IMG/VR virus record: IMGVR_UViG_3300045988_128069
DNA length: 55,904 nt
Strand: one strand, 5' to 3'
Source of the DNA: a virus
In this document: positions 1 through 55,904 of the stretch, one piece after another
How positions within the stretch are numbered: position 1 is the first letter of the stretch
How the letters are laid out: each line of letters opens with the position of its first letter
Position numbers and translations under genes: made by a program
Notes under the pieces: model-generated
The model's input: only the letters and a program-made list of their open reading frames with translations
Told to the model about the DNA's origin: nothing
The model's database searches: none

Positions 1-105
1 ATCAACGGCAGCTACAGCGTGCAGGCGTTCTACGCGGACGACCTGACCTGCCGCCAGATCATCTCCTGGGCGGCGGAAGCGGCAGGCTGCTACGCCCACA
101 TGAAT
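1..105. repeat. Terminal direct repeat identical to 55800..55904 (assembly overlap of a circular or circularly permuted genome; unit 55799 bp)
   Basis: First 105 nt (atcaacggcagctacagcgtgc...cccacatgaat) recur exactly as the last 105 nt. Confidence 0.95.
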
Positions 106-2730
106 GCAGACGGCAAGCTGCAATTTTTGACCTACACAGACAAGCGCAGCACTGTTAAAATCACCCCGGACGGAGCCAGCAACAGCACCGCCTATTATGC
201 TGACAGCCTGAGCTACGAGGACTACACGGTCAAGGCCATTGAAAAAGTCCAGATCCGGCAGTCGGACAGTGACGTGGGGGTCATCTACCCCGACAGCACC
301 ACTGCCACCAACACCTATGCGGTGCAGGGCAATCTGCTGCTGACAACCGGCACCGAAGCCACCCTGAAAACCGTTGTCCAAAACCTGTACAACGTGCTGA
401 AAAACGTGACCTACACCCCCTGCAAAGTATCGGTGCCCAGCAGCTCCGGCCTTGCCTGCGGGCAGATCGTGCACGTTAAGGACGCGCGCGGGCGGGAGTT
501 CGACACCTACCTGATGAGCGCCACAATCTCCTCCGGCAAGGCAAGCTTTGAAAGCGTGGGCAGCGCCAGCCGGGAAAGTTCCAGCGCCGTGAACAGCCAG
601 AGCTACAAGAACCTGACCGGCAAGATGCTGGAGATCAAGACCAGCGTGGACGGCCTGGAAGTAAAGGCCAGCGACCTGACCGGCAAGTACACCGACCTGA
701 AAGCAACGGTGGACGGGCTTTCGGCGGAGGTGAAAAAAGACATCAAAATCACCGGCGGCGGCAACCTGATCCTGGGCAGTGAGAGCTTCAAGAACGCTGA
801 ACTGAAAGGCAATACCGGCGACGGCAGTTCTATTACCTATGAACTAACCGGCGGGGCGACCATGGCCAACACCAACTCCAACCGATATTTTCGCTGGACA
901 ACGGTGGGTGCGTATGTGGCAAAAGGCGTGACATTGTGCCTGTCTGTTATGTACAAACCCGTTTCTGGTGCGGATGAGTTCTGTATGGAAATCGCTTACA
1001 CGGCGGGGTACTCCACCAGCCAGAGCTGGGCAACCATTAAGCCAACTGATCAGCTGGAGATTGAGCAGACGGACGGCTGGGTACTGCGGTATGGCCTGTG
1101 GACGCCGCCGGACAACGCCACCTTAAAGCTGGTGGATATGGGCAGTGGTACCACCCACGCTGGTACCGGCAACTACACCAACAAGTTTTCGCTGCTGCAC
1201 CCCATGCTGCAATACGGCAACGCGCCGACCGCGTGGAATGCCAGCAGCGGCGACTACCTGACGCAGGAAAGCGCAAAAAGCTTATTTTCGCAGACCGCTG
1301 ACGAGATCAAAACCGAGGTCACCAAGTCAGTGACCGAAACGGTGACGGCCAACGTGAAGGATACCGCCACCAGCGCTGCCAATGATGCCGTTGACAGCAA
1401 GCTGAAGGACTACGCCACCACAGCAACGGTGAACAGCCTGAAAGAGGATGTTTCCAACATCAGCCAAAAGGCGGACAGCATCAGCACCAAAGTCAGCAGC
1501 CTGGAAGAAACCACCACGACCATTTCGGACGACCTGGACAGCACGAAGCAGGAGTTCAAGACCGTTAAAGAATCCGTTTCTGCGATTGACCAGAAAGCCG
1601 ACAGTATTACCCAGACCGTGACCCAGCGGATCACCGGCGGCAATAACATTATTGTAGGCACGGACGACTGGAACAATGCAACCCTGGATGCGGGCGGAAA
1701 TGACCTGAGCAAAAAAGGAACATACACGATCAGCGGTGAATCCGTCCGAGTGACCAATAAGGCGCAAAACACCCGCTTCCACTTTGGTGCGGACAAAACG
1801 CTGGTGATTGCCAAGGGCATGACCTACTGCGCCAGCGTACTGTACAAGCTCAACTCTGGCACGGACAGCCTGTTTTTGCAGTTCGAGACCAAGAGCAGCA
1901 GCGGCACAAAAAGTTATTACGGCTCCGCGTTCAAGCAGGCCCAGCAGGACATTGAGCTGGATAACGGCTGGAAGCTGCGCTGGGCGGCGTTCACGGCGAC
2001 CGCGGACGGCTATGCAGACGGTCTGTTTGTAAGCACAGCCAACGATAACGCCACCGTTACCAACGATCTGACCATCATGCACCCCATGGTGCAGATGGGC
2101 AATGCCCCTACCGCCTGGACGGCCAGCACCGGCGACTATCTGACCGCCGCCGAAACCAAAACCGAGATCAAGCAGACGGTGAACGAAATTAAGCTGACGG
2201 CCAGCACAAGCGGAACCAGCAGCACCATCAAGCTGACGGCAGGCGGAACAGAGATCACCAGCGCACAGGTCAACCTATCCGGCGTGGTGACATTTTCGGA
2301 TTTGAGTACCTGGAACCAGGATAAGACCATTATCAACGGCGGAAACATTACGACCGGGCAGATTCACAATAAGGCGCGCACAACCACTTATGACCTGGAC
2401 AATGCCTGGATTCGTATGGGCAAAGATGCTGGCACTCGGGTGGACATTGACACGGGGCGCATCCGCTGGTACTGGGAAAACAACCTGACCGGTGTGTTAA
2501 GCAGCCGGTACGGCAAATCTTATATTGGCGATAACTCCCGCTACACGTTTTTAGGCTGGTTCTCCACCGGCGACCCCAGCTTTGATTATTCCACCGGCGG
2601 GGCCACCAGCGAGTTTGTGGGCATTGCCATTGACCAGGTAGATAAGGTCATCCACTGCAATGCCAGCAAGTTTGAAATCCCCGGCAGAATTGAATGCGGT
2701 TCTTTGAGCGTGAACGGGAGGGAGATTTAA
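1..2730 (+). CDS. Tail-associated (Tal-like) protein, C-terminal part of the gene that starts at 55347; contains a coiled-coil region and an internally duplicated beta-rich domain
   Basis: Track ORF 19..2730; frame is continuous with 55347..55904 once the overlap is collapsed; sits after tape measure and a Dit-position gene. Confidence 0.75.
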   Translation: MNGSYSVQAFYADDLTCRQIISWAAEAAGCYAHMNADGKLQFLTYTDKRSTVKITPDGASNSTAYYADSLSYEDYTVKAIEKVQIRQSDSDVGVIYPDSTTATNTYAVQGNLLLTTGTEATLKTVVQNLYNVLKNVTYTPCKVSVPSSSGLACGQIVHVKDARGREFDTYLMSATISSGKASFESVGSASRESSSAVNSQSYKNLTGKMLEIKTSVDGLEVKASDLTGKYTDLKATVDGLSAEVKKDIKITGGGNLILGSESFKNAELKGNTGDGSSITYELTGGATMANTNSNRYFRWTTVGAYVAKGVTLCLSVMYKPVSGADEFCMEIAYTAGYSTSQSWATIKPTDQLEIEQTDGWVLRYGLWTPPDNATLKLVDMGSGTTHAGTGNYTNKFSLLHPMLQYGNAPTAWNASSGDYLTQESAKSLFSQTADEIKTEVTKSVTETVTANVKDTATSAANDAVDSKLKDYATTATVNSLKEDVSNISQKADSISTKVSSLEETTTTISDDLDSTKQEFKTVKESVSAIDQKADSITQTVTQRITGGNNIIVGTDDWNNATLDAGGNDLSKKGTYTISGESVRVTNKAQNTRFHFGADKTLVIAKGMTYCASVLYKLNSGTDSLFLQFETKSSSGTKSYYGSAFKQAQQDIELDNGWKLRWAAFTATADGYADGLFVSTANDNATVTNDLTIMHPMVQMGNAPTAWTASTGDYLTAAETKTEIKQTVNEIKLTASTSGTSSTIKLTAGGTEITSAQVNLSGVVTFSDLSTWNQDKTIINGGNITTGQIHNKARTTTYDLDNAWIRMGKDAGTRVDIDTGRIRWYWENNLTGVLSSRYGKSYIGDNSRYTFLGWFSTGDPSFDYSTGGATSEFVGIAIDQVDKVIHCNASKFEIPGRIECGSLSVNGREI

Positions 2731-2894
2731 TGCAGAAATTCATGCAGATTTTGGCCACGTTGGCTTTGCTGTTGGTGCTTGCATTGGTCATCTCGCTTAC
2801 GCTGGCAGCCTGCGGCGGCACGCGAACCGAAGATACAAGCTATCCGCGCCCGGAATATTCCGGCTCCCCGATGGCAGAAAGGGTGATGAAATGA
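2730..2894 (+). CDS. Small lipoprotein (54 aa)
   Basis: ATG overlaps the stop of the tail gene (TAATG); signal peptide ending in lipobox LTLAAC-GG. Confidence 0.6.
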   Translation: MQKFMQILATLALLLVLALVISLTLAACGGTRTEDTSYPRPEYSGSPMAERVMK

Positions 2895-3058
2895 CCACAA
2901 CCGCAAAAATTGAAGAACTCCAAAAGTCCGTCATCAACGCCATCAACAACAGCTGCCTGCACCCCGCTGTGGTGCGGCTGGTGCTGCTGAACGTGATCTC
3001 GATGGTGGAAGCCAGCGAGAGAGAGGTAAATAAAAAGGAGGAAGAAGCCACAAAATGA
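2891..3058 (+). CDS. Hypothetical protein (55 aa), below track cutoff
   Basis: ATGA overlaps at both ends (2891 and 3055), translationally coupled within the tail operon. Confidence 0.45.
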   Translation: MTTTAKIEELQKSVINAINNSCLHPAVVRLVLLNVISMVEASEREVNKKEEEATK

Positions 3059-3690
3059 CAACACATACCATTGCCCTTGCCCGCCACACCGCGCAGGTGG
3101 TGGGGCTGGCGGGCGTGCTGGTGCTGGGCACCTGGGACAGTTACGGCACCGAACAGCTGCTGCTGCGCCCCGGCCCGGAGTGGGAGGGGCTGGCGATTGA
3201 TGCAACCTTCCACAACGTTTCTGGCGATGAAGGCGTGACCGTACTGGCGGACACAGACGGCCTTGTGTCCGTCCCGCCGGAAGCCTGTATGCGGGCATCC
3301 AAGTACGCGACCATCACGTTCCGCGGCGTGCAGGATAGCGTACAGGATAGCGTGCAGCGCATCAGCTGCAACCTGCCCTATATGGTGCTGGATCACGCCC
3401 AGGTGCCCGGTGCCAACAGTACCGCCACCCCCAGCGAAAACGCCCAGGCGCTGGCCCAGATGCAGACCCTGCGGGACGGCGCTGTGGATGCCAAAAACCA
3501 GGCCGAAGCTGCCCGCGACGATGCCGCCCACAGTGCCGAGCTTGCCCAGCAGGCTGCCAACAACAACGGCTTTGCCGCACTGGAAATTGACCCAGACGGC
3601 AACCTGCAGCTGACCCGCACTGAAAATCTGGCGAACAAACTGGATTTTGCAATTATTAACGATAATTTGGAGGTGACTATTTATGGCTGA
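3055..3690 (+). CDS. Tail fibre / baseplate-associated structural protein (function inferred from position)
   Basis: 211-aa ORF between the tail and fibre genes; C-terminal Ala/Gln-rich coiled coil similar to the start of the next gene. Confidence 0.55.
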   Translation: MTTHTIALARHTAQVVGLAGVLVLGTWDSYGTEQLLLRPGPEWEGLAIDATFHNVSGDEGVTVLADTDGLVSVPPEACMRASKYATITFRGVQDSVQDSVQRISCNLPYMVLDHAQVPGANSTATPSENAQALAQMQTLRDGAVDAKNQAEAARDDAAHSAELAQQAANNNGFAALEIDPDGNLQLTRTENLANKLDFAIINDNLEVTIYG

Positions 3691-6061
3691 TACGATTAAA
3701 ACCAATCTCGGCCCTGTAACCGCATATGCCGATGCCAAAGCACACGGCTACACCGGCACGCGGGAGGAATTTGGCCAGCTGCTGGCCGGTGCCGCCGGTA
3801 ACTTGCAGGATGCTGTTGCCGCCAAAGAGGGCGCGGAAGCGGCCAAAGAGGGTGCGGAAGCCGCAAAACAGGCGGCAGAAACCGCCCAGCAGGCCGCTGC
3901 CGAGAATCAGAAAAACGCTGGAACCCAGGCAGCAAACGCCAAAGCATCTGCTGATACTGCCGCCGAGCAGGCCAACGCTGCCAAAGAAAGCGCCACCGGT
4001 GCCGCGAACAGTGCATCCGCTGCCCAGGAATCCGAAACCAACGCGGGCCTATCCGCCACTGCCGCTGCCAACGCCGAAGCCGCCGCCAAGCAGGCCCAGA
4101 ATGCTGCCGAGACTGCCAAAACGGATGCCGAAGCCGCCAAAACAGCTGCTGGCACCAGTGCGGATGCAGCAGCTAACAGTGCTGCGGATGCAAAGAAAAC
4201 GCTTGAATCTATCCCGGCGGACTATAGCGCCCTGAGCGGAAAGGTGGATGATAATACCAGCGGGATTCGTGAGCTAAAGGAAGATATAAGTAACAGAGGG
4301 ATTGTAAACGGTGGGAAAAATCTAATCGGTAATGAAGCGGACAAGTTATACGCAGTAGGGCGTCTCCCGGCCGGCACAAAGCTTACAATAAGTATGAAAG
4401 ATGGCGGACTTTTAACTGGCGCAAATTTGAAGTGTTACGATGGAACAAAAACTTATGTGAACTATTATAATGCATATAACACCAATAAGCGTAGAACATT
4501 TACATTAGATTTCGATATATCCTATGTAGCCCTTACGAATGTAATATCAAATAGGCCAATGCAACTTGAAATCGGAGATACCGCAACAGAATTTGAAGAT
4601 TATGCACCGAATGTGGCACAATCCATGAATTTAGTAGAAAACGAATATGAAGAATTACGAAAAGCAGATGAAGAACACTCAATTATTTCCACAGCGATAA
4701 ACACAGGTGTTGCACAATCGCTTATATTTTCTTCCTTTGGTTATTATAAGTCTGGAACTTTAAAATATGGTCTAGGAAGTACGGGAGAAAAAATAACAGC
4801 TGATTATTATAATGCCGAGATAAATGCAGGTTCTTCAGCGATACAATCTTTGTTCGGAAAGCTGAGACAGCCCATTGCATATTCGGATACTAAAACCTTA
4901 TACGTTATTATTACAAGTTCAATTGCTGGACTAATTTCATTGCATTTATCTGCAGGGGCGAATTGGGCTCCATCAAATAACCCATTGGTCGGATCATTAA
5001 TCTTAAAAAAAGGTACAAATATTTGTAAAGTGGAATTAAAAAAACAGTATTCACATGAGGTTTCTCCATCAGAGAAAGATTTCACATATGTGTTGTTTCA
5101 AGCAGGTTCTGCAACTGCATACAAGAATTTTGTGTTTGATGCTTATGTTTTTGATAATTCAAATTTATATGATATATTAACTTCTTTTGATTTATCTGAA
5201 TATTACACCAAAAGCGAAATTGATTCACTTATAGAAAACTCTAGTTATAATTACAAAATTATATTTTGGGGGGATAGCCTGACCGCGGGTGCTGGTGGGA
5301 ATGGCACAACATATCCAAAAGTATGTGCAGAGGAATTAGGAATTACAAATTATCTTAATGCTGGTGTTGGTGGAGAAACAGCTAATACTATTGCAAGTCG
5401 AAATGGCGCTAATAACATGATAATTCCTGCTGGAGGTGTTAATGGTCAATATAATATTGGAGATTTAAAGGATGCTTATGGAACTAATATCTTACCGTTA
5501 AGACAAGGTACTGGGGGGGATACTGTAAACCCAATAGTAATTAATGGACATGAATGCACATTAAGTCTTAGCCAAACAAGTTACACTGATGCAAACGCCA
5601 CTTATACCATTACCGGCTATACTGGAGAGCCGACAACATATCCAATGCCTTGCAAATTCTCCGGATGCAATTTAACAGCTGATATTACAGTAATATTTGT
5701 TGGACAGAATGGACCATCTTTTGAACAGAGATTGAGCATTATTGATAGCATCGTGAGTCGAACGAACGGTAAATATATTGTGCTTACTCTAAGTTCCGGA
5801 ACGGAAGAACAGATGAAAACGCAAGAAGCGACTATGCTATCAAAATACGGAAATCATCTTTTCAAAACGAGGGAAATGTTGGCTAATTATGGCATGTCTA
5901 TGATGGGTATGTCGCCAACGGATGAAGATGCGTCGGCAATAACTAACGGGACTGTACCGCCTAGTCTAAGAATCGATAGCGTACACCTTAATGCGAATGG
6001 ATATACTGCTCTTGGTAAAATGCTTGCGACACATATTAGGGCACTTGGGTATGTTAATTAA
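3683..6061 (+). CDS. Tail fibre with Ala-rich coiled-coil stalk and C-terminal SGNH/GDSL hydrolase (esterase) domain
   Basis: RBS GGAGGTG; SGNH blocks FWGDSLTAG, GVGGETA, VGQNG, DSVHLN in the last ~260 aa. Confidence 0.8.
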   Translation: MADTIKTNLGPVTAYADAKAHGYTGTREEFGQLLAGAAGNLQDAVAAKEGAEAAKEGAEAAKQAAETAQQAAAENQKNAGTQAANAKASADTAAEQANAAKESATGAANSASAAQESETNAGLSATAAANAEAAAKQAQNAAETAKTDAEAAKTAAGTSADAAANSAADAKKTLESIPADYSALSGKVDDNTSGIRELKEDISNRGIVNGGKNLIGNEADKLYAVGRLPAGTKLTISMKDGGLLTGANLKCYDGTKTYVNYYNAYNTNKRRTFTLDFDISYVALTNVISNRPMQLEIGDTATEFEDYAPNVAQSMNLVENEYEELRKADEEHSIISTAINTGVAQSLIFSSFGYYKSGTLKYGLGSTGEKITADYYNAEINAGSSAIQSLFGKLRQPIAYSDTKTLYVIITSSIAGLISLHLSAGANWAPSNNPLVGSLILKKGTNICKVELKKQYSHEVSPSEKDFTYVLFQAGSATAYKNFVFDAYVFDNSNLYDILTSFDLSEYYTKSEIDSLIENSSYNYKIIFWGDSLTAGAGGNGTTYPKVCAEELGITNYLNAGVGGETANTIASRNGANNMIIPAGGVNGQYNIGDLKDAYGTNILPLRQGTGGDTVNPIVINGHECTLSLSQTSYTDANATYTITGYTGEPTTYPMPCKFSGCNLTADITVIFVGQNGPSFEQRLSIIDSIVSRTNGKYIVLTLSSGTEEQMKTQEATMLSKYGNHLFKTREMLANYGMSMMGMSPTDEDASAITNGTVPPSLRIDSVHLNANGYTALGKMLATHIRALGYVN

Positions 6062-6082
6062 CTAAATAAGGAGTTGAAAATT

Positions 6083-7492
6083 ATGAGATTATCCAACGAA
6101 GACGTCCTATTGCATTGGCCCCTAGTCCAGCACATTATCACCGCAGGCTGGCTCTACAATGACGGCAGCCTGCACCGCGCGCTGGATTTCCGCGCAGCAG
6201 TTGGTACCCCTGTGTACGCAGCGGAAGCAGGCACGGTGGAGACGGCCTACCGCTGGAACGGCAAGCGCACCCAGGGCGATATCAACAGCTACGGCAACAT
6301 GGTCAAGCTGCGCCACACGACCTACAAGTACGGCACATTGGAGACACTGTACGCCCACCTGAGCAAGCTCTGCGTGGCCCAGGGGGAAACGGTATACGAG
6401 GGCCAGCTGATCGGCTACAGCGGGGATACCGGCAACTGCTATGGCGCGCACCTGCACTTTGAGGTCAGGTGGAAAGGCCAGCGCACCAACCCGCTGAACT
6501 GGCTGGATGCTGATTTTAGCACAGCATCCGTTGCCGTCAAACTGGGCAACTACAGCAGCGTAGCGCACAACATGAAGGAAGTGGAATACATGAATTATGC
6601 AATCGACGTGTCAAAACATCAGGGCAAATTCAACTGGCAAGCCGCCTACAACAAGGGCATCCGCCACGCCATGCTGCGCGCCGGGTATGGCCGTTACAGC
6701 AGCCAGAAAGACCCCCAGTTTGAGCGCAACGCGGCTGAGTGTGCCCGGCTGGGCATCCAGTACGGCGTATACTGGTACAGCTACGCCACCACGCCGGGAG
6801 AAGCCCGGCAGGAGGCACGCTGCTGCCTGGCCGCGATCCAGGGCAAGCATCTGTGCTTGCCGGTGGCCTATGACCTTGAGTACGAGCCGTGCATTTTGCG
6901 CCTGACCAACGCGCAGCGCACGGCTCTGGTAGAGGCGTTTTTAAGTGAGATCGAAGCCGCAGGGTATTACGGCATCCTGTATGCCAGCTGCGATTTTATC
7001 CGCAATCGCCTGGACTGGAAAGCCTTGTCCAAATATGATGTCTGGGTGGCGCAGTACGGCAGCGCCTGCACCTGCCCCCTGCCGTATGGCATCTGGCAGT
7101 ACAGCAGCCGCAACGCCCTGGGCATCCCCGGCTACGGCACCAGCCTGGACTGCAACCGGGTCTACAAGGACTATGAGCAGTTGATGATCCAGGCAGGCTT
7201 GCAGGGCCACACCGCGCCCACCCCGGAGGACACCACCCCCAACAAGCTGGACAAGCAGCGTATTACCATTGGCCGTATCTCCAGCGGCGACCGCACAACC
7301 ATTCGCGCCATGTGCGAGGGGCTGGGGCTTATCTCCGCCGGCCTGTACCGCGAAACCTGTGCGGATGGCAAACAGTGGATGCTGGACGTTGGGCCGGTAT
7401 CCAGCGGCGACGCCTGGTACATCATGCGCAAGTGCGCAGAGCTGCAGCTGATTGATGCAGGGCTGTATAAGGCTGAGTATGTGGAGGGGTGA
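6083..7492 (+). CDS. Modular endolysin: M23 peptidase + GH25 muramidase + two C-terminal ~35-aa repeats
   Basis: HRALDF and GAHLHFEV (M23); IDVSKHQG...DLEYE (GH25); repeats RISSGDR..GLISAGLY / PVSSGDA..QLIDAGLY; AAGGAG RBS before ATG 6083 (track start 6074 is TTG). Confidence 0.85.
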   Translation: MRLSNEDVLLHWPLVQHIITAGWLYNDGSLHRALDFRAAVGTPVYAAEAGTVETAYRWNGKRTQGDINSYGNMVKLRHTTYKYGTLETLYAHLSKLCVAQGETVYEGQLIGYSGDTGNCYGAHLHFEVRWKGQRTNPLNWLDADFSTASVAVKLGNYSSVAHNMKEVEYMNYAIDVSKHQGKFNWQAAYNKGIRHAMLRAGYGRYSSQKDPQFERNAAECARLGIQYGVYWYSYATTPGEARQEARCCLAAIQGKHLCLPVAYDLEYEPCILRLTNAQRTALVEAFLSEIEAAGYYGILYASCDFIRNRLDWKALSKYDVWVAQYGSACTCPLPYGIWQYSSRNALGIPGYGTSLDCNRVYKDYEQLMIQAGLQGHTAPTPEDTTPNKLDKQRITIGRISSGDRTTIRAMCEGLGLISAGLYRETCADGKQWMLDVGPVSSGDAWYIMRKCAELQLIDAGLYKAEYVEG

Positions 7493-7496
7493 TACG

Positions 7497-7796
7497 GTGA
7501 AAAAATTGTTTATCTCCCAGCCGATGCGCGGCAAGACCGACGAGGAAATCCTCAAAGAGCGCAAGGTGCTGACTGCTGATGTGCACATGAAAACCCATGA
7601 GGAAATCGAGGTCATCAAATCCTTTTTTGAGAGCGCCCCGACTGACGCAGCACCGCTGTGGTATCTGGGCGAAAGTCTCAAATTGCTGGGCACCGCCGAT
7701 TTTGTAGTGTTCGCCCCCGGCTGGCATGATTATCGTGGGTGCCGTATTGAGCATGACGCTGCTGTAGCCTATGGAATTCCCATCGTGGAGGTGTGA
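7497..7796 (+). CDS. DUF4406-like (nucleoside 2-deoxyribosyltransferase-like fold) protein
   Basis: GTG 7497 after GGAGGGG; pattern ISQPMxG...GW..xRGCxIE..A..YGI. Confidence 0.5.
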   Translation: MKKLFISQPMRGKTDEEILKERKVLTADVHMKTHEEIEVIKSFFESAPTDAAPLWYLGESLKLLGTADFVVFAPGWHDYRGCRIEHDAAVAYGIPIVEV

Positions 7797-8149
7797 TGCC
7801 AATGCAGCATGTATTTTCGTTTACGATCGCGGAAGCCTGGGCATTTTTGATTTACGCGGCGGGTGCTGCCGCCGCACTGTATGCCGGGGGAGTGGCTATC
7901 AGCAAAGTAATTACCGCAATAAAAAAGCCAAAAACCGACCAGGACAAACGCATTACCCAGTTAGAAACGCGGGTGAACGCTATGGAGGGATTCTTGAAAA
8001 ACGACAAACACCGGCTTGACCGCATGGATGAAGGGCAGCACGTGACCATGCAGGCACTGCTTGCCCTGCTTGATCACAACCTTGACGGAAACAACATTGA
8101 CCAGATGCAGAAGGCAAAGGAAGCCTTGCAGAAACATCTGATCGGCTAA
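7796..8149 (+). CDS. Membrane-anchored coiled-coil protein of the lysis cassette (holin-like / lysis accessory)
   Basis: One N-terminal TM helix followed by a coiled coil; overlaps the upstream stop; start could be 7793, 7796 or 7802. Confidence 0.5.
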   Translation: MPMQHVFSFTIAEAWAFLIYAAGAAAALYAGGVAISKVITAIKKPKTDQDKRITQLETRVNAMEGFLKNDKHRLDRMDEGQHVTMQALLALLDHNLDGNNIDQMQKAKEALQKHLIG

Positions 8150-8166
8150 AAAAAGGAGAAAGCAAA

Positions 8167-8439
8167 ATGGATATTTCTTTTCTGTCCGAATACATGATTC
8201 CCGTGATTGTTGGCATCTGCCTGTGCGTGGGCTGGATTGTCAAGCAGTGGATTAAGGATGTGGACAACCGCTATATCCCCACGATTTGCGCGGTGATTGG
8301 CGTTGCGCTAGCTTGCTGGATGAACTGGCCAGACATTACTGCGGCTGTGATCCTGTCCGGCCTTGCAAGCGGGCTGGCATCCACTGGCCTGCACCAGGCT
8401 TTCAAGCAGATTCTTGAGGGCTTTGGCGATGGGAAGTAA
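8167..8439 (+). CDS. Holin
   Basis: 90 aa, three hydrophobic segments, charged C-terminus, adjacent to the endolysin; RBS AAGGAG. Confidence 0.6.
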   Translation: MDISFLSEYMIPVIVGICLCVGWIVKQWIKDVDNRYIPTICAVIGVALACWMNWPDITAAVILSGLASGLASTGLHQAFKQILEGFGDGK

Positions 8440-8623
8440 GTTTGATTTCCAAATGAGCCGCAGCGATTATGATGACCTCTGTTTTGACCTGACCGATGAC
8501 GAACACGCCGTACTGGATTTGCGGCGGCGTGGGCTGCACAACGCCGATATTGCGGCGGAATTGTATTGCAGCGAAAGGACGGTTAATCGGAGGGTTAAAG
8601 CGATAAAAAGTAAATTAGGTTAG
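8429..8623 (+). CDS. Small LuxR/GerE- or sigma-70 region 4-type HTH protein (64 aa)
   Basis: ATG 8429 within track ORF 8363..8623; NADIAAELYCSERTVNRRVKAIKSKL HTH. Confidence 0.55.
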   Translation: MGSKFDFQMSRSDYDDLCFDLTDDEHAVLDLRRRGLHNADIAAELYCSERTVNRRVKAIKSKLG

Positions 8624-8672
8624 AAAAAGGCCTTTTGCAATAGTCTAAATTGCAAGAGGCTTTTTTATTTTT
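8624..8672. terminator. Bidirectional intrinsic terminator between convergent genes
   Basis: 12-bp stem 8630..8641 / 8649..8660, A-run upstream and T-run downstream. Confidence 0.75.
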
Positions 8673-9141
8673 GCTTGTCTTTTTGCGCATTGTACCACGT
8701 TAAAAACTCACCAAAGAGGCGCTGCTCTGCCTCTTTGCGGGCGGCGATGGCTCTGTTTTTGTCGGCGCCGCAATACAGGTGGTACCGCTCCCCCTTAAAA
8801 TAGATGTATGCGACATATTTTCCGTCTTTTCTGCACGACACACCGCGCACGCCTGTGGTGTTGTTCCGTTGGGCTTTGCTCGATGATATTCGGCTAACGT
8901 TGGTGCCGTCAACCTGCCCGAGCTTATCGGCAATGGGTTTGGTGGTCAGGTTGCGGTTTTTTATGCACCCGCAGCTGATCTGCTTGGAGTGGGCGATGGT
9001 ACGGCTCGGCAGCTCCACGATTTTACCGCAGTTAAGGCAGCGGCAGCGGAAAACCCGGTTGCCGTCTTGCCTCTTCGCAGTCGGCTCGATAACGTACAGA
9101 TAGCCAAATGTTTGCCCGGATAAATCCTTAAACGGCGGCAT
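8665..9141 (-). CDS. Zn-ribbon + AP2-like DNA-binding protein (homing-endonuclease-associated family), paralog 1
   Basis: N-terminal GQTFGYLYV..CRCLNCG..SCGC, C-terminal TGVRGVS..KYVAYI..AARKEAE (AP2-like). Confidence 0.65.
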   Translation of the reverse strand: MPPFKDLSGQTFGYLYVIEPTAKRQDGNRVFRCRCLNCGKIVELPSRTIAHSKQISCGCIKNRNLTTKPIADKLGQVDGTNVSRISSSKAQRNNTTGVRGVSCRKDGKYVAYIYFKGERYHLYCGADKNRAIAARKEAEQRLFGEFLTWYNAQKDKQK

Positions 9142-9144
9142 GGC

Positions 9145-9561
9145 TTAGCCCTCAAGGTAGGCACGTAGCGCAGCGCGTACAACTTCGCTGCGGTTGCCGC
9201 CGCCCGCAGTGACACGGGCGTCCAGCTTGTCCAGCAGCTCCTGCGGTAGCAGGACGTTGAGGCGGGCATCCTCTACCACCTCGCCAAACGCCGCCTCGTA
9301 GGTGTTGCCGTCAAGGTACTTCTCTGCCCACTCGCGGGCGGCGTCCTCGGTGATGGGGGTGATCTCCTCGCCCCAGCCCCAGTTGCCGTCCTGTTTTGGG
9401 AAACCGTTGCCGTAGTTGTGTATAAAATACTTGCCCGCCTTGGTGCGGTATAAATCTTGTCCGCGATAGTAGATGTCATTGGGTAAGCAATTGTTTTCGT
9501 GGACACCGAGCCGCTGGGCGGTTTCGGTGTTGTAGCGACTGCCGTTGATGATCTTTTTCAT
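9145..9561 (-). CDS. Hypothetical protein with C-terminal ribbon-helix-helix (CopG-like) domain
   Basis: C-terminus LNVLLPQELLDKLD..NRSEVVRAALRAYL. Confidence 0.55.
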   Translation of the reverse strand: MKKIINGSRYNTETAQRLGVHENNCLPNDIYYRGQDLYRTKAGKYFIHNYGNGFPKQDGNWGWGEEITPITEDAAREWAEKYLDGNTYEAAFGEVVEDARLNVLLPQELLDKLDARVTAGGGNRSEVVRAALRAYLEG

Positions 9562-9581
9562 GGTGTGGCTCCTTTTTTATA

Positions 9582-10013
9582 TTACAGCCGCTTTGCATCA
9601 AACAGCTGAGAAACGGATACGATCTCAAAGGGGATTTCCTCACGCTTGCCGGAGCTGGTCGGTGCGGTAATGGTCAACGCCTGCAGCGCCTCGTCAATGG
9701 CTTGATTATAGTCGCCTGTCACGCGGATGGCGGGGACGAAGGCAAAGACCAGATCGATGTTGCCGTCCTTGGCTTTGTAGTCGGAGCGGATGCCGCCCGG
9801 CACAGCGTGGATGAAGTCAGGCAGGGAAACCGTCACGGCTTTGTGGTGCGGTATGCCTTTGGGTTCGTGACCTTCGTAGCTCCAGCCTTCCGGCAAGCGA
9901 AAGTTTCTGTAGGTGTCGTTCTGTACGGCGGTGAAATAGGCGTTTTCGGCGGGGGTGTAATTGCCGGTGCGGTGGGATGCCAAAGCGATGGTGATGATAA
10001 TCTCGGTAGTCAT
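9582..10013 (-). CDS. Hypothetical protein (143 aa), first gene of the minus-strand accessory operon
   Basis: Track ORF; RBS AAGGAGAA before the ATG; 20-nt gap to the next gene. Confidence 0.6.
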   Translation of the reverse strand: MTTEIIITIALASHRTGNYTPAENAYFTAVQNDTYRNFRLPEGWSYEGHEPKGIPHHKAVTVSLPDFIHAVPGGIRSDYKAKDGNIDLVFAFVPAIRVTGDYNQAIDEALQALTITAPTSSGKREEIPFEIVSVSQLFDAKRL

Positions 10014-10067
10014 AGTGTTTTCTCCTTTGTTTGTGTGGGGTGTTTCGTATCTCTTATGTTGTACTTA

Positions 10068-10096
10068 TTATAGCGCATATAATATTTAATGTCAAT
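10068..10096 (-). promoter_or_regulatory. Consensus sigma-70/SigA-type promoter driving 10013..8665
   Basis: Minus strand reads TTGACA-17 nt-TATAAT (tgtcaa 10091..10096, attata 10068..10073 on +). Confidence 0.7.
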
Positions 10097-10225
10097 GATT
10101 ATTTGCAAAAAATATTATTTTATGTCAACAGAAGACTTTGGAATCAAAACTTGGCGTAAAACTGTCGCGTTCGTGTCGCACGTTTTTACGTCTATTTTTT
10201 TATAATTAAGCTAGAGGAAGCAAAA

Positions 10226-10603
10226 ATGGCTTACACACAAATCAATCTAAATCCAGAACACAAGCGTGTTGGAGATTGCACCGTTCGGGCCATTGCGGCG
10301 GGAACAGGGAAAAGCTGGGAAGATATATACGCAGCATTAGCACTTGAGGGCTATTTGCTGCATGATATGCCGACTGCTAATTATGTCTGGGGAAGTTATC
10401 TGCGGCGTAAAGGCTGGCGGCGGCACACCCTGCCAAACACATGCCCGGACTGTTACACCGTCGCGGAATTTGCCGCCGACAATCCGACTGGCGTATATAT
10501 TCTGGCTATGGCAACGCACGTTGTCGCTGTTGTTGATGGCGATTGGCTTGATACTTGGGACAGTGGCGACGAAACGCCGCTGTATTATTGGCAGAAAGGA
10601 TGA
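10226..10603 (+). CDS. Hypothetical protein, possible papain-fold cysteine peptidase
   Basis: Candidate Cys (VGDCTVRAI) and His/Asp (THVVAVVDGDWLDTWDS); recognition weak. Confidence 0.35.
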   Translation: MAYTQINLNPEHKRVGDCTVRAIAAGTGKSWEDIYAALALEGYLLHDMPTANYVWGSYLRRKGWRRHTLPNTCPDCYTVAEFAADNPTGVYILAMATHVVAVVDGDWLDTWDSGDETPLYYWQKG

Positions 10604-10609
10604 TTTACT

Positions 10610-11083
10610 ATGGCGTTTGGCGTACCGTATCAGCCTGGCTATATGCCGAACTATTATCCGATGGGGCAGCAGATGCCGTCGGCTATGCCAGATCAGCTTG
10701 CACAGCTCCGGCAGGCAGCGTATCCGCAGCAGCAGCCAACAGCGCAGCAAACCGCGCCTATTATCTGGGTGCAGGGCGAAGAAGGAGCCAAAGCGTATAT
10801 GGTGGCGGCAGGGAACAGCGTGCTGCTGATGGACAGTGAAAACAGCACATTTTACATTAAGTCCACCGATGCCAGCGGTATGCCGCAGCCCTTGCGCGTT
10901 TTTGACTACTCAGAACGCACGGCAAGCCAGAAACAGCCCGCACAGACCGCGCAAAAGCCAAAAGAAGAATATGTCACACGGCAGGAGTTTAACGCTCTGA
11001 CAGCCCGCTTTGACGCTCTGACGGCAGACAAGCCTTTGACGCGAAAGAAAAAGGAGGCAGACAATGAGCAACCCTCTGTTTAA
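10610..11083 (+). CDS. Hypothetical protein with Pro/Gln/Met-rich N-terminus
   Basis: Track ORF; low-complexity N-terminus, conserved-looking core IIWVQGEEGAKAYMV..FYIKSTD. Confidence 0.55.
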   Translation: MAFGVPYQPGYMPNYYPMGQQMPSAMPDQLAQLRQAAYPQQQPTAQQTAPIIWVQGEEGAKAYMVAAGNSVLLMDSENSTFYIKSTDASGMPQPLRVFDYSERTASQKQPAQTAQKPKEEYVTRQEFNALTARFDALTADKPLTRKKKEADNEQPSV

Positions 11084-11279
11084 CGCTCTTGGCGGCGGCA
11101 AAATGCCGGGCGCAATGGGGCAGTTCCAGCAGATGATGCAGCAGTTTCAGCAATTCCGGGCGAATTTTCAGGGAGACCCCAAGAAAGAAGTAGAAAAGCT
11201 GTTGCAATCAGGGCAGATGAGCCAAGCGCAGCTGAACCAGCTGCAAGCGATGGCGCAGCAGTTTAGGTCGTTTATGTGA
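11064..11279 (+). CDS. Small Gln-rich protein (71 aa)
   Basis: Track ORF overlapping the upstream gene end; QQMMQQFQQF.. low complexity. Confidence 0.45.
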   Translation: MSNPLFNALGGGKMPGAMGQFQQMMQQFQQFRANFQGDPKKEVEKLLQSGQMSQAQLNQLQAMAQQFRSFM

Positions 11280-11336
11280 CAGGTTTAATCCGTGCGCACG
11301 GTTAGACAATAAAATTTATTTGAAGGGAGTACAATT

Positions 11337-12104
11337 ATGAGTTTGTCTTCGGATGGCACTGTAATGACGATGCCTGTTCAGCCCGCGAATAGCGGTAGCG
11401 GCAATGGCTGGGGCTTCGGCGGTGACGGTGCTTGGTGGATTATTATCCTGTTCCTGTTCGTTTTCTGCGGCTGGGGCGGCAACTGGGGCAACAACGGTTT
11501 TGGCGGCAACGGCAGCACAGGCGCAGTTGACGGCTACATTCTCACCAGTGATTTTGCCAACATCGAACGCAAGGTTGACAGCGTAAACAACGGCCTGTGC
11601 GATGGTTTCTACCAGCAGGCGCAACTGATCAACGGCGTGCAGCAAGGCATGAGTAACGGCTTTATGTCGGCTGAAATCAGCCGCGCAAACCAGCAGGCCG
11701 CATTTATGCAGCAGCTCTTTGCCATGCAGCAGCAGGCGGCTACTTGCTGCTGTGAGACACGCGAGGCCATTCATGGCGTAAATTACAACATGGCAACGCA
11801 GGCTTGCGACACGCGCCAGACTATTCAGAACGGCACGCGGGACATCATCGAGAATCAGAACGCCAACGCCCGCGCGGTGCTTGACGCGCTGACGGCGCAG
11901 CGCATTGAGGCTAAGGATGCCAAGATTGCAGAGCAGAGCCAGCAGCTTTTTGCTGCACAGCTTGCCGCAAGTCAGGCTGCGCAGAATGAAACGCTGAAAG
12001 CCTATATGAGCGGGCAGCTTGCTTACTACAACCCCCGCCCTGTTCCGGCTTTCCCTGTTCCCGCACCGTATCAGTATGGGAATTGCGGCGCCTGCAACTG
12101 CTAA
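11337..12104 (+). CDS. Membrane protein with Gly/Trp-rich TM N-terminus, Gln-rich coiled coil, CCC motif and Cys-rich C-terminus
   Basis: GWGFGGDGAWWIIILFLFVFCGWGG, ATCCCETREA, C-terminal YGNCGACNC; RBS GAAGGGAG. Confidence 0.6.
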   Translation: MSLSSDGTVMTMPVQPANSGSGNGWGFGGDGAWWIIILFLFVFCGWGGNWGNNGFGGNGSTGAVDGYILTSDFANIERKVDSVNNGLCDGFYQQAQLINGVQQGMSNGFMSAEISRANQQAAFMQQLFAMQQQAATCCCETREAIHGVNYNMATQACDTRQTIQNGTRDIIENQNANARAVLDALTAQRIEAKDAKIAEQSQQLFAAQLAASQAAQNETLKAYMSGQLAYYNPRPVPAFPVPAPYQYGNCGACNC

Positions 12105-12166
12105 AACCGAATAGCAACTGTTTCCAAACAGGAAACTGTTCAGCTCCGTGCTGATTTTGCAAAAAA

Positions 12167-12202
12167 GCGGCGGGGCAACAGTCCCGCCGCTATATTTTTT
12201 AT
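12167..12202 (+). terminator. Intrinsic terminator
   Basis: GCGGCGGG / CCCGCCGC 8-bp stem followed by tatattttttat. Confidence 0.75.
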
Positions 12203-12272
12203 ACTTGTATTATTACTTTGGACATGATGGAATATAAAATATGACATGTTATAAATGTAAAGAGGTGTTTTT

Positions 12273-12929
12273 ATGTCCAAAGTAATTGACATAACCGGGA
12301 AAACTTTTTCACAACTCACCGTTCTTTGTAGAAATGGCTCAGATTCAAAAGGGAAAGCTGTATGGACTTGTGTTTGCTCATGTGGAAATGTTGTTGATGT
12401 CGATGGAACTCGTCTTAGAAATGGCAGCGTTAAAAGCTGTGGATGCTTAAAACATAAAGCATACACTTCCACGCACCACATGGCGAGAACTCGATTATAC
12501 TATGCGTGGGCTAATATGAGGAACCGCTGTAAGCGCGAATCGGTTAAAAGCTATAAAGATTACGGCGCTCGCGGAATAAAAGTTTGCGCAGAATGGGAAA
12601 ATTCTTTTGAGTCGTTTCGAGACTGGGCACTCGAAAATGGATATTCAGACGACTTGACAATAGAGCGGAAAAACCACGATGGAAATTATTGCCCAGAAAA
12701 TTGTTGCTGGGTTACAAAAGCTGCGCAAGCAAACAACCGCAGAATGTGTGTGGAAATCGAATATAATGGCAGAACTCAAAATCTTATGCAATGGTGTAAC
12801 GAATTAGGATTAAATTATAAACGTATCCACAATAGAATGAATAAACTAGGCATGACTTTTGAAGAGGCCATTAGCAAACCGGTTGAGACAAATAAACGAA
12901 ACAAGAAAGCGAGGACTATTTATGGCTGA
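12273..12929 (+). CDS. Zn-ribbon DNA-binding protein of the same N-terminal family, paralog 2 (AT-rich gene)
   Basis: GKTFSQLTV..CVCSCG..SCGC, then LYYAWANMRNRC..YKDYGARGIKVCAEW. Confidence 0.6.
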   Translation: MSKVIDITGKTFSQLTVLCRNGSDSKGKAVWTCVCSCGNVVDVDGTRLRNGSVKSCGCLKHKAYTSTHHMARTRLYYAWANMRNRCKRESVKSYKDYGARGIKVCAEWENSFESFRDWALENGYSDDLTIERKNHDGNYCPENCCWVTKAAQANNRRMCVEIEYNGRTQNLMQWCNELGLNYKRIHNRMNKLGMTFEEAISKPVETNKRNKKARTIYG

Positions 12930-13344
12930 ATTTACAGCATCAAACACTCAAATCGTTGCCGCAGGGCAGAATGTGCCGCTTACCGAAACGGCAGTTTGCG
13001 GAAAAAGCTGTATTGTTCACCGTGCCGGGTCTGGTATTGTAACGCTGCGCGGTTTGACAAATCAGTGCAAGGCACGATTCAAAATTTCGTTTGGGGCGAA
13101 TATCGCAATTCCAACTGGAGGAACAGTTGAAGCAATTTCAGCTTCTCTTGCAATCAATGGTGAGCCGCTGAATAGCGCCACAGCAACCGTGACACCTGCG
13201 GCAGTTGAGAATTTCTTCAATATTTACATTGCTGCATTTATCGATGTCCCTCGTGGATGCTGCGTAACAATAGCGGCGGAAAATAGCAGCACGCAGGCAA
13301 TTTCCGTATCCAACAGCAATCTGATTGTTGAACGCGAAAGTTAA
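12922..13344 (+). CDS. Hypothetical protein, possibly C1q/TNF-like beta-sandwich (BclA C-terminal-domain-like)
   Basis: ATG 12922 overlaps the upstream gene end; alternating beta-strand pattern; assignment tentative. Confidence 0.35.
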   Translation: MAEFTASNTQIVAAGQNVPLTETAVCGKSCIVHRAGSGIVTLRGLTNQCKARFKISFGANIAIPTGGTVEAISASLAINGEPLNSATATVTPAAVENFFNIYIAAFIDVPRGCCVTIAAENSSTQAISVSNSNLIVERES

Positions 13345-13361
13345 GAAAGGGGAAAATAACA

Positions 13362-13673
13362 ATGAGCATGAAAGCAATGAATGACATCCGGGAAATGCTT
13401 TGTGATGAACTGGATGAAGTTTCCCGTCACGGCACTTTGAATGTTCGTGATCTTGACGTGGTTTACAAGGTCACACAGAGCATTGCCAACCTTGATGACA
13501 TCATGGAAGAAGAGGGTTACAGCCATGATGGCGGTTGGGAAGCAAAAATGCGCGGGAGTTATGGCAACGATATGCGCCGTGACCGCCGTTATGCGGATGA
13601 CATGCGCCGCAGGATGGACACAGACCAGGATGACCGCGAATATAAACGCCGCTATGCGGAGGATATGCGCTGA
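13362..13673 (+). CDS. Hypothetical protein with Arg/Asp/Met-rich repetitive C-terminus
   Basis: Track ORF, RBS AAAGGGG; DMRRDRRYADDMRRRMD..RRYAEDMR. Confidence 0.5.
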   Translation: MSMKAMNDIREMLCDELDEVSRHGTLNVRDLDVVYKVTQSIANLDDIMEEEGYSHDGGWEAKMRGSYGNDMRRDRRYADDMRRRMDTDQDDREYKRRYAEDMR

Positions 13674-13689
13674 ACAGGGGGTGTAATGC

Positions 13690-14154
13690 TTGAAAGAGCT
13701 TACATACAAGGACTTTGAGGACTATGAACAGCGCTTGATGGAAGAAGCCTATTATTGCATGGGTGATGCAATATCCTCCAAAAGCCTGACAGAATTTGAA
13801 AGCATTGTGCGCTGTTACGTTGCCATGAATGACTTTGCAAGAATGCTTCGCATCGCAAAAGATTCCGGCGACTTGAAACAATGGGTGCATAACATGGAAA
13901 ACGCTGATGGCTCCACCGGCGAACACTGGACGATAGAACAGACCTCTACTTACATGGCCCCGCGTGGGATGGATTGCACAAAAGAAGAATTCTATGCGGC
14001 CATGAACATGATGTTCAGTGACTACTATCCGGCAGCTAAAAAGCACAACGTGAACATGGCTGAATTTTATGCAGACCTCGCAGCGGATTTTATCAATGAT
14101 AAGGACGCATCCAAAGATAAGGTGGAAAAATATTACGAGTGTGTTGTAGAATGA
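13690..14154 (+). CDS. Conserved hypothetical protein (family usually paired with the preceding gene in Firmicutes)
   Basis: TTG start after AGGGGG; motif GEHWTIEQT..MNMMFSDYY..EFYADLA. Confidence 0.5.
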   Translation: MKELTYKDFEDYEQRLMEEAYYCMGDAISSKSLTEFESIVRCYVAMNDFARMLRIAKDSGDLKQWVHNMENADGSTGEHWTIEQTSTYMAPRGMDCTKEEFYAAMNMMFSDYYPAAKKHNVNMAEFYADLAADFINDKDASKDKVEKYYECVVE

Positions 14155-14290
14155 GTGAATTTTTGGAAACCATGAAAAGTGCAGATTCCGGCCATGCTTG
14201 GCGCGTACTGGATGAATTTATGGAAGCACTAAAGGAAGCAAAACCGGAAACGTATGCAGGATTGATGCACGATTTGAAAAGGACTTCATA
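14150..14290 (+). CDS. Small hypothetical protein (46 aa)
   Basis: ATGA-type overlap with the upstream stop; followed by a terminator. Confidence 0.35.
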
Positions 14291-14304
14291 AAATATTTTT
14301 TCCC

Positions 14305-14347
14305 AAAGGACGGCTTCACAATAGCTTGCAGCCGTCCTTTGCTTTTG
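14305..14347 (+). terminator. Intrinsic terminator closing the accessory region
   Basis: AAAGGACGGCT / AGCCGTCCTTT stem followed by gcttttgc. Confidence 0.7.
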
Positions 14348-14453
14348 CTGGCTCAAAAATAAAAAAATAATTTCAAAAAAGTCTGTGCTAACCCTGCACA
14401 ATCCCGCACCAAAAACGCACCAAAATCCCGATAAAACGGATTGCAAAAAGTGT

Positions 14454-14514
14454 ATGCACCATGAATGCACCATGAATAATATACATTTTTGAACGTTTTT
14501 GAACGTTTTTGAAC
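14454..14514. repeat. Short direct repeats in the attP arm (ATGCACCATGA x2; TTTTTGAAC x3 at 10-bp period)
   Basis: 14454..14475 and 14486..14514 read directly; AT-rich non-coding DNA next to int. Confidence 0.7.
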
Positions 14515-14579
14515 AAACAAAAAACCGCTAAACATCGCTGCTTAACGGCTTTTTGCTGTCTTATCGACAATATTCATTT

Positions 14580-14607
14580 TGGAGCGGGATACGAGTCTCG
14601 AACTCGG
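14580..14607 (-). other. Probable attP core: 3' end of a tRNA gene (T-arm, acceptor 3' strand, CCA)
   Basis: Minus strand reads CCGAGTTCGAGACTCGTATCCCGCTCCA; no D or anticodon arm upstream, so a fragment only. Confidence 0.5.
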
Positions 14608-14755
14608 TTTCAACTTCGATATAACGTAGAATTTATGTATAAAAACCAAACTTGCACCAAAACAAAAATCGAAAATTTTCACAAATCCTATTTACTGTAC
14701 AGAGCGAAATTTTAACATTTGATAAGTGACCTTTATTGTACTTTTTGCATTTGCC

Positions 14756-15907
14756 CTATAAAACGCTTTCCAATTTTTTGCGGGCATCTTCCATCATTTG
14801 GGGCTTTATAGACAAATAAACCTCGTGAATCATTTTAGCATTAGCGTGGCCCACAAGTTGAATGGCTATTTCTTCTGCTACTCCTGCCATTGCCAGCATG
14901 CAAACATACTCATGACGGAACTGGTGCCCGCAAACGGGAACTTTCCAAACAGTGTATTTTACAGTTTCTACCCTGTTGCGCCGATGTACCTGTTTGGTTT
15001 TTGGCACTGCCTGTGCAACGCCGTATTTCTTCCAGAACCGCGCCCAGAGAATATCATATTGCTTGCGCGTTATTGGTTCGGTTTTTAAGCCCACAATATA
15101 GGTGTTTTTTGGCAGCGTTCGTATTGGCTGCAATGCGTCTTTTAACATCCCCAATAATGGAACCTCCCGGATACCGGCAGGGGTTTTTGTAAAGTCATTT
15201 AAGATTGGTTCGTTACCGATATGTGTAACGGTCTTTGATATGCTGATAACATTTTTTTCAAAGTCAATGTCTTTCAGCTGAATGGCGCACATTTCACCGC
15301 GCCGTTCTCCTGTGCAGAGATAAGCAACGGGGAGAAGTGCATCAGGGTCAAGATAGTGTTCCTTTACGATTTGCACTTCGGCTGTTGTTGGGGGCTGCCG
15401 TTTGCCCTTATGCAGGCCGCGCGGCATTTTGGTCTGTGCGGCTGGGTTTATATCCCCACGCCACTTAGGGCTGTCAATCCAATACTGGAAGATGTTGTTT
15501 ATCACAGTCTTTTGGTTTGAAACGGTCGTTGCGGCCCTCCCGGCCATTTCAGGCCCGCGCAGAAACTCTGCAATCATGTAAGGCTCAATTTCCCGCATTC
15601 TGTATTCACCAAATTCGGTTTTGGCACGCTTGATGGCTGGCAGATAACTTCTTTTTGTTCCCTCTTTCATGCCGGAGACAATGATTTCATATTCGTTTGC
15701 CACAGTTTCAAACAGTGGCCCGGCGGATGCTTTTGCCTTTTCCTGCTGTTCCTTTTCTTCATGCTCTTCTTTGGCATCCTCAATCTTTTGCCAAACCTCT
15801 GCTGGTGTCTTAGCTGAAAAGGTTTTCCAAATGCCACCTATCATCTCTTTCCGCTGGTATCTTCCGTCTTTTCTGTGAAAGAGCCCAACTGTCAAATCCT
15901 TTTTCAT
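14756..15907 (-). CDS. int: Tyrosine recombinase / phage integrase
   Basis: C-terminal HQFRHEY..LVGHAN..EVYL catalytic region; GGAGGG RBS before ATG 15907 (track ORF extends to 15922). Confidence 0.9.
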   Translation of the reverse strand: MKKDLTVGLFHRKDGRYQRKEMIGGIWKTFSAKTPAEVWQKIEDAKEEHEEKEQQEKAKASAGPLFETVANEYEIIVSGMKEGTKRSYLPAIKRAKTEFGEYRMREIEPYMIAEFLRGPEMAGRAATTVSNQKTVINNIFQYWIDSPKWRGDINPAAQTKMPRGLHKGKRQPPTTAEVQIVKEHYLDPDALLPVAYLCTGERRGEMCAIQLKDIDFEKNVISISKTVTHIGNEPILNDFTKTPAGIREVPLLGMLKDALQPIRTLPKNTYIVGLKTEPITRKQYDILWARFWKKYGVAQAVPKTKQVHRRNRVETVKYTVWKVPVCGHQFRHEYVCMLAMAGVAEEIAIQLVGHANAKMIHEVYLSIKPQMMEDARKKLESVL

Positions 15908-16007
15908 CTTGCAGCCCTCCAAAAAATGTTTTATAATGAAACCGTCAACTTTTCATGTTGACGGCCCTTTATCCCTTGCTGGTGTGGCACCACCGGCAGG
16001 GGATTTT

Positions 16008-16601
16008 TTATTTTTCCCTTGCGTTATATTCGCCGTTGCCTGCCACAACGGCAGCTTCTCCGGCTTGCAGGCATATTTGCAGGCGGTCAAAGTCCGGCTT
16101 GGTGCTTTCCGGGCAAGGGTCTGCACCTGTTGCGGTATCTATTCTATAGTTCTGTATCACGGCCTGGCAGACGCGTACACGGCTTTGCATGGACGTATGA
16201 GCGTTAGCGCATAACAAGTCTATCTGGCCAGCCCAATCGCTTCCATGCGCCCCGCACAGGATATACAGCAGGCGGCGCTTGTATTGGCTCGGCATCTGGG
16301 CGATATAATCAGAAAGCGCCTTGTCTACCTGTTCGTCCGTCCAGTTTGGCGTATCGGTATCGCTGAATGCAGACGGCATCCAGATGCGCTGAAGCCAGCG
16401 CCAGGGGGATTGTTTGCAGACGGTGAACCACATCAACAGATCATCGTTTCGGATAGGGGAAAGCCCTTCTTCCCAGTTGCGCACCGTGCGGATGTTCACA
16501 TCCATCTGCCGGGCTACATATTCTTGCGAAAGCCCGGATTCCAACCGGCACTGCGAAAGAATAAGTCCTTCACGTTCTCGGAAATCAGCTCTACTTTCCA
16601 T
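16008..16601 (-). CDS. XRE-family HTH regulator with a C-terminal domain of unknown function
   Basis: N-terminal LSQEYVARQMDVNIRTVRNWE HTH; adjacent to int. Confidence 0.65.
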   Translation of the reverse strand: MESRADFREREGLILSQCRLESGLSQEYVARQMDVNIRTVRNWEEGLSPIRNDDLLMWFTVCKQSPWRWLQRIWMPSAFSDTDTPNWTDEQVDKALSDYIAQMPSQYKRRLLYILCGAHGSDWAGQIDLLCANAHTSMQSRVRVCQAVIQNYRIDTATGADPCPESTKPDFDRLQICLQAGEAAVVAGNGEYNAREK

Positions 16602-16786
16602 TTCATCACCCTCAATTTTTTACATGTTTTGCACTTCAAATGCGGTAAGATTTTTATACAACAACAGTCAAAAAAATATAAAGAAATATTTCTTCAAAAA
16701 ATGTCATGGAAATAAATGGAAGTCATGGCATAAAAAAACGTGTTAAGATTCTAACTGTAATTAAAAAAACGCAGGAGGAATCAACA

Positions 16787-16906
16787 ATGAATAACGTGGA
16801 ACGTCTAAAGAATTACCAAAACCGTAATGCGGCAACCATTGAAGCCTTGTATTGCGCTGTGCTGCAAGACCGAGCACGGAGGGAAAACAGCCATGAAACT
16901 GCCTGA
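16787..16906 (+). CDS. Small hypothetical protein (39 aa)
   Basis: Strong RBS GCAGGAGG 7 nt before the ATG. Confidence 0.3.
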   Translation: MNNVERLKNYQNRNAATIEALYCAVLQDRARRENSHETA

Positions 16907-17075
16907 TTTAACCACCCCACCAAAACACGGACGCAAAAGGCCGAAAAACCGGACAGTAAAGCGCGAAACCTGAAATTTGTGCGTTTTGCTAATTGACCGT
17001 TACAGCAATCTGTAATAAGATGTAAGCACAACACATAGTTGTCAAAATGACAACTTACAACTAAGGGGGTAAACA

Positions 17076-17315
17076 ATGGGCCAAGTGAATAAAAATCTTG
17101 TTTCGCACTCAGACCATAACTTTGCACTGTTCCGGCTTAACGATCAGGGCCAGATTTGCCTTGATGATTATGTGATACCCTGGGTAACGCACTTTGAAAT
17201 GCAGAACTTTGCGAAGGGAACCGCGCAGCTGAACCTTGAAATCATCGTGCGGTTAGATAAAGAAATGACCCTCCACGAAGCGGAAAATCAAAGCGACAAC
17301 TTCAATGCGCTATGA
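17076..17315 (+). CDS. Hypothetical protein (79 aa)
   Basis: Track ORF, RBS AAGGGGG. Confidence 0.5.
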   Translation: MGQVNKNLVSHSDHNFALFRLNDQGQICLDDYVIPWVTHFEMQNFAKGTAQLNLEIIVRLDKEMTLHEAENQSDNFNAL

Positions 17316-17319
17316 TGTT

Positions 17320-17790
17320 TTACGCCATGTAATCCGTTTCTTCAACCTGCTGTGCGGTTTCCGCTGTAGCGGGCCATGAAACAATGCTAACGTTCTTTGG
17401 GCCTTTATCGAGACTTACATGCAAAGAATAAACACTTATTGCCAAAGAAAACAGCGAAATAATAATAGGGATAACATCAATTCTTTTGTTGTATTTTCGC
17501 TTTTCAACGTATCGCCTTAACGAACCTGTCACGTGAAGAATACGCTGCTCCAAATCCGCTTTTGTAAACTGGGCAAGATCTTTGTCAGTAGCATATTTTT
17601 TATCTTTCGTGCAGATATTAGCGTAATTCTGCTTTGCAAGGAACTTCAAAAAGTATTGTTCCTCTGAATTTGAACCGTATCTTTTGAAATAATCGGATAT
17701 GTAAAAGTCCTGCTTTTTGCACATCCACTTTAACTTTCTGTAGGTTTTGTTATCAATAAAACTGTCAAAAACCTCAATATCTAAATTCAT
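17320..17790 (-). CDS. Membrane-anchored hypothetical protein in an AT-rich gene (superinfection exclusion / Abi candidate)
   Basis: GAGGTG RBS before ATG 17790; single TM near the C-terminus (VIPIIISLFSLAISVYSL). Confidence 0.55.
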   Translation of the reverse strand: MNLDIEVFDSFIDNKTYRKLKWMCKKQDFYISDYFKRYGSNSEEQYFLKFLAKQNYANICTKDKKYATDKDLAQFTKADLEQRILHVTGSLRRYVEKRKYNKRIDVIPIIISLFSLAISVYSLHVSLDKGPKNVSIVSWPATAETAQQVEETDYMA

Positions 17791-17814
17791 TATACACCTC
17801 ACAAGGAGAAAAAC

Positions 17815-18000
17815 ATGCCAGACGAAAAAAATCAGAACCAGCCGGATGAAAACATTCTGGCCGCATACGAGAAGATTCGGCGCTTGGGCAATATCCAGAG
17901 CACCATTTTCACCATTGCGGATTACCTTTACACCGCCGCATGGGTATGGTTTGGGCTTACAATGCTGCTTTTTATCATTGCCGCTACTTTGAAAGGATGA
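17815..18000 (+). CDS. Small membrane protein (61 aa)
   Basis: Track ORF, RBS AAGGAGAA; C-terminal TM. Confidence 0.45.
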   Translation: MPDEKNQNQPDENILAAYEKIRRLGNIQSTIFTIADYLYTAAWVWFGLTMLLFIIAATLKG

Positions 18001-18152
18001 AGAACATGATTAACGAAGATTTTCTGCGCCGCGAGATGAACGACATCAAAGCATCCAACGGATACACCATTGGCACGTTGTTGCTGGTACTTCTGCCCAT
18101 CGGGCTGAGTATCGTAATGCAGCTGATGATTCTCAAGCTGATTTTGGCCTGA
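17997..18152 (+). CDS. Small membrane protein (51 aa)
   Basis: ATGA overlap with the upstream gene; TM segment TLLLVLLPIGLSIVMQLMIL. Confidence 0.4.
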   Translation: MKNMINEDFLRREMNDIKASNGYTIGTLLLVLLPIGLSIVMQLMILKLILA

Positions 18153-18223
18153 GTGACAGTGATAGGAGGAACATATGCAGAATCTTACAAAAGAAGAGAA
18201 AGAGTTTTTGCACCTAGTTCATA

Positions 18224-18571
18224 CTAATCGAGAAGTTCTTTTGGAGCGTCTTGAGAAACTAGGATTGCTCGAAGCTTTTCTTCAGGCAGAGAACGGAACC
18301 ACTTAATAAGTGCCACATCTTTTTCAGTAATCCCATCGCTTTGTGCGGTGGGCTTTTTTTCGTTTTCGGTATCCCCGCGCAAGTCGTCAACGGTGACTCC
18401 TAGCAAACTGGCAACATCGGCTAGCATATGCTCTGGCAAATCGCGCCCGTTTGCTAGCATTTCAGACAAATAGCCACGACTTTTCCCAAGCTCTGTACTA
18501 ATATGCGTAAAGGCAATTCCTTTTTTCTTTGCTATTTCCTTAGCTTTTTCTACGTATCGCACACAAAACAC
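18224..18571 (-). CDS. CI-like repressor (XRE-family HTH)
   Basis: FTHISTELGKSRGYLSEMLANG HTH; divergent from a cro-like gene across an operator-rich region. Confidence 0.75.
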   Translation of the reverse strand: MFCVRYVEKAKEIAKKKGIAFTHISTELGKSRGYLSEMLANGRDLPEHMLADVASLLGVTVDDLRGDTENEKKPTAQSDGITEKDVALIKWFRSLPEEKLRAILVSQDAPKELLD

Positions 18572-18621
18572 ACCTTTTCTTTGTACATATTGCCAATTCG
18601 CTAGAAAATGCTAGAAAACTA

Positions 18622-18650
18622 TTTACATCTAGCATAAATGCTAGTATAAT
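18622..18650 (+). promoter_or_regulatory. Early rightward promoter with a palindromic operator in the spacer
   Basis: TTTACA-17 nt-TATAAT; the spacer contains CTAGCATAAATGCTAG (18629..18644). Confidence 0.7.
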
Positions 18651-18784
18651 ATATAGCACAGAGGGCAACAAAAAACCAAGCCCCCTAAAATTCAGCGGAC
18701 TAGCTAAAAATATGCTGTTATATCTTGCAAGTTCATAGTAGCATATTTTCTAGCAATAGTCAACTAGAAAGGAGCTTTTGCTAG

Positions 18785-18979
18785 GTGAATATTTCAAAAA
18801 TTGATGCGCTGTGCCGAAAAAACAATATTTCTCGCACAATCCTTGAGGAACGCGCCGGAATCTCAAACGGCGCACTTGGCAAGTGGGAGAAATCTCCTTA
18901 CGGCCCCAGCATCACGACGCTAAAGAAAGTGGCTGACTATTTCGGCGTGCCTGTTGATTATTTGCTAGCCGATAACTAG
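18785..18979 (+). CDS. Cro-like XRE-family HTH protein
   Basis: ISRTILEERAGISNGALGKWE HTH; GTG start after GGAG. Confidence 0.7.
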   Translation: MNISKIDALCRKNNISRTILEERAGISNGALGKWEKSPYGPSITTLKKVADYFGVPVDYLLADN

Positions 18980-19035
18980 AAAGATGGAAACAGCCGTAAA
19001 CGAGCTGATTTGCGAAAAGAAGGAGGCGAAACCCA

Positions 19036-19248
19036 GTGTTCCCAAACCTATTGATTGAGCTTAAAAAGCAGCGTTGTACGCAGCAAGACCTTGCGCAGCA
19101 TATTGGAATTTCCCGCGCTACCATGCAAAACAAACTGACCGGGCACTCCCAATTTACCCTGCGCGAGATGAAAGCAATTCAAGGGGCGCTCAAAGGCTGC
19201 ACGCTAGATTACTTGTTCACTGAATGTAGCACGGAGGTGGAACCTTGA
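19036..19248 (+). CDS. Second small HTH regulator
   Basis: CTQQDLAQHIGISRATMQNKLTG HTH; GTG start after AGGAGG. Confidence 0.6.
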   Translation: MFPNLLIELKKQRCTQQDLAQHIGISRATMQNKLTGHSQFTLREMKAIQGALKGCTLDYLFTECSTEVEP

Positions 19249-19325
19249 TGCAGGACAGCAAAACACCCCCGCCCGATGAGCTAGACCGAGTGGGGGCAGA
19301 GATTAAGCGCCTAAAGTGGTGTGTT

Positions 19326-20057
19326 TCATTTTTGAGCGTCTGGTGCTTTTTGCAGGCTATCAGGTTGTTTAGTATTGGACGTCAAATCACACAGATTTCT
19401 GACATCCTGGCCTTGTGTGCGCAAAGCATCCAGCTTATCACAGATAACTTGAGCAGTATTTACGAGGTTTTCGTCAAGCTCAATAACTTGATTTAGCCCT
19501 TCTTTGATTTGAACAGAATCTTCGTGAATCAGCGTAAACTGCTTATTGGGGAGTGACTGCGAAAGCATCCACAGAATCACTGAAATCCATATACCAAACA
19601 GTGCGATTGCATCATTACGAGACAAATGTGGTTTGCTTCGCAAAGGCGTAATGACACCGGTTTTGATAGAGGATACAGCATTTTGGGGCAGCTTTGAAGA
19701 TGCCTGATTTAAGGTTTCTTCAAACTCTTGCAAATCACTTTCCAATTCCGCCGGGTCTGTGCATAGAAAATCATCTGAATGGTCTTGTGATATGGCAAAT
19801 GCGGCCTGATTGATTAGCTGTTCAATATCCGTGTTTTCCCACATTTCTGCGGTTTCCTGCGCAAGGCTTTCCAGATAAGGCACAGAAAATTCGTTTGCGT
19901 TTGAAATTTTGGGTGCCAGACCTTGCAGGGTATCTGCGATTTGCTGCATGGTTGGGTTTGGCTTCACGCTAACCTGGATGTTCGATTTGCGCATCTTTTC
20001 CGAAAGCAGGCGGAACGTATCAGCGCTGGATGGTAAAGCAGATTTATTTTCCATCAT
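19326..20057 (-). CDS. Hypothetical membrane protein encoded against the early operon
   Basis: AAGGAGGTG RBS before ATG 20057; TM AIALFGIWISVILWMLS. Confidence 0.55.
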   Translation of the reverse strand: MMENKSALPSSADTFRLLSEKMRKSNIQVSVKPNPTMQQIADTLQGLAPKISNANEFSVPYLESLAQETAEMWENTDIEQLINQAAFAISQDHSDDFLCTDPAELESDLQEFEETLNQASSKLPQNAVSSIKTGVITPLRSKPHLSRNDAIALFGIWISVILWMLSQSLPNKQFTLIHEDSVQIKEGLNQVIELDENLVNTAQVICDKLDALRTQGQDVRNLCDLTSNTKQPDSLQKAPDAQK

Positions 20058-20131
20058 CTCACCTCCTTTCCGCCTTATTCTATCACGGCGGAAGGGGGCA
20101 AACAACACAAGTTTTTAGAGGAGGTGAAACC

Positions 20132-20314
20132 TTGAAATGCTCCCGCAAGCGCATCATGCAAGGCGCAATCCTGACCAATCTTGCAACTGCTCAAAAAAAT
20201 ATGGCATCTTCCGAAAAGGTAGATGCCAGAGGGCTTATTCTGTTGAGCAAGTTTTTACTCCGCCTGCTGGATAAGCTGGATGACGAAATTTTAGATGTGG
20301 AGGTGAACAAATGA
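20132..20314 (+). CDS. Small hypothetical protein (60 aa)
   Basis: TTG 20132 after GGAGGTG, within track ORF 20030..20314. Confidence 0.4.
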   Translation: MKCSRKRIMQGAILTNLATAQKNMASSEKVDARGLILLSKFLLRLLDKLDDEILDVEVNK

Positions 20315-21057
20315 ACAACATACAAATTTTCAAGTACGAAAACAACGATGTGCGCACGGTGGAGATGAACGGCGAACCGTGGTTTGTAGGCAATGATGTA
20401 GCTGCTGCACTTGGTTATGGAAAGGGAAAATCTCTTGCTAACGCTGTAACAAATCATGTTGATTCTGAAGATAAAGGGGTCACTGAATTGATGACCCCTG
20501 GCGGTAAACAAAACGTAACAATTATCAACGAGTCCGGCTTGTACAGCTTGATTCTTTCCAGCAAACTTCCCACCGCAAAACAGTTCAAACGCTGGGTCAC
20601 GAGTGAAGTTTTGCCCAGCATCCGCAAGAACGGCGGTTACATCGCCGGGCAGGAACAGCTTTCGCCGGAGGAATTGATGGCAAAGGCACTGCTGGTTGCC
20701 AACAAAACGCTGGCTGAACGCGATGCTAGAATTTCGGAACTGACAGTTCAGAACACTATCATGTTGCCGAAAGCGGAATATTTTGACGAACTGATCTCAC
20801 GGAATACACTTACCAATTTCCGCGAGACCGCAAAAGAGCTTGGAATCAGCGAAAAGGCTTTTATCCGCTTCCTGATTGACAAGAAGTACATTTTCCGCAA
20901 CCAGCGCGGCAAGCTCATGCCGTATGCAGACCGCAGTGATGGCTGGTTTGAAGTCAAGGAATATTACAACGAAAAGACCAACTGGAGCGGCATCCAAACC
21001 CTAATAACCCCTAAAGGCCGCGAAGCCTTCCGGCTGCTGTGTTTGAAAGATTTGTGA
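20311..21057 (+). CDS. ant: Phage antirepressor (Bro-N domain + KilA-C/ANT domain)
   Basis: FENNDVRTVEMNGEPWFVGNDVAAALGY (Bro-N), C-terminal ANT-like region. Confidence 0.85.
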   Translation: MNNIQIFKYENNDVRTVEMNGEPWFVGNDVAAALGYGKGKSLANAVTNHVDSEDKGVTELMTPGGKQNVTIINESGLYSLILSSKLPTAKQFKRWVTSEVLPSIRKNGGYIAGQEQLSPEELMAKALLVANKTLAERDARISELTVQNTIMLPKAEYFDELISRNTLTNFRETAKELGISEKAFIRFLIDKKYIFRNQRGKLMPYADRSDGWFEVKEYYNEKTNWSGIQTLITPKGREAFRLLCLKDL

Positions 21058-21062
21058 AAGGA

Positions 21063-21161
21063 GAGAAACATATGAACGATAAAAGCGTAACCAGTTTTGG
21101 GAATACCACTGTTACCCAGACCATACATGAGATTGACCTGAAAGTCGGCCCAGACATCAAG
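21063..21161 (+). CDS. Short paralog (32 aa) of the N-terminus of 21383..21604, ending at TAG
   Basis: RBS GAAAGGAGAG; GNTTVTQT..IKIP matches GSTTVTQT..IKIP. Confidence 0.35.
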
Positions 21162-21382
21162 ATTCCGTAGGCTGATCTGGAAGCGCTGAAAAGTCTGCGT
21201 GGTGCGCTTTCCGTGATATTGAAGGGAGCAAAAGAATTTACCACAGAACAATGGAACTTTTAATTCTCGTTATCAAGATACTCATTACAGAGCAGAAAAT
21301 CAATTTTCTTGACAATACCTGTCATATCTGTGAAAAAATTGAACGCTGGCTTATGCAGCATCGCTAAAAGGAGGTATTCCAC

Positions 21383-21604
21383 ATGAACAACGAAAAAATC
21401 ACAATCCGCATGGGCAGCACGACCGTAACCCAGACCGCCGAAGGCTTTGAACTCAAAAACGGTACCGGCATCAAGATTCCGCCGGAAGTTACGTTCAAGG
21501 ACGTAAAAAACGAAACTGTCCTTGGTGACCCGAACAACATGCACATCACAACCGGCCACTTCAATTTGGCCGATTTGAAGAAAAGGAGTGAAACGCATGA
21601 GTAA
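21383..21604 (+). CDS. Hypothetical protein (73 aa)
   Basis: Track ORF, RBS AAAGGAGG. Confidence 0.55.
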   Translation: MNNEKITIRMGSTTVTQTAEGFELKNGTGIKIPPEVTFKDVKNETVLGDPNNMHITTGHFNLADLKKRSETHE

Positions 21605-21688
21605 GGAAGATGCGGCGTTTCTCTTATCCGTTCTGGCCCTTGCAATCAGCATTATGGGGGCCGTGAGGTTTTGAAAGGAGGGGAGCAT

Positions 21689-21886
21689 ATGCCCCGTGAA
21701 AAGCCCCATTACCAAGAAACCCTTGTAGACATTCGCGCCCGTGCCGCTGAACTTTATCCCGGCGAGCTGCTGTTTGGCTCCACAAAGGTTGCCAAGATTC
21801 TTGGCAAATCTCGTGGCTGGGTATGGCAGCATTACGGTAGCTGCCGTAATTTAACCGTTGAACAAATTGCAAGCCTTATCTGCTAA
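21689..21886 (+). CDS. Small HTH protein (excisionase-like / DNA-binding)
   Basis: ATG 21689 after AAAGGAGGGGAG; STKVAKILGKSRGWVWQHY. Confidence 0.4.
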   Translation: MPREKPHYQETLVDIRARAAELYPGELLFGSTKVAKILGKSRGWVWQHYGSCRNLTVEQIASLIC

Positions 21887-21938
21887 TTTCCGACATACAA
21901 GCGTTGGAAAGGCGGAAACAACAAGAAAGGACACTAAC

Positions 21939-22208
21939 ATGACTGCAAACAAAAAGAGCCGCCCAGTGTACTGCAATACACTGAACGGCAAAAAACGTGA
22001 AATTTTCCGGTTTCACAAGTCCATTTTAGCCCATATTGTTCCGGTTTGCAAGTGCTTTGCAAACTTTACCCTGCTGGGTTGCGCAATCGGCACCATTTGC
22101 GCCGTTGCTGGCCTTGCCCAGGGCGGCGGGGTCGCATCTTTGGCCGGGCTTATTGCCTGCCTGCTTGGCGGATGGGCCGCTATTACGCTTCGGGAGGTAT
22201 TGGCGTGA
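21939..22208 (+). CDS. Membrane protein (89 aa)
   Basis: ATG 21939 within the track ORF; two Gly/Ala-rich TM segments. Confidence 0.45.
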   Translation: MTANKKSRPVYCNTLNGKKREIFRFHKSILAHIVPVCKCFANFTLLGCAIGTICAVAGLAQGGGVASLAGLIACLLGGWAAITLREVLA

Positions 22209-22408
22209 ACCCTTTTGAGATTGAGATGGCATTTGAATACAATGACCCGCAAAAATACCAGGTGTTTTTTGAAACTGTCCAAATCGCAATCCTGGACACG
22301 AACAACAGCGAACGATGGAAATACGACCAAATTTTCGCAGCCTACCGCGCTGCAATGATCGGCATGGCAAAACGACTGGATGAGGAGGAAACAAATAATG
22401 AGCGATAA
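22205..22408 (+). CDS. Hypothetical protein (67 aa)
   Basis: GTG overlapping the upstream stop (GTGA). Confidence 0.4.
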   Translation: MNPFEIEMAFEYNDPQKYQVFFETVQIAILDTNNSERWKYDQIFAAYRAAMIGMAKRLDEEETNNER

Positions 22409-23180
22409 CAAGACTTGGATTAAGGCGTACAAGGGCTTTGACAAAGACCTGAAATGCAAAGGCAGGCAATATACGGAGGGCGTTGAAGATCATGTCTCTG
22501 ATGTGGCAAAGTTCTGCAAAGAGGGTGTGCATGCCTGCAAACGTCCGCTGGATGTTTTCAGATATTACGCTCCTGCGGATTCTGTGTACCATGAAGTTGA
22601 GCTTGCAGGCGTTTTGGACGAGCACCAAGAAGATAGCAAAATCTGCGGTACAGACATCAAAGTGAAAGGCAAACTTGATATTGCAGGGCTGATAAAAGCG
22701 CAGATTGAGTACACAAAGTCTCATTGCACCAATGAGTACAACGCCGAAAATGGAAAGCCTGCCAGTGCCGGTGATTATGGTGCCTCCAGTGCCGGTGATT
22801 GTGGTGCTTCCAGTGCCGGTGATTATGGTGCCTCCAGTGCCGGTGCTCATGGTGCCTCCAGTGCCGGTTATTATGGTGCCTCCAGTGCCGGTGCTCATGG
22901 TGCCTCCAGTGCCGGTGATTATGGTGCCTCCAGTGCCGGTGATTATGGTGCCTCCACGAGCAAGGGAAAATCTAGTGTTGGCAAAAATGGAATTGCGTGC
23001 AGCCGCTCCAAAAATGCGCGTGTAAAAGGAGATATGGGGGCTGTTCTGGTTTGCGCCAAGGAAAATGAATATAACTACGACATTAAAACATGGGCTGCTG
23101 GTGTTGTTGATGGCGTAAACATCCTGCCTGATGTCTGGTACAAGGCCGAAAATGGAAAACTGGTGCCTGCCGATGACTGA
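22398..23180 (+). CDS. Repeat protein with eight GASSAGD(Y) octapeptides
   Basis: ATG 22398 after GAGGAGGAA; central repeats flanked by globular N- and C-terminal domains. Confidence 0.65.
   Translation: MSDNKTWIKAYKGFDKDLKCKGRQYTEGVEDHVSDVAKFCKEGVHACKRPLDVFRYYAPADSVYHEVELAGVLDEHQEDSKICGTDIKVKGKLDIAGLIKAQIEYTKSHCTNEYNAENGKPASAGDYGASSAGDCGASSAGDYGASSAGAHGASSAGYYGASSAGAHGASSAGDYGASSAGDYGASTSKGKSSVGKNGIACSRSKNARVKGDMGAVLVCAKENEYNYDIKTWAAGVVDGVNILPDVWYKAENGKLVPADD
22761..22955 (+). repeat. 24-bp tandem repeat (about 8 units) inside the gene
   Basis: gcctccagtgccggtgattatggt-type units read directly. Confidence 0.85.
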
Positions 23181-23290
23181 CCTTGATTTTCCCGGCTGCG
23201 GCGCAGCGGACGAATACGGCCACCCCATTATGTGCGAGGATTGCATTTGGGGAGAAACGTGCATTGATAGCACGGTAAGGGAGGATAACG

Positions 23291-23533
23291 ATGGAACTGA
23301 AGAACTATAGCATTGAAGCCACAGGAAGCCTTTACTGCTCGGAAAACTTTGCAACCATCTGTGTTGATGGGCAAACCTATGGCATTGAAAAACTAATCTA
23401 CGAGATGATGAAACGCCTGAAAAAGGAAGAAAATCTCGGCATTGAAACGTGCGGAACACTGAATATCACGTTCACCAGAAAGGCTGAAAAGTTGACTATG
23501 AACGGGACTGTGAAAAGGGAGGAAAAGCCATGA
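23291..23533 (+). CDS. Hypothetical protein (80 aa)
   Basis: Track ORF, RBS GGGAGG. Confidence 0.5.
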   Translation: MELKNYSIEATGSLYCSENFATICVDGQTYGIEKLIYEMMKRLKKEENLGIETCGTLNITFTRKAEKLTMNGTVKREEKP

Positions 23534-24180
23534 GCGTGTTTGAAGCACTTTCTAAGATTCAATCTGAATTGAAAGCACCCAAGAACCTTTACAACTCTTT
23601 CGGAAAGTACAAATACCGGAACGCGGAAAGCATTCTTGAAGCGGCAAAACCTCTCTGTGCAAAATATGGTTGTACGCTGACCGTTATGGACGATATTGTA
23701 CTTATCGGAAACCGCTATTACATCAAGGCCATTGCCACAGTAACGGACAAAGAGGGAAGCTCCACCAGTACCACAGCTTTTGCCCGCGAGGATGAAACCA
23801 AAAAAGGTATGGACGGCGCACAGATTACCGGTACAGCATCCAGCTATGCCAGAAAATATGCTTTGAATGGCCTGTTTTGCATTGATGACACAAAAGACCC
23901 TGACAGTGATCCTGACAGTGATGAATACCACAAGCAGACGAGCGCAAACGTAGCACCAGAACAGCCAACCAAATGCGATATTCAGTCCAGCGAGGCCGAA
24001 GCAAGCGAATATGTCAAAGCCCGCGCTACACTAACAGCTGCAATTACCGAGTATTGCGCCAAATCAAAACATACACGAAATGAAGTGCTTGACGCTTTGA
24101 AAGCCGTTCCCGGCGGGACAATGAAAACGTTGGACGGCTGCAATGCGCTGATTGCACAGATTCAGGAGTGGAGCAAATGA
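23530..24180 (+). CDS. erf: ERF-family single-strand annealing recombinase
   Basis: IQSELKAPKN..FGKYKYRNAESILEA..GMDGAQITGTASSYARKYALNGLFCIDD. Confidence 0.85.
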   Translation: MSVFEALSKIQSELKAPKNLYNSFGKYKYRNAESILEAAKPLCAKYGCTLTVMDDIVLIGNRYYIKAIATVTDKEGSSTSTTAFAREDETKKGMDGAQITGTASSYARKYALNGLFCIDDTKDPDSDPDSDEYHKQTSANVAPEQPTKCDIQSSEAEASEYVKARATLTAAITEYCAKSKHTRNEVLDALKAVPGGTMKTLDGCNALIAQIQEWSK

Positions 24181-24743
24181 GCCATACAATCAACATCGCA
24201 GATGCTACCTTGATGGGTGAGATTTTGATGCTTCGTCTTAAAAGCAAGCCGGACATGGAAGAAGCGCAAAACTTTGCGAATGAAGTCAAATCCGGCCCCG
24301 GCAAGCTGTTTGCAGGTGTTTTTGGCGAGGTACGAAAAAAGCGCAGCTTGACTTCTAACGCTTACGCGTGGACGCTGCTGAACCAGCTTGCCGAAAAGCT
24401 GAAAAAGCCTGCTGTTGAGATTTATCGCGACCTTGTGCGGGATGTTGCAGGTGCAAGCGATATCGTCACCATCAAGCAGGAAGCAGTAGAAACCTTTAAG
24501 CGCGGATGGGAAAGCCAGGGATATGGCTGGCAGGTTGTTTTATTGGACACCATGCCTACACCAAACGGCACGTTCTGCACTCTGCAATGCTGGTATGGTT
24601 CCAGCGTATACGACAGCAAGCAGATGCACCGCCTGTTGGAATTGATTGTGCAGGAGTGCCAGCAGCAGGGAATCCCCACAATGACACCGGACGAAATTGC
24701 AAAGCTGAAAGGACTGACGGACGATGAAGCAAACAAACGATGA
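24177..24743 (+). CDS. Hypothetical protein, possibly a NinB/Orf-like recombination mediator
   Basis: KKRSLTSNAYAWTLLNQLA and YGSSVYDSKQMHRLLELIVQECQQQGI resemble the NinB pattern; weak. Confidence 0.35.
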   Translation: MSHTINIADATLMGEILMLRLKSKPDMEEAQNFANEVKSGPGKLFAGVFGEVRKKRSLTSNAYAWTLLNQLAEKLKKPAVEIYRDLVRDVAGASDIVTIKQEAVETFKRGWESQGYGWQVVLLDTMPTPNGTFCTLQCWYGSSVYDSKQMHRLLELIVQECQQQGIPTMTPDEIAKLKGLTDDEANKR

Positions 24744-24906
24744 ATTTGTGCAGGCTTTTCGCAAGGCATCTGATTCCGCATCGCGGTCTCTTTTTACATC
24801 TTTTGAATCCGTAAGCAAAGATGACATTAAGAGCATGACAACGCTTGCTTTTTACGCTGGGATGGTTGCTGCTTTTAATGATATCAAAGACATGCTTAAA
24901 AATTGA
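24724..24906 (+). CDS. Hypothetical protein (60 aa)
   Basis: Track ORF. Confidence 0.4.
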   Translation: MKQTNDEFVQAFRKASDSASRSLFTSFESVSKDDIKSMTTLAFYAGMVAAFNDIKDMLKN

Positions 24907-24918
24907 GGAAAAGCAAGA

Positions 24919-25287
24919 ATGAAAAACGAATTTGGCGTTGCGCTCGATTCCAACGGCTATGCACCGTCCATCATGCTAAACTGGAAAGACATGTCCGGCC
25001 ACCCACAGTGTTACTGCTGCATGAACGGCCATGATCTGGTACGGCATGAAGTGCTTTACGGCCAGAACCGGGCAAAAAGCAAAGCTCTTGGCCTGTGGAT
25101 TCTGGTTTGCCCGGATTGTCACCGATGGATTCACGGCGAAAAACAGCGCTGGCCTAAAATGGATGGGCTGGATGCCATGATGCGGCTTGAACTTAAAAAG
25201 ACCGCACAGCGCATGGCAATGATGGATTACAGCTGGACAAAGGAAGAATTTGCCCGGCGGTTTGGAAAGAATTATTTGGAGGATTAA
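24919..25287 (+). CDS. HNH-like zinc-finger nuclease-fold protein
   Basis: CYCC..HEVLYGQNRAKS..VCPDCHRWIH. Confidence 0.55.
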   Translation: MKNEFGVALDSNGYAPSIMLNWKDMSGHPQCYCCMNGHDLVRHEVLYGQNRAKSKALGLWILVCPDCHRWIHGEKQRWPKMDGLDAMMRLELKKTAQRMAMMDYSWTKEEFARRFGKNYLED

Positions 25288-25291
25288 AGAC

Positions 25292-25711
25292 ATGTTGAAT
25301 GTAGTTGCACTTATGGGAAGGCTGGTTGCTGACCCTCAGCTGCGCCAGACTACAACAGGTAAAAATGTTGCATCGTTCCGCGTTGCGGTAGACCGGGGGC
25401 GCAAGGATGCCAACGGCCAGAACCAGGCGGATTTCTTTGACATCGTGGCATGGGACAAGAGCGCAGAATTTGTCTGCCGCTACTTCCAGAAAGGATCCAT
25501 GATCGCCGTTGAGGGCCGTTTGCAGAGCCGGAACTATCAGGACAAGAGCGGAAACAACAGGAACGCCGTAGAGGTGGTTGTAAACAACGTTTCGTTTGCA
25601 GGCAATAAAGACGCCCAAAGTCAGAACGTGGCTAATAGGGCCGTTTCTGCGCCTGTGGCGGCAAGCAACGAGTATACGCCGATTGAAGATGACGGTGATC
25701 TCCCGTTTTGA
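25292..25711 (+). CDS. ssb: Single-stranded DNA-binding protein
   Basis: OB-fold N-terminus LMGRLVADPQLRQT.., acidic tail DDGDLPF. Confidence 0.9.
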   Translation: MLNVVALMGRLVADPQLRQTTTGKNVASFRVAVDRGRKDANGQNQADFFDIVAWDKSAEFVCRYFQKGSMIAVEGRLQSRNYQDKSGNNRNAVEVVVNNVSFAGNKDAQSQNVANRAVSAPVAASNEYTPIEDDGDLPF

Positions 25712-25745
25712 GCTGTGAAACCCTAATATCTCAGGAGAATAAAAA

Positions 25746-26531
25746 ATGAGCAATGAGGGTTATATCAAAATTTATCGCCAAATACGTGATTGGAAATGGT
25801 ACTCTGACGGCCCTACAAAAGATGTTTTCTTGCATTTGCTTGTAACGGCAAGTTTTGAAGATAAATTTTATCGAGGAATCGCGGTAAAACGCGGACAGTC
25901 TGTTTTGACTGTCGAAGAAATTAGAGAAGAGACGGGCCTCACAGTACGTCAAATTAGAACTGCGATAAACAGGCTAATTTCGACAAACGAAGTGACAAAG
26001 CAAGCTACATATAAATTTACCGTGTACACGATAAATAACTATGAGCATTACCAGAGCGGCGGCAATCTTAGTGACAAACCAACGACAAACCAACGACAAA
26101 CCAACGACAAACCTTTAGATACTAAGAATGTAAAGAATGTAAAGAATACCCCCTATACCCCCCAAGGGGGTGACGCGATTTCTCCTCAATTTGACACCTT
26201 CTGGTCAGCCTATCCCAGGAAGACAGGCAAGGCAGATGCACGCAAGAAATTTGAGAAGCTTGTTACTGAAGAATCCACCTTGTCCGCAATCTTGAAAAGC
26301 CTTGAGTATCTCAAGACCACAGAGCAGTGGAAGAAAGAAAATGGCAAGTATATTCCGTATCCTGCTACCTGGCTGAACCAAAAACGTTGGGAAGACGAAA
26401 CGGCACAGCCACCTGCTGAACTCCGCAAGTCTAAAAACCTGATTCCCATCTATGACCGGGAATATACACGTGAGGAACTGATTAACGGAGTTGTTCCGAA
26501 GCTCATTGGGTGGAAGGAGGAAGGCAAATGA
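25746..26531 (+). CDS. Replication initiator / replisome organizer (winged-helix N-terminus, DnaD-like C-terminal motif)
   Basis: FWSAYPRKTGKADARKKF..YIPYPATWLNQKRWEDE; upstream of the helicase. Confidence 0.6.
   Translation: MSNEGYIKIYRQIRDWKWYSDGPTKDVFLHLLVTASFEDKFYRGIAVKRGQSVLTVEEIREETGLTVRQIRTAINRLISTNEVTKQATYKFTVYTINNYEHYQSGGNLSDKPTTNQRQTNDKPLDTKNVKNVKNTPYTPQGGDAISPQFDTFWSAYPRKTGKADARKKFEKLVTEESTLSAILKSLEYLKTTEQWKKENGKYIPYPATWLNQKRWEDETAQPPAELRKSKNLIPIYDREYTREELINGVVPKLIGWKEEGK
26073..26141. repeat. Iteron-like tandem repeats inside the initiator gene (11 bp x3.7, then 9 bp x2.7)
   Basis: GACAAACCAAC at 26073, 26084, 26095 (+ partial); AAGAATGTA at 26124, 26133 (+ partial). Confidence 0.8.
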
Positions 26532-27784
26532 ATACAGCTGTTGCGGAAAAAGCCGTTATTGGCATCATGCTGATAGAGCCTGACCGGCAAAGTGAAGCGT
26601 TCAAAAGCCTGACAGCGCAGATGTTCAGCATCAAAGACCTGGGTGATATCTTCCTGCTTTGCAAGGAGCTTGATCGCAGAGGGGAACGGGCGGATGCAGT
26701 ATCGATAATATCACGCTGCAAAGAAAACATCAAGGCGATTGCTTACGAATGCGCCCAGACAGTTCCATCGGTGAGCGGATTTAACACCTACATCAACTGT
26801 GTCCTGGATGGATACCGGAAGCGGTTGATGATTGCCAAGATGGGCGAAATTGTGGCATCGGATGCAGACGCGGATGAAATGTTCGGCGCGGTTGCCGCCA
26901 TGATGGAAAAGCAGCAGCACATCATGGAGCACCAGCGCCAGCGCAGCGTAAAGGACTTTGCTGATGGCATTGAGGACTTTTTGCAATGGCTGAAAAAACC
27001 GAATGACAACATCCAAACGGGTTTTGGAACGCTGGATAAACTGACCGGCGGACTTGTACGAAGCGGCGTAACAGTGATTGCTGCCCGGCCCGGCAAAGGC
27101 AAATCTACACTGGCCCTGCAAATGGCGGCGCAGATATCGCAAACCTGCCTGACGCTGTACCAGTCAATGGAAATGAGCCGAGAACAGCTTTACACAGCAA
27201 TCTTTTCCCGATGGGAACAGATCGACAGCATCCGCATCACAAATCATGCGCTGACCGAAGAGGAAGAAAGCAAGATTGCAGAGGATGCAGAAATCCTGAA
27301 AAGGCGGTACAAGCTGATTCTGGATGATTCCAGCCTGACCAGCCTTGCAGACGTTGAACTGACCATCAAGGAGCGAAAACCGGAAGTGGTTGTAATTGAC
27401 CATCTGGGACTTGTGGCACCACCGAACGCCAAAGAAAAGCGCAATGACGAATTAGCGGCCCTTACACGGGGATTAAAGCAGCTGGCAATGAAATATCATA
27501 TCTGCATCATTGAGCTTGTACAGGCCGCGAGAGCCGCCGACACGGGGCTTATCAAGATGTCCGACATGTTCGGCTCCGCCACCATTGAACACGATGCAGA
27601 CATGATTCTTGCTATTAACCCGGAACACTACACCAAATTGCGAGAACAGCGGGAAGAAGACCCGCCAAGCGAAAGCGATACCGTGATTGAGATCGTCAAG
27701 AACAGGCACGGCGCTTGCGGACAGCTTGATTTTGCGTGGGTGAAGCCGTTCCATCTATTTTGTGAGGTGACAAACATTAACTAA
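26528..27784 (+). CDS. Replicative DNA helicase (DnaB family)
   Basis: Walker A ARPGKGKST, DnaB-type N- and C-domains; ATGA overlap with the upstream gene. Confidence 0.85.
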   Translation: MNTAVAEKAVIGIMLIEPDRQSEAFKSLTAQMFSIKDLGDIFLLCKELDRRGERADAVSIISRCKENIKAIAYECAQTVPSVSGFNTYINCVLDGYRKRLMIAKMGEIVASDADADEMFGAVAAMMEKQQHIMEHQRQRSVKDFADGIEDFLQWLKKPNDNIQTGFGTLDKLTGGLVRSGVTVIAARPGKGKSTLALQMAAQISQTCLTLYQSMEMSREQLYTAIFSRWEQIDSIRITNHALTEEEESKIAEDAEILKRRYKLILDDSSLTSLADVELTIKERKPEVVVIDHLGLVAPPNAKEKRNDELAALTRGLKQLAMKYHICIIELVQAARAADTGLIKMSDMFGSATIEHDADMILAINPEHYTKLREQREEDPPSESDTVIEIVKNRHGACGQLDFAWVKPFHLFCEVTNIN

Positions 27785-27797
27785 CCGTGAATTGTAC

Positions 27798-27953
27798 ATG
27801 CAGCTTGCACAGACTTGCACAGAAAAAACGATTGAACTTGACCGGGAAATGGAAAAATACGGCGAGAAGTTGATGAAGTGCGCTTATGACGCAGCACAAT
27901 GGAAGCTGAAAGCAGCGGAATTCCGGACAAAGGCACGGGAGGAAGGCATGTGA
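27798..27953 (+). CDS. Hypothetical protein (51 aa)
   Basis: ORF below track cutoff, read by hand. Confidence 0.3.
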   Translation: MQLAQTCTEKTIELDREMEKYGEKLMKCAYDAAQWKLKAAEFRTKAREEGM

Positions 27954-28054
27954 TCTACAAGTACACCATCCCGCTGCCGCCGGTAACGAAAAAGAATTCA
28001 CAGCGAATCATTCAAAATTCTCGCCTGCCGGATATATGGTACAGCGAGAAGTAA
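27950..28054 (+). pseudogene. Truncated duplicate of the rusA 5' end (34 codons)
   Basis: VIYKYTIPLPPVTKKNSQRIIQNS vs RusA MIQKYIVSLPPVTKKNSQQILTNH at 28998. Confidence 0.6.
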
Positions 28055-28080
28055 TACGCGAAAGTAAAGGAGATAGCACC

Positions 28081-29001
28081 GTGAGCAAAGAAGATTGGGG
28101 CATTGTGACCCTGCCGACAAACGGCGACCCGGAGAAGATTGCCATCAGGCGGCTGAAAGCGGCAAGCGACATGGCGTTGAAGTATTACGGCACGCCACTT
28201 GTGGTAACGACCAGCGGCGGCAAGGACAGCAGCGTATGCGTAGAGCTTGCACTGAGGGGGGGCATTCCGTTTGAGGTACAGCACAACCACACAACTGCGG
28301 ATGCACCGGAGACAGTGCGGTTTGTACGACGGGAATTTGCCAGACTTGAAAATTTGGGCGTGAAATGCACCATCAACTACCCTGTTTATAAGGGCAAGCG
28401 CACAAGCATGTGGGACTTAATCCCGCAAAAGCTGATTCCGCCGACACGAATTGTGCGGTACTGTTGCGCTGTGCTGAAAGAACAGGGCGGAAACGGGCGG
28501 TTCATCACGACTGGCGTGCGGTGGGCGGAAAGCAGTCGAAGAAAGCGTGACAGAGGCGTTTTTGAAGCGTACACCCGGAACAAAGAGAACAAAATCGTTT
28601 TGAAAGGCGAAGAACAGGAGTCGAGCGAAATCTTTGAAGGATGCAAGGTGGCCGCAAAACGCGTAGTAAACCCCATTGTGGACTGGACGGACAATCAAGT
28701 ATGGAGCTTTTTGCAGGATGCAAATGTGCCTCTCAACCCGTTGTATGAATGTGGGTTGGATCGTGTGGGATGTATCGGATGTCCGCTTGCAAAGAAAAGT
28801 AAACGATATGCGGAGTTCCGCCGCTGGTCTGCCTACGAGAAACTATACATACAATCATTTGACAGGATGCTTGATGAGCGCAGAGCGCGCGGAAAGCTGG
28901 ACGGAAACTGGATGAAGGGCGGTACAGGGCAAGATGTATTCCGCTGGTGGATGGAAGAAGATGTACTGCCAGGACAGATGAGCGTGGAGGACTTTACATG
29001 A
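28081..29001 (+). CDS. PAPS reductase / PP-loop ATPase family protein
   Basis: PP-loop VVTTSGGKDSS; C-terminal Cys cluster; GTG 28081 after AAGGAG (track start 28036 has no RBS). Confidence 0.75.
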   Translation: MSKEDWGIVTLPTNGDPEKIAIRRLKAASDMALKYYGTPLVVTTSGGKDSSVCVELALRGGIPFEVQHNHTTADAPETVRFVRREFARLENLGVKCTINYPVYKGKRTSMWDLIPQKLIPPTRIVRYCCAVLKEQGGNGRFITTGVRWAESSRRKRDRGVFEAYTRNKENKIVLKGEEQESSEIFEGCKVAAKRVVNPIVDWTDNQVWSFLQDANVPLNPLYECGLDRVGCIGCPLAKKSKRYAEFRRWSAYEKLYIQSFDRMLDERRARGKLDGNWMKGGTGQDVFRWWMEEDVLPGQMSVEDFT

Positions 29002-29411
29002 TCCAAAAATATATTGTCTCCCTGCCCCCTGTTACCAAGAAGAACTCCCAGCAAATTCTTACCAACCATCGTACAGGAAAGCCGTTCATAGCCCCTAGCA
29101 GCGCCTATAAGCGCTACGAAGAGCAAGCCATATACTTTCTTACCCCAAAGCCGAAAACCCCGCTGGCGGGGCGCTATAACGTCAAGCTGTTGTTTTACAT
29201 GCCTACTCGTAGAAAAGTGGACAAAACGAATTTAGAAAGCGCCATTATGGATGTTTTAGTAGATGCCAAAATACTTGCAGATGACAACCGAAATATTGTT
29301 GCGGCCACAGATGGAACAAGGGTGTACTACGACAAAGAAAACCCGAGAACAGAAATCTACATAGAAGATTTTACGGAGGAATATGATACATGGGGAAAAG
29401 GATTGACTTGA
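28998..29411 (+). CDS. rusA: RusA-family Holliday junction resolvase
   Basis: PPVTKKNS..KVDKTNLESAIMDVLVDAKILADDNRNI. Confidence 0.75.
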   Translation: MIQKYIVSLPPVTKKNSQQILTNHRTGKPFIAPSSAYKRYEEQAIYFLTPKPKTPLAGRYNVKLLFYMPTRRKVDKTNLESAIMDVLVDAKILADDNRNIVAATDGTRVYYDKENPRTEIYIEDFTEEYDTWGKGLT

Positions 29412-29494
29412 CTGGAAAACAGTTTGGCCGTTGGACGGTGGTTTCAGAAAGCAATTTAAGAGACTGCAACGGCAATATCAGGAACGGAGAATAA
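29390..29494 (+). pseudogene. 34-codon remnant of the Zn-ribbon/AP2 family N-terminus
   Basis: MGKRIDLTGKQFGRWTVVSE.. then stop before the Cys ribbon. Confidence 0.5.
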
Positions 29495-29497
29495 AAA

Positions 29498-29716
29498 ATG
29501 ACCGGAACACTATCCGCCCCATGCGAGCATTGTCCGGAACGCCACGCGCTATGCCATAGCACTTGCAGCAGGTATCTTGCATATCGTGCCAAGATGGATG
29601 ACATCAGCAAGCAGCGCATGCAGGCGCAAGCGCTGAACGAAGCGGATGTGCTCAGGGGAGACAAAACCCGGCGGGATGTGAGGAATCACGGCCTGCCGGG
29701 CCACAGGAGGAGATAA
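29498..29716 (+). CDS. Cys/His-rich small protein (72 aa)
   Basis: CEHCPERHALCHSTC. Confidence 0.5.
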   Translation: MTGTLSAPCEHCPERHALCHSTCSRYLAYRAKMDDISKQRMQAQALNEADVLRGDKTRRDVRNHGLPGHRRR

Positions 29717-29718
29717 AC

Positions 29719-30048
29719 ATGAAAGCCAAAATACAGCTCCCGGCCTGCTACAAGAAAGAGGCGGAAGCTTATATTGCAAAGCTTGAAGCTGAATCAATCG
29801 CAAGGGTGCATGAGGAAGTGATGAAAGAACGGCAGGATATTGCCTTGAGATCACTGTATTTATGCCTACTGGCCTGCTATCAGGTGGGACTGGAGCCGTC
29901 CGCACTGGTTGAAATCCAGAATGCCATGAGCGGCCCTGTCACGGAAAAGTATTCCAGCTACCGCGTTGACCAGCTGGCCGACACATGGGCGCAGGTTACG
30001 CTGCAAAACATCGGGGTTGATGTGGCTGAAACGGGGGAGCAATTATGA
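29719..30048 (+). CDS. Hypothetical protein (109 aa)
   Basis: Track ORF. Confidence 0.5.
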   Translation: MKAKIQLPACYKKEAEAYIAKLEAESIARVHEEVMKERQDIALRSLYLCLLACYQVGLEPSALVEIQNAMSGPVTEKYSSYRVDQLADTWAQVTLQNIGVDVAETGEQL

Positions 30049-30221
30049 GCTTTGAAACGCCTGAAAATATGGATAAATGTTGCAGCGCTTGCCGATGGAA
30101 TAAACCGTTCAATAGTGTGTGCTGCAATGCTGACAGCCCGCATTGCGCCGACTTTTGGGATGACGGATGCAATGAATGGGAAGGAGGGCCGAATGACTTT
30201 GTTCGAGAAGTTGGCTGGTAA
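30045..30221 (+). CDS. Cys-rich small protein (58 aa)
   Basis: ATGA overlap; CCSAC..CC..C..C; below track cutoff. Confidence 0.4.
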   Translation: MSFETPENMDKCCSACRWNKPFNSVCCNADSPHCADFWDDGCNEWEGGPNDFVREVGW

Positions 30222-30651
30222 AGCATCCGCGCTGCTGAATGCAAGCGGTATTTGCTCTAATAACTGCATTGACGGCCATTGCAGCGGGTGCGGCGAATGC
30301 TGCGCTGATCTTCTCCCGCTCACGAAAGGCGAAATTAAACGGCTGCGAGATTATGCCAGAAAGCACCACTTGCAGGAAAATAAGCGCTCTTTTTTGGAAA
30401 CAAAGGGCGGGCCGGATTTAAGCTGCCCATTCCGCAATGAGCGCACAAAACAGTGCGATGTTTACTCTGTGCGGCCTTTGATTTGCAAAGAGTATATCTG
30501 TTCCAGGCTTTTGCAGAAGCCGATTGCTCAAACCGGTCTTAAGAAAGAGAAGCGGGACATGCACTCATTGCGATGGGAGGTTTTCAAGAACCCGGAATGT
30601 GAAAATCTGCTGAAAGAAGCGCAAAAGGCCGCTTGTGGGAAAAAGAAGTGA
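30193..30651 (+). CDS. YkgJ-type CxxCxxCC cysteine-cluster (Zn/Fe-chelating) protein
   Basis: CSGCGECC..CPF..C.VY..RPLICKEYIC; ATG after GGAAGGAGGG. Confidence 0.55.
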   Translation: MTLFEKLAGKASALLNASGICSNNCIDGHCSGCGECCADLLPLTKGEIKRLRDYARKHHLQENKRSFLETKGGPDLSCPFRNERTKQCDVYSVRPLICKEYICSRLLQKPIAQTGLKKEKRDMHSLRWEVFKNPECENLLKEAQKAACGKKK

Positions 30652-30663
30652 TCGAGGTATGGA

Positions 30664-30840
30664 ATGAGAAAAGCCGAATATAAGCGCATGCGGGGCGTAA
30701 AAGAAAATTACGTTCAAGACCGGCTGCGGCTGAAAAGGATATTCTGCACCAGCATTAAGCATGTGCGCTGGATGAAACGATATATCAACCGCGCACCGAG
30801 ACACAAAGAGAAACGGGAGGATATGGATTATGACGGCTAA
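30664..30840 (+). CDS. Basic small protein (58 aa)
   Basis: Hand-read ORF overlapping the next start. Confidence 0.3.
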   Translation: MRKAEYKRMRGVKENYVQDRLRLKRIFCTSIKHVRWMKRYINRAPRHKEKREDMDYDG

Positions 30841-31186
30841 AAAAATCAGCGAAATCTTGAAATTGCATAAAGCATGGATTAACGGAGAAAAGCACGGGAA
30901 AAGGGCCAACATGTCCGGGGTCTACCTGTTCTGGTTCTACCTGTTCTGGGTCTACCTGTCCGGGACCAACCTGTCCGGGACCGAGAATGTGCCATATACG
31001 CCTATGGCATGCCCGGATGAAGGAGAGTTTACCGGGTGGAAAAAATGAAAAAGTGATAGAATCGTAAAGCTAAAAATCCCGGAATCTGCAAGACGAAGCA
31101 GCGCATCACGGAAAAAATTCCGTTGCGGCAAAGCAGAAGTGCTTGAAATTACATCAATTGATGGAAAAGAAAAATATAAGGAGTGA
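30830..31186 (+). pseudogene. Pentapeptide-repeat protein gene interrupted by an in-frame TGA at 31046..31048
   Basis: ANMSG/VYLFW/FYLFW/VYLSG/TNLSG repeats; same frame continues after TGA as KSDRIVKLKIPESARRSSASRKKFRCGKAEVLEI. Confidence 0.5.
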
Positions 31187-31190
31187 GACT

Positions 31191-31553
31191 ATGGACACAG
31201 TTGAATTTTTCAAGACGGTAAAAAGGTTATGCAAAAATAAAGGCTGCGATGGATGCCCTGTTTGTAAAAATAACACATGCATGGTCATGCTCATGGCTAG
31301 GATCTACGGAGCTTCAGATGAAAGCATTGAAGAAACGATTTCAAAAGTTGAGCAATGGGCGAAAGACCACCCAGCCAAGACCCGCCAGAGTGAGTTTTTG
31401 AAGATGTTTCCGAATGCAGTAATAGATGAAGATGATGGAATTTTGTGTATTCGCCCTTGCGTCATTGATGAAAGCATTGGATGCACAAATGAAAAAGGCT
31501 GCGACGGCTGCCGTCGCAAATACTGGCTAACGGAGGTACCCGACAATGACTAA
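31191..31553 (+). CDS. Cys-rich hypothetical protein (120 aa)
   Basis: ATG 31191 after AAGGAG; CKNKGCDGCPVCKNNTC..CTNEKGCDGC. Confidence 0.5.
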   Translation: MDTVEFFKTVKRLCKNKGCDGCPVCKNNTCMVMLMARIYGASDESIEETISKVEQWAKDHPAKTRQSEFLKMFPNAVIDEDDGILCIRPCVIDESIGCTNEKGCDGCRRKYWLTEVPDND

Positions 31554-32136
31554 CATCACAACCCTGCGCCCCGGCGAGCACTTCATGTTCAAAAATTTCG
31601 AATGGGTCTGCCTTGACCCACACCACCCTGATGGCGGCGTGCTGGCTATTATGGCAAAGACGTGGGCAAAAGATGTAAAGTTCTGCCCAAGTGATAAATT
31701 TGCGGATGAAAAAGGCAAATGGAATAACTACCGCACCAGCAATGTGCGTTGGATTCTATATGATATGGCGAACGCTGTTTTCGATAGAGAAAGTCAGCTT
31801 TTGCATACCGTTGACCTTGTTGCAGACAACGGGGACAGAGCCTATGGAACAGTGAAAGACACCGTTTTCATCCTGACTTGTGACGAGTACCGCAAGTACC
31901 GTGACTACATCCCGCACTACGATAGCTGGATTTGGACTGCTACACCGTGGTATTGCGGTGACAAGGATTCCGATGTGGGCAACGCGAACATCGTTCGCTG
32001 TGTGCTCACGGTTGGTCAGTTAATCGGATACTACTTTGCGTATAACAGCGGTGCTGTCGTGCCGGCTTGTATTCTCAATCCGAAATCGCTCAATCTGCGC
32101 CATGGAATGACGTATGTAGAGGAGGTATCAGAATGA
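31546..32136 (+). CDS. Conserved hypothetical protein (196 aa)
   Basis: Track ORF; W.WTATPW and VVPACIL motifs typical of a widespread Firmicutes family of unknown function. Confidence 0.55.
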   Translation: MTNITTLRPGEHFMFKNFEWVCLDPHHPDGGVLAIMAKTWAKDVKFCPSDKFADEKGKWNNYRTSNVRWILYDMANAVFDRESQLLHTVDLVADNGDRAYGTVKDTVFILTCDEYRKYRDYIPHYDSWIWTATPWYCGDKDSDVGNANIVRCVLTVGQLIGYYFAYNSGAVVPACILNPKSLNLRHGMTYVEEVSE

Positions 32137-32483
32137 GCACAACAATAGGCTGCCCGATTCCGGGCGCAAGCCAGCCGAAAGAACAGCCCAAAACAATAGT
32201 AGAAAGAATCGGTGAGTCTGCATTTCTTGAACAGCTTGCAGAAGAGTGTTCAGAACTTGCGCAAGCAGCATTGAAAACCGCGCGGAAGTATCGCGGTGAA
32301 AACCCAACGCCTAAAACCATTGAAGAATGCTATGATGCTTTGCAGGAAGAAATTGCAGACGTGATGCTTTGCGTGTCTGAATATCTTGATTGTAAAGGGA
32401 CTAATTATCTTGATCGCGTCATGCTGATGAAATTCAAAAAGCATGAGCGCTGGGAACGGCGATTAAAGGAGGTTGGTAAATGA
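32133..32483 (+). CDS. MazG-like nucleotide pyrophosphohydrolase
   Basis: LAEECSELAQAA..LQEEIADVMLCV (EExxE..ExxD pattern). Confidence 0.6.
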   Translation: MSTTIGCPIPGASQPKEQPKTIVERIGESAFLEQLAEECSELAQAALKTARKYRGENPTPKTIEECYDALQEEIADVMLCVSEYLDCKGTNYLDRVMLMKFKKHERWERRLKEVGK

Positions 32484-32644
32484 ATTGGGAAGAATACGCG
32501 AATACAGTTACATCGCTGTTTAACAAGCTAAAAGAAAAAGGATGGTCAGCATACGGCGGGCAGAATAGCGATGTAATGAAGTTGCTGGAGCTGTATTTTA
32601 CTAGCGGAGCATACGTTTCTGGCGATAAGGAGAAAAGACAATGA
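32480..32644 (+). CDS. Hypothetical protein (54 aa)
   Basis: ATGA overlaps at both ends. Confidence 0.35.
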   Translation: MNWEEYANTVTSLFNKLKEKGWSAYGGQNSDVMKLLELYFTSGAYVSGDKEKRQ

Positions 32645-32892
32645 AAGTCTATAAAAGCCCGTGGGTTAGCCGTGAAAGCTATTTTGTTAAAACAAGTGAG
32701 GAATGGATTATGACTACTGGGTATTCTGTTGAGCTTTGTAATGGGAAGTGGATTGTTGGAAAAACAAAATATTTTACAAGAGATATAGAAATGATGCCGG
32801 TTGTTGCAGAAAATAATATTGACTTAAAAGACGTAATCAAGAATGCAATACTTTCTGCTGTGCGTAACGCAAAAGATGGTGAACGCAGATGA
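32641..32892 (+). CDS. Hypothetical protein (83 aa)
   Basis: Track ORF. Confidence 0.5.
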   Translation: MKVYKSPWVSRESYFVKTSEEWIMTTGYSVELCNGKWIVGKTKYFTRDIEMMPVVAENNIDLKDVIKNAILSAVRNAKDGERR

Positions 32893-33116
32893 GTGAATGG
32901 ATAAGTGTTAAAGACAGGCTGCCGGTTACCTTTGATGAAGTTCTTGTGCATTCCGACAACTGCTTTACTTCGATTGCGTGGAGAGAAACAGAAAAAAGAA
33001 AGAACGGAATTGTTGGTTGGCATTGGAACTCTTATTTTAAGAGCCTTGGTCATGTAACCCACTGGATGCCGCTCCCAGAACCCCCAGAGGTGACCCCGTG
33101 GCAAAACAGCAACTAG
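32889..33116 (+). CDS. DUF551-type protein
   Basis: WISVKDRLP...THWMPLPEPP. Confidence 0.65.
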   Translation: MSEWISVKDRLPVTFDEVLVHSDNCFTSIAWRETEKRKNGIVGWHWNSYFKSLGHVTHWMPLPEPPEVTPWQNSN

Positions 33117-33155
33117 TTGATTAACAGCAACTTGTTGATTAAAGGAGGATGGCAA

Positions 33156-33464
33156 ATGAGCAAAGAACATGTGCGGCTGATTGATGCAAGCAATGTTATG
33201 GAAGCGGTATTTGGTGCCGTTGAATTGGACAATTCACAATATCTTGCCATACAGCACGAAATCGAAAAACTTCCCACCATCGACCCAGAATCCTTGCGGC
33301 CTACGGCGCATTGGGAAAACGAGGACGATTACTACGGCGATTCTATTATCTGGAGCTGTTCTGTTTGCAAGGATAGATTTATTCTAAATGATGGTACGCC
33401 GGAAGAAAATAATTACAAGTATTGCCCAAGCTGCGGCGCAAGGATGGTGAACACAAATGAATGA
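33156..33464 (+). CDS. Zn-ribbon hypothetical protein
   Basis: ATG after AAAGGAGG; CSVC..CPSC. Confidence 0.5.
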   Translation: MSKEHVRLIDASNVMEAVFGAVELDNSQYLAIQHEIEKLPTIDPESLRPTAHWENEDDYYGDSIIWSCSVCKDRFILNDGTPEENNYKYCPSCGARMVNTNE

Positions 33465-33663
33465 CCCGGTAAAAATCATTGATAAAGCATGTATGAGTTA
33501 CATAATCGACCACCAAGAGGAGAAAAAAGGATTATATCTATCTTTGGAAAATTGTGAAGGTGGCGCTGTCGTGGTAGCTTGCGACAATAGCACGGGCTTT
33601 GCATATATCGAAGAATTTGACAGCGTGAAAGCTGCTATCAAGTGGTTGCGGAGGGAAGAATGA
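33457..33663 (+). CDS. Hypothetical protein (68 aa)
   Basis: Track ORF. Confidence 0.45.
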   Translation: MNDPVKIIDKACMSYIIDHQEEKKGLYLSLENCEGGAVVVACDNSTGFAYIEEFDSVKAAIKWLRREE

Positions 33664-33908
33664 ACCAAACATTTTTTGACCCAGTAAACAGCAAGTGCAT
33701 TTCTTTTGACGGCGTGCCGAAGATTTCAGATTTTGGTGATGAAAACGATTTGATTCGGCGCGGTGATGCGTTGAAAGCCATTAGAAAAGCATGTATCAGT
33801 GCGTATTTGCCGTTCGATTCCGCCACGCCGGAAGGGCAGCGAGTAATGGATGCTCTATATGCGGTATGGAAAGTGAAAAAAGAGGGAAAGACGCATGACA
33901 GTATTTGA
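33660..33908 (+). CDS. Hypothetical protein (82 aa)
   Basis: ATGA overlap with the upstream gene. Confidence 0.45.
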   Translation: MNQTFFDPVNSKCISFDGVPKISDFGDENDLIRRGDALKAIRKACISAYLPFDSATPEGQRVMDALYAVWKVKKEGKTHDSI

Positions 33909-34050
33909 CGCAAACTGCATCTACACAATCAAATGCCTTGCTCTGATCTTCGTTGCAGCACCGGGAGCGATGCTTATCGGCGCATTGCTGATCTACCTGT
34001 TTGCCCTGTGCTGCAAACAAATTTCAGGGCTTTGGAGGGAGCAAAAATGA
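33895..34050 (+). CDS. Small membrane protein (51 aa)
   Basis: Hand-read ORF; TM CLALIFVAAPGAMLIGALLIYLFAL. Confidence 0.35.
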   Translation: MTVFDANCIYTIKCLALIFVAAPGAMLIGALLIYLFALCCKQISGLWREQK

Positions 34051-34205
34051 ACATTTTCCTTTCGGTTCTTGGCACCGCGATTGTCACAATTTTGATTGCG
34101 GGAGCCTATTCCATCGGCGTATCTGTCGGCAGAGCTGCGGCTGGGTATGAAGATGATGACCGGGAACCGGTAATTTACATGGAACACACGCACGGGGGCG
34201 AGTAA
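34047..34205 (+). CDS. Small membrane protein (52 aa)
   Basis: ATGA overlap; TM FLSVLGTAIVTILIAGAYSIGV. Confidence 0.35.
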   Translation: MNIFLSVLGTAIVTILIAGAYSIGVSVGRAAAGYEDDDREPVIYMEHTHGGE

Positions 34206-34550
34206 ATGGTTAAGATTTGCACTGAATGTAAAAAGGAATTTGAGGGAAGCGCAAAAACCAGGCTTTGCCCGGAATGCAAGGAAAAGCATCGGAAAGCGGC
34301 TGATGCGCTCCAACGTAAAAAGCACCGCAATCAACCTTTGGTCAAATGCGAATGGTGCGGGCGGCTTTTTACCAGAAAAAAGAACGAAAAGAAGTGTGAA
34401 GCATGCCGAAAAGAAGGAAGATATGGCAGCCCACAGATGGTGGCACACAGCAAAAGGGAGCCGCCTAAAGTGAGTATTAACAACGTTCTTAAGATTGCCG
34501 ATAAAGACGGCACGACTTACGGAAAAGCGGTTCTGTCACACAACATTTAA
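34206..34550 (+). CDS. Basic double zinc-ribbon protein (candidate late regulator)
   Basis: CTECK..CPECK and CEWCG..CEACR; Lys/Arg rich; lies just upstream of the first late cassette. Confidence 0.5.
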   Translation: MVKICTECKKEFEGSAKTRLCPECKEKHRKAADALQRKKHRNQPLVKCEWCGRLFTRKKNEKKCEACRKEGRYGSPQMVAHSKREPPKVSINNVLKIADKDGTTYGKAVLSHNI

Positions 34551-34560
34551 GGAGGAACAT

Positions 34561-34701
34561 ATGAAAAGTATCGGCAACGCGCTTTCACTGACTGCGACTT
34601 TGGCATTTATCGCCTATATGGTACGCATCACAGGAAGCGGTATTTGGGCATGGATGGTTTTTCCGTGCTTTATGTTCGCAATTCTGGGCTTGAGCAACTG
34701 A
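34561..34701 (+). CDS. Small membrane protein (46 aa)
   Basis: AAGGAGGAA RBS; two hydrophobic segments. Confidence 0.4.
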   Translation: MKSIGNALSLTATLAFIAYMVRITGSGIWAWMVFPCFMFAILGLSN

Positions 34702-34713
34702 AAGGAGGAAACA

Positions 34714-35172
34714 ATGGGAAATAACTGCTGCAAAAGCTGCAATACTGTGCACAAACAGGTTGCTGTTGTGCTGGATGACGGCGCATACATGCCGGAATAC
34801 GCACATTTTGGCTGGGATGCAGGTGCAGACCTGAAAAGCCCTGTTGATGTGATGATTCCGGCGAACGGGAGCGCTGTAATTGATACCGGCGTACACATTG
34901 ACATTCCGCAGGGCTATGCGGGGTTCCTGAAAAGCAAATCCGGCCTGAATGTTAAGCATGATCTGACAAGCGAAGGTGTGATTGATGCAGGATATACCGG
35001 GAGCATCTGCGTAAAGCTCTTTAATCACGGAAAAACGGATTATAAAGTTCATTCCGGGGATAAAATTTCCCAAATCGTGTTTATCAAGGTAGAAACTTTC
35101 GACTTTTACCCGTGCAGCAAGATGCCGGAGCGGGAACGCGGCAACGCAGGATTTGGTAGCACCGGCAAATAA
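34714..35172 (+). CDS. dut: dUTP diphosphatase (trimeric dUTPase)
   Basis: GADLKSP, KSKSGL, GVIDAGYTG, GDKISQ, C-terminal RGNAGFGSTG motifs. Confidence 0.85.
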   Translation: MGNNCCKSCNTVHKQVAVVLDDGAYMPEYAHFGWDAGADLKSPVDVMIPANGSAVIDTGVHIDIPQGYAGFLKSKSGLNVKHDLTSEGVIDAGYTGSICVKLFNHGKTDYKVHSGDKISQIVFIKVETFDFYPCSKMPERERGNAGFGSTGK

Positions 35173-35177
35173 AAAAC

Positions 35178-35283
35178 TTGCATATTAGCGCATAATATGC
35201 TATAATATCAATAAGAAATAGCGTGCCAAGTGCTTAATTGCCAAGTGCCAGTTGAACTTGAAAGTTCGGCTGGCACTTTTGCT
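35178..35283 (+). promoter_or_regulatory. Late cassette copy 1: promoter + tandem (GT)GCCAAGTGC + terminator hairpin
   Basis: TTGCAT-17-TATAAT (35178..35206); GTGCCAAGTGC 35223..35233, GCCAAGTGC 35240..35248; 16-bp hairpin 35243..35278 then TTTTG. Confidence 0.6.
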
Positions 35284-35296
35284 ATATGGAGGGCAC

Positions 35297-36054
35297 ATGA
35301 AACTATACTGCGCAGACTGCATGGACATCTTGAAGGGGATACCAGAAGGCAGTATAGACATGATTTTATGCGACCTGCCCTATGGTACAACGCGGAACAA
35401 ATGGGATGTCATCATCCCGCTAGAGCCGCTATGGGCGCAATACATGCGCATAATCAAAAGCAATGGCGTTATAGCACTGCACAGCGATATGCCATTTACA
35501 GCGGCCCTTGTAAGCGCTGGGAAAGACTTGTACCGGTATGAGCTGATATGGGTAAAGGAAAACGGTAGCGACTTTCTGAACGCAAACCGCAAGCCCCTGA
35601 AAGCGCATGAAAGCATCCAGATATTCTATAAGCACCAGCCGACTTATAACAAGCAATATGTGGACGGAAAGCCCTATAAGAGGGGGGGGGCAAGGGAGAA
35701 AGGCTTCCCAAAAACTGGGGAAAGTTTCGTGACGACATCTTAACAGACTGTAGTGACGGCAAGCGGAACCCCACAACAATTCTGAAATTCCCAAGGGAAA
35801 AGGGATTGCACCCCACCCAAAAGCCTGTAAAGCTGGAAGAATGGCTGATTAAGACGTACACAAACCCAGGCGAGACGGTATTAGACAACTGCATGGGCAG
35901 CGGAACAACCGGAGTAGCCTGTATCAACACAAATAGAGACTTCATCGGGATAGAGAAGAACCCCGACTATTATAAAACGGCCATAAGCCGGATAAAGGAG
36001 GCACAGGACAATGGGAAGCAGGGCAACCAAAAGAAACAGCCCGATCATGATTGA
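35297..36054 (+). pseudogene. DNA methyltransferase (N6A/N4C, beta-class) split by a frameshift in a G9 tract
   Basis: DLPYG (motif IV) in 35297..35743; LHPTQKPV and CMGSGTTG (motif I) in the frame of 35806..36054; frames meet at G9 35682..35690. Confidence 0.8.
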
Positions 36055-36619
36055 TAATGACCCTGATAATGTGCCGGAAGGGAATCAAAGACGAATTGAA
36101 TTTCTGCTTGTGATATCCCAGCTTCCCAAAATAAGCACAAACGACCTGCCAGCCCTCAGAAAACGCTTTTATGACTATCTTGATCTATGTGTCAAGTATA
36201 ACATGAAAGTGGGCAACATGGCGGCGTATGCGGCTATGGGAGTGGATAGAGACACTGTAAACTGCTGGGAAAGCGGAAAAAGGCGCAGCTCGCAAAAGGA
36301 ATACCAAGAATTCGCGCGAGAAATAAAGCGTGTATGCGGGATGTACCGGGAAATGCTGATGCAGGACGGTGCAATCAACCCGGTAACAGGGCTATTCTGG
36401 CAGAAAAACTACGATGGACTGCAAGACCAGCAAGAAATCATTACCGCAACAAAAGACCCGTTAGGCGAAAACATGTCCCGCAAGGAAATAGAAGACAGAT
36501 TCAGTGCCGACTTTGTAGAGATAGACGACTTTAAGGAAGTCAAAGAGCCGGAGCAACTGATAGAACCGGTTCAAACAAAGCCATGCAGGGAAAAGAAACA
36601 AGCAAAAGAAACTGAATAA
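36011..36619 (+). CDS. terS: Terminase small subunit (gp3-type DNA-packaging protein)
   Basis: AAGGAGG RBS; LDLCVKYNMKVGNMAAYAAMGVDRDTVNCWESG..INPVTGLFWQKNYDGLQDQQE. Confidence 0.55.
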   Translation: MGSRATKRNSPIMIDNDPDNVPEGNQRRIEFLLVISQLPKISTNDLPALRKRFYDYLDLCVKYNMKVGNMAAYAAMGVDRDTVNCWESGKRRSSQKEYQEFAREIKRVCGMYREMLMQDGAINPVTGLFWQKNYDGLQDQQEIITATKDPLGENMSRKEIEDRFSADFVEIDDFKEVKEPEQLIEPVQTKPCREKKQAKETE

Positions 36620-36994
36620 ACGAAAACAGAGCATCTAGCAGCATATAAACAAACTGCCGGGTGCTCTTTTATCATGCCTATAACCACGCAAAGAAACGCG
36701 CTATTCGCTTAAATGCCATAGTAAAGCCTAAAACCAGCGCGGAAATGCCTGTTAAAGGCAGCAGTAAACCCCAAAAAAGCGGGAAAGCAGAGGGGAATAA
36801 AGCCCAAAAGAGGAAAATAAAGCAGGGGATAACGTGAACAATTTGCCGTCATCATCAAAAAAGACCCCTAAACACGAATAATTATCCCACCTTTAAAAAA
36901 CATCTCTTGAAACAAATCTCCATGTGAAATGGTCAAAAATACGGGGATTATACCAAAGTGATGCAACTAAAATACATAATATGAGAAAATCACC

Positions 36995-37544
36995 CGACTT
37001 TCAGACCAATTCGACTTTGAACCCGTTCGACTTTATCAGCCGCAAACCCCTGAACCCCGTCCGACTTTGGCTGGAATGCTCTTGATTGCAACAATACTGC
37101 ATGCGAAATAAGCAAAAACACGGGGTATATACCTGGATCATGAAACAAAAGTACATAACGCAAACCCAATTTGACTTTGCCGGAGATTTTTTCGTGCAAA
37201 ATCATTCGACTTTTCGGAAGGGGATACCCCTTCGACTTTGGGAGTGTTTCGACTTTAATTCGACTTTCAAACCCGTTCGACTTTGGCAGCGGGATGCAGA
37301 CTGGCGCACCCTGACCGCAGTGTCTTCCGGCCCGGCGGATATGATCCCCAGGACGGCTCCAGCTGGGCAAAATGTGCCTTTTGGGTACATATTTCGCTAA
37401 ATAATGATTTAGCGAACATCGAATTGACGTTGCAACGCGTATTAAATTTTGGAAGCAGCCCAAAAGCACAAAAGTGCATAAAAAAGCGCCGCCGGGGATG
37501 CCGGAAGCGCTAGAATTCATTCGACTTTCAAACCGATTCGACTT
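36995..37544 (+). repeat. Array of 12 co-oriented (T)TCGACTTT repeats in three clusters
   Basis: cgacttt at 36995, 37012, 37028, 37062, 37207, 37233, 37250, 37261, 37278, 37522, 37538; variant tgacttt at 37172. Confidence 0.85.
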
Positions 37545-37728
37545 TGCCCGCATCGCGATCCCGCCGCTCTTGGCAGGCCTGCAAGATATAGGCTTGAAGA
37601 CTCTGCCCGGCGGCTGCTGCATCCGCGCGGATCTGTGCGCCCTCCGGCTTATCTGGACGTATCATTATATTATCACGCGCCTTATTATATTTAACGCTGG
37701 CCCGCGTGTGGGCCTCTGTAACTGCCAT
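37528..37728 (-). CDS. Arc/CopG-type ribbon-helix-helix protein
   Basis: GGAGGTG RBS; NIMIRPDKPEGAQIRADAAAAGQSLQAYILQA. Confidence 0.6.
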   Translation of the reverse strand: MAVTEAHTRASVKYNKARDNIMIRPDKPEGAQIRADAAAAGQSLQAYILQACQERRDRDAGKVESV

Positions 37729-37748
37729 GCGATCACCTCCGTGCTCTC

Positions 37749-37855
37749 ATTATACCATAATATGATATAACCGTAAACGTACAAATACAACCACAAAAAA
37801 ACCGTTAACGTTGTGCAAAATGTCAATAGACAATAACCGTTAACGGTGATATGAT
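37749..37855. promoter_or_regulatory. Divergent promoters with ACCGTTAACGGT-type operators
   Basis: + strand TAGACA-17-TATGAT with a perfect 12-bp palindrome 37836..37847 in the spacer; - strand TTTACG-17-TATAAT overlapping AACCGTAAACGT; third site 37801..37812. Confidence 0.55.
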
Positions 37856-37900
37856 ATAGACATCAAAAGAAAACAGCCCACAGGGCAGGAGGTAGCAAGA

Positions 37901-38167
37901 ATGAAAATCACAGACGGCAAGCGCACGGTAGAAATCAATATCATGACCTGGAACGGCACCGGGTACGGCCCGGACTGGGCGGAAGAATATTTCAACGCGG
38001 GCATGCTCCCGCACGATGAGGAGACGGACACCTACACGGTGCAAGATGTGCAGTATTGCATTGATATGGCGGATGACACCGGGGAAGAGGGAGCGCGGTG
38101 CAAGTGTAACAATGGTGGGGAGTATGCGCCAGATGATAATACAGAGGTATTTGTAACCGAGTTATAA
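37901..38167 (+). CDS. Small strongly acidic protein (88 aa)
   Basis: Track ORF, RBS GCAGGAGG; many Asp/Glu, few Lys/Arg. Confidence 0.55.
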   Translation: MKITDGKRTVEINIMTWNGTGYGPDWAEEYFNAGMLPHDEETDTYTVQDVQYCIDMADDTGEEGARCKCNNGGEYAPDDNTEVFVTEL

Positions 38168-38273
38168 CCAGCAAGCCGGACACTTTAGCGGGGCTGCACC
38201 GTAAAGCAACCCCGCCCCACTACCCCGGCACACCGCCGGGACAATTTGAGAACTGAATACGGAGGTTTACAAC

Positions 38274-38795
38274 ATGACCGAACAAGATAAAAAAGAAATC
38301 GTCGTTGTTGATATGTCCACATGCACTATCTACGGTTTCACCGCGTCGAGCTGGTGCGGCCCCCGCGCCCCGGAAGAGGTTTTGAAAGCTGCTCAGAACA
38401 GCGCCGCCGATGATGTCCGCCGGTACGAGGAGATTTTGAACTCTGGCAAGTATGACGATCAAAAAGAGTATTGGGCAAAATGTCTTGAAGCAGCAAAGGC
38501 CCGCACTTTCTCCACCATGACCTTCGGCGATTTCCTGAACGCCCAGCGGGAGCGCCTGCTCTCCGACCCCATGCAGGAGATCACAAAACAGCAGTACGAC
38601 GATGCTTTGAACGTCCTGCCGCCGCTTGGATGGCACACCCGCCACAACGTAGAAGAGTTTTGCAGCCGTGAGTTTGAAACCGGCTCCTATACCATGCAAT
38701 ACGCGTACAGCCTTGTGCAAGGTAAGCATTACGCAAAGTTAGTTGACTACTCCGACCCCTCCACATGGATTAGTTCTATTCTTGGGCGGCAGTAA
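38274..38795 (+). CDS. Hypothetical protein (173 aa)
   Basis: Track ORF, RBS GGAGG. Confidence 0.55.
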   Translation: MTEQDKKEIVVVDMSTCTIYGFTASSWCGPRAPEEVLKAAQNSAADDVRRYEEILNSGKYDDQKEYWAKCLEAAKARTFSTMTFGDFLNAQRERLLSDPMQEITKQQYDDALNVLPPLGWHTRHNVEEFCSREFETGSYTMQYAYSLVQGKHYAKLVDYSDPSTWISSILGRQ

Positions 38796-38845
38796 CCGCC
38801 CCACGAGAGAGGGCAGAAAAACAACATACAGGAGGCAAAAGCAGG

Positions 38846-39109
38846 ATGAAATATTATTATATTGTCTATGCAGCGGAGCAGGACCAAAACCGCGTAAACC
38901 CGTTTACAGGGGAGCGCGGCGGGCCCGATTATGAGCCGGGATATTATGCGGCGGTGCTGCGCGTTAGCACTCAAGACAATATTTTGCATGTGCTCAACAT
39001 GTACGCGGGCATGATGCACGCTAACATATGTAGCAGCAAGCGGGAGGCGGATGCAGTCGCCCGCGCCTGGAATGAGAGCTACAAGCGCAACGGGACGGCG
39101 CTGTTTTGA
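38846..39109 (+). CDS. Hypothetical protein (87 aa)
   Basis: Track ORF, RBS AGGAGG. Confidence 0.5.
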   Translation: MKYYYIVYAAEQDQNRVNPFTGERGGPDYEPGYYAAVLRVSTQDNILHVLNMYAGMMHANICSSKREADAVARAWNESYKRNGTALF

Positions 39110-39170
39110 GCTAATGAGGGGGTTATAACCGGAGCTATTGCAATAGCGCGGGATAGAGGGGGTGTTTTAT

Positions 39171-39239
39171 ATGCTGGTTGTTTTGTTCCTGTTAGCTTCT
39201 CCGTTTATCATCATTTTTGGCGTGATGCGCCATTTTTAA
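39171..39239 (+). CDS. 22-aa hydrophobic peptide (MLVVLFLLASPFIIIFGVMRHF)
   Basis: RBS AGAGGGGG; immediately followed by a strong terminator. Confidence 0.3.
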   Translation: MLVVLFLLASPFIIIFGVMRHF

Positions 39240-39254
39240 GCAATATATAGCGGA

Positions 39255-39289
39255 GCGCCTGGGCCGTATGGCCTGGGCGCTTTTTTATT
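39255..39289 (+). terminator. Strong intrinsic terminator
   Basis: 11-bp GC-rich stem 39255..39265 / 39270..39280, then TTTTTTATT. Confidence 0.8.
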
Positions 39290-39666
39290 GTCTTCGGGCG
39301 GAGTGCTCCATTCTGCCCTGCATTTTTTGTACATGATCGGCGGGGGTATACCGGAGGGGGATTTTGGCAGGCCGAAGGGCGCGGGGTTAGTCCCTCCAAT
39401 CCCGAAAAAATAAAAAAGTCCCTTTCCCCCAATTCCCGAATTCAAAACCCCAAAAATCAAAAAGTCTTTTTAAAAGTTTAAGATCTTCAAAACATCCAAA
39501 GTATACACCCCACATGCCGGCAATTCAACAAAAATCAATCCCGTCAACCAAATAATAACCGCGTACACATTCTTGGGTGTAACTTTGTGCAACCTGCCTA
39601 TTGTATTCGTACCCATAAATGTGTACAATAAGGTCAATCTAAAAAGCAAATCAGGAGGGGATAAAC

Positions 39667-40356
39667 ATGGAAATCAAACCTATGGGTAATACAGAACAGG
39701 AAAAAATGTCCAGCTTGTGGGGTTATTTCATCGGGTGCTGCAAAATCCTTGATGATGTTACAATCGAGTATAAAGAACCCTGTGTATCGGATTACTACCT
39801 CAATCACATTAGCGCTATGCAAAGCAAAACAATCCTTTCCGGCATGGAAAAATTTCATACCCTTGCTAATGAGCGTGTGGTTAACATGCCCTCTAAACTC
39901 TATTCTCAAGGCAAAGCCGTTCTGGACGTAATGACTGCTATTGTTGCCGCCAGCGGTAAATACCCGATTGCCAAAACCAGAATCGCAAACCTGCATGAAT
40001 TTGAGCTGCTGGCCCGTGCGACAATCGGTACCTGCTGGAGAGAGGGTAATATGCTCAAGGTTGTCCGCAATCTGGAGGGTATCTCTCTACAAAAACTGGC
40101 GGAAAAAAGCGGCGTCAGCAAAAACACAATTTTCCGCATTGAAAACAACCAGTCTATCCCGCGCATTGATGTTCTGCGTAAGCTTGCCGATGCTCTGGAA
40201 GCCCCTCTGGAACTTGTAGCCATCGGCATTGGCAAAACCGAACCGGAAACAACCCCCGAAGAAGAAGTCCCTAACCCCAATGCCCCTAAATTGCCAAGCG
40301 TTTACGACAGCCAGGATCGTAGCGCCGACGATGAAATCAAAGCTTTTCAAGAATAA
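39667..40356 (+). CDS. Protein with unknown N-terminal domain and C-terminal XRE-type HTH
   Basis: LQKLAEKSGVSKNTIFRIENNQ HTH in the C-terminal half; RBS AGGAGGGG. Confidence 0.6.
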   Translation: MEIKPMGNTEQEKMSSLWGYFIGCCKILDDVTIEYKEPCVSDYYLNHISAMQSKTILSGMEKFHTLANERVVNMPSKLYSQGKAVLDVMTAIVAASGKYPIAKTRIANLHEFELLARATIGTCWREGNMLKVVRNLEGISLQKLAEKSGVSKNTIFRIENNQSIPRIDVLRKLADALEAPLELVAIGIGKTEPETTPEEEVPNPNAPKLPSVYDSQDRSADDEIKAFQE

Positions 40357-40370
40357 AAAGGTAAACCACA

Positions 40371-41111
40371 ATGCCTCAAAAATTAGAAATTGCACCCGGC
40401 ACTGTTTTTGGCCAGTGGACTGTCATTGGCCGTTCTAAGGACCCGGCAAAAGCGAAAAAAGGATACCTTGAATGCCGTTGTTCTTGCGGAACTGTTTCTG
40501 ATGTTTCCGGGCACTCACTTATTAGCGGGAAAAGCAAATCATGCAAAAAATGCGGGCATGCAAGATCAGCGCTTACTAAATTAGAGGTGAACACTAAAAA
40601 TTCAAAAGAAAAATATGAGGGGAAAACAATCAACGGGTTTTTTATAAAAAAGATTGTTGATAAAGAAAAAAGCGGCACCTGTACCAGATGTATTGCAATT
40701 TGTCCCAAGTGTGGGCGCGAATTCACAACGCGGTTGTCAAGCATAAAAAATTTACAATTCTGTGGTCATTGCGAACGAGACAAAAAAGAACTATTGGAAA
40801 TAACCAGAAAAGTCGTAAACGTAGATGGAACCGACTTGGCAAAAATTCGTTCGCGCGTAAATGGAACAGTAAATAAAAACTCTAAAACCGGGGTAAACGG
40901 TGTTGCACTTACCAAAAAAGGAACCTACAAAGCATATATTAGCTTTAAGCACAAACTCATTCACCTTGGCTTCTTCACCAATCTAAAAGATGCAGTCGCT
41001 GCCAGAAAAGAAGCCGAAGAAATTCTTTACAATAAATTTTTAGACGATAACGCCGGTTGGGAACAGCGCCTGGCAGACGCAATGGCCGAACACAAAAAGA
41101 ACAAGAAATAA
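40371..41111 (+). CDS. Zn-ribbon + AP2-like DNA-binding protein, paralog 3 (AT-rich gene directly upstream of terL)
   Basis: GTVFGQWTV..CRCSCG..SCKKCGH; TGVNGVAL..YKAYISF..AARKEAE. Confidence 0.65.
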   Translation: MPQKLEIAPGTVFGQWTVIGRSKDPAKAKKGYLECRCSCGTVSDVSGHSLISGKSKSCKKCGHARSALTKLEVNTKNSKEKYEGKTINGFFIKKIVDKEKSGTCTRCIAICPKCGREFTTRLSSIKNLQFCGHCERDKKELLEITRKVVNVDGTDLAKIRSRVNGTVNKNSKTGVNGVALTKKGTYKAYISFKHKLIHLGFFTNLKDAVAARKEAEEILYNKFLDDNAGWEQRLADAMAEHKKNKK

Positions 41112-41363
41112 CCGTCAACTTCGCCAAAGCTTAATTTGGCGAAATATAGGGGACCCAATAAAATTTTCAAACCCCCTTGATGGCTTTGAACCCGCAATCG
41201 ATTTCGCCATTCAAACTATCAAGATCTCCACGCCTACCCCATCCGGCAAGCGTGAAGATCTTCACGCCAAAGTCCTTTCCGTCTCTGAGCTATAGAAACG
41301 AATCACAATAAAACCGCAAAAATTTCAAAAAACAAAAAAGGCCGAAAATCAACGATAAACAGT

Positions 41364-41464
41364 TTGTCTGCAACGGAAAACGATGCTATAATAATAAAAA
41401 TAGTGCCAAGTGCCCTGTGCCAAGTGCCTTTTCTCAAATTTGAGGGAGGGCGCTTTTTTATTTT
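41364..41464 (+). promoter_or_regulatory. Late cassette copy 2: promoter + tandem GTGCCAAGTGC + terminator hairpin
   Basis: TTGTCT-17-TGcTATAAT (41364..41392); 11-mers 41403..41413 and 41417..41427; hairpin 41424..41453 then TTTTTTATTTT. Confidence 0.6.
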
Positions 41465-41495
41465 GAAAATTTCTGAAATTGCAAAAGAGAGCACA

Positions 41496-43073
41496 ATGCG
41501 AGCCAAGACAGCGGACGGAGCAGTTTATGCGTTTGCTGCGATCCGGGAACTGGAAAAAGAAAACTTCAAGCAGGCGCACAAGCTGAGTGTGGATTTGCAT
41601 AATAAGCTGGGTACGCTGCCGCGCTGCAATGACCTGATTGAGCTGAACCGGAATCTGCTGCTGTTCAATGCGCCGTATAACTTTGATTCCTTTTGCCAGT
41701 ACATTGAACTTGACCGTGACCCCAAAAGCCGGTTTTATATGCCGCGCCGAAAGCAGCTGATTCGGATGGTAAACACCCTGCAAAAACTGGAAGACGGGGA
41801 ACTGGACATTGCAGGAATCATGATGCCGCCCGGCACCGGGAAAAGTACCACTGCCATTTTTTATCTGACATGGCTTGCCGGACGGAACCCCGACATGCCG
41901 ATTTTAGGCGGAAGCCACAGCAACGCATTTCTGCGCGGCGTGTACGATGAATGCCTGCGAATTATGGCAAAAGGCGGGGAATATTTGTGGCGAGACGTGT
42001 TTCCCGGCGTGTGCATTGCCAGAACGAATGCGCAGGACATGATGATAGACATGTACAAGCCAAAGCGCTTTGCCACACTGGAATTTTCTTCTATCGGCAG
42101 CGGCAATGCGGGCAAGGTGCGTGCGCAAAAGCTGTTATACTGCGATGACCTTGTAAGCGGCATTGAGGAAGCCATGAGCCGGGAACGCATGGATAAGCTG
42201 TGGCAGCTGTATACAACGGATTTGCGGCAGCGCAAAATTGGTGAATGCCGGGAACTGCACATTGCCACACCCTGGAGTTTGCATGACCCGATGGACAGGC
42301 TGGAACGTAACAACGAAAACAACCCCAGGGCTGAATTTTTGCACATGCCTGCCCTGAACGAGGAAGAAAAAAGCAATTTTGATTATGCCAACGGGGTAGG
42401 GTTCAGCACCAAGTTTTATATTGACATGCGGGAATCAATGGATGATGCCAGCTGGCGTGCATTGTTTATGACAAGCCCGATTGAACGGGAAGGGCAGCTG
42501 TACCCAGAAGATCAGCTGCGCAGATACTTTGAGTTGCCGGATAAAGCGCCGGAAGCCATTATTGCAGTATGCGATACCAAAGAAAAAGGTTCTGACTATG
42601 CGGTTCTGCCCGTTGCATACAAATACGGGGATGATTTTTACATTGAGGAATGTGTTTGCGATAACGGCGCACCGGAAGTGGTGGAAACGCGGCTCTGGAT
42701 GGTTCTTGTAAAACATAAGGTTCAGCTGGCCCAGTTTGAAAGCAACAGCGCAGGCGGAAAAGTGGCAGAAAAATGCCAGCAGGAAGTAAAGGCGCACGGC
42801 GGAATAACCAGGATTGTGACCAGGTACACTACCGCAAACAAGGAAACCAAAATCATTGTAAATTCACCTTGGGTGATGGAACACTGCCTGTTCAAAGATA
42901 ATTCCGTTATCAAGAATAACAAGGAATACAGGCGTGTTTTGTCGTTTTTAACAGGGTACACAATGGCAGGGAAAAACAGACATGATGACGTGCCGGACGC
43001 ATTTGCAATGCTTGCACAATACGCTCAAGGCCTAAATGCGGGCAAAGTTGAAATTGGGACAAGAATTTGGTAA
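41496..43073 (+). CDS. terL: Terminase large subunit
   Basis: Walker A IMMPPGTGKST, C-terminal nuclease-like region; track ORF 41364..43073, first ATG at 41496. Confidence 0.8.
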   Translation: MRAKTADGAVYAFAAIRELEKENFKQAHKLSVDLHNKLGTLPRCNDLIELNRNLLLFNAPYNFDSFCQYIELDRDPKSRFYMPRRKQLIRMVNTLQKLEDGELDIAGIMMPPGTGKSTTAIFYLTWLAGRNPDMPILGGSHSNAFLRGVYDECLRIMAKGGEYLWRDVFPGVCIARTNAQDMMIDMYKPKRFATLEFSSIGSGNAGKVRAQKLLYCDDLVSGIEEAMSRERMDKLWQLYTTDLRQRKIGECRELHIATPWSLHDPMDRLERNNENNPRAEFLHMPALNEEEKSNFDYANGVGFSTKFYIDMRESMDDASWRALFMTSPIEREGQLYPEDQLRRYFELPDKAPEAIIAVCDTKEKGSDYAVLPVAYKYGDDFYIEECVCDNGAPEVVETRLWMVLVKHKVQLAQFESNSAGGKVAEKCQQEVKAHGGITRIVTRYTTANKETKIIVNSPWVMEHCLFKDNSVIKNNKEYRRVLSFLTGYTMAGKNRHDDVPDAFAMLAQYAQGLNAGKVEIGTRIW

Positions 43074-43091
43074 AAAACAACGTTAATGTGC

Positions 43092-43119
43092 TTGAAAAAT
43101 GTGAATTTTATAGTATAAT
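43092..43119 (+). promoter_or_regulatory. Promoter of the tRNA / structured-RNA island
   Basis: TTGAAA-16 nt-TATAAT. Confidence 0.55.
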
Positions 43120-43256
43120 AGTAAATGGAAAGGCTTTATAGTTTAGCTCTTTTCTTATGAACATTTTGTTCATACCTCCTAGGGTACGGAACCAGCGTCC
43201 TGCATATGCGCCGCCCTAAATATGGTTCTCCCGCTGGCTGAAATGCCAGCTATTGT

Positions 43257-43331
43257 GTCGCTATAGTTTAATGGCAAAACTCCTGGCTCATAACCGGGTG
43301 CTTGCAGGTTCAACCCCTGCTGGCGGCACCA
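43257..43331 (+). tRNA. tRNA-Met (anticodon CAT; could be initiator, elongator or Ile2-type)
   Basis: Hand-folded cloverleaf: 7-bp acceptor, D arm GTTT/AAAC, anticodon loop CTCATAA, T arm GCAGG-TTCAACC-CCTGC, encoded CCA. Confidence 0.8.
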
Positions 43332-43613
43332 GAGTGCGCTCTGCGGCGCACAACCGGCACTATATGGGCCGTTATCAGCCATATAGTGCCTGACAGGGCT
43401 TACCTTGTCCGCTGCGCCTGCAAAGCTGTCAAGCGCTTGGCAGGCGATATATACCGTATAGCCATATAAGGGCGCTGCGTTCCGAAGCAACGGCGCGGCG
43501 GAGGGTGCAAGGCCACCATACGGAACCAGATGCAAGGTCGCTCCTTGCTGTGTGGGCGGTGCGGTTTCCCCCACAAACGATGACAAAGCCTGTGAAAAGC
43601 AGGAACCGCACAT
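43332..43613 (+). ncRNA. Structured inter-tRNA spacer, probably part of a larger ncRNA
   Basis: No credible ORF; 12-bp perfect stem GGCACTATATGG/CCATATAGTGCC, CGCCTGC/GCAGGCG, GTGCGGTT/AACCGCAC and nested stems. Confidence 0.45.
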
Positions 43614-43688
43614 GCTGTTATAGCTCAATGGTAGAGCAGCCGCCTTGTAAGCGGCAGGCTACTGGTTCAAGTCCAGTTGGCAGCTCCA
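43614..43688 (+). tRNA. tRNA-Thr (anticodon TGT)
   Basis: Cloverleaf: acceptor GCTGTTA/TGGCAGC, D arm GCTC/GAGC with GG, anticodon loop CTTGTAA, T arm ACTGG-TTCAAGT-CCAGT, CCA. Confidence 0.85.
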
Positions 43689-43789
43689 AGGCCGATGATA
43701 CGGGTAAAAGATTCAGCCCAGAGCTGAAGTTCCCTGTTAGGCAATCCCTGCACACCTCTCTTTGATGTGTCCCATGCAGGGCTTTTGAT

Positions 43790-43862
43790 GCAGTCATAGC
43801 TTAATAACGTTGGAAAAGCAGCGCCTGTGTGTGCCGTTGCAGGTTCGAGGCCTGCTGACTGC
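43790..43862 (+). tRNA. Aberrant tRNA-like element (perfect acceptor and T arm, non-canonical D, anticodon and variable regions)
   Basis: GCAGTCA/TGACTGC acceptor, GCAGG-TTCGAGG-CCTGC T arm; 13-nt D loop and no standard anticodon arm plus variable loop can be drawn. Confidence 0.4.
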
Positions 43863-44298
43863 TATTGTTGGGTCGCTCCCACCGGTGAAAGCCCGGCGCA
43901 GGAAACGCGATAGAACCTGAACGCTGTAAGCAAAGCGGCAAGCCGATCAGGAGCGCGGCGCGGCGGCAGACCGCAACGGGACTTCGAGAGCCTGAAAAAG
44001 TCTGCCCGGCATCTGCTTGTGCGGACTCTGTTACTGATGCAGTTACGCATCGCCGAAACCCATAACATCAAAGCAGAAACCGTAAACCGACAGACGGGAT
44101 ATAAAACGGGCCGGACACCGCGGAGTGACTTCCTACGCGGGATATAAATAGAGGAAATCAAAAACAGGCGTACCATCACGCGCATAGCACTGGATGCCGC
44201 CTGTTATGTTGCAAAGCCTGCTACTTTGCAACGGGTGAGCCCGGCATAGCATAAACCGGGAGGGCGGGAACGGGGTTATTTTTGAAAGAAGGGATAAA
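43863..44298 (+). ncRNA. About 430-nt ORF-free GC-rich structured region (candidate large ncRNA)
   Basis: Multiple local stems (GTTGCAAA/TTTGCAAC, CCCGG/CCGGG, CCGCG/CGCGG, GCGG-CAGA-CCGC); direct repeat CGGGATATAAA at 44095 and 44138. Confidence 0.4.
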
Positions 44299-44448
44299 TT
44301 GCGAGTAAGTGTTTACTGCCCGTGCTGCGGTGCGGCAGGAATCAAGCGGAAGCTGATGGAAGTTGATACAGCAGCAAAGGGAACGATTTATCCCTATTGC
44401 AAAGCGTGCAAGCGGAACATTGAAATCCATTTGCCGCTGAAAAAATAA
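44299..44448 (+). CDS. Cysteine-rich KTR-like zinc-ribbon protein (49 aa)
   Basis: TTG start; VYCPCCG..KRKL....YPYCKACK. Confidence 0.4.
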   Translation: MRVSVYCPCCGAAGIKRKLMEVDTAAKGTIYPYCKACKRNIEIHLPLKK

Positions 44449-44449
44449 A

Positions 44450-44515
44450 GTGCCAAGTGCCCTGTGCCAAGTGCTAGCTGAACCTTAATTGGTTTGGCTG
44501 GCACTTTTTGTTTTT
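44450..44515 (+). promoter_or_regulatory. Late cassette copy 3: tandem GTGCCAAGTGC + terminator hairpin
   Basis: 11-mers 44450..44460 and 44464..44474; 16-bp hairpin 44469..44506 then TTTGTTTTT. Confidence 0.6.
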
Positions 44516-44532
44516 GTGCAAAGGAGAACAGC

Positions 44533-45999
44533 TTGGAAAGATATCTTGTTGACATCCTGCCGGATGAGGGTTTGCACGGCAGACGGGTCATTACCACAAA
44601 CGAGCAGAAAATTACAGCGGATAACGTTGTAAAGGTGCTGAATACTGCCCTTGCCACCCACGACAGGAACCGGGGAGAAATCCAGTATTTGTGGGATGTT
44701 TACCGGGGCAAGCAGGATATCCGAAAAAAAGAAAAAATCGTCCGTGAGGAAATCAACAACAAAATCACGGTGAACATTGCAAATGAGATTGTGACGTTCA
44801 AAACAGCATTTCTACTTTCCGGCCCTGTGCAGTATATCGGTGCAAAAGGTAGCAAGACGGACAACAACAAACTGGTTAATTTGAACCGCTGGATGTCAGA
44901 TGAGGACAAACAGAGCAAGGACAAAGAAATCGTTGACTGGATGCACATTGCGGGGCTTGGCGTGCGGATGGTTCTGCCTGACCCCGGCGCGGAACAGGCG
45001 GGAAGCCCTGCCTGCATTTATACCCTTGACCCGCGTGAAGCGTTCGTCATCTACTACAGCGGCTATACCAAAAAGCCAATGGCAGGTGTGCTGACACAGT
45101 ACGATGAAAACGATGCCAAGTATTACGGTGTTTACACTGACAGCGAATATTTTGAAATCAAAAGCGGGAAAATCACCCGGAAGGCTGGGCATTTGTACGG
45201 CAGTGTGCCGATTGTGGAATACCCCAACAACAGTGCAAGAATGGGCGCGTTTGAAGTAGTGCTGCCGCTTCTGAATGGCATTAACACGCTGGAAAGCAAC
45301 CGCGTGGATAACGTGCAGGATTTTGTAAATGCGTATGACGTATTCCAGAACGTTGATTTGGAAGACGGCCAGTACAGCCAGCTTGCCAGTGGCGGTAAGT
45401 TTATCAAAATCAAAGATTCCCAGCAGGGGATGCCTGCAAAAATTTATCGCATCAGCAGTGAGATGAACAGTTCTACTGTGCAGACCGCTGTGGATGATTT
45501 GCATGATAAGATTTTGACCATCTGTGGCATGCCGAACCGCAACGGCGGTTCTTCCACCAGCGATACCGGGCAGGCAACCATTATGCGCGATGGCTGGAAA
45601 GACGCAGAAAGCCGCGCCCAGGACAGTGAAGACATGTTCCGGCGCAGTGAACGGCAGTTCTTGCGTGTGTTCCTGACCATTTGCAACACAACAAATAATC
45701 TTGGCCTGAATGTAGGGGATGTGTACGCACAGTTTACCCGCAACAACCTGACTGACATCCAGAGCAAGATGCAGGTATTTATTCAGGGCCTGGGCTGTGA
45801 AAAGATCGCGCCAGAAACGGTATACCGCGAACTTGGCCCGTTCCGTGACAATGAAATGGCCTTGCAGGAGGGCATGAAATATTACGAGGAAAAACAGGCA
45901 GAGCTTGAAAAAAGTCTGAATGAGGAGCTTGACAATGGACTGGAAACCGACGGACAGCGCAATCAGGCTGCTGAACCGCAGGGCGATACGCAGGTTTGA
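44533..45999 (+). CDS. Portal protein (SPP1 gp6 type)
   Basis: TTG 44533 after AAAGGAG; size, position and IQYLWDVYRGKQ..NNKITVNIANEIV pattern. Confidence 0.8.
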   Translation: MERYLVDILPDEGLHGRRVITTNEQKITADNVVKVLNTALATHDRNRGEIQYLWDVYRGKQDIRKKEKIVREEINNKITVNIANEIVTFKTAFLLSGPVQYIGAKGSKTDNNKLVNLNRWMSDEDKQSKDKEIVDWMHIAGLGVRMVLPDPGAEQAGSPACIYTLDPREAFVIYYSGYTKKPMAGVLTQYDENDAKYYGVYTDSEYFEIKSGKITRKAGHLYGSVPIVEYPNNSARMGAFEVVLPLLNGINTLESNRVDNVQDFVNAYDVFQNVDLEDGQYSQLASGGKFIKIKDSQQGMPAKIYRISSEMNSSTVQTAVDDLHDKILTICGMPNRNGGSSTSDTGQATIMRDGWKDAESRAQDSEDMFRRSERQFLRVFLTICNTTNNLGLNVGDVYAQFTRNNLTDIQSKMQVFIQGLGCEKIAPETVYRELGPFRDNEMALQEGMKYYEEKQAELEKSLNEELDNGLETDGQRNQAAEPQGDTQV

Positions 46000-46525
46000 A
46001 AAAGCATCCCGGCAGATAACACAGTTTGATGAATTGAACGTTATGCCCGCCTGCAAGCAGCTATACCAGGATATTGCCAAAGACAATCAGGAAGTCTTTT
46101 TAGAACTGGCAAAAAAATGCTACCAGGATGCCGAAGTTCACGGCAAAGAAAAACCCGACAAAACATGGCTGCTTGCCTTGCTTGCCGGATACAGCGCCGT
46201 TACCGGCTATGTGTACGAACACGAGATTGACCGAAAGCGGGCCTACCTAGAAGAGGGGCTTTTGAGCCGGACAAACCATAAGAACGAATTCCGGCGTGCA
46301 TTGCGGTATTGGAGCGATATGACGTACCAATACGCCGATGACGTGACCGATTCTGCAAGAATCAAGGCATTTACAGATGCCGGAGTAGAACAGGTGCAGT
46401 GGCACACTGCCGGGGATGAAAAAGTGTGCCAGGTTTGCCGGGAACGCAACGGAGAGATTTACCCGATTGATAATATCCCCGATAAACCCCACAGAAAATG
46501 CAGGTGTTGGCTGACACCTGTTTGA
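45935..46525 (+). CDS. Minor head protein (SPP1 gp7 / Mu F-like)
   Basis: C-terminal VQWHTAGDEKVCQVCRERNGEIY..PHRKCRCW; follows the portal gene. Confidence 0.7.
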   Translation: MDWKPTDSAIRLLNRRAIRRFEKASRQITQFDELNVMPACKQLYQDIAKDNQEVFLELAKKCYQDAEVHGKEKPDKTWLLALLAGYSAVTGYVYEHEIDRKRAYLEEGLLSRTNHKNEFRRALRYWSDMTYQYADDVTDSARIKAFTDAGVEQVQWHTAGDEKVCQVCRERNGEIYPIDNIPDKPHRKCRCWLTPV

Positions 46526-46529
46526 TCGC

Positions 46530-46576
46530 CAGAGAAGACGCTAAAACGCAAAGGTCAGAGAAGACGCTAAAACGCA
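46530..46576. repeat. 21-bp perfect direct repeat (period 26) upstream of the scaffold gene
   Basis: CAGAGAAGACGCTAAAACGCA at 46530..46550 and 46556..46576. Confidence 0.85.
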
Positions 46577-46621
46577 CAAATACGGGCGAGAGAACGCCGA
46601 CAAAATAACGCGGAGGCACCA

Positions 46622-47188
46622 ATGAAATTTGACACCAGCACCATTGACGGCTTTGAAAACATGAGCGATGCAGACAAGGTGACAGCGCTGCTTGGCGTTG
46701 ACCTGCCTGACCCGGTGGATACAAAGAACCTTGTAAAAAAAGAAGATTTTGACAAGGTTATGAGCGAAGCCAGCAGTTACAAAAAGCAGTTGAAAGAAAA
46801 AATGACTGCCGAAGAAACCGCTGCTGCAGAAGCCAAAGCCGCACAGGAAAAGTTGCAGAACGATTATAACGCACTGCTGAAAGAAAACACCATTTCTAAA
46901 AACGTTGCCAAGTATATTGCGCTTGGCTACGATGAAAAACTTGCAAAAAGTACGGCAGAAGCCCTTTTTGATGGCGACATGGAAACGGTGTTTGCCAATG
47001 CTGCAAAGGCCAATCAGATGCTTACAGACAAGCTGAAAGCAGACCTTATGCGCAACAGCCCCAGACCCAGCGGCGCTGGTACAAGCACCGAAGAAGAAAG
47101 CGAATACATGGCATTTGCCAAGCGCAGCGGCAAGGCAAAAGCACAGGCCAATGAGGCGGCCGCAAAAGTCATGGATTATTACAAGTAA
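46622..47188 (+). CDS. Scaffolding protein
   Basis: Coiled-coil, Ala/Lys/Glu-rich, located before the capsid gene. Confidence 0.65.
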   Translation: MKFDTSTIDGFENMSDADKVTALLGVDLPDPVDTKNLVKKEDFDKVMSEASSYKKQLKEKMTAEETAAAEAKAAQEKLQNDYNALLKENTISKNVAKYIALGYDEKLAKSTAEALFDGDMETVFANAAKANQMLTDKLKADLMRNSPRPSGAGTSTEEESEYMAFAKRSGKAKAQANEAAAKVMDYYK

Positions 47189-47199
47189 GGAGTGAAAGC

Positions 47200-47499
47200 A
47201 TGAAATTCAAGAAAACGGATGTTGCCGGTGCAGTTGAGATTCTGGCCAGCAATGATTTTACCGCAATCCCGTTTACCACAACCACCGCAAAAAAGGCTGG
47301 TGAAAAACTGACAGTTGACAGCCGCGTTGGCGTCGTGCTGTATGACGTTGACCCGGATGAAAACCCCAACGGCAGCCTGCTGGTTGCGGGCGTGATTGAT
47401 GCAGCAAAGGCAAAGGCACACAGCGGTATCGACCTTGCTGCAGAATCTGACCTGCCGGATACCATTATCCTGCGCACCAATACCGGCGTGAACGCATAA
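47200..47499 (+). CDS. Putative head decoration / capsid accessory protein
   Basis: 99-aa ORF between the scaffold and major capsid genes. Confidence 0.4.
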   Translation: MKFKKTDVAGAVEILASNDFTAIPFTTTTAKKAGEKLTVDSRVGVVLYDVDPDENPNGSLLVAGVIDAAKAKAHSGIDLAAESDLPDTIILRTNTGVNA

Positions 47500-47512
47500 C
47501 GGAGGTGAAAAC

Positions 47513-48580
47513 ATGAACCTTACTGAACTTTTTACACCTGAAATCATTGCGGCAAACTATACCGAAGCTGCTTCCAATGCAATCCCGTACCTGGGCAGCG
47601 GTTTGTTCCCCTCTGTAAAGCGTGCTGGCCTTGACCTGGCATGGATTAAGGGTCACAAGGGCCTGCCTGTTTCCCTGAAACCCTCTGCTTTTGATGCAAA
47701 GGCCACTTTCCGTGACCGCATCGGCGTGAGCAAGCTGGAAACCGAGATGCCGTTTTTCCGCGAGGGCTACAAGATTAAAGAAAAAGACCGCCAGGAGATT
47801 CTGCGTGCCCAGAGCAGCAATGACCCCTATGCGGCGGATGTCATCAACCGCATTTACGATGACCAGCAGGATTTGATTGCCGGTGCTGACGTTGTGCCGG
47901 AACGCATGCGCATGCAGCTGCTGTTCCCGGAGGGCGGCGCAATGGGTATTACCATCAAGGCCAATGGCGTGAACTACACCTACAATTATGACCCTGACAG
48001 CAAGTGGAAGGGCACCAATTACACCGCCCTGACCACCACTGACATGTGGACTGCCACTTCTACCGCAGACCCGTTCAAGCAGATTCAGACCATCAAGGAC
48101 AAGATGGCAAGCAATTACGGTGTAACCCTGGCTTACATGGTGATGAACACCACCACGTTCAACCTGATGAAAGCCACCGATGCCGTAAAGAATCGCTGGC
48201 TGACCGTAACCGGCCGCAGTATGGGCTACTTGACCAACGATGAAGCCAAAGATGTGATCGCATCCACTACCGGCATTCAGATCGTGATTTACGACAAGCT
48301 GTATGCCGATGAGAGCGGCGCAAGCCACAAGTTTGTTCCGGACGGCTATGTGAGCTTTATCCCGGAGGGCGCACTTGGCAAGACCGCTTACGGCACCACC
48401 CCGGAGGAAGCCGATCTGGCAGGTTCCGGCAAGGCAGATGTTGCCATTGTGAACACCGGCGTTGCCATTACCGTTGAAACCACCGTGCATCCGGTCAACG
48501 TAAACACCTACGCTTCCGAGATCGTGCTGCCCAGCTTTGAGCGGATGGACGAAGTTGCCGTTATGAAGGTGACTGCATGA
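47513..48580 (+). CDS. Major capsid protein (E-type family)
   Basis: 355 aa; N-terminal LFTPEIIAANYTE...YLGSGLFP pattern; position. Confidence 0.8.
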   Translation: MNLTELFTPEIIAANYTEAASNAIPYLGSGLFPSVKRAGLDLAWIKGHKGLPVSLKPSAFDAKATFRDRIGVSKLETEMPFFREGYKIKEKDRQEILRAQSSNDPYAADVINRIYDDQQDLIAGADVVPERMRMQLLFPEGGAMGITIKANGVNYTYNYDPDSKWKGTNYTALTTTDMWTATSTADPFKQIQTIKDKMASNYGVTLAYMVMNTTTFNLMKATDAVKNRWLTVTGRSMGYLTNDEAKDVIASTTGIQIVIYDKLYADESGASHKFVPDGYVSFIPEGALGKTAYGTTPEEADLAGSGKADVAIVNTGVAITVETTVHPVNVNTYASEIVLPSFERMDEVAVMKVTA

Positions 48581-48759
48581 CCTGGCTGATTCCCGATTAT
48601 GCAGTGTTTTACGGTGGTGAGCTTTGCGTGACCGGGAAAAAGGTGAAGATTGCCGACCAGGACAGTGCCGAAATGGCAAAATACGGGAAAGTAATAACCG
48701 AAAAGGCGGAAACACCCCCTGTGGTAGAACACCGGCGGGGCAGAAAGCCGAAAGTTTGA
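48577..48759 (+). CDS. Hypothetical protein (60 aa)
   Basis: Track ORF, ATGA overlap. Confidence 0.35.
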   Translation: MTWLIPDYAVFYGGELCVTGKKVKIADQDSAEMAKYGKVITEKAETPPVVEHRRGRKPKV

Positions 48760-48777
48760 TAAACGGCGGGTGACAAT

Positions 48778-49077
48778 ATGACAAGCTTTGAACGATTGCA
48801 AAAGCGTACAGGCGATGATGATTTAGAACTGCTGTCAGGTCTGCTTGACAGCGCGGAATCTGTCATACTGGCCCGCCGTTATCCTTTTGGCGGCGGTGAG
48901 CTGGAAGAGCGATACCGCGATTTGCAGTTCCGCATTGCTCTGGCAATGTACAACAAACTTGGCGCGGAATACGAAACCAGCCACAGCGAAAGCGGAATCA
49001 GCCGCACATGGGGCAGTGAGGATGTTCCGCAGCAGTTGTTGGAAGAAATTGTTCCGATTGGAAAGGTTGGCAGCTGA
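48778..49077 (+). CDS. Head-tail connector (gp6-like)
   Basis: Size, position and LLDSAESVILARRYPFG pattern. Confidence 0.55.
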   Translation: MTSFERLQKRTGDDDLELLSGLLDSAESVILARRYPFGGGELEERYRDLQFRIALAMYNKLGAEYETSHSESGISRTWGSEDVPQQLLEEIVPIGKVGS

Positions 49078-49430
49078 TGCGCGACCTGAAAGCCAATCAA
49101 AAGACGATATGGTATCAGAACAGCAGCGGATTTGCCGCCGTGAAAGATGAGTACGGAAACCGCACCGGCGAGGAACAGCCTATCATGGAACACGCTGAAC
49201 AGCTGAAAATCAGCGTGAGTGGCGCTGTTGGCGCAATGGAAGCCGCCGCTTTTGGCGGGTTTACAGATTACAGCCGGACAGCCTGCACGGCAAACACAAA
49301 CTGCCCTTTGCGGGAAGGAACGCTTATCTGGATTAACCGGGATTCTGACGAAAGCCCGAATTACGTTGTGACCAAAAAGGCAGATACCATAAACGGCATA
49401 TTGTATGCGCTGAAAGAAATCGTGCCATGA
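49077..49430 (+). CDS. Head closure / head-tail adaptor protein
   Basis: Position in the connector block, overlapping starts. Confidence 0.45.
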   Translation: MRDLKANQKTIWYQNSSGFAAVKDEYGNRTGEEQPIMEHAEQLKISVSGAVGAMEAAAFGGFTDYSRTACTANTNCPLREGTLIWINRDSDESPNYVVTKKADTINGILYALKEIVP

Positions 49431-49945
49431 AAATCAAGCTGGCGTTAAGCGAAAAAGGCATAGAACAGGCGATAAAGGAATACGAGAACTGGCAAAAAAC
49501 GCTGGAAACCCGCATTGAACAGTTTGTAAAAAGACTGTCAGAAATGGGGGCAGAAGTTGCCAAGATACGGTTTACTGCCGCCGTTTATGATGGTGACATG
49601 AGCGATATTGCGGTTCAAGTAGAACAGCACGGCAAGAAAGCCACGATTTACGCCACCGGGCAGGCCGTTTGCTTTATTGAGTTTGGCACAGGCGTTGCAT
49701 TTGCAGAGCATCCAAGCGGGCTGTATGCGCATGGTACATACGGCGATGGGAAAGGTTCAAACCCGAATGGATGGGTTTATGATGGCGTTCCCGGACCAAC
49801 GGCACAGCCTGTGTATAACCGCAAGGGCGAGCAAAAGCCCGGCGTTTGGCGGACAAAGGGCAACCCGCCCGCATGTGCCATGTGGGAGAGCGCGGCCCAG
49901 ATGGCTGCAAGTATAAAAACTGTGTGGGAGGAGGTAATGCGTTGA
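49427..49945 (+). CDS. HK97 gp10-like neck protein
   Basis: Position; FIEFGTG motif. Confidence 0.55.
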   Translation: MKIKLALSEKGIEQAIKEYENWQKTLETRIEQFVKRLSEMGAEVAKIRFTAAVYDGDMSDIAVQVEQHGKKATIYATGQAVCFIEFGTGVAFAEHPSGLYAHGTYGDGKGSNPNGWVYDGVPGPTAQPVYNRKGEQKPGVWRTKGNPPACAMWESAAQMAASIKTVWEEVMR

Positions 49946-50337
49946 CAGAGGATTTTCAGCCGCAGATTTTTGAATTCTTTGCGCAAAAGCTGGAAGCAGA
50001 ATTCCCCGGCGTTAAATTAAGCAGCGTAATTACCGACCAGCCGCCCAGTTTCCCGTGCGTTCAAATCGAACAGGATGATTTGCCGACAGACCATGACAAC
50101 AGCGGCAGAATCAGATTTGTGAATGTGCGGCTCCGCGTGCGCGTTTACACAACGGGGAACACAAAAACAAGCCAGGCCCGGAAAATACAAATGTGCATTG
50201 ACGAGATAGCCAACAGTTTGAATTTTACTCGGCAAAGTTACATTACAAGCGGATACCTGTATCAAAACAGTGCGTACCGGGCGGAAACAACGTACCGTGC
50301 GCGAATGACCGAAGACGGGGTTTTGACCCGGACATGA
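49942..50337 (+). CDS. Tail completion / terminator-like protein
   Basis: TTG after GGAGG overlapping the upstream stop; position before the tail tube gene. Confidence 0.4.
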   Translation: MTEDFQPQIFEFFAQKLEAEFPGVKLSSVITDQPPSFPCVQIEQDDLPTDHDNSGRIRFVNVRLRVRVYTTGNTKTSQARKIQMCIDEIANSLNFTRQSYITSGYLYQNSAYRAETTYRARMTEDGVLTRT

Positions 50338-50352
50338 TAAGGAGTTGAAAAC

Positions 50353-50784
50353 ATGGCAAATGAACATGTAGCTATCAGTACCCAAGGCGTACAGCTGCTT
50401 CGCGGTGATTCCAAGACTACCCTGAAAGAGCTGTGCTGGATTCAGGAATATCCTGACCTGATCGAAGACCCGGATACCATTGACGTTACCACACTGATGC
50501 ACACCATGCAGGCTAACATCCCTGCGCTGCCGAAATCCTCTGCGCGTGCCTTCCCGGCGTTTGTTGACACCGATGCGGGCAACCTGAAAGCAGTACAGGA
50601 CACGGCGAACACACCGGCCTATTATGCGGTGCGCAGCCGTAATGGCTGGGGCTGGGTATGGCATGGCCAGCACAGTGTTTCTGTGCCCGGAAAAGGCGTT
50701 GATGATGCAATTCAGTTCAATATCGTTATTACAAACGATTCTGACCTTGAATTCACCGAAAGCATTACTGTTGCTACTTCTTGA
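50353..50784 (+). CDS. Major tail (tube) protein
   Basis: Position directly upstream of the chaperone pair and tape measure. Confidence 0.55.
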   Translation: MANEHVAISTQGVQLLRGDSKTTLKELCWIQEYPDLIEDPDTIDVTTLMHTMQANIPALPKSSARAFPAFVDTDAGNLKAVQDTANTPAYYAVRSRNGWGWVWHGQHSVSVPGKGVDDAIQFNIVITNDSDLEFTESITVATS

Positions 50785-50798
50785 GGAGGAAAACGCAA

Positions 50799-51116
50799 AT
50801 GGACAATATCAAACTGACTTTTGAAGGCAAAAGCTACGAGCTTACCTATACCCGCGAGACTATCAAGCAGATGGAGAACACCGGATTTGACATCCAGATG
50901 TTGGCACATCAGCCCACCGTTCAGGGCGATAAGATGTTTGCCGGTGCTTTTCTGGCAAAGTGCAAGGGAGTTAAGCGCAAGGTAATTGACGACATCTGGA
51001 ACCATATGGACATTGAAAGCAAGAATAATGTTCTTGCCGCACTGGCCGATATTTACGGCGATGCAATGAACAGCCTTGCAGATGATGGAAAAAAGGTGAC
51101 TTGGGAGATTGCTTGA
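50799..51116 (+). CDS. Tail assembly chaperone (gpG analogue)
   Basis: ATG after GAGGAGGAA; ends just after the slippery heptamer. Confidence 0.65.
   Translation: MDNIKLTFEGKSYELTYTRETIKQMENTGFDIQMLAHQPTVQGDKMFAGAFLAKCKGVKRKVIDDIWNHMDIESKNNVLAALADIYGDAMNSLADDGKKVTWEIA
51089..51095 (+). promoter_or_regulatory. Slippery heptamer A_AAA_AAG for -1 programmed frameshift
   Basis: GGA AAA AAG in the 0 frame; the -1 frame is open to 51499. Confidence 0.65.
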
Positions 51117-51499
51117 CCGACGATCTCCCCGAAGATCAAAAAACATGGGGACAGATTTTTGAAGAACTAGCCCCTTATTATTTATCAATCGGCATGAGCG
51201 CTGACGAGTATTGGAATGGTTATCCAAGACTTGCCAGAGAATACCGGGAAGCGCATAAAAAACAGCTTGAGGAATGGAATTATAAGGCGTGGATACAGGG
51301 CAAGTATATTGCCGATGCCATATCCGCCACGATCGGAAATGCGTTTATCCCGAAAGGGCGCAAACCGATGCAGTATCCGAAAGAGCCGTATGCGCTGACG
51401 GAAGAAGAACAGATTGCAAGAAAGATAAGGGATGCAGAAGAAGCGGAGAGACGTTTCTTTGAGAAATTCAGTTTGATGGGTGGTGGAAGCAATGGCTGA
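51101..51499 (+). CDS. Frameshift extension of the tail assembly chaperone (gpT analogue)
   Basis: Track ORF in the -1 frame relative to 50799..51116, no own RBS. Confidence 0.6.
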   Translation: MGDCLTDDLPEDQKTWGQIFEELAPYYLSIGMSADEYWNGYPRLAREYREAHKKQLEEWNYKAWIQGKYIADAISATIGNAFIPKGRKPMQYPKEPYALTEEEQIARKIRDAEEAERRFFEKFSLMGGGSNG

Positions 51500-54400
51500 C
51501 GTACAGATTGATAAACTTACAATCGAGATTGAGGCCAATTCAGGAGCTGCCACAACTAATATCAAAAAGTTGGGAAAGGCGATAGAGTCTCTTTCTTCAA
51601 CAGGTAGCTTAAAGATTGTTATTGACAGTTTGGAAAAACTGAATGAAAAGCTGTCCAATATGAGCAATTTAAGCTCCGCTGTATCGGGAATAAACCAAGT
51701 TTCTGATGCAATGAAAAAGGCAGCAGGCGTTTCCAATAATATGACTGCACAGACGGAAGCGCTTGGCTCTTCTCTGAAAAATCTGTTTTCAAAGGCCATT
51801 GTGGTAGCAATTATTCAAAAGGCTAACACACTTTTGGAAAGTGCCATAACCAAATACAGCGAGTACACAGAAGATATTAACCTGTTTGCTGTGGCAATGG
51901 GCAATGCGGCTGACAGCGGCGGCAGATTTGCGCAAAAGATGGAAAACCTGCTTGGCATTGACAGCGGTGAAGCCATGCGGAATATGGCTGTTTTCCAGAA
52001 CCTTACAACCAGCTTTGGCATGGCATCCGATAAAGCCTATATTCTTAGCCAGAACCTCACACAGCTTGGCTATGATATGGCTTCCTTCTTCAATCTGAGG
52101 ACAGAAGATTCGTTCCAGAAATTGCAAGCTGCCATTTCCGGTGAGCTTGAACCTATCCGCAGGTTGGGCGTTGATATTTCCAACGCCAGATTGCAACAAG
52201 AATTGTACAATTTGGGAATCAATAAAAGCATTAACAGTTTGTCTCAGGCGGATAAGGCACAGCTGCGCTATATTGCTATCATGAAGCAGACAACAAATGC
52301 GCAGACAGATATGGGCCGCACATTGAATTCGCCTGCAAACCAGATGCGTATTTTGAAAGCACAGGTTGACTTGCTCGGCAGAAGCCTGGGTGCGGTGCTC
52401 ATCCCCGCAATCAATGCTATTCTTCCGCCCCTGATTGCTTTTATTCAGGTTGTCAGAATGGCAATCAGCGCAATTGCATCACTTTTTGGGCATACGATTC
52501 AGTGGGGCAATTTTCAGAGTTCCGGCGTAAGTGCTGCACAAAGCGTTAGCAGCGGGCTTGATGATGTCGGTGGGAGCGCAAGTTCTGCGGCGAAAGCTGT
52601 GCATGACCTGATCGGCGGATTCGATGAACTCAATAAAGCACCAGACCAGTCATCCGGCGGTGGTGGCGGTAGTGGCGGAGGCGGAAGCGGATTAGGTGAC
52701 ATTGGCCTTCCGAGCTATGACATGTTTGCCAACCTTGCAAACAGCAAGGTTACGCAATGGGTTGAAAAGCTACAAAAGGCTTTTGAGAACATCAAAAAAG
52801 TGCTTGAACCGTTTATGCCACTTATAAAAGGTATTGGCGCTGCTATATTAACGGCTTTTGCCGTTGGAGCTGTCAGCAAATTCCTGAAAAAGTTCAAGGA
52901 TTTTATTACTAAAGCCGCTGCGGGAAGCGCTGTCTTTGAAGCATTGAAAAAAGCTGCGGGAGTTTTTGTTTCATCGCTGGAGTATGGGGCCGGTTTTTTG
53001 AGGTCTTTTTCCTTGGGGCTTCAATCGTTTAGAAGCGCACTCCCGGTATGGGCGAAAGTAGCTACTGCCGTTGCTGTGGCGGTCGGAACCTTTGCCACTG
53101 CTTATGATGCAATGAAAAAATTCGGGCAGGGGGCAATGGATTTGAAGACCGCCGCAACAAACTGTGTGACTGCATTTGCCCTGTTTGGGACGATCGGCGG
53201 CATTGTGCTTGGCCCAGTTGGTGTAGTGATTGCAGCGGTGGGAACGGCAGCCGGTGCGTTTTTTGGATACAGGAACGCAATGCAGGAAGCCGGGCAGGAA
53301 ATGGCGAACGAAAGCCAGTTCTGCCAGACCTTGAATTACATGATCGACCAGTCCACCGCAAGTATTCAGCGGGCAACGGATAACCAGCAGGAACTTAACG
53401 AAAAAATTCAAAGCTTTTCTGATGTCGGAACAAAGTATGCAGGCGTTCAAACCCTTGTCGATTCGATTTTCGATTTAAGCGAAAAGTCGAACAAATCCGC
53501 GTTTGAAGTGCAGCAGCTCCAGTCTCAGGTAGAATACCTTAATGGTATGGGCCTGGAAGGGTTGCAGCTGCACATGGACGAAACCGGAACAAAGGTGCTT
53601 GAAACTCGTGACGATGTAAACGCCCTTATCGAAAGCCTTGAAAAGGCCGCATACGCAGCAGCAGCGCAGGATTTGTTGGAAAGTGCATATAAGGCGCAGA
53701 TTCAGGCGGAACAAGACCTTGCAGCCGCCAATGACCGCCTTGCTGCGAGCAAGGAAGCAGTCGATACAGCAACAACGGCACTTAGCAATTATCGTGACGG
53801 TCTTTCCACATGGGGTGAAATGCTGGCTGATTTGGGTCTCGATGCGCAATATAACGCTTTGTCCGATTCTTTGAGCAAAGCGAACGAAGCCTACGAAACC
53901 TCAACAAGTGACGTTCAGGCGCAGCAAGAAGCCCTTACAAATGCCAATTCTGCGATTGATACCTACACCCAAAAACTTGTGGATATCAAAAGCGGGAACT
54001 TTGATATGGCTGATTCTGTAACAAGCTCTACAAATCAGGTTGATACTTCTATGGCGCAGGTAAGAGATTCTGCAAATCAGACTGCCGGAACAGTAACAAG
54101 CGCAAACAGTAATATAGCAACGTCTGCTACAGATTCCGCTGCAACAATCAGTTCCAGCTATTCGGCTACGGCACAAAGCGTACAGGGTAGCACAGGCCAA
54201 ATGAGTAGTGCAGCGGAAAACGCAAAAGAACGAATGACCCAAAGTGCAAACAATACAGCAAGCGCTTATGCGGCAAGTTTTGACAATATCAATTCTGGTG
54301 CAAGAAGAAATGCGGAAACGGTAAAAGATTCTGCAAGTAATGCCGCATCTGGCGTTGAAGATGCGGCAACCCGTTCCGGAAATGCACTGTCCGGCCTTCC

Positions 54401-54935
54401 AGAGAAGGCAAAACAATGGGGCAGCGATTTCGCTTCCTCTTTTGTAGATAGCTTTGTCAATACGTGGACAGTCCTTAAATCGGGATTTGAAGATGCGGCA
54501 AAATGGATTAGTGAACGGTTCCATTTTTCTGTTCCTGATAAAGGCCCTTTGGCTGATGCTGACACCTGGATGCCTGACATGATGAAACTGTTTGCATCCG
54601 GCATTGAACGGAACAAGAACAGCGTTATCCGCCAGGTTGCAGCGCTTAGTGCTTCTATGCAAAAGGAACTTACGGATGCACCTGTCAATGTCAGCGCAGA
54701 GGGCACAGTCGTTTCCAAACACGATGTCGAAGTATCCGGGAAGCAGTTTTCTTCTGCGCAGGCATACCGCACCGGAAATGGCTCCGCAGACGTTGTTGCA
54801 GCAATTCGTGCGCTTGGCACTATTATGGAGCGCAACAGCGATACCAAAGTTGTCATCAACGGCAGAGAGGTATTCCGCGCCGTTAAGGATGAAGCGCACC
54901 GAGAACAAATCAGAACGGGAAGCCCCGCTTTTTAA
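51492..54935 (+). CDS. Tape measure protein
   Basis: 1147 aa, coiled coils, hydrophobic central segments, Gly linker SSGGGGGSGGGGSG. Confidence 0.85.
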   Translation: MADVQIDKLTIEIEANSGAATTNIKKLGKAIESLSSTGSLKIVIDSLEKLNEKLSNMSNLSSAVSGINQVSDAMKKAAGVSNNMTAQTEALGSSLKNLFSKAIVVAIIQKANTLLESAITKYSEYTEDINLFAVAMGNAADSGGRFAQKMENLLGIDSGEAMRNMAVFQNLTTSFGMASDKAYILSQNLTQLGYDMASFFNLRTEDSFQKLQAAISGELEPIRRLGVDISNARLQQELYNLGINKSINSLSQADKAQLRYIAIMKQTTNAQTDMGRTLNSPANQMRILKAQVDLLGRSLGAVLIPAINAILPPLIAFIQVVRMAISAIASLFGHTIQWGNFQSSGVSAAQSVSSGLDDVGGSASSAAKAVHDLIGGFDELNKAPDQSSGGGGGSGGGGSGLGDIGLPSYDMFANLANSKVTQWVEKLQKAFENIKKVLEPFMPLIKGIGAAILTAFAVGAVSKFLKKFKDFITKAAAGSAVFEALKKAAGVFVSSLEYGAGFLRSFSLGLQSFRSALPVWAKVATAVAVAVGTFATAYDAMKKFGQGAMDLKTAATNCVTAFALFGTIGGIVLGPVGVVIAAVGTAAGAFFGYRNAMQEAGQEMANESQFCQTLNYMIDQSTASIQRATDNQQELNEKIQSFSDVGTKYAGVQTLVDSIFDLSEKSNKSAFEVQQLQSQVEYLNGMGLEGLQLHMDETGTKVLETRDDVNALIESLEKAAYAAAAQDLLESAYKAQIQAEQDLAAANDRLAASKEAVDTATTALSNYRDGLSTWGEMLADLGLDAQYNALSDSLSKANEAYETSTSDVQAQQEALTNANSAIDTYTQKLVDIKSGNFDMADSVTSSTNQVDTSMAQVRDSANQTAGTVTSANSNIATSATDSAATISSSYSATAQSVQGSTGQMSSAAENAKERMTQSANNTASAYAASFDNINSGARRNAETVKDSASNAASGVEDAATRSGNALSGLPEKAKQWGSDFASSFVDSFVNTWTVLKSGFEDAAKWISERFHFSVPDKGPLADADTWMPDMMKLFASGIERNKNSVIRQVAALSASMQKELTDAPVNVSAEGTVVSKHDVEVSGKQFSSAQAYRTGNGSADVVAAIRALGTIMERNSDTKVVINGREVFRAVKDEAHREQIRTGSPAF

Positions 54936-54944
54936 GAGGGAAAT

Positions 54945-55331
54945 ATGAGCTTCAATACCAAAGACACAAAAGGTTACTGGGCTGTCAACGGAACTGCGCT
55001 GTACAAGCCGCAGGGGTGTGAAATCACGCATGAAAACTATGTCGGCTCCAACAGCGGCCGCACAGAGGACGGCGTGATGCACATTGATTGGCTGCGCCGG
55101 GACTTGCGCAAAGTCACAATCAAATACAATGCCATGACAGGGAACGAAATGGACGAGCTTGTGAGGCTTGTTCAGGGCAAGGAATATACCGCAACATTCA
55201 GAGACAGGGGAAAGACATGCACGATGTCTGCTTATACAGGCGATTGCAAATATGAACTGTACAACGAAACCTTGTGTTCAAGTGAGGGCGGATTATACAC
55301 CGATGTTTCCTTTGACATGGTAGAGATGTAA
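54945..55331 (+). CDS. Distal tail protein-position gene (small Dit-like)
   Basis: Position between the tape measure and Tal-like genes. Confidence 0.4.
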   Translation: MSFNTKDTKGYWAVNGTALYKPQGCEITHENYVGSNSGRTEDGVMHIDWLRRDLRKVTIKYNAMTGNEMDELVRLVQGKEYTATFRDRGKTCTMSAYTGDCKYELYNETLCSSEGGLYTDVSFDMVEM

Positions 55332-55346
55332 AGGAGGGAAGAATCA

Positions 55347-55904
55347 ATGCTGAAAAACCTGATTGTTAAAAGCGATGGGACAGAGATTGATTCTTCCCTT
55401 ATTTTGTCTTGCACATTGACGCAGACCTTGAATTCAGGCCAGGAATTCACGATTGGAAGCGCATGCACAGACGAAATAGAGGTCGAATACCTTGCGCGGG
55501 ATGACAATCTTATTGCAAAAGGCGATGTGCTTACGTTGTACTGGGTGAATGACAGCGGCACAAAAACAAAAGTCGGCATATATTATTGCGAAAAGCCAAA
55601 TTATCAGGGGCTTATGCGGGAAATATCCGGCACAAGCGCGGTTTATAAAGTAGTCGCCTACGACACCATGTCCAAGCTGGATGCGGACTTCTCCGGCTGG
55701 CTGCACGCCAATCAGGCACAGTTCCCCAAGACCATCTGGCAGCTGGTTCAGCTGGCCTGCCAGCGGGCAGGGGTTACGCTTGCCAGCAGCAGCCTGCCCA
55801 TCAACGGCAGCTACAGCGTGCAGGCGTTCTACGCGGACGACCTGACCTGCCGCCAGATCATCTCCTGGGCGGCGGAAGCGGCAGGCTGCTACGCCCACAT
55901 GAAT
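55347..55904 (+). CDS. Tail-associated (Tal-like) protein, N-terminal part; continues into 1..2730 (about 1060 aa in total)
   Basis: ATG 55347 after AAGGAGGG; open to the window end; not in the track because it runs off the end. Confidence 0.75.
   Translation, partial: MLKNLIVKSDGTEIDSSLILSCTLTQTLNSGQEFTIGSACTDEIEVEYLARDDNLIAKGDVLTLYWVNDSGTKTKVGIYYCEKPNYQGLMREISGTSAVYKVVAYDTMSKLDADFSGWLHANQAQFPKTIWQLVQLACQRAGVTLASSSLPINGSYSVQAFYADDLTCRQIISWAAEAAGCYAHMN
55800..55904. repeat. Terminal direct repeat identical to 1..105
   Basis: Exact 105-nt identity. Confidence 0.95.

Follow-up and report, generated by a model that had tools for sequence, protein, structure and literature searches.

The pac site of phage P1 contains hexamer repeats arranged in two groups (of four and three copies), which flank the cleavage region and are located within or next to the gene of the small packaging subunit. 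The P1 hexamer is palindromic and controlled by Dam methylation, and IHF/HU takes part. In phage lambda, whose cos system includes a defined nick site and a bend introduced by IHF, the repeated element of cosB (R3, R2 and R1) lies beside terS, is bound by the small terminase subunit (TerS; gpNu1) and positions the large subunit (TerL) for cutting. The pac site of SPP1 is composed of two sets of direct repeats, pacL and pacR, which are bound by TerS and flank the cut site, pacC (PMC6316719, PMC4737164).

We analysed an array of short repeats located downstream of terS in a viral genome (IMG/VR record IMGVR_UViG_3300045988_128069); the whole analysed stretch of 55,904 nucleotides is referred to below as the window. 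The array resembles the pac sites of SPP1 and SF6 (whose TerS is designated G1P) in two respects: (i) sets of short direct repeats are located beside terS and (ii) two repeat sets flank an interval, which is the place of cleavage in SPP1 and a candidate for it here. It differs in that the SPP1 site overlaps promoters and the 5′ end of terS, while the array lies 375 bp downstream of terS, between convergent terminators. The copy number is also higher than in SPP1 (6 core copies and up to 12 in total), the repeats are strictly co-oriented, and the TerS protein belongs to a different, gp3-like family (phrog_606). The arrangement of two motif groups round a central interval is shared with P1 (4 + 3 copies in P1; 6 + 2-3 here), but the interval extends over 235 bp here, more than in P1, and the motif is asymmetric, with all copies in one orientation. 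A split DNA methyltransferase is encoded just upstream of terS and the array motif contains TCGA, which is mentioned here with regard to the comparison with P1. The locus shares with lambda a repeated element beside terS, but its TerL groups with those of pac-type phages. From these and the following sequence comparisons, we consider it rather probable that the array is a cis-acting pac-type region, responsible for terminase recognition and the initiation of packaging.

Organization of the locus and of the repeat array

The window is a temperate siphovirus-like genome, with tail and lysis genes and an integrase gene. The early genes encode an anti-repressor, Erf, NinB, a replication initiator, a DnaB-like helicase and RusA, and genes of a dUTPase and of the split DNA methyltransferase are also present. 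The array is placed in a non-coding gap of approximately 900 bp that follows terS. It is succeeded by a leftward gene encoding a ribbon-helix-helix (RHH) protein, several small ORFs, and genes of an HTH protein and an AP2/HNH-associated DNA-binding protein. The terL region, which also contains two tRNAs, the portal gene and the major head protein gene, begins approximately 4 kb from the array, which is thus sited between terS and terL. The features of the locus are summarized in Table 1.

Table 1. Features of the terS-terL region and other elements of the window referred to in the text
Feature	Coordinates	Strand	Basis or remarks
Integrase gene	14756..15922	-	
Replication initiator gene	25746..26531		
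Six [CT]GACAAAC iterons within the initiator gene	25981..26113		four in tandem at 11-bp spacing
AT-rich palindrome within the initiator gene	26008..26043		
terS (202 aa; P22 gp3-like family, phrog_606)	36011..36619	+	profile search
Intrinsic terminator of the terS transcript	36622..36675	+	hairpin of -19.1 kcal/mol (z -5.4), then UUUUAU; kept in relatives
A/purine-rich non-coding spacer	36676..36906		sequence; most variable intergenic part (mean variability 0.10, without codon periodicity)
Module copy 1 (duplicated): 73-bp unit (36907-36979) and cluster 1	36907..37085	+	about 9 of 44 relatives
Module copy 2 (core array): 73-bp unit (37086-37158) and cluster 2	37086..37290	+	all relatives
Palindrome GGTATATACC within the 73-bp unit of module copy 2	37124..37133		
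CGACTTT copies	36995, 37012, 37028, 37062 (cluster 1); 37207, 37233, 37250, 37261, 37278 (cluster 2); 37522, 37539 (cluster 3)	+	
TGACTTT variant (cluster 2)	37172	+	
Conserved non-coding spacer between clusters 2 and 3	37291..37473		conservation in relatives
Perfect 10-bp inverted repeat, TTCGCTAAAT-N4-ATTTAGCGAA	37393..37416		hairpin of -10.5 kcal/mol
Intrinsic terminator of the leftward RHH transcript	37474..37522	-	hairpin of -17.7 kcal/mol, then UUUUUU; kept in relatives
Cluster 3: two TTCGACTTT copies, 17 bp apart	37520..37545	+	sequence
RHH regulator gene (neighbour of the array, not part of it)	37528..37728	-	weak NikA-like match (E 3e-4)
Divergent promoters with ACCGTTAACGGT-type operators, probable RHH target	37749..37863		promoter scan, operator/allele covariation; promoters at 37777-37749 (-) and 37827-37855 (+)
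terL, large terminase subunit	41364..43073	+	phrog_38, E 3.5e-56; 4.7 kb downstream of terS

The assignment of the ORF at 36011-36619 as terS is reasonable; it relies on profile and fold searches, in which the similar proteins carry computational annotations. The product of the ORF matches phrog_606 (E 3.5e-7), as do 21 of 25 diverse members of the TerS family (best E-value, 6e-11); two family members gave a weak match to the Pfam family GP3_package, and an NCBIfam search with the family gave nothing useful. The AF2 model of TerS (pLDDT 68) contains a confident helical core (residues 23-118). A fold search of BFVD with this model yielded seven matches at E <= 5e-4, mainly carrying terminase small subunit or gp3 annotations; six of the seven are annotated as terminase small subunits. 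In the PDB, TerS had no match by sequence, even at E <= 10, and no significant match by fold, and a sequence search with TerL at the same threshold was likewise negative.

The nearest characterised relatives of TerL, found by tblastn, are those of pac-type phages (Tuc2009-like lactococcal phages and phages of S. thermophilus). The initial annotation had argued for headful packaging from the SPP1-type portal and MuF-like composition of the head module; the kinship of TerL backs this argument weakly, at an identity of only 24-28%. The closest annotated TerL (41%) is that of Clostridium phage Maintenon, which is uncharacterised; in this phage terS lies 2.6 kb upstream of terL, and an array of TTTAAAAGA is located just upstream of terS. 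Among GenBank phages, blastn revealed no close relatives and tblastn with TerS found a single match (27%). We regard the phage as a temperate, probably headful-packaging, siphovirus of gut Clostridia.

The heptamer CGACTTT occurs in the window in 22 copies, as compared with the expected 6.3 +/- 2.6; none of 100 shuffled sequences reached 22 copies. The array itself (36995-37545) contains 11 copies of CGACTTT and one of TGACTTT, all in the same orientation on the + strand, while the expectation for CGACTTT in a stretch of 551 bp is approximately 0.03 copies per strand. Nine copies carry a TT prefix, giving the longer form TTCGACTTT, and many are preceded by AACCC(G). The successive copies are separated by 17, 16 and 34 bp in cluster 1, by 35, 26, 17, 11 and 17 bp in cluster 2, and by 17 bp in cluster 3. 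The spacings of 17, 26 and 35 bp do not correspond to whole turns of the helix, so simple wrapping of one DNA face round a TerS ring does not fit, and neither does a simple arrangement with one HTH per turn account for the geometry.

The repeats of this array had been recognised in the initial annotation. Its coordinates of the heptamers are right (including that of TGACTTT), with the sole exception of position 37538, which should read 37539, and the location of all copies on one strand was borne out. The two imperfect direct repeats of approximately 75 bp described there are real (36907-36979 and 37086-37158; 74% identity), and form part of an old duplication of a whole 179-bp module, comprised of the 73-bp unit and the repeats. 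A 27-bp super-unit, reported as occurring three times, is present in two exact copies (37258-37284 and 37519-37545); the third (37009-37034) differs in its length of 26 bp and its spacing of 16 bp. The placement of the array immediately downstream of terS was not upheld, since the first repeat lies beyond both the terminator and the A-rich stretch. The ORF spanning the repeats (36990..37622, - strand), dismissed earlier as the repeats read in translation, is indeed not a real gene: neither this ORF nor the other small ORFs of the gap matched any protein family, and it lacks codon periodicity.

The terS terminator on the + strand and the RHH terminator on the - strand place clusters 1 and 2 in a gap between convergent terminators. 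An Rfam search of the region 36400-38100 found nothing relevant, and a consensus scan of the + strand (36700-37800) detected no sigma-70-like promoter, which is a weak test for activator-dependent promoters. The position of the main array between the terS and RHH terminators, with no promoter or RNA family detected there, argues for a pac-type site.

Conservation of the array in close and distant relatives

A scan of IMG/VR with TerS identified 44 loci at 93-100% identity, which constitute the close relatives of the window (about 45 near-identical viral contigs, most of them from one large dataset). A scan with TerL, aimed at contigs with swapped terS or array, returned the same contig set only. 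The CGACTTT array was present in every TerS-close and TerL-close contig, and array, terS and terL always occurred together. The initial annotation had pointed to related phages as the place to look for the motif beside terS, and it was found there in all 44 close loci. Such co-inheritance with both terminase genes in every relative argues for a pac-type site.

The core spacing (+35/+26/+17/+11/+17) is kept in most of the 44 relatives, and the changes observed in the core cluster are occasional gains or losses of 11- or 17-bp units. About 10 of the 44 lack cluster 3, which sits at a mosaic junction: homology of the relatives to the window breaks at position 37515 or 37545, and the sequences beyond are mosaic. 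In most relatives cluster 3 contains 2-3 copies, often 17 and then 11 bp apart, so that the conserved interval of 235 bp separating clusters 2 and 3 has 6 + (2-3) copies on its two sides. The RHH gene, the initiator gene and a cassette located at 39.4-41.3 kb (encoding the HTH and AP2-like proteins; absent from many relatives) vary while the array stays. The ends of short related contigs were considered as possible physical termini; they coincide with the mosaic RHH junction and were judged to be assembly breaks.

An alignment of 42 sequences of relatives was used to compare variability within the array (nine positions per core repeat). Core repeat positions vary approximately five times less than the spacers (0.0096 vs. 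0.052; Mann-Whitney p = 4.6e-5), which indicates that the repeats are functional DNA elements. Variation in the gap shows no 3-nt periodicity anywhere, which indicates that the region is non-coding. The aligned sequences thus identify the array as non-coding DNA under purifying selection, and the selective conservation of the repeats, together with their spacing, is a further point in favour of a pac-type function.

More distant TerS homologues (27-51% identity) are common in prophages of Clostridia, including Lachnospiraceae, Oscillospiraceae, Anaerotignum and Butyricicoccus, and in gut viral contigs. The loci of these homologues (6-8 kb) were scanned de novo for clustered identical 7-mers, and those with at least 5 copies were counted. 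In about 20 of 24 distinct loci, the strongest cluster was located inside terS or within approximately 200 bp of it, against a positional expectation of about 16%. These arrays, found with TerS homologues of 27-45% identity, consist of co-oriented short repeats, whose motifs are either related to CGACTTT or different. They include (i) GGTACGG in 10-11 copies (spacing 11/11/11/17) just upstream of terS (L105/L106), (ii) nine copies of ATCGACTAT as a 13-bp tandem directly after the terS stop codon (L109), (iii) GCGACTAT and GCGACTTT spanning the terS stop codon (L175 and L176) and (iv) seven copies of ACGACTTT downstream of terS (L118). In a further group (L107, L184, L188 and L193), terS is followed by a terminator, 6-8 direct copies and one inverted copy, approximately 100 bp of intervening DNA, and two more copies. 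The arrays of L118 and of another locus, L027, are built of CGACTTT, and those of the L107 group of TGACGAT or GGGACGAT. Many of the distant loci contain a primase gene upstream and an FtsK-like gene between terS and the TerL homologue.

Two scans of 2.9 million IMG/VR viral contigs were performed with motifs only, which removes the bias of searching with TerS. The first used TTCGACTTT-N8-TTCGACTTT. Outside the group of the window, it found CGACTTT arrays of at least 7 copies in two lineages only, both beside terS: in L027 the array follows the terminator of a TerS-family gene whose product is 27.6% identical, and in L048/L041 an array of TCGACTTTTCGA precedes an unrelated terS-terL operon (TerL of phrog_2) by 170-330 bp. 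The second scan (three copies of GGTACGG at 11-bp spacing) revealed GGTACGG arrays of at least 6 copies in four lineages: upstream of terS in L105/L106, 420 bp downstream of an SPP1-type TerS gene (phrog_51) in L398/L409, 630 bp upstream of a terS (phrog_10899) and terL pair in L431, and at the contig end in L411. Counted lineage by lineage, 5 of 6 independent lineages place large arrays of this kind beside terS. This is the strongest evidence, within these sequence comparisons, that such arrays are terminase-associated, and their occurrence beside terS in both distant and unrelated phages favours the pac-type reading of the array in the window.

Alternative functions of the array

The array could instead be the site of another DNA-binding protein, encoded by the phage or the host and acting at the early/late boundary, such as a late activator (like that of the Alt boxes, direct repeats that precede the late promoter of TP901-1) or a nucleoid or roadblock protein. 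The proximity of terS would then reflect the boundary between early and late modules and not recognition by the terminase. We regard this as unlikely, yet it is the chief rival of the pac-type reading. The array does lie at the boundary of the early/replication and morphogenesis blocks; the arrays of L105 and L048 precede terS, as late promoters usually do, and those of L105 embed TATAAT. The spacing, being out of phase with the helix, would also be in keeping with a protein that forms polymers along the DNA.

A different specificity factor would, moreover, predict that the motif shifts while TerS remains near-identical, and this is observed in the L107 group. The repeat motif does not covary with the DNA-binding domain of TerS: the TerS proteins of L107, L184, L188 and L193 differ by a handful of residues, yet three different motifs occur in their arrays (GGTGACGAT, GGGACGAT, GGGACATTA and TGACGATA), and the TerS variants do not track the motif. 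TerS of the window and of L105 have a common HTH helix (GNMAAYAAMGVD), and the motifs of their arrays are different. A neighbouring gene that could encode such a factor and tracks the motif was, however, not found in the 6.5-kb loci of the L107 group. Two contigs of this group extended to 16-20 kb contain several variable segments, in a comparison limited to two or three genomes. A gene of phrog_1392, located beside the GGTACGG arrays of L105 and L409, was considered and rejected; neither the window nor the other array loci checked contain it.

Several further observations speak against a late activator. The main array lies between convergent terminators, the consensus scan found no + strand promoter after it, and the rightward operon could be served by a good divergent promoter further on (the rightward one of the RHH region). 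Upstream, no gene resembling that of a late activator was detected. With no promoter 3′ of the repeats and no candidate activator gene, an activator-dependent late promoter of the TP901-1 Alt type was rejected. The motif-only searches, in addition, landed beside terS of unrelated families, on either side of the gene.

For a pac-type site, the lack of covariation in one subgroup is discordant with the otherwise favourable comparative evidence, and the initial proposal of a pac or TerS-recognition region is supported in part. A parallel is provided by SPP1 and SF6, whose repeats differ though their TerS proteins are interchangeable: SF6 TerS replaces SPP1 TerS despite different boxA repeats, and the contacts of its HTH with pac DNA are largely non-specific with regard to sequence (PMC4737164). 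On this precedent, covariation of motif and TerS is not obligatory for pac-type sites. It is also possible that recognition is relaxed and common, since a GAC core is shared by many of the motifs and CGACT[TA]T by six lineages.

A second replication origin was among the functions first suggested for the array. In SPP1, the origin oriR lies in the late region alongside moron genes, and shares its initiator protein with the origin located in the initiator gene (PMC6316719). The array resembles such a site in that co-oriented, iteron-like repeats with an A-rich flank are placed in a late-region gap containing moron genes. The true iterons, [CT]GACAAAC, begin with CGAC or TGAC, like the array motif, and several distant loci have a primase gene directly upstream of terS and the array. 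The initiator gene of the window nevertheless already contains a classical origin, with iterons and an AT-rich palindrome. Its relatives carry three initiator alleles (about 98%, 69% and 67% identity), each with its own in-gene iterons ([CT]GACAAAC, yAACACAG and GGGCACAG, respectively), and the CGACTTT array is the same in the contigs of each class. In contrast to the iterons of SPP1 oriR and similar origins, the repeats of the array do not track the initiator, whose iterons lie in its own gene. This covariation, with the array invariant, led us to reject an oriR-like second site, which we now hold to be very improbable.

Equally improbable is that the array contains host Spo0A-like sites, through which sporulation and the development of the phage would be coupled, as they are in phi29. 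Spo0A recognises 0A boxes arranged as tandem direct copies approximately 10-11 bp apart. The reverse complement of the motif, AAAGTCGAA, contains GTCGAA, which agrees with the 0A box (TGNCGAA) at six of seven bases; GTCGAA is found on the - strand in nine copies, and the hosts of related prophages are Clostridia. The first base of the box is, however, wrong in every array copy, and most spacings are 16-35 bp. Related arrays (L109, L118, L175, L176 and L027) conserve CGACT[TA]T and not the CGAA end, and the motifs of other relatives are unrelated.

The RHH protein is a very improbable reader of the array. Known centromere-binding proteins of this class do recognise short direct repeats arranged in arrays, and a centromere-like or operator array of the kind known from ParR/parC, ParG and the omega heptads, proposed initially as a further alternative, would explain why short direct repeats lie beside an RHH gene. 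Such a gene adjoins the array throughout the group of the window, another flanks the GGTACGG array of L105/L106, and cluster 3 overlaps the 3′ end of the RHH gene in the window. This overlap results from a deletion of approximately 70 bp found only in this genome; in most relatives the RHH stop codon and cluster 3 lie approximately 70 bp apart. Virtually every relative has an RHH gene at this position, represented by at least 5 alleles, with 96%, 72-74%, 66% or 43% identity to that of the window, or below tblastn detection (an Arc-like protein in L062). Each allele has its own palindromic operators in its own divergent promoter region (ACCGTTAACGGT in the window; ACCGTATACGGT, ACGTATACGT, CATGCTAGCATG and ATGCAAATTGCAT in the others), whereas the CGACTTT array is unchanged across all of them. 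The covariation indicates that the RHH protein is an autoregulator of 37749-37863 and not the reader of the array, and excludes the earlier suggestion. The phage also encodes an integrase, and no partition NTPase (ParA/ParM) was found among the ORFs scanned near the locus and in the replication/early region, which distinguishes it from the partition systems named above. Arm-type sites of attP were rejected as well, the integrase gene being 21 kb away.

Predicted role in packaging and significance

Further observations count against the pac-type reading that we favour: (i) the array lies further from terS (375 bp) and terL (4 kb) than textbook pac sites, (ii) cluster 3 is dispensable in about a quarter of the relatives and (iii) the primase genes just upstream in several distant loci are compatible with origin function there. 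If the array is a pac-type site, oligomeric TerS would assemble on the core cluster (37172-37284), with its co-oriented TTCGACTTT repeats, and would also use the accessory clusters (36995-37068 and 37522-37545) where these are present. The resulting nucleoprotein complex may recruit TerL for an initial cleavage close by. This cleavage may take place in the conserved interval of 235 bp that separates clusters 2 and 3, or at the palindrome at 37124-37133. Unidirectional headful packaging of concatemers would follow. The proposed packaging site lies in a transcriptionally quiet gap between convergent terminators.

We predict the array to be a further representative of a known class of sites; it does not constitute a novel type of system. 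The more interesting by-product of the analysis is the presence of arrays beside terS in many lineages, with turnover of the motif without change of TerS. The occurrence of three motifs with near-identical TerS, and of arrays of the same heptamer beside unrelated TerS families, raises the speculative and, in our estimation, quite improbable idea that the arrays beside terS serve as a modular "packaging address", which evolves fast and can be exchanged in sequence while TerS stays the same. If this were true, recognition would depend on array geometry or DNA shape and not on base readout, or else on a specificity adaptor, and co-resident phages and satellites in gut Clostridia could separate or hijack packaging.

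The mismatch between TerS and motif bears on the specificity of small terminases, for which the comparative set offers natural variants. A possible rule for annotation is that the strongest cluster of co-oriented short repeats within a few hundred bp of terS predicts pac. If confirmed, the array would provide a sequence-level pac site for abundant, uncultivated temperate phages of Clostridia of the human gut. Predicted pac sites of this kind may serve to forecast generalised and lateral transduction, to design packageable vectors and to read the coverage patterns of viromes.

Array motifs and palindromes downstream of terS

Four of the viral loci compared (L107, L184, L188 and L193) encode TerS proteins that are 95-99% identical, and the flanks of their arrays, which lie approximately 60-270 bp after terS, are homologous (approximately 84-92% identity). 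Despite this similarity of TerS, the array motifs differ: GGTGACGAT, GGGACGAT, GGGACATTA and TGACGATA, respectively. The change is concerted over the entire array, including two distal copies and an inverted copy. No gene covarying with the array motif was found within these four loci.

The array of the window is accompanied by a perfect palindrome and a perfect inverted repeat (see table), both of which are retained in relatives. They may constitute cleavage sites or sites for accessory proteins. The repeat motif of the array contains TCGA, and DNA methyltransferase ORFs adjoin terS.

Coordinates of the features discussed (window, unless another locus is named)
Feature	Coordinates	Remarks
Probable replication origin	25981-26113	inside initiator gene (25746-26531); iterons and AT-rich palindrome
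Split N6/N4 DNA methyltransferase, first ORF	35252-35743	phrog_12862/phrog_67
Split N6/N4 DNA methyltransferase, second ORF	35806-36054	phrog_67
Perfect 10-bp palindrome GGTATATACC	37124-37133	~40 bp upstream of core cluster
Perfect 10-bp inverted repeat TTCGCTAAAT-N4-ATTTAGCGAA	37393-37416	between clusters 2 and 3
RHH gene with divergent promoter/operator region	37528-37863	L062 counterpart, 7333-7680
Divergent promoters by RHH gene	37777-37749 (-); 37827-37855 (+)	
Variable cassette	39422-41323	upstream of terL; HTH_3 and 246-aa proteins
HTH_3 protein	39667-40356	in cassette
246-aa protein	40371-41111	matches 'HNH endonuclease' PHROGs via Zn-ribbon and AP2-like segments
tRNA-Met (CAT)	43257-43331	between terL and portal gene
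tRNA-Thr (TGT)	43614-43688	between terL and portal gene
Cys-rich protein, phrog_1392	L105, 6644-7333; L409, 1589-2257	adjoins GGTACGG arrays

Distant TerS loci and GGTACGG arrays

Among the distant TerS loci (L107-L119 and L177-L209), one gene order recurs: primase-helicase, small HTH, terS-like gene, FtsK/SpoIIIE-like gene and TerL homologue. The FtsK-like ATPase gene, placed between the terS-like gene and the TerL homologue, is located on the opposite strand, and the TerL homologue follows 3-4 kb later. In one TerS homologue, P0098, which is also matched by the NCBIfam noc/parB models, an N-terminal ParB_N domain (PF02195) is fused to the TerS-family protein.

The phrog_1392 gene accompanies GGTACGG arrays in two phages (L105 and L409) whose TerS families differ; it is absent from the window. 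In approximately 50 viral contigs (L375-L436), most of which come from a single dataset, GGTACGG is present exactly three times with 11-bp spacing, and no homologue of the terminases tested was found near these sites. In L390, the sole example inspected, the three copies lie within what looks like coding sequence.

Genes flanking terS and terL

The methyltransferase ORFs lie directly upstream of terS and overlap its start; a frameshift may account for their arrangement, or they may represent a pseudogene or a split enzyme. The cassette upstream of terL is missing in many relatives, in which 39129-39422 is joined directly to terL, and has the appearance of an inserted mobile or homing-type element.

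Variable tail, initiator and RHH genes

Within the tail protein gene (3683-6061), the G+C content at 4001-6000 decreases to 0.37-0.44, compared with approximately 0.57 on both sides, and because of this decrease a recent exchange of a receptor-binding segment is suggested.

The probable replication origin, which lies within the initiator gene, comprises [CT]GACAAAC iterons in six copies, of which four are in tandem with 11-bp spacing, as well as an AT-rich palindrome (26008-26043). Three initiator alleles occur among the relatives, and the in-gene iterons change in step with them ([CT]GACAAAC, yAACACAG and GGGCACAG). The alleles and their matching iterons form a clean natural covariation series.

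The RHH gene is represented by at least five allelic classes among phages that are otherwise nearly identical, and every class has its own set of palindromic operators in the divergent promoter. These allele/operator sets resemble an immunity-type regulatory switch preceding the genes toward terL.

Follow-up and report, generated by a model that had tools for sequence, protein, structure and literature searches.

A same-strand 11-mer pair running into a hairpin as a candidate RNA switch of late genes in uncultured gut phages

Com of bacteriophage Mu is a 62-aa zinc-finger protein of the CCCC type that binds the mom mRNA beside a translation-inhibition hairpin, and its site as obtained by SELEX is the gapped direct repeat GAGNNCC(N)2-3GAGNNCC (PMC6483171). 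In the BglG/SacY/LicT-RAT, ANTAR (EutV/AmiR/NasR) and HutP systems, the recognition site and the 5' arm of a terminator overlap, with binding and hairpin formation being mutually exclusive, and TRAP represents the mirror image. The lambdoid Q protein, acting in the PR'-QBE-tR' arrangement, is loaded once on the DNA at the promoter and works processively to overcome a terminator in front of the late genes, while the nut sites used by N are composed of boxA and a boxB hairpin and are not fused to a terminator. The PeSL cassettes of T4-type phages, finally, comprise a promoter and a stem-loop and are repeated at the borders of variable modules, where they coincide with recombination junctions. 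To our knowledge, essentially nothing is known about how late genes are switched on in temperate phages of strictly anaerobic gut Firmicutes. Here, a repeated element in front of the late genes of an uncultured gut phage is described and compared with these systems.

The stretch of DNA analysed (55,904 nt; referred to as the window) represents a complete, circularly permuted phage genome, with positions 1-105 being equal to positions 55800-55904. A CI-like/Cro-like switch is located at 18.2-19.0 kb, and the early operon extends from there in the rightward direction as far as the dUTPase gene (34714-35172). Three pairs of direct repeats, placed by a preliminary description in front of the methyltransferase/terS block, the terL gene and the portal gene, were confirmed at their positions on the + strand. 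The recognition part of copy i (35223-35248) consists of unit 1 (GTGCCAAGTGC, 35223-35233), the linker TTAA and the variant unit 2 (TTGCCAAGTGC, 35238-35248). In copies ii (41403-41427) and iii (44450-44474), the linker is CCT, unit 1 occupies 41403-41413 and 44450-44460, respectively, and unit 2 occupies 41417-41427 and 44464-44474. The exact 11-mer GTGCCAAGTGC is thus present at 35223, 41403, 41417, 44450 and 44464, always on the + strand, and copies ii and iii have a 26-mer in common whose identity, already asserted earlier, is exact. The shorter 10-mer TGCCAAGTGC occurs 8 times in the window, compared with 0.33 expected occurrences (sd 0.6; 0 of 100 shuffled sequences reached 8). Six of the 8 make up the three same-strand pairs, each of which runs into a hairpin; the other two are on the minus strand, at 18872 within the Cro-like HTH ORF (18785-18979) and at 48371 in antisense orientation within the capsid gene, and are likely to be chance matches. 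Since the 11-mer can be written as GTGCC-AA-GTGC(C), a pair may also be read as four GUGCC heptads.

The genes behind the three copies are encoded on the + strand. Copy i directly follows the early operon and its dUTPase gene, and lies in front of an N6/N4 DNA methylase gene (Pfam and PHROG matches), which is split in the window (35297-35743 and 35806-36054) and forms a single 257-aa ORF in relatives, and a terS-like gene (36011-36619). Copy ii is followed by the gene for the large terminase, terL (41463-43073; called as 536 aa; phrog_38, E 3.5e-56). Just 3' of terL, a promoter scan detected the promoter-like sequence P3 (43092-43119, + strand; TTGAAA, 16-nt spacer, TATAAT; 11 of 12 positions), after which come tRNA-Met, tRNA-Thr, a D12-methyl RNA (RF02950), a 49-aa ORF for a basic, four-cysteine Zn-ribbon protein (MRVSVYCPCCGAAGIKRKLMEVDTAAKGTIYPYCKACKRNIEIHLPLKK; 44299-44448) and copy iii, in this order. 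The stop codon of the Zn-ribbon gene ends 1 nt before copy iii, and the first structural gene behind copy iii is that of an SPP1-type portal protein (44533-45999; PF05133, E 2e-70). As judged from its sequence, P3 would drive the two tRNA genes, the D12-methyl RNA and the Zn-ribbon gene.

In all three copies, a hairpin stem has its foot in the AGUGCC of unit 2 (z scores below give the free energy relative to shuffled sequences). The hairpin of copy i (35243-35280 including its T-run) has 16 bp with G.U pairs, a 5' arm beginning inside unit 2 and a folding energy of -29.3 kcal/mol (z -4.2); the hairpin proper (35243-35278) is followed by the Shine-Dalgarno (SD) sequence GGAGG and the methylase start codon ATG at 35297. 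Copy ii forms a G.U-rich hairpin of 15 bp (41422-41455) with a T6-A-T4 tract behind it (together 41422-41465; -24.2 kcal/mol, z -3.2), compared with an antisense fold of only -13.6 kcal/mol (z -0.4). In copy iii, a 16-bp hairpin (44469-44506) precedes T5-G-T5 (together 44469-44516; -28.4 kcal/mol, z -3.6), and the SD sequence AAAGGAG and the portal start codon, TTG at 44533, come 3' of it. The earlier view of the second 11-mer as the 5' arm of a hairpin with a T-run was reproduced by the folds of all three copies, but the T-run of copy i (35277-35280) comprises four T only, which is why the terminator scan called copies ii and iii and missed copy i. Copies ii and iii combine a G+C-rich hairpin with a U-run and are predicted intrinsic terminators; copy i, with its four U, is terminator-like at the borderline. 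The 3' arm of the copy ii hairpin carries GGGAGGG, the sole SD-like sequence for terL, and the most likely terL start is a TTG at 41463 inside the T-run, so that copy ii may control both termination and translation.

Copies i and ii are preceded by promoter-like sequences. P1 (35178-35206, + strand; TTGCAT, 17-nt spacer, extended -10 TGcTATAAT) was read directly from the sequence, is kept in close relatives and has its predicted start ~10 nt 5' of unit 1, whereas P2 (41364-41392, + strand; TTGTCT, 17-nt spacer, TGcTATAAT) was detected by the scan (10 of 12 positions, with TG). Both had been designated near-consensus promoters; P1 has an extended -10 box but matches the -35 consensus at 3 of 6 positions only and was therefore not listed by the scan. 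No promoter was found directly upstream of copy iii, in agreement with the preliminary description. In the related loci L045 and L047, P2 is absent and replaced by a 151-aa gene, whose stop codon is followed by copy ii; the element as such thus does not include a promoter.

These observations bear on the comparison with lambdoid late control. A terminator in front of late genes that a phage factor would have to overcome is common to both systems, and in copies i and ii the recognition element follows at once behind a promoter, as in the case of Q. The proposal that the element follows PR'-QBE-tR' logic is nevertheless not supported: the promoter is dispensable (copy iii; L045 and L047), the outputs in other lineages include burial of the ribosome-binding site (RBS), and the linker measures between 3 and 30 nt and may carry a hairpin of its own. 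Unlike the single, DNA-bound loading site of processive Q, every terminator here has its own overlapping site, and the features of this site point to RNA. Among ~30 proteins scanned in the region of 30-46 kb, no antiterminator family was found. A nut site is no better match, since copies with short linkers have no hairpin in the recognition part, which contains two identical single-stranded 11-mers.

The behaviour of the element as RNA was evaluated by folding of unique sequence contexts from different phages. Across 80 such contexts, the foot of the hairpin is again formed by AGUGCC of unit 2, whose mean pairing probability is 0.92; for AGUGC, the probability is 0.92 in unit 2 vs 0.60 in unit 1. 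In ~55 of the 80 contexts the hairpin is followed by a U-run (with an SD sequence in the 3' arm in 11 of these), and in ~25 it sequesters the SD sequence or ends at the start codon, a tally that includes the reassignment of 14 contexts left unclassed by the script. The 11-mers are thus conserved and the hairpin varies, such that a constant recognition part is combined with a variable output, either termination or RBS burial. The sense structures contain 242 G.U pairs, corresponding to about three per stem. The linker between the units measures either 3-5 nt or 20-30 nt. In 72 of 81 contexts, the more stable fold is that of the + strand (mean -21.6 kcal/mol vs -15.8 kcal/mol for the - strand; Wilcoxon p 5e-13), and each of nine different long linkers folds as C, a hairpin and an A-rich tail (Fisher combined p 8e-8), both p-values being inflated by the phylogenetic relatedness of the contexts. 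A hairpin insert keeps two sites adjacent on RNA but moves them two to three helical turns apart on duplex DNA, so that the linker behaves like RNA. Taken together, hairpin stability confined to the sense strand, the behaviour of the linker and the optional promoter argue for an RNA element rather than a lambda-type DNA site for Q.

The same data allow a DNA-level reading to be weighed, in which the 11-mer pair would be the site of a late activator, a Q-like loader or a repressor, or would provide a late promoter within the 5' arm of the terminator whose transcripts escape the hairpin. Such a role would fit the position of the units of copies i and ii just 3' of sigma-A-like -10 boxes, in the initially transcribed region, and the placement of tape-measure-class elements directly after another hairpin with a T-run, which corresponds to a terminator-then-promoter layout. 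The reverse complement of the unit also contains TTGGCA, and promoter-like sequences were called on the minus strand at 35229-35202 and 44470-44442. However, transcripts from these would be antisense to unrelated upstream genes, and no -10-like box is found at a fixed distance downstream of the units. The centre-to-centre distance of the units changes from 14-15 bp to 31-41 bp with linkers that form hairpins when long, a variation that neither a duplex-DNA dimer nor a two-box promoter would tolerate. Copy iii lacks a promoter, as does copy ii in L045 and L047, and the hairpins are selected on the sense RNA; overall, a DNA-level function is quite unlikely. A sigma-54 site, considered because the reverse complement of GTGCCA is TGGCAC, was rejected, as no TTGC stands at the required spacing and the motif has the wrong orientation. 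An RNA-level switch that depends on a factor is, by comparison, likely.

The distribution of the element was determined in IMG/VR. The 26-mer was found in 44 loci, all from close relatives of the window, whereas a search with a looser pattern (GTGCC(A/G)AGTGC, a linker and (G/T/A)TGCCAAGTGC) retrieved the 11-mer pair in many viral contigs without DNA similarity to the window. The pair is therefore not a local feature of the window. Across lineages, the genes 3' of the element are those for terL, portal, major tail protein, tape measure and methylase. A position weight matrix of 64 distinct sites showed GTGCC.AGTGC to be invariant in the midst of unrelated flanks (CC.AGTG was already fixed by the search pattern itself); variation is confined to position 6 (A or G) and to the base with which unit 2 begins. 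Lineages that share the near-invariant 11-mer have terL proteins that are only ~55-62% identical. The number of elements is 3 in the window and 1-4 per 20 kb in relatives, and in 97 loci, every one of 249 elements is co-oriented with the late genes.

None of the sources consulted contained a description of such an element. The covariance models of Rfam 15 gave no match at the three copies, at the gathering score or at E<=5; literature searches with the 11-mer in either orientation returned only unrelated primer matches, and searches on D12-methyl RNA and zinc-ribbon antitermination returned nothing relevant. The statement that no described system matches therefore stands, and the element is a widespread, undescribed cis-regulatory RNA motif of uncultured gut phages. 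No cultured member of this phage group was found in the phage collection searched, and the annotated relatives reach at most 41% in terL and lack the Zn-ribbon gene. In bacterial genomes, the matches listed comprise one of phage type, in a Ruminococcus MAG fragment, and no chromosomal use; nearly all others are (GTGCCAA)n microsatellites from unrelated phyla. These arrays share the GTGCC-NN heptad and are often followed by an inverted array, giving long hairpins. However, they are long, pure period-7 arrays of unrelated soil and water bacteria with no fixed relation to genes, whereas in the phage element exactly two 11-mers (four heptads) are separated by a variable linker and occupy conserved gene positions. 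The microsatellites are thus confounders of pattern searches and not relatives of the element.

A comparison of close relatives placed the 5' edge of the element at a recombination junction. Starting with the first base of unit 1 of copy ii, the sequences of the window and L045 coincide completely (100% identity), whereas 5' of this base they are unrelated. This supports the earlier suggestion of a cassette placed at the 3' border of variable insertions, and the content 5' of copies ii and iii differs between close relatives. Like PeSL cassettes, the element is therefore a short regulatory cassette that is repeated at variable-module borders and recombination junctions; unlike in PeSL cassettes, the conserved part is the 11-mer pair and not a promoter or stem-loop, and it is kept in lineages that otherwise have no similarity in their DNA. 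This resemblance raises the question of whether any factor is needed. The hairpins could be constitutive partial terminators or insulators that set ratios and shield late genes from island promoters, with the 5' flank retained as a patch of recombination homology as in the T4-type cassettes. The homology breakpoint exactly at the first base of unit 1, the variable sequence upstream of copies ii and iii among close relatives, and strong hairpins with no built-in antiterminator pairing upstream would all be in keeping with this. Yet the 11-mers are conserved across lineages whereas hairpins, linkers and flanks are not, and a hitch-hiking cassette would be expected to display the reverse. Unit 2 is always in register with the foot of the hairpin, even where an SD sequence is buried and no terminator is formed, and a recombination patch needs neither two units nor a sense-strand bias (249/249). 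A purely factor-free function is accordingly considered quite unlikely.

Candidate factors were sought among the proteins encoded near the element. In the divergent element-bearing loci compared (~10 kb on each side), the 49-aa Zn-ribbon protein (44299-44448) is the only non-structural protein of the window that is present in all of them, and its gene mostly lies immediately 5' of the portal copy. Members of its family are basic and share four invariant Cys and the invariant motif PYCKxCKxN. Genes for them were found in at least 209 viral loci, with no annotation beyond "cysteine-rich" or "hypothetical", the named sources being Ruminococcus, Anaeromassilibacillus and Eubacterium. All of the 97 full 20-kb loci around Zn-ribbon genes contain at least one element, which lies directly 3' of the Zn-ribbon gene in 75 of the 97, and all 249 elements share the strand of this gene. 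Additional peaks of elements coincide with terL, ~3 kb 5' of the Zn-ribbon gene, and with the major tail and tape-measure genes, ~7 kb and ~9.5 kb 3' of it, respectively. Conversely, 110 of 128 loci found by the DNA pattern are on contigs encoding the Zn-ribbon protein, the others being microsatellites or short fragments. This co-occurrence is confounded by the shared ancestry of the whole terL-Zn-portal module, and P3 looks strong and constitutive, which would be hard to keep off in a lysogen and counts against the Zn-ribbon protein as an activator. On the basis of the comparative analysis, the 49-aa protein is a tentative candidate for the factor of the RNA switch.

The two proteins that had been put forward as trans factors fared less well. 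The basic double Zn-ribbon protein (34206-34550, 114 aa) was found only in the lineage of the window, in a scan limited to close relatives, whereas the 11-mers reach far more distant phages; the GerE/LuxR protein (8429-8623) is a real protein but showed no link to the element. The idea of an antitermination or licensing module that is re-used for each block is supported in outline, as a re-used, strand-specific cassette before late genes, whereas a lambda-like DNA mechanism and these factors are not supported. Two RNA-based connections were also discarded. The D12-methyl RNA upstream of the Zn-ribbon gene was absent in 10 other loci scanned, for which reason a link between the two was rejected, and pairing of the units with an RNA in trans was dismissed, given that the minus-strand 10-mers lie in coding sequence and the D12-methyl RNA has no GGCAC.

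The AlphaFold model of the 49-aa protein is confident (pLDDT 93.7), and a Foldseek search of the PDB with it returned no significant neighbour. Pfam searches with 43 family members gave only sub-threshold matches to Cys_rich_KTR and Ogr_Delta and none to the Com family, and an hhalign comparison with Mu Com yielded a probability of 23% with an alignment out of register. The lack of a recognisable RNA-binding family, and a connection to the element that consists in co-occurrence, leave room for the same RNA switch to be served by another binder. This could be an Oscillospirales host protein or a phage protein from outside the compared regions, and could include an anti-hairpin, RNase or processing factor that sets mRNA stability. 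An 11-mer that is near-invariant while terL is only ~55-62% identical would suit a slowly evolving host partner. However, within ~10 kb on each side no other non-structural gene is common to all element-bearing lineages, and the matches listed in the bacterial scan, a single one being of phage type, revealed no chromosomal use. Another binder is thus regarded as unlikely. A switch in the sense RNA with the Zn-ribbon protein as the best candidate factor is the best overall explanation, and is given an even chance of being correct.

The mechanism proposed for this switch is as follows; termination, binding of a factor to the units, the Zn-ribbon protein as this factor and an activating effect of binding are inferred from the arrangements described above. 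The recognition part would be formed by two single-stranded units, GUGCCAAGUGC, that are joined by a linker of 3-5 nt or, in other lineages, by a small hairpin, with the last six bases of unit 2 (AGUGCC) serving as the foot of the 5' arm of the strong hairpin. By default, the hairpin would form, and transcripts from the early operon or from P1-P3 would stop, or stay untranslated, before the methylase/terS, terL and portal-to-tail blocks. A sequence-specific binder of single-stranded RNA may then dock on unit 1 and take unit 2 before the 3' arm is synthesised. With unit 2 occupied, hairpin formation would be blocked, enabling read-through by RNA polymerase or access of the ribosome, so that a small phage protein probably unlocks the late genes by preventing the hairpin from forming. 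The Zn-ribbon protein would be made from the P3 transcript, which would itself end at copy iii. Because such a factor would act locally and not processively, every gated block needs its own copy of the element, which would explain the triplication.

This scheme has its closest parallels in com/mom and the local antiterminators. As in com/mom, the regulator proposed as a candidate here is basic, very small and of the four-cysteine zinc type, and its gene is immediately upstream of a regulated gene; the same synteny, with a small CCCC protein encoded just 5' of the gene concerned, was found in 75 of 97 loci. The RNA target adjoins or overlaps an inhibitory hairpin that hides start signals, the paired units recall the gapped direct repeat selected by Com, and one of the genes gated here codes for a DNA-modification enzyme. 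In contrast to Com, however, the Zn-ribbon protein shows no sequence or profile similarity to the Mu protein, its predicted target is two single-stranded 11-mers and not a hairpin loop, the outputs are mostly terminators instead of translational hairpins alone, and 3-4 sites per genome gate packaging, head and tail genes, as opposed to one accessory gene. It is conceivable, although somewhat doubtful, that the Zn-ribbon proteins (45-60 aa) of gut Oscillospirales phages are a hitherto unrecognised family of sequence-specific single-strand RNA binders that melt hairpins, whether terminators or SD-sequestering ones, at 3-4 sites via GUGCCAAGUGC pairs and thereby license all packaging, head and tail genes, with a Com/mom-like build that evolved independently.

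With the BglG/SacY/LicT, ANTAR and HutP systems, the element shares a site that overlaps the 5' arm of the terminator, which would make binding and hairpin formation mutually exclusive, and a bipartite or repeated organisation, as if made for an oligomeric protein; with TRAP, it shares the use of one recognition part for transcriptional and translational outputs. It differs from the local antiterminators in having a recognition part without a RAT- or ANTAR-type hairpin and in being phage-borne and serving late morphogenesis genes. CAT/PRD, ANTAR, HutP and TRAP domains were not found among the phage proteins scanned. The comparisons do not support an assignment to com/mom or to any of these antiterminator families. 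The coupling of one recognition module to either a transcriptional or a translational output is a riboswitch-like hallmark, encountered here in phage morphogenesis operons. If correct, the proposed mechanism would constitute a distributed, non-processive late switch and provide a minimal, orthogonal switch for antitermination and translation. The 26-nt RNA AGUGCCAAGUGCCCUGUGCCAAGUGC and the 49-aa protein can both be synthesised and represent a concrete RNA-protein pair for testing. The element itself is a compact and easily searchable marker of late control in hundreds of uncultured gut phage genomes.

Divergent Zn-ribbon subfamilies associated with a changed motif were also sought, and only six proteins were recovered. 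A reduced form of the motif, GUGCC-N3-GUGCC, occurs in the L356 lineage. This half-size motif is present in the L356-358 lineage at the same three gene positions, and one of its occurrences overlaps the 3' end of the Zn-ribbon gene.

The window carries an exact 105-bp terminal repeat (positions 1-105 are identical to 55800-55904) and thus represents a complete circular phage genome of ~55.8 kb. Its genetic switch was located at 18224-18979, where a CI-like HTH gene on the minus strand is paired with a Cro-like HTH gene on the plus strand. The motifs GCTAGAAAA/TTCTAGC recur in the spacer between these two genes and resemble operators.

The region between terL and the portal gene contains a D12-methyl RNA (44207-44272; RF02950, 82.7 bits), which ends ~25 nt upstream of the initiation codon of the 49-aa Zn-ribbon ORF (44299-44448, plus strand), the candidate trans factor gene that directly precedes copy iii of the element (the 11-mer pair with its hairpin). 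No methylase gene lies directly behind this RNA, and the DNA methylase of the phage, which follows copy i, is situated 9 kb away. The D12-methyl motif was not found upstream of the Zn genes in the ten loci of other lineages that were scanned. A G+C-rich, ORF-poor stretch (43700-44200) lies between tRNA-Thr and the D12-methyl RNA, and its sole matches were a weak group II intron domain (43879-43981, E 0.09) and sub-threshold tRNA-like sequences. The relatives L045 and L047 carry a shorter version of this stretch. The DNA methylase itself is encoded in two pieces at 35297-36054 (ORFs of 148 aa and 82 aa), while some relatives, e.g. L006, possess an unsplit gene with a single ORF of ~257 aa.

In other phage lineages, a second conserved hairpin, with the loop ATCTCAATATGAG and a T-run, sits in front of the elements located upstream of tape-measure genes (L059, L073, L140 and L315), an arrangement that is kept across lineages. 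Searches for the 11-mer pair are confounded by heptanucleotide arrays of the type (GTGCCAA)n or (NNGTGCC)n, which, among the matches listed, were detected in bacteria from soil and water, spread over many phyla (loci L153-L272), including bacterial genome contigs of Longimicrobium, Acidobacteriota, Phycisphaerae and Chloroflexia. Also among the matches listed, an inverted array, (GGCACNN)n, often comes after the GTGCC-type array, resulting in long hairpins.

Further repeats are present within the window. Nine tandem copies of the 24-nt unit CCAGTGCCGGTGATTATGGTGCCT (22714-23001) lie within a long ORF that probably encodes a repeat-containing surface or tail protein, and they contain GTGCC by coincidence. 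Three exact copies of the 11-nt repeat GACAAACCAAC (26073-26113) adjoin the DnaB-type helicase region; these and the four copies of a 15-nt repeat at 30.9 kb (30909-30983) may be iterons or coding repeats. Within the variable terS-terL island, four copies of a ~36-nt repeat with TTCGACTTT pairs (36989-37551; repeat family D5) surround the minus-strand ORF 36990-37622, and a RAGATH-5 RNA (38176-38226; RF02685, 69.8 bits) is located immediately upstream of the ORF at 38274-38795.
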